DNA from: the human T2T-CHM13v2.0 reference genome, Homo sapiens | Assembly: GCF_009914755.1 (NCBI RefSeq) | Contig: NC_060932.1 | DNA: 64,000 nt | Reading direction: 5' to 3' (one strand) | Shown here: positions 1 to 64,000 of the stretch, in pieces | Position numbering within the stretch: position 1 is the stretch's first letter | How the letters are laid out: each line of letters starts with the position of its first letter | The notes under the pieces: model-generated | Seen by the model: the letters and a program-made list of their open reading frames with translations, nothing else | What the model was told of the DNA's origin: nothing | Databases searched by the model: none | Program-made: the position numbers and the translations under genes

Positions 1-196
1 GTTTGAGACCTGCCTGACCAACACAGTGAAACCCCGTCTCTGCTAAAAATATAAAAATTAGCTGGGCGTGGTGGCGGGAGGCTAAGGCAGGGGAATCACT
101 TGAACCCAGGAGGTGGAGTTTGTAGTGAGCCAAGATCATGCCATTGCACTCCAGCCTGGGCAACAGAGCGAGACTGTGTCTCAAAAAAAAAAAAAA
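1..196 (+). mobile_element. Alu (cut by window edge) followed by a (CAC)n tract
   Basis: Alu consensus and poly(A); CAC repeats at about 198-225. Confidence 0.9.
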
Positions 197-1099
197 AACC
201 ACTACCACCACCACCACCACCACCAACAAAATGACAGTCATCACACTAGCATCCTCCCCACCCCCTCATCCCCAGATCCACTGGAAAAATGGAGGAAAGT
301 CTGGTGGGGACACTCCTTTAGCCCACTCGTGTGGAGTAGGGGCACACACCAGTGAAGGTGTGGAAGCCAGCCCTTCATGCCTGTGTCTCCCCCCATTTTA
401 GACAATCAATGTTTCAGTTGACTGTTCCGCTTCCCTATCAAATTATTACTCTAAGGAGGGTATCTCTCTGCCCATTGCTAAACATTATGCACTGAACGGC
501 ATGTTTCTTGGTCCAAGGAAGTGCGACTTAGTGGTCCAAACTAGAATAATACCTTATTTCAGTTCTTTTATATTAATAGCACTCTGGGCATTTGCAGCCT
601 CCACCAGGTAAGCAAAAGACAATCCACAGTCAGTTTCTGTTCCTGTCAAGACTCACCTGTACCCCCCAGGGCACTGCCCTCAGTCTCACTTTCCAAGTAT
701 GTTGAGGGCCTCCTCATCAGGGAATCTGCCTCATAGCTATAGGCAGTCTCTGTCTCTCCCGCTGCTAGACAGAACAGCTCTTATTGGCATTATGTGCCTG
801 AGAGAGAGCAAGAGGAATGTGTTTCGATTCAGCCCATCTCTGCGTCACTGTGGTTCCCCCATAACCACTCCTTTTATTTAATGGCCTCTGGTGACCACCT
901 CAAGGGAGTACATGGTGGGTGGTATCTCTTGCTGATGTCAATCACTTTCCAAACCTGAGGCAGGTTCTACTGAGCAGTATGGATGTGTCCTACTTTAATG
1001 CGCTCCTCAAGTCCCCCTAGAGATTGCCATAGGGTCAGGCCTCATATGGACATCCCTTCAATAGGCCAGTTTTCCATTATTCTTGGAAACAATGGGGAA

Positions 1100-1839
<740 letters not shown>

Positions 1840-3827
1840 TTCTGCTTCCCAACTCTATGACCAAGACGTTGAGGACTGTTCATGAGCCAGAAAACAACTC
1901 AAGTACAGGGGCTTTTGCTGCTGTCAAATCTTCCATCACGCTAGGAAAACAGCATGCAATCCAACCCACCTAGCCAATTTGCCTTTGCCTTCTTCCATCA
2001 GAGGGGTGGCCTTCCAAATAGGATGTTGACCATTCACCTAGGAATGACTGTCTACAAACTAAGTAGCTCTTGGTTGGTCAGTAAAGAGCTGCGTATAGGG
2101 CAGTGTCCAAGTGACCACAGAATCCAGCAGCTCCTCACTCAGTTCCAGACTCAGTCTGTGGGGAACAGAGGCTCCCTGCTCATGAGTGTCTCCTCTTTGC
2201 CTTCCTCAGGCACCAGGATCCCGTATCAACCATTTCCATTTTGTAATAGAACTCTTCGGGGACTGCCCTCCCCGTTAGAGCTTTTCCAAGATCTCTGAAG
2301 ACATCATGAGTTTTTCAGGTTTCAAGATTATTTTATGTCCTTCAGTCACAGGGGGAGCTTCAGCTAGTGTTCCATCGTAAGCTAGTAAGTGCCTCTCAAA
2401 TGGAAACTTTATAGTCTAAAGGCCCAGTTCCCTGGAGGTGCTCACAGCCTTTTGCCATTAGCCCTAGGCAGTGCTCCACACAGGGCACAGAGAATGTGTG
2501 TTACCTGCAGTCTGGTTTCTAGTCTACACTGTGTAGTCCACCCTCCAGGGCCAAGGGGCCTGGAGTGCTCTAAAGACTTTCCTGCAGGCCCTCGTGGCTC
2601 TGTGTTAATGCTGTCAGTCTTCCTGAAGTCCTGTCCTCTCACCTCCTGCCTAGATCTGCCCCCAGCACACATTCCTGACTCCACACATTTCTCAGTGCCT
2701 GCGACCTGGCACACATTTCTGATCCGAACTCAGTGCCTGGGGCCTGGCAGGTGCCCAGGGCACTCCATTGCTCAAATCCAAGCCTGTGGAGAGGATGACA
2801 TATCATTCCCAGGTTTCTGATGAGCAGAAAAAAAAATCTTTGTTTCTATAGTGCTATCCTCTTTTATCCACCATGTGAGAGGTCAGGAGCCGACTCACCC
2901 CAAGGGTCTAGGAGTTGTGCCATTGACCTTACTGCCTAGGGTCACAGGCTGGCACCCTTCAGTACCACACATTGGATCTCTCCACACAGCAGCAGTGTGC
3001 TTAACTCAATGGGGAGGTGAGTAGCCCAAGGTCAGATAGTTGGACCTGGATAGACACTTGACTGGGGGACAGGCTTTGGAAGCCACTCCCCTGGGCCTCC
3101 TCTGTCCATGGGGCCTCAATACTAGAGCCCACAAGGTCGGCCAGAGAATGTCTGTGCCTCGACCATGCAAAGGGTGCCAGGTTGTGGCTAGGGATGCCCC
3201 CGGGGTTCCTCTCCCTCCTACCTACTCCTCAGCCTCTGCATGTGCCCGTCATGGCCCCTGTGTCCTTCATTCTGTCCACTCATGTGTTCACTGGGCCCCT
3301 CCTTGGTGCCAGGCACCCGCTACTGAGGGATACCAAGCCCCTGCCAGAGAAGCTTGGAGCTGGGTCACAGCAGCAAGGAGGCTGGAGACATCAGTGGCAT
3401 CAGTGCACTGGTCAGTGAGGCCGCTGTGGGAGGAGGGAGTGGGAGCAGAAGCTAAGAGTGGACTGAAGTCCTTAGGCCAGGAAGTAGTTCAGGGTTTAAG
3501 AAGAGGAGAGACAGGCGTCCCGGGGAGGGAGCAGGCTCAGGATGGGCCTCCAGTGCCTCCTCTGGAGCTCACTACCCAGACTACAGCAGCGCAGTGGGCA
3601 GCGCCTCAGCTCCTTCCCCTTCTGCTGCCTACAGCCTGGACAGGACCCGGAATCAAACCGCAGGCCCTGGGTCACCGCTGCCGGAAAGAGCCAGTTCCTG
3701 TCCGTCCATGCACCCACCACCAAAACCCAGGCCTTCCTGGAGGTGCTAGGGGAGGCCATGCCCCTTTTCTGAGTGCTTGGAAGTGACTGCTGCAAGTGAC
3801 AAGTGACCACGCCTTTTCCCCCGCGGG

Positions 3828-3834
3828 TATAAAT
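3828..3834 (+). promoter_or_regulatory. TATA-like box of TNFRSF10C
   Basis: TATAAAT at the 5' edge of the CpG-rich region, about 230 nt upstream of the main ATG. Confidence 0.65.
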
Positions 3835-3939
3835 TCAGAGGCGCTGCGCTCCGATTCTGGCAGTGCAGCTGTGGGAACCTCTCCACGCGCACGAACTCAG
3901 CCAACGATTTCTGATAGATTTTTGGGAGTTTGACCAGAG

Positions 3940-4059
3940 ATGCAAGGGGTGAAGGAGCGCTTCCTACCGTTAGGGAACTCTGGGGACAGAGCGCCCCGGC
4001 CGCCTGATGGCCGAGGCAGGGTGCGACCCAGGACCCAGGACGGCGTCGGGAACCATACC
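3940..4059 (+). CDS. TNFRSF10C: In-frame upstream ATG, possible 40-aa N-terminal extension (299-aa form) of TNFRSF10C
   Basis: ATG at 3940 is 120 nt upstream, in frame, no stop; weaker Kozak (gagATGc). Confidence 0.5.
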
Positions 4060-17973
<13,914 letters not shown>

Positions 17974-18019
17974 AAGACTTCACTGTGGAAGAAATTCCTT
18001 CCTTACCTGAAAGGTTCAG
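17974..18019 (+). pseudogene. Vestigial juxtamembrane coding segment and fossil exon-5 donor of TNFRSF10C (now 3'UTR)
   Basis: In frame after TGA: KTSLWKKFLPYLKGSG, then GTAGGC. Aligns to TNFRSF10D exon 5 end RKKFISYLKGICSG|GTAGGT. Confidence 0.9.
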
Positions 18020-18598
18020 GTAGGCGCTGGCTGAGGGCGGGGGGCGCTGGACACTCTCTGCCCTGCCTCCCTCTGCTGTGTTCCCACAGACAGAAACGCC
18101 TGCCCCTGCCCCAAGTCCTGGTGTCTCCAGCCTGGCTCTATCTTCCTCCTTGTGATCGTCCCATCCCCACATCCCGTGCACCCCCCAGGACCCTGGTCTC
18201 ATCAGTCCCTCTCCTGGAGCTGGGGGTCCACACATCTCCCAGCCAAGTCCAAGAGGGCAGGGCCAGTTCCTCCCATCTTCAGGCCCAGCCAGGCAGGGGG
18301 CAGTCGGCTCCTCAACTGGGTGACAAGGGTGAGGATGAGAAGTGGTCACGGGATTTATTCAGCCTTGGTCAGAGCAGAACACAGAGATTTTCCGTGTGTT
18401 GGTTTTTACTCTAGTTCCCCTTCTCATCCCCCTTCCTCAGGGTGTCCCCTAATTGCAAGGCCCCATTCCTGTCCCCAGCCCCAGGGCTCCTTGTCCAGTG
18501 TCCCAGCCCCCAGCCCAGCCCTGTGCCCCACTGTCCTCTGGGAGGGAGGTGCTGCATGGGCCCCTCCCCACCTGCTAAGGAGACTCGTTCTCTTCCAA

Positions 18599-18630
18599 GT
18601 GGTGAAAGGGCCCCTGAGCGTGTAGACAGA
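18599..18630 (+). pseudogene. Fossil exon 6 of TNFRSF10C (32 nt, acceptor AG>AA)
   Basis: ttccAA|GTGGTGAAAGGGCCCCTGAGCGTGTAGACAGA|GTGACT vs 10D ttccAG|GTGGTGGAGGAGGTCCCGAACGTGTGCACAGA|GTGAGT. Confidence 0.9.
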
Positions 18631-19104
18631 GTGACTTGGTTTCTCCAGAAACTGGAAGCCTCATGGGCTGAGGAACTGCCTCCCACCCACAGCAGAGCCC
18701 TGGCGGACACAATCCCTTTTCCTCATGGCTGCCCTGACTCTCTGAAGTGGCTTGGGGTTCTGGGCTGACTGTGGGGGACACATGGCCATCTTGAGCATCA
18801 CACAGACCGGCGGGTCCTGCTGCAGTCCTGTCCTTCCTGTAGTCTTCACTCCACAGCCTCACTCCACAGTGAGTGACCCTCACTGGACACCCTCACTCCA
18901 CAGCCTGCAACCTGAGGATGGGGTGTCCGCCTGAGCACAGCATCGGGGGCCTGGCCCCAGCAGCGGGTCCTGGATGTGCTGAGATTGGGCTGCCTGGGTT
19001 GACCTCATTGGGAGGAGGTGGGGACGGCAGGTCCAGCTGCGTACTGGGGACCCTGCTGCAAGCCCTGGATGTGGACTCCTGAGTCAGTTCTTTGCCTTCC
19101 TGTG

Positions 19105-19225
19105 GTCTTTTTCCGGCACTCACATCGCCCACCAAGGCCTGGGTGGGTGAGAACAGTGCCCACAAGGAGACCCTGAGTAACAGAGACTCACAGCCCATCC
19201 AGGTCTCTGGGCAGGAAATTGAAGG
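19105..19225 (+). pseudogene. Fossil, truncated exon 7 of TNFRSF10C (acceptor lost, frameshift)
   Basis: VFFRHSHRPPRPG / ENSAHKETLSNRDSQPIQVSGQEIEG vs 10D VLFRRRSCPSRVPGAEDNARNETLSNRYLQPTQVSEQEIQG. Confidence 0.88.
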
Positions 19226-19357
19226 AATCATCACATTTTACAGAGGAGGAGACTGCAGCTCAGAGTGGGGGAAGTGTGTGCACCAGGCCACAGGCAAGTC
19301 TGTCCAGAGCACTGGTAGGAATGAGGGAAACTAGGAATGACCACTTTAAAAAGTTAG

Positions 19358-19761
<404 letters not shown>

Positions 19762-20029
19762 TTACGCGCATCACCCCCTCACCCCATGTCTGCTGTTGGG
19801 TCTCAGCACTGGGTGGAGGGAGGGGCAATAGTCCTGGTGAAGAGGAGGGGGGAGCGGCACCAGCTGGAGTGGGGCCTCTGCCGCTGCCTCTTCCTGCTGT
19901 GGTTTCTCCGGCTTAGACTGCCCCTCTCACCTGGCTTGTCTGTGGGGAGATCTTTGTTCTCTGGCTGCTTTTAAGACTTTCTCCTTAACAGTGGTTTCAG
20001 CAATTCGATTGAGGCAAAAAGGAGCTGCA

Positions 20030-20612
20030 GAAGCCATGTCTGTAGCATTTGTGGCCTCCCCTTCTGTATAATAGCAGCCATGTTTTGGCCTCTGCAGGGC
20101 TAAGGTCCTCTGAGCAGCTGCTTCTCCACATCTCTGCCATGCACTCGGCCTCGGAGCTCCTGGTGTTCCTCAGCAGAGTCCACAGGGCTCTTTGGGGTCC
20201 CCTCCCTGTGCTGTAGCCTGGAATCTGTGACCTGAGGCGGTGAGCTGAGGCCACCACTGGGCTCACCTCATGGGCTTGGAGGGAAAGTCACTCCCCCAGG
20301 AAGTAGGTGATGAGCCCTTTACTCTGAGAATGTCTGCGCCTGGTGGTGGTGGGAGGACAAATGAGCCCTGTGTCAGTCCTGCTCCCTGAAGCCCACAGTC
20401 TGGTGGAGGAGGTGTCACCAGGGACCTAAATAGCTATCAGGAAGCATGGGGGCCACCTCCCCGCTCCCTGCACCTCCAGAGAGACTGCCGGCTCCAGGAA
20501 TGTCATCCCTCCCTACTTGACTCTGGCAGAGGGAGGCTGTGCCGTTGCAAGGCCCCAGGTCAAGATATTGGTGGCCTGGAGGATGTGATTTCATTAAAGT
20601 CAACATTGAGGG
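20030..20612 (+). repeat. Third paralogous copy of an intron-1 segment
   Basis: Aligns to 6845-7325 (+) and 60910-61450 (-), e.g. CCTCAGCAGAGTCCACAGGGCTCTT and GAGCCCTTTACTCTGAGAA. Confidence 0.88.
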
Positions 20613-21380
20613 GAATGATTGTACTAACAACAGCATGTGCTGAAATACAGTACTTGCGCGTGCCAAGCTCTGTTCTCAGCACTTTATACACATATGAACA
20701 CACTTAATCCTCATACAACCAGACTGTACAGGAACCCTCATTGTCCTTGTCTTAGACAAGCAGCGTGAGACGCAGAACATTCGTTCAGTGGAGGGGCTGG
20801 GCACGGAGATGAGTGACCCTGAGGGGCAGCAGCAATGATTGGGTCACTGGGTTCTGCTGACCTTTCCCAGGGGAGTATTTGGTGCTTGTTCGTGAGGCCT
20901 GCATTCACCTAGCGCTGGGTCACAGCTGGGGGTCCCTGAGAAGTCATTTAAGGTCACCTCTTATTTCAGGAATGAAACATATTTAGATAAGAAGTGGCTT
21001 CCCCTGGACCGTGATGCTGGCCCAAGACTACAAGACAGATGGCTTGCTTCTTAATCCAAGGTTCTTCTTATACCAAAAGAACAAAGAAAGAAAAAAGCCA
21101 CAAAAGACTCAAAAGAAGCAGATTTCCCACCACAGCACAACCTCAGAACAATTCTGAGTTGCTCATTTTAAGATCAACGAGGCATTTTTAGGGCATGTAT
21201 GCCTGAGAGAGGAAATCAATGTGAACGGCAAACTTCCCTCTAAAACAGCCTAATACAACACTGGTCCAGGAGGAACAAGGCAAGGAAACCCCCTGGTGAA
21301 TGACTCATCTCAGGAAGAGGCAGGGCAGGGTCAGGAGAGTCTATGGAGGAGAAGACCTGGAACAAGACCTCTCTCTCTTG

Positions 21381-21387
<7 letters not shown>

Positions 21388-21423
<36 letters not shown>
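21388..21423. repeat. (CA)n microsatellite
   Basis: Direct reading. Confidence 0.95.
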
Positions 21424-21426
<3 letters not shown>

Positions 21427-21989
21427 CACACCCCTATGAGCCCAAATCTATGAATTGAGAACCTCATTCTCTGACCTCACCTTCCATCTCCCTCAATCAG
21501 AGATGCCCACAAACCTCAGAGCTGTGTCCCAGCATCACTTGTTTTGACTCCCGTCCCCAACTGCCTTGACTTCCTGTCTGCCTGGGAACCTGTCTGTGTG
21601 GACTTTTCCCTCTATGTCCACCAGTGTCCTGTCACCAGTGGCATTTGTCACCTCTGCCTGGGCAGCCCCACATGACTCTTTGCACCTTCATGGACTTTGG
21701 GGTTATTGATGTATGTGCCTCATCTCCCTGTGAACTGGAACTGTCCTAAGGAAAGGGAGGGTCGTGCCTTATTCCTGATACTCCACGATTCCTTGTATAG
21801 TGTGGCCACCAGGCACTGACATGCTCTCCTTGGATGAATGAGTACTGTGGGTTCTAGGAAGCCCGCATGAATGCAGATGTGATGTCCTCAGCCTTTCATA
21901 GACATGTTTCATGTGAGAGGTGGGAAGAGCAGCTGAACAGAAGGCTGAGGACTGCCCAGGTCCAGAGTCACCAAGAGCTTGTTGTCAGG

Positions 21990-23405
21990 TTTTCACTTGC
22001 TATTCGCAGAGATTTTTTTTAAAGGCACTATTTGTAGTGTTAAAAGGGTGAATTTATCAGAAGGCATAATAATCATAAATGTGTATATGCCTAATAATAG
22101 AACTTTAAAAGGCATGAAGCAACACTCAAAAGGATTAAAGGGAGATCATCTCACCCCCTTCTTACCAATTGATAGAATGATCTGATGAAAACAGTAAAAT
22201 AACAACAGATCTGAACACTGTCAACCATCTTGACAAATACTTATGCCTAGTGTTCCATTATTGGAACACTAAACATGTGGAATGATTTATATCCTACTGC
22301 TCAAGGTCATCACCAAGGTCTAATTGTAAAATTTCAAAAAATTGCAACCTCAGGCATAAATGGGTTAATCGACATTTATAGCACACACATGCAACATGTA
22401 CCAGAGATTCCTTCTTTTCTATGAACATGGTACTTCCACCAAGATAGACCACATTGTGAACTATAAAACAAATCTAAAAACATTTGAAATGAAGGAAATT
22501 ATATAAAATATGTTCTCTGATCTCAATGAAATTAAATTAATAACTATATCTAGAAAAACTCCCAATATGTGAATATTAAGCAACATACTTATAAAAAATT
22601 CATAGTTCATGGATGAAATCAAAAGAGAATTCAAAATATTTCAAAATAAATTATGATGATTATATAAAATGTAGAAATGTGTGGGATGCCACTACACCAG
22701 TTCTTAGAGTGAAATGCACAGCTTTCAAGGCTTCTGTTAAAAGAGTTGGGAATTACAAAACAAGGAGCAGCGACTGCCAATGGGTGTGGAGTCTTTTTTG
22801 GGGTGATGATGAAAATGTTCAAAAATTGATTTTATTGATGGTTACACACGTCTATAAATATATTTAAACGGAAGAATTATATGATATATATGTGATATAT
22901 GAAGTATATCTCTGTAAAATTCCTAAGGATTAAAAGAAGAATGGTATCACAATCAATGACTCAGAGGTCTGCATTACTCACCCATAACATAAGTGTAAAT
23001 TAAACTCAGAGGCAGTAGCAGGAAGGGAAAGAAATAATAGAGTAGAAATTAATGAAATAGAATACAAAGAATAAAAGGAATCAACAAGCCAAGAGTTGGG
23101 TCTCAGAAATGATCAACACAATTAATAAAATTAATAAACCAAACCTCAAAAGAAAAAGAACAATGGCATGAAACACCAATATCAAGAATTAATGATGGGA
23201 TATTATTACAAACTCTACAGCTATTACAAGGATAATAGTGGGATCTGATGAATAACTTTATGCGAAAAAAATTCAACAACTTAGGTGAAATAGAGAAATT
23301 TCTTGAAAAACCCTACTTAGCAAAATAGTCACAAGAGGTAAAGATCATTTAAATATTTCTACAGCTATCTAAGAATTGGAATTTATCATTTAAAAGCTTA
23401 CAATG
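21990..23405 (+). mobile_element. Old degenerate L1M ORF2 fragments
   Basis: INVYMPNNR peptide; CACCAAGATAGACCACAT; GAAATTTCTTGAAAA. Confidence 0.65.
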
Positions 23406-23409
23406 ATGA

Positions 23410-27493
<4,084 letters not shown>

Positions 27494-27660
27494 TGAAGGG
27501 TCTCAGATGAAAAAGGTGAATGAATATCAGTGAATGTCACTTGTTTCTTTTTATATTCTTTAAACGAGGCTGTACAAAACATAAGCTCGTATTCCTGGCC
27601 CTCTCTCTCTCTAAGGAAGGCGGTGTGCCGTGTGATGCACACACATTTTATTGAATCCCA

Positions 27661-28682
<1,022 letters not shown>

Positions 28683-29234
28683 CCCTCGCAGTCCTGAGAT
28701 CTGGGTGGGGTTGCTCCCTCTTGGGGTGACTTATTGCTCAGGATCTGTTTGCCCCACCTACCTCTGCCCCGGCCTCAGGGAATGAGGCTGAGCTGGGTGT
28801 AAACAGAGATCCCCCCCACAGACCCTGCGGTTTCCACAGATGCAGAAGTGGCCACCCTGGGACCTGCTCCCATGACAAGCGCAGCCCAGGCAGCCTCCTC
28901 CCTCCTCTGAGCTCCTGCTGCAGCCACTGTCTCTCCCTCCCTCGGACTCTCACCCACTTTGCTTTCAGCCTCACTGGATGGGTTCTCAGCCCTGTGTGAG
29001 GGCTGATTCTCTGATGACCTTGACTCCCTGCAGCGCCTTGGGTGTCAGGGAGGCCAGGCAGTGTGGGCGCGCTCTCTATGGATGGGAAGCAGGTGGGCGC
29101 TGGAGCAGTAGGTTCATCCATGCAGGGGGCTCTCCAGGTTCCCCCCTTGGGTTCTGGGCCTAATGTGGGAACTTCTGTCCTTTCTGAACTGAGTCCCAAT
29201 TCACCTGGCTCTCTACATGGCTTTCTCCACCCAG

Positions 29235-29460
29235 CTCAGAGGCTGTGCTTCTACAACTTTGGACAGATCCTACCCTTTAACTCCTGGAACCCGCTCATGA
29301 GGCAGCCGAGCCTCATGGACAATGAGATCCTCATGGCCAGAGCTGATGCAGCGATCCCTGGGAATGCCTTGTACGGATGCTAGTGAGATGGGTCAGCAAA
29401 ACCAGGTGGGGCCCCTTGGTCCACACCCTGCAGGATGCCTTGGAAACACTGGCAGAAAGA
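29235..29460 (+). pseudogene. Death-domain pseudo-exon of a TRAIL receptor (DR4/DR5-like last exon)
   Basis: Acceptor ctttctccacccAG; QRLCFYNFGQILPFNSWNPLMRQPSLMDNEILMARADAAIPGNALY [-1 nt] MLVRWVSKTRWGPLVHTLQDALETLAER, colinear with the DR5/DR4 death domain as I recall it. Confidence 0.92.
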
Positions 29461-29501
29461 TGTATTTACAGGCATAATTATTTTTTAAAAACTCTGAAGC
29501 T

Positions 29502-29819
<318 letters not shown>

Positions 29820-30214
29820 TTAGATGTTTTGGTCAATACATTCATTTGTCTCATTCTTTTTAACAAAAGCATAGTAGCTTCTTTCATAGTGGAACTATGG
29901 TCCATTCTACTGTTGCCTTCTGTGGGTAGTTGCATTTGTTTTTGAAAATTCTAACAGCAATCATCTTGTAGGTATCACATATCCAGATAGTCATGTGCAC
30001 TACTTAAAAGCAGAATTGCGGAGTCGATGAGTTAATGATTTAAAAATTTTGTTTAGATTTTGACAAATTGTCCTCCAAAAGAAAATTACAACAAGTTTAC
30101 TCTCACACCAAGAGTCCTACACCCTTGCTACTCTGAACTTTCATTCTTTGCTAGTCTAACAAGTAAACAATGGTGCATCTCACTGTTGTGGTTTTGATTT
30201 CTCAGCATTATTTG

Positions 30215-31080
30215 AGGATTTTCCAGGGTCCGGGAGTTTTCTGAGACTGAGTGTAAATGATCCGCAGACCTCAGATGAGATGGCAGAGGAGGGTGGCAGG
30301 GAAGACTGAATTCCCAGCTGTGCACTTGGAAAACCGTGGTCAGCTGGGGCCAGTCCCCACCACCTGCCATGGCTGTGAATGGAGATAAGGTCTCTGTCCT
30401 CAAGCTGTCAGGATGACCTCAAATGAGTCTGGAGCTGAACTCAGTTCCTGACCCCAGGTCCTCGCTCTGTCAGTGCTGGGCTGGTCCAATCTCTGTACCA
30501 GGTCCTTCCACCCCGCCCCTCTGTCTATCAAAGTGAGAACTGAGAAATTCTGAAGGCTCAGAAGCTTAGACACTCAGGCTGTCAAAGAGCCCAGAGATTG
30601 GAGGCTAAAGACGGCCAGGGTTGGCGGTGCTCCTCTTCAACTCTGTGACTCTGGTGTGGCCCAGCTCCTTCTTGTAAAATAAGACAGAGAGGCCTTATTT
30701 ATGCAGAGGGCCTGTATAAACCGCAGTGGACTGTGTTGGCAGTGTGAGGTTGTGTGGGAGGACAAACCACATCCTCAGGGCTTGTGTCAGTCACTCTGGA
30801 CTGGATTCCCAGGGCACATGTCCTCCACCCAGCAGAAGCTGCACCTGCTCCTACCTGCGCCTCAGTACCGGCTCCCTCAGCTTGGGGCAGAAGCTTCTAA
30901 AGACTAGGTTGGAGTGCCATGGGGAGGGGCCATGGAGGAACAGAGGTGCCAGACTGCAAGTGAGGACAGCGATGGCACTACAGGGCCACAGCCTGGTTTA
31001 CCTGCCATATTTCCAGTTGTCCTTCTGGTGGGTGCCCTGCCCAGGTTGCAGTTTGAAGAGTGAGCAGGAAAGGTGTCTGT
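30215..31080 (+). repeat. Third paralogous copy of another intron-1 segment
   Basis: Aligns to 5722-6555 (+) and 61745-62595 (-). The ORF track shows the same spurious peptide RTAMALQGHSLVYLP in all three copies. Confidence 0.92.
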
Positions 31081-31659
31081 CGCTCCCACATCTAGGTAAT
31101 GTAAAAGCTAAACCCTCCAGGGGAACTGTAAAAGTTGGGGTACTATATGGGTGGCCTAAGCACTTGACTCCTCGGGGGAGAAGCTGGGGGTTGGGAGTTT
31201 TCTCCTGATGCGCAGCAGTGTACACGGGGTGGTGTTTGTGTGTGAATGTGTCCCAGCTTTTCCTGTCCATTTCAATGTGGAGTTTTCTCAGTTCCCCATG
31301 TGTAGGAGTCTCTCCACTAGTTTCTGGGTTTCTCTCAGATAAAACTGATTCATGTGTAGATGTTTATTTGGTGCTTCCACAAAGAGAGGAAAAGTGGAGA
31401 GCCTCCTGTAGAATTATCTTGTTGATGACAAAAACCTGGTTTTCCTGGTTTTAAACCTAACTTAGCTTCACTCATGGGTACTGTGCAGAGCTAGGTGGGG
31501 GGAAACAGACTCTGAGGGATAATTTACCTTGTATAATGGAGCAAGAATTACCAGCTCAGGGACTATAAGGAGGATTAAATGAGATGTGTGTGAAATGTAC
31601 TACATACACTACCCGATGATATATAAGGTGAGTCAGGAATACAAATTTATATTTTCTGG

Positions 31660-32720
<1,061 letters not shown>

Positions 32721-33613
32721 AGTACACTAAATTCTTGAAACAGGGCAATCAAATTGCTCATCAAATTCAGGTTAGCCTCAGCTCCAGTGCTCAGGAATCC
32801 GGGGGCCAGTGCCTGTCATGCAGGACTCCGCAGGCCCTCAGGAGGCCCTCTACCTGATATAGGCCCTGAACTACAGCCAGGAGGGAAGGTGAAAGAGGAA
32901 GGGAAAGACAGATCGGTGTAGGGTGTTGTTAGGGGACAAGGTCGGATACAGTAGGGGGAGGAGAAAAGGGTGGGAGAAGAGGATTTAGGATTCTATTGGT
33001 CTAATGAGAAATGGCATAACTATAAGACAATCCTATTCATGATGACTACAAAGAATAAAATAGAAGGATAAACCCTTGACAGAAGCAGGAAGCTTGAGCC
33101 CAGGAGGTTGAGGCTGCAGTGAGCCCTGTGCTCCAGCCTGGGTGAGAGAGTAAGACCCTATCTCAAAAAAAAAAAAAAAAAAAAACTAAAGAAGTTTACA
33201 TTACCTTTTGTCCAGGAGGGGACTTTCATAAGATTATAATCAATGACAAAATAGACATATCAATAGATTAAGCTTCTTAACATTAAAAATTCTGCACATG
33301 GAAATCTTTGACCAAATAAAATTGCAAACAAGAAAGTAGAAACCTATTATCTGCATCTGAGAAAGTGCATGGGTAGGGACCCATATCTCAATAGGCAGGA
33401 TAAAAGTTGTAAGTTATCAGTTTGAAAAGAGAATCAAACAGCTAATAAACATGTGACACCTAAGTCCAAAAATAAAGAAATGCATATTTAAGTTAATTAA
33501 TTTCTTCCTAGTTTGAGAAAACAAAAACGAAAGAGCAAGCACATCAGCTCAAGACTAATGAAGTGTTGTTGGAACCAAAACTGTGCATGTGTATGTGGTG
33601 TGCACATGGGTGT

Positions 33614-33623
<10 letters not shown>

Positions 33624-33652
<29 letters not shown>
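33624..33652. repeat. (TG)n microsatellite
   Basis: Direct reading. Confidence 0.95.
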
Positions 33653-33655
<3 letters not shown>

Positions 33656-33947
33656 AAAAAAATGCCTCTGGACATTAACACAGTAATTCTATTTCTTTCA
33701 GGAAGCTACCTTATGAACTTGGTCAGAAAGTTGTCCAAGATTTCTTTTCAAATACATACACAAACTTCTGGCTCTAAGTCCATCTTGAGACTGTAGACTC
33801 CCATCCTCACCTTCAGAGGGGCATTCCATGGGGTGCCCAGGGTGTGTGTTGGGAGAGAACCAGATTGGAGTCAAAGGTCAGGGAAAGGAGCACTGGCCTA
33901 GAGAATAAGTCTCTTGTAATGAAAGGCCATAGGACACAGAGCCTTAT

Positions 33948-35464
<1,517 letters not shown>

Positions 35465-36542
35465 CTTATTTACTGCTGGGTGGGATAAAGGGAAGAAGAA
35501 GAGGGAGAATGGAGAAGGAGGAAAGGCAGGGTTGGTCCAGAGAGGAGGAGAGCCGGGCTGGAGGAATGTGGAGGATGGAAATGGTAGCTCCCAGCCCCCA
35601 AGGGGCAAAGGCTGGGCCACAATTGCCCCTTTCTGTTTTCTAACCCTGACCCAAATTTCACTGCCCACATCCTTCTTAGATGTAAAAGATGCAGTCCCAC
35701 GGAGGAAGGGCAGAGCCAGGAGGCAGTGGGGCTCTGGGCTCAGAGCTCAGGAGTCACCTTGCCTGAGAAAGATGTTCTAGCTGAGAGGGCCTGGCCATGG
35801 GGTGGGCTCCAGGAAAACGCTGGTTAGGTCTGGGATAGAGCAAACTTGAAACAAAGACAACCCCTGCCATGGCTGTGTGGCGCCAAGACTTGGAGATCAG
35901 GGGTTAAATCCTCATAGACAGTAGGCGGTGGCAACACAAGCAGCTCTAACTCTGGGGGAAGCCATGTTGCCCAAGCCCAGGCCCCTCCATGCTCAGCCTC
36001 CATGCAGCTCACCCAGCCCAGGGTTCCAAGTGAGGCCATGGGCAGTGCAGGCGGGAAGCAGGAGGTAGCATGGAGCAGCCGCAGCCCCACCTCCCCTCTA
36101 GGGAAGGCAGACAGCATGGGAGCACGCCTGGGCCTCCTGGGAGCTGTGGGCCAGAGGGAGAGCAGGTCCTCCAGCGCAAGGGGAGTGGGAAATGGCTCTC
36201 ACAGGTGCCTGCAGGGCTGAGCAACCTGGGTCCACTGATGGGGATACAGGGAAGGGCTGCTGTCCCTCTCCCCAGAGGGAGGAGCAGACAGGAGAGAAAC
36301 AGGGAGGAGGCGCGAATTCCAGTAGCCAAGAACCTGGTCCTTTAAAATCCAGGGAGTCATAGGCAGGAAACTCCCCCCACACCCCCACCGCCAGGCGGGC
36401 CAAGCCTGAAGGCAGAGAAGGGACAAGTAAGGAGGCCCAGCAGGAACGAAGCCCTGGCCTCCTGTCACTCAGAGCTGTGTCACAGCAGGAGAGGAGGATG
36501 GAAATAAACGAACACCACACCTTTTTAATATGAGGTTTCATA

Positions 36543-36548
36543 TTTATT
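36543..36548 (-). terminator. Polyadenylation signal of TNFRSF10D
   Basis: AATAAA on the minus strand, followed about 20 nt later by GGTGTGGTGTTCGTTT. Confidence 0.75.
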
Positions 36549-37714
36549 TTGGTCATAAACATATGAGTATTTCATATATAACCAGGTGTTATGTGCTATT
36601 TGGCCCGGGTATAAAGCAAAACCTAAACAAATCAACCAACGCCAAAAAACCCCAACAATTTCATGTTGTCAGGAAGCTTATGTTAAAGGAATAAGCTTAA
36701 ACACTGATAAGGCTGGTAGTCTAGATGCATCTTCAAGGAAGGCCTCTGAGGAAGGGACAAAGGAGCTGGGACCGGACTGGCTCTCTCCGAGCTTTGAGAC
36801 CAAGTCTCCTGCACAGAAGGCCCAGCAAAGGCAAAGACTAGGAGGCAGCAGCACCCTGTGTCATCCAGAAGTGCAGGGGACAAGGTGTGGGACGCCAGAT
36901 GGAAGTGGGAGAGGATGGAAGTGCGAAGACCGGAAAGGCCATCCCCTCCTAAAACTCCATGGACACAACAATCTGAATGTGCGAACTTCAGGCAGTTCTA
37001 ACTTTGTCCCAGCCAAACCAGTCCCGGAACAAAACACACAATGCCTTGAGATGGAAAAGACTGAAACCCCTAGAATGACTATATCCGTAATTTATCCTAC
37101 CACGACTGGGCTACTGTGGAGAAGAGTTTGCTGGAAAGAAGCTAAAACGATTACTGAGGTTTTTAAATAAAATAATGGAACGTGACACAAGGACAAATGT
37201 GTCAGCCATTTTAGATCCCGTTGTCACAGTGTTTAAGAATTGATATCTCTGAGATGAGTCAGACGCTTACAGAGGGGCCAAGCTCCTCAAACAGGGAATC
37301 TGTACCCTAAAACGCAGCTCAGGAATCTCTGCCCTAAAAGGCATCCCAGGGACTCAGTTCACAGACCACCAGAAGCGAGAGGGGCCCATCCATGCCTGAG
37401 TCGGCAACCATTTCACACCATTCCCAAGCACCGTCCACTCTTCCCTCTTGATGCCATGGCAGATGCCGGGGCAGATAAACACCTGCTCTGCCCTGAGCCC
37501 AAATGAGGCTCAAGATTCACTAACGTTCAACTGTAATGGCGCTTGAAAGAGAAGGTCTTCGCAGTCTCGGATCTAACTTAATTCTCACTGTCCTCATCTG
37601 CTGTGGACAAGTCAGAAGATGCAGTCCCATGACTGTCCCAGCACGACAAACCAGACACATGGCTTCCCAAAGATACCAGGCTCTTCAAAATCCTGGGCAT
37701 ATGTAAACATCTAC

Positions 37715-37754
37715 TTATAAATAAATAAATAAATATTTATTTATAAATAAATAT
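37715..37754 (-). promoter_or_regulatory. AU-rich element (overlapping AUUUA pentamers) in TNFRSF10D 3'UTR
   Basis: Minus strand reads ATATTTATTTATAAATAAATATTTATTTATTTATTTATAA. Confidence 0.75.
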
Positions 37755-38403
37755 GGCTATATACCTCTAAAATTAACAAGTAAGACAAGCTGCCCCTTGA
37801 GAAGCTGCCAGCCATCAAACCCTGGTCCAGTCTCAGGGCGCAGGAGGGAGAACTGGAATGCAGTAAGTGCCTCCCACAGAGGGAGGATTTCTCCCTCCGT
37901 CACTAGTTATATTTTTAGTCATTTTTGACTGCTGATTTGTATCCAGGCAACCCATGTAAACAGCCTAATAAGTGCATTTCCTAAAGTTTTTCCATGTTTA
38001 CATCATTATACAAAAATCGGAAAAGAGATGTACAGCCTACAGTAGTAAGCAATATAAATGTTTCTCTAATTAAGGTGGGGGTAAGCCCCAATAATCCTAT
38101 CTTAAAGCTCAAAACTCTAAGTCGAACCCTCGTAAGTCCATATGCTCATGACTTAGCATAGGGCTACGTCTTGATAATCTCATCATTAAGTCAAAAATAT
38201 CCGAAACTGAAAATACAGGTAATAACAAGATAATCCCGTTCTAAAGTTAAAAAACTATAAGGCAAAGCATTGTGGCTGTGCGGCATCTGTAGTTAGATGT
38301 CATTAAATGCACACACCAGTAGAGATGGAGCTTGCAATATAAGAAGCAGAAAAAAAGACTTGTCTCATGATGAAGAACTGCAAAGAATGACATCCTAAAA
38401 CCA

Positions 38404-38538
38404 CTTTTTTTCTTTTTAAATTGAGATGGAGTTTCACTGTGTTGATGAGGCTGGTCTCAAACTCCCGAGCTCAAGCAATCCACCTGCCTCAGCCTATCAA
38501 AGTGCTGGGATTACAGGCATGAGCCACCGCATGTGGCC
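38404..38538 (-). mobile_element. Alu monomer (FLAM-like) in TNFRSF10D 3'UTR
   Basis: Left-arm Alu consensus only. Confidence 0.8.
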
Positions 38539-38803
38539 TAAAACGACCCTTAATACACAATCGTATAACTATGCAGCCAAGAATCTGATATAAATTTCTC
38601 CCGTTTGCTTATCACACGCAGTATTTCATAAAAATTACTCCAAGTGCGTTAACAAAGTTCTAGGACCATTGGTAAGCTGCCCCATATTGGATAGTAGAGT
38701 TTGTTGGGGCATGGGTCAAGTACTGGACTGTTTCTTCCAGGCTGCTTCCCTTTGTAGGAGAAAAGGTAAATGAGGGAAGCTCTGGTTTCCTGAAGAGATT
38801 CTT

Positions 38804-55910
<17,107 letters not shown>

Positions 55911-56169
55911 CTGTGGGGACAAGGCAGAGATGGGCTTGAGTGGCTTCCAGACCTTACCTCTCCCAGGCTCCGTCTCACATTCCCTTCACCCCAAGTGACA
56001 AAACCCATGAGAGCCTGGACTTTTTTCCCATTCCAAACTTTCATTCTTTTGCATCCGTGTTTGTCCCCTGGCCTGTTAGGTAGCTATTTTCTATAAAGAA
56101 AAACACCTCCGTATCCTTTTATCATATTATAACATAAAATATATTTACCCCAGAAAATATGAGCAGAAG

Positions 56170-64000
<7,831 letters not shown>

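What the first reader, a model, noticed from the sequence alone, without database searches (positions are those of the whole stretch)
29235..29460. Orphan death-domain pseudo-exon 11 kb downstream of the decoy receptor that has no death domain
Seen: an intact polypyrimidine-AG acceptor opens a segment that spans two ORF-track frames (29042-29383 and 29377-29568). It reads QRLCFYNFGQILPFNSWNPLMRQPSLMDNEILMARADAAIPGNALY-MLVRWVSKTRWGPLVHTLQDALETLAER, with one 1-nt deletion at about 29375. Known (from memory): the DR5 death domain reads LRQCFDDFADLVPFDSWEPLMRKLGLMDNEIKVAKAEAAGHRDTLYTMLIKWVNKTGRDASVHTLLDALETLGER. Inference: it is on the same strand as TNFRSF10C and follows fossil exons 5-7 in order, so it is probably the lost terminal exon of a death-signalling ancestor of DcR1. 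Alternatively it is a relic of a separate paralog. Homology stops at about 29460, so the final helix is gone. I cannot tell whether it is already annotated.
Basis: partly seen in the sequence, partly recalled or inferred. Interest (0 to 1): 0.8.

Follow-up and report, generated by a model that had tools for sequence, protein, structure and literature searches.

The report
Stranded death-domain exon relic beside TNFRSF10C
A decayed, frameshifted and cut-off copy of the death-domain exon of the TRAIL death receptors lies unannotated between the two human TRAIL decoy-receptor genes; it is a dead gene fossil, and it shows that the decoy lineage once carried the part of the death domain that both decoys now lack.

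Summary
Window 29235-29460 (+) is an unprocessed relic of the terminal death-domain (DD) exon of a TRAIL receptor. It keeps its intron and acceptor, has a 1-nt deletion at 29374/29375, and homology ends sharply at 29460. It matches the TNFRSF10A and TNFRSF10B last exons (blastn E 1e-36 and 5e-34; tblastn E about 1e-18). It matches nothing else in the genome, and neither of the two is closer.

The relic looks dead: pN/pS on its branch is about 1.3, and it has no 3' end.

Continuity is not shown, for three reasons:
- Exon 7 is cut at 19225 and followed by a 4-kb copy of TNFRSF10A intron 1.
- The exon-8 block is about three times more diverged than the relic's own intron.
- The whole interval is a mosaic.

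A partial inverted copy of the relic lies near LOC254896 and shares a transposon insertion with it.

TNFRSF10D lost exactly the first 184 nt of this exon through a separate 1.2-kb deletion.

Interest is modest. It is an ordinary kind of feature (an unannotated pseudo-exon) in a medically well-studied cluster.

The parts
29235..29460 (+). Death-domain pseudo-exon (psiDD): the first 226 nt of the terminal exon of a TRAIL receptor. It has a 1-nt deletion between 29374 and 29375 and no in-frame stop once the shift is allowed for.
29221..29234 (+). Retained polypyrimidine tract and AG acceptor of the former intron 8.
   Evidence: It aligns base for base with the 10A and 10B acceptors.
28683..29234 (+). 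The 3' part of former intron 8. K80 is 0.13-0.18 to 10A, 10B and the X' copy alike.
28282..28680 (.). Alu insertion, absent from the X' copy and so later than that duplication.
   Evidence: Hub mask list; Alu-type multi-copy matches; the gap in the X' alignment.
27660..28281 (.). A 622-bp dispersed repeat inserted in former intron 8. Within the cluster only the X' copy shares it (88%); 10A and 10B lack it.
   Evidence: 3416 first-look candidates, 40 scored, spread over many chromosomes; 10A and 10B are contiguous across the site.
27542..27659 (+). Piece of former intron 8 joined directly to the truncated exon-8 fossil. The junction lies in a 6-nt microhomology, TGAATG.
27482..27541 (+). Exon-8 fossil. 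Its last 13 nt or so and the GT donor are missing, and it is heavily altered.
27147..27472 (.). Alu with a target-site duplication just upstream of the exon-8 fossil; absent from X'.
   Evidence: both flanks align to 10D 39211-39199.
25093..27146 (+). The 3' end of former intron 7, interrupted by Alus. K80 is 0.51-0.61 to 10A, 10B and 10D. A 340-bp block at 26225-26568 is shared only with 10D and D'.
19225..23386 (+). S2: a sense-oriented copy of TNFRSF10A intron 1 (10A window coordinates 120850 to 116432), K80 0.09-0.13. It replaces the rest of exon 7 and the 5' part of intron 7.
19105..19224 (+). Exon-7 fossil of the 10C unit, cut sharply at 19225.
18599..18630 (+). Exon-6 fossil, lying beyond the annotated 3' end of 10C (18387).
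17971..18019 (+). The 10C stop codon TGA, where 10B has TGC (Cys), followed by the still-recognisable juxtamembrane coding remainder of exon 5. The old donor CAG|GTAGGC at 18019/18020 is intact.
29461..30033 (.). Sequence after the break. It is an Alu with a target-site duplication (about 29500-29800) set in DNA that has no other copy in the genome.
30034..31077 (+). S4: a sense-oriented piece of TRAIL-receptor intron 1 (10A 82%, 10D 79%, 10C 78%); specific to the cluster.
38897..38938 (-). Start of TNFRSF10D exon 9, the only part of 10D that overlaps the relic (it matches 29419-29460). 10D lacks the preceding 184 nt of the DD exon.

Best explanation
Window 29235-29460 is a non-functional, unprocessed fossil of the terminal death-domain exon of a TRAIL receptor from the decoy (TNFRSF10C/10D) lineage. 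Most probably it is the stranded last exon of the full-length receptor gene whose 5' half survives as TNFRSF10C.

**How the death domain was lost on this side (shown).**
- A TGC-to-TGA change directly after the membrane anchor ends the DcR1 protein.
- The transcript now ends inside former intron 5.
- Downstream, the exon 6, 7 and 8 fossils and the DD exon decay in order on the same strand.
- The DD exon has a 1-nt frameshift, lacks everything after codon 75 or so (the last helix, tail, stop codon and 3' UTR), and has evolved without constraint.

**Inferred.**
- The pieces were once one transcription unit.
- Later events broke it up:
  - a replacement at 19225-25093 that brought in a copy of 10A intron 1;
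  - a 530-bp deletion or so at a TGAATG microhomology between exon 8 and intron 8;
  - a transposon insertion and three Alu insertions;
  - a break at 29460.
- The uneven divergence reflects patchy gene conversion in this cluster.

The relic does nothing today.
For: **Identity as a DD exon.** Searches give E 1e-34 to 1e-51. The intron and acceptor are retained, so it is not a processed copy.

**Same strand and exon order behind 10C.**
- Exon-5 remainder, exon 6 and exon 7 fossils.
- Exon 8 fossil and the 3' end of intron 7.
- Intron 8 and the DD exon.

**Mirror position.** 10C and 10D are arms of an inverted duplication that reaches 9 kb upstream of 10C: -8898..-1 matches 82307..69699 at K 0.10-0.15. 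The relic therefore sits where the mirror image of 10D exon 9 should be.

**Grouping with 10D rather than DR4 or DR5.**
- 3:0:0 informative sites in the 42 shared nt.
- GTGAATG against GCAAATG in exon 8.
- A 340-bp intron-7 block found only in the relic, X', 10D and D'.
- The 10C body also pairs with 10D: 28 against 12 and 13 informative sites.

**One gene copy across the exon 8/intron 8 junction.** The junction lies in a 6-nt microhomology present in both parent sequences, as expected for a deletion inside a single gene copy.

**Neutral decay.** There are 5 synonymous and 23 non-synonymous private changes, pN/pS 1.29, against 0.84 for 10A and 0.48 for 10B.

**Patchy homogenisation is real here.** Within 1.4 kb of the 10C tail, K between 10B, 10C and 10D ranges from 0.045 to 0.35.
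Against: **Continuity is broken.**
- The 10C unit ends at 19225 against all three paralogs.
- The next 4.1 kb is 10A intron 1, not intron 7.
- 23723-24058 and 24300-24980 have no homolog in the cluster or the genome.

**The exon-8 block is much older.** It stands at K 0.51-0.61 from 10A, 10B and 10D, which differ from each other by only 0.16-0.24 there. The intron next to the DD exon is at 0.13-0.18. One undisturbed gene copy should not show a threefold difference. The gene-conversion explanation is an inference, not a result.

**Substitution trees cannot place the relic.** Quartet counts are 10, 12 and 7. The lowest count falls on the pairing with X', which a shared transposon insertion shows to be the true one.

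**The overlap with 10D is only 42 nt.**

**No other species and no RNA data could be examined.**
Confidence: 0.55

Rival explanations
1. The relic never belonged to TNFRSF10C. It would be the tail of another, older or partial paralog lying tail-to-tail with the 10D ancestor. Alternatively it would be a partial inverted copy of the 10D ancestor's own last exon, joined to such an older relic. On this reading the 10C copy was born truncated at exon 7 and merely landed next to it during the rearrangements that built the cluster.
For: - There are sharp junctions at 19225, 27541 and 29460.
- Fragments from different donors lie side by side: a 10D-like arm, 10A intron 1 (S2) and another intron-1 piece (S4 at 30034-31077).
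- The exon-8 and intron-7 block is far older than the 10C arm, K 0.5-0.6 against 0.10-0.18.
- The inverted copy near LOC254896 (X') carries the exon-8 block, the junction, the transposon and the start of the DD exon, but no 10C exon. It also keeps more old intron 7, matching 10D 43491-43681 at 64%.
- Other stray last-exon relics exist in the cluster: E at 78440-78354 and E' at -6829..-6746.
- pN/pS of about 1.3 fits a piece that was dead on arrival.
Against: - It needs strand and exon order (7, then 8, then 9) to match 10C by coincidence.
- The TGAATG microhomology junction looks like a simple deletion within one gene.
- Divergence is demonstrably patchy in this cluster, so 'older' may be an artefact of conversion elsewhere.
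- No second set of 5' exons is found between 18.4 and 36.5 kb.
Confidence: 0.37
2. The relic is still used. Its intact acceptor would be spliced in read-through TNFRSF10C transcripts or in an unannotated non-coding RNA, for example from the intact old donor at 18019/18020. Or the DNA would act as a regulatory element.
For: - The acceptor and polypyrimidine tract are intact.
- The former exon-5 donor is intact inside the 10C 3' UTR.
- RefSeq lists silencer and enhancer elements nearby (hub table), though none overlaps 29235-29460.
Against: - No RefSeq transcript or functional element covers it (hub table).
- Its substitution pattern is neutral.
- It has a frameshift and no 3' end.
- Any such splice would lie downstream of the 10C stop codon.
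- No expression data could be consulted.
Confidence: 0.05
3. The resemblance is a chance or low-complexity artefact, or the element is a processed (retrocopied) pseudogene.
For: Pfam's Death model does not match either fragment alone.
Against: - E-values are 1e-34 to 1e-51 at the DNA level and about 1e-18 at the protein level.
- About 550 nt of homologous intron are retained upstream, together with the acceptor. That excludes a retrocopy.
Confidence: 0.01

Closest known systems
Terminal (death-domain) exons of TNFRSF10B (DR5) and TNFRSF10A (DR4)
   Same: The exon start, acceptor and upstream intron are homologous. Nucleotide identity is 75-76% and amino-acid identity 49-58% over codons 1-75. 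The intact paralog exons match Pfam Death PF00531 at 1e-20.
   Different: The relic has a 1-nt frameshift. It lacks everything after the codons for ...ETLAER, that is the end of the domain, the C-terminal tail, the stop codon and the 3' UTR. It evolves neutrally. Its fragments do not reach the Pfam threshold. It has no upstream exon to splice from.
TNFRSF10D (DcR2) exon 9, the 'truncated death domain'
   Same: It derives from the same ancestral exon. The two overlap by 42 nt (29419-29460 against 38938-38897, 34 of 42 identical) and share 3 sites against DR4 and DR5.
   Different: The two are near-complementary remnants. 10D keeps the 3' part and lost the first 184 nt plus most of intron 8 through a deletion of about 1.2 kb (10B coordinates -75016 to -76239), which made a new acceptor from a natural pyrimidine tract. 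The relic keeps the 5' part. The breakpoints do not coincide, so these are separate events.
TNFRSF10B-AS1 transcribed pseudogene and the LOC254896 region (called D' and X' here)
   Same: X' (window -12092 to about -14560, minus strand) is an inverted copy of 25240-29297. It shares the exon-8/intron-8 junction and the 622-bp transposon with the relic (K 0.15-0.17). D' copies the 10D 3' end, including its truncated exon 9.
   Different: X' keeps only about 60 nt of the DD exon, with an internal deletion, and is fused directly to the D' flank. D' is annotated in RefSeq; the relic in the window is not (hub table).
Unprocessed (duplicated) pseudogene fragments, or fossil exons, in tandem gene clusters
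   Same: Intron-exon structure is retained, disabling mutations are present, evolution is neutral, and the fragment lies beside functional paralogs.
   Different: Nothing differs in kind. The local points of interest are that it documents the lost cytoplasmic half of a decoy receptor, and that the interval is a mosaic of fragments with very different divergences.

Membership tests
Death domain (Pfam PF00531) | Significant match to the family profile | tested here: not met
   0 families at E up to 10 for every fragment tried: 4 pieces and 2 pieces. The positive controls, the 10A and 10B last-exon peptides, scored 1.1e-20 and 1.3e-20. The frame-joined peptide was not submitted.
Death domain (Pfam PF00531) | Homology to a bona fide death-domain exon | tested here: met
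   tblastn gave E 6.8e-18 (10A) and 8.5e-19 (10B). blastn gave E 9.6e-37 and 4.9e-34. nhmmer gave E 1.4e-51.
Death domain (Pfam PF00531) | Complete six-helix domain in one open frame | tested here: not met
   There is a 1-nt deletion at 29374/29375. The relic covers residues 3-79 of the 10B exon peptide, whose Death match spans residues 6-88. The end of the domain is therefore absent. The assignment of helices is recalled, not computed.
Unprocessed (duplication-derived) pseudogene fragment | Flanking intron and splice site retained; no poly-A or retrocopy structure | tested here: met
   Intron homology to 10A and 10B runs from 28683 to 29234, and the acceptor is intact.
Unprocessed (duplication-derived) pseudogene fragment | Disabling lesions and neutral substitution pattern | tested here: met
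   Frameshift, 3' truncation, and pN/pS 1.29 from 5 synonymous and 23 non-synonymous changes.
Former terminal exon of TNFRSF10C | Same strand, downstream, and in exon order after 10C's own fossil exons | tested here: met
   Fossils lie at 17974-18019, 18599-18630, 19105-19224 and 27482-27541, followed by 29235-29460, all on the + strand.
Former terminal exon of TNFRSF10C | Uninterrupted homologous intron DNA linking it to the 10C body | tested here: not met
   There is a break at 19225. 19225-23386 is 10A intron 1. 23723-24058 and 24300-24980 are unmatched.
Former terminal exon of TNFRSF10C | Same divergence age as the 10C body, and sister to 10D | tested here: inconclusive
   The intron-8 block at K 0.13-0.18 fits the 10C arm at 0.10-0.18, but the exon-8 block is at 0.51-0.61. 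3:0:0 sites favour 10D, but over only 42 nt. Quartets are otherwise unresolved.
Former terminal exon of TNFRSF10C | Orthologous exon spliced to 10C exons in some other species | not testable with these tools
   Only this human assembly could be searched (header). No primate genomes or RNA data were available.

The most novel reading that the evidence does not exclude
TNFRSF10C was 'born a decoy'. On this reading one replication-based complex rearrangement copied the 10D-ancestor locus in inverted orientation and switched templates several times. It went from the 10D-like arm as far as exon 7, then to 10A intron 1, then to an older exon-8 relic, then to the intron-8/DD exon, and then to another intron-1 piece. 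The death-domain piece would then be a by-product of template switching that was never expressed with the DcR1 ectodomain. The relic would also be the only surviving record of the 61 codons that DcR2 later deleted.
Probability: 0.2. Interest if true: 0.5.

Novelty: new member of a known kind. Interest (0 to 1): 0.33.

Why it matters
It gives direct sequence evidence that the DcR1/DcR2 lineage descends from a receptor with a full-length death-domain exon. It also shows that the two human decoys lost death signalling by different lesions:
- On the 10C side, a TGC-to-TGA stop, early polyadenylation and later scrambling.
- In 10D, a 1.2-kb deletion that made a new acceptor.

It also exposes how rearranged and patchily homogenised the 8p21 TRAIL-receptor cluster is. 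That matters for anyone who reads paralog trees, maps short reads, or interprets structural variants and methylation probes in the 10C-10D interval.

It has no evident present-day function. Its value is evolutionary and for annotation.

Tried and rejected
**Pfam.** Pfam on the separate fragments gave nothing. The fragments are too short. I did not submit a joined, frame-corrected peptide.

**Protein Data Bank.** The sequence search gave only chance-level hits, YvgN at E 0.44.

**Substitution-based placement of the relic.**
- K80 distances and four-taxon site counts on 28683-29460 gave a star (10, 12, 7). They failed even to recover the relic-X' pairing that a shared transposon proves. I therefore rejected distance trees as a way to decide whose exon it is.
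- A quartet on the exon-8 block was also uninformative: 5, 4 and 0, with 56 private changes on the relic.

**Idea: the relic is the very piece excised from 10D (cut and paste).** Rejected. The left breakpoints differ by about 345 bp in 10B coordinates, and the right ends overlap by 42 nt.

**Idea: the intron-1-like pieces (20-23 kb and 30-31 kb) are ordinary transposons.** Rejected. They occur only in this cluster.

**Idea: 34022-34792 is a second copy of intron 8 and so hides a second relic.** Rejected. It matches the part that is a dispersed repeat, and neither tblastn nor nhmmer finds a second DD exon.

**Search for the missing 3' end of the exon on the + strand after 29460.** Nothing was found apart from Alu matches.

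**Literature.** Seven full-text searches found no paper that describes this relic, the fossil exons behind TNFRSF10C or the structure of the cluster. I read passages of one review, PMC5877576. It says only that DR4 and DR5 arose by gene duplication. Subscription papers are outside that library.

**Other.**
- One script hit the time limit because of a loop error of mine and was rerun corrected.

Full report
**1.

The + strand at 29221-29234 is a pyrimidine tract ending in AG. The second half is in the frame that opens at 29377.

I took the real paralog exons from the window's own assembly rather than from memory.
- A DNA search of all 3.1 Gb returned 3 of 3 scored candidates:
  - the relic itself;
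  - C8:23466672-23466898 on the minus strand (76%, E 9.6e-37), which by the hub's coordinates lies in the last exon of TNFRSF10A;
  - C8:23297719-23297945 on the minus strand (75%, E 4.9e-34), in the last exon of TNFRSF10B.
- Pairwise alignment needs a single 1-nt gap at 29374/29375. It runs upstream into the intron and ends at 29460 for both paralogs.
- Translating the two genomic exons gives peptides that Pfam recognises as Death domains: PF00531, E 1.1e-20 and 1.3e-20.
- tblastn of those peptides against the window finds the relic as two linked HSPs in two frames, E 6.8e-18 and 8.5e-19.
- The relic's two fragments alone match no Pfam family and nothing meaningful in the Protein Data Bank. 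They are short, so I do not read this as evidence against homology.
- The relic covers residues 3-79 of the 10B exon peptide, whose Death match spans residues 6-88. The end of the domain, the tail, the stop codon and the 3' UTR are all missing.

**2. What precedes it**

The 10C stop codon is a TGA where 10B has TGC (Cys). The juxtamembrane coding sequence runs on recognisably to an intact old donor at 18019/18020. Four fossil exons follow on the same strand:

| Fossil | Window coordinates |
|---|---|
| Exon 6 | 18599-18630 |
| Exon 7 | 19105-19224 |
| Exon 8 | 27482-27541 |
| DD exon | 29235-29460 |

The exon-6 and exon-7 fossils lie beyond the annotated 3' end of 10C. The exon-8 fossil is preceded by the 3' end of intron 7, at 25093-27146.

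10C and 10D are arms of an inverted duplication that also includes 9 kb upstream of 10C. Window -8898..-1 matches 82307..69699 at K80 0.10-0.15. The relic sits where the mirror image of 10D exon 9 would be.

**3. The chain is not continuous**

- Homology of the 10C unit to 10A, 10B and 10D stops at 19223-19225, inside exon 7.
- From 19225 to 23386 the DNA is a sense-oriented copy of TNFRSF10A intron 1, K80 0.09-0.13. It is specific to the cluster and is not a transposon. The junction is sharp.
- 23723-24058 and 24300-24980 match nothing in the cluster or the genome.
- The exon-8 fossil lacks its last 13 nt or so and its donor. It is joined to mid-intron 8 at a 6-nt microhomology (TGAATG) that is present both in exon 8 and in intron 8 of 10A and 10B. 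This looks like one deletion of about 530 bp inside a single gene copy.
- After 29460 come about 270 bp with no other copy in the genome, an Alu with a target-site duplication, and then another sense-oriented intron-1 piece at 30034-31077.

**4. Ages disagree**

| Block | K80 to the functional paralogs |
|---|---|
| Intron next to the DD exon | 0.13-0.18 to 10A, 10B and X'; the same as 10A to 10B |
| DD exon itself | 0.26-0.31 among the relic, 10A and 10B |
| Exon 8 with the end of intron 7 | 0.51-0.61 to 10A, 10B and 10D, which differ by only 0.16-0.24 there |

I cannot explain this threefold difference with certainty. Divergence in this cluster is patchy elsewhere too: within 1.4 kb of the 10C tail, K among 10B, 10C and 10D ranges from 0.045 to 0.35. 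Gene conversion is therefore a reasonable inference, but it remains an inference.

**5. Whose exon is it?**

- Distance and quartet analyses give a star, with counts of 10, 12 and 7.
- They fail to recover even the true sister of the relic. That sister is X', an inverted copy at window -12092 to about -14560. It shares with the relic a 622-bp dispersed repeat that 10A and 10B lack, and it shares the exon-8/intron-8 junction.
- The rare characters that are available group the relic with 10D:
  - three sites to none in the 42-nt overlap;
  - a two-base signature in exon 8;
  - a 340-bp intron-7 block.
- The 10C body also pairs with 10D: 28 against 12 and 13 sites.

I put about 0.55 on the relic being the stranded last exon of the gene that became TNFRSF10C. 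I put about 0.37 on a separate or partial paralog stitched in beside it.

**6. It is dead**

Private changes on the relic's branch are 5 synonymous and 23 non-synonymous, pN/pS 1.29. The corresponding values are 0.84 for 10A and 0.48 for 10B. There is no sign that this copy was ever under constraint after it diverged.

**7. Related lesions**

- 10D lacks the first 184 nt of the DD exon. A deletion of about 1.2 kb joined a natural pyrimidine tract, 165 nt into intron 8, to an AG inside the exon.
- The pseudogene annotated as TNFRSF10B-AS1 carries the same lesion.
- The relic and 10D exon 9 are thus near-complementary remnants, but their breakpoints do not coincide.

**8. Novelty**

RefSeq lists nothing at this site (hub table). 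Seven full-text searches found no description of it. The only relevant text I read was passages of PMC5877576, which say that DR4 and DR5 arose by duplication. I could not consult GENCODE, other species or expression data.

It is an ordinary kind of object, an unannotated unprocessed pseudo-exon, with some evolutionary interest.

Noticed in passing
window 17971-18020: The DcR1 stop codon is TGA where 10B has TGC (Cys), directly after the hydrophobic anchor. The juxtamembrane coding sequence and the old exon-5 donor (CAG|GTAGGC at 18019/18020) survive inside the 10C 3' UTR.
   Followed up: partly
window 38938-39121 (10D intron 8) and 38897-38937: The truncated death domain of DcR2 comes from a deletion of about 1.2 kb (10B coordinates -75016 to -76239). 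It fused a natural pyrimidine tract, 165 nt into intron 8, to an AG inside the DD exon. TNFRSF10B-AS1 carries the same junction.
   Followed up: yes
C8:23343001-23373000 (loci L010-L012; window -29248 to about -9600): TNFRSF10B-AS1 and the start of LOC254896 are an inverted mosaic copy of window 25240-29297, 35916-40933 and 58475-62749. That is the relic's upstream part, then the 10D 3' end, then 10D intron 1. K is 0.11-0.17. The first exon of LOC254896 starts next to the junction.
   Followed up: partly
window -8898..-1 (L011, L012, L016) against window 69699-82307 (L017, L018): The 9 kb upstream of TNFRSF10C is an inverted copy of the region upstream of TNFRSF10D, so the 10C/10D inverted duplication reaches well beyond the genes.
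   Followed up: partly
window 78354-78440 (-) and -6829..-6746 (+): Two further stray relics of the end of a TRAIL-receptor last exon (nhmmer E 1.4e-6 and 3.3e-4), each followed by the 3'-flank sequence seen after 10D and 10B. They are remains of yet another lost gene copy and its inverted duplicate.
   Followed up: no
window 19225-23386 and 30034-31077: Two sense-oriented pieces of intron 1, both closest to TNFRSF10A (K 0.09-0.13 and 0.18). They are adjacent in 10A but lie in swapped order on either side of the relic. Their origin is unexplained.
   Followed up: partly
window 18231-18613: This stretch spans the 10C poly-A region, which is intron 5 in 10B and 10D. It is unusually similar among 10B, 10C and 10D (K 0.045-0.117, against 0.15-0.35 in the flanks). 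That points either to recent gene conversion or to a conserved element.
   Followed up: no
window 29235-29460 against 28683-29234: The DD exon diverges about twice as fast as its adjacent intron among the relic, 10A and 10B (K 0.26-0.31 against 0.13-0.18). pN/pS is only 0.48-0.84 in the functional genes, so the domain is evolving quickly.
   Followed up: no
window 17675-17901: Near-identical (97.8%) tandem repeats lie inside 10C exon 5. They encode the repeated TAPE-type peptide units seen in the translation of the 10C coding sequence.
   Followed up: no
window 25093-27541: The block holding the exon-8 fossil and the end of intron 7 is three times more diverged from all functional paralogs than the neighbouring DNA, yet it is joined to that DNA by what looks like a simple microhomology deletion. 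This is unexplained.
   Followed up: partly
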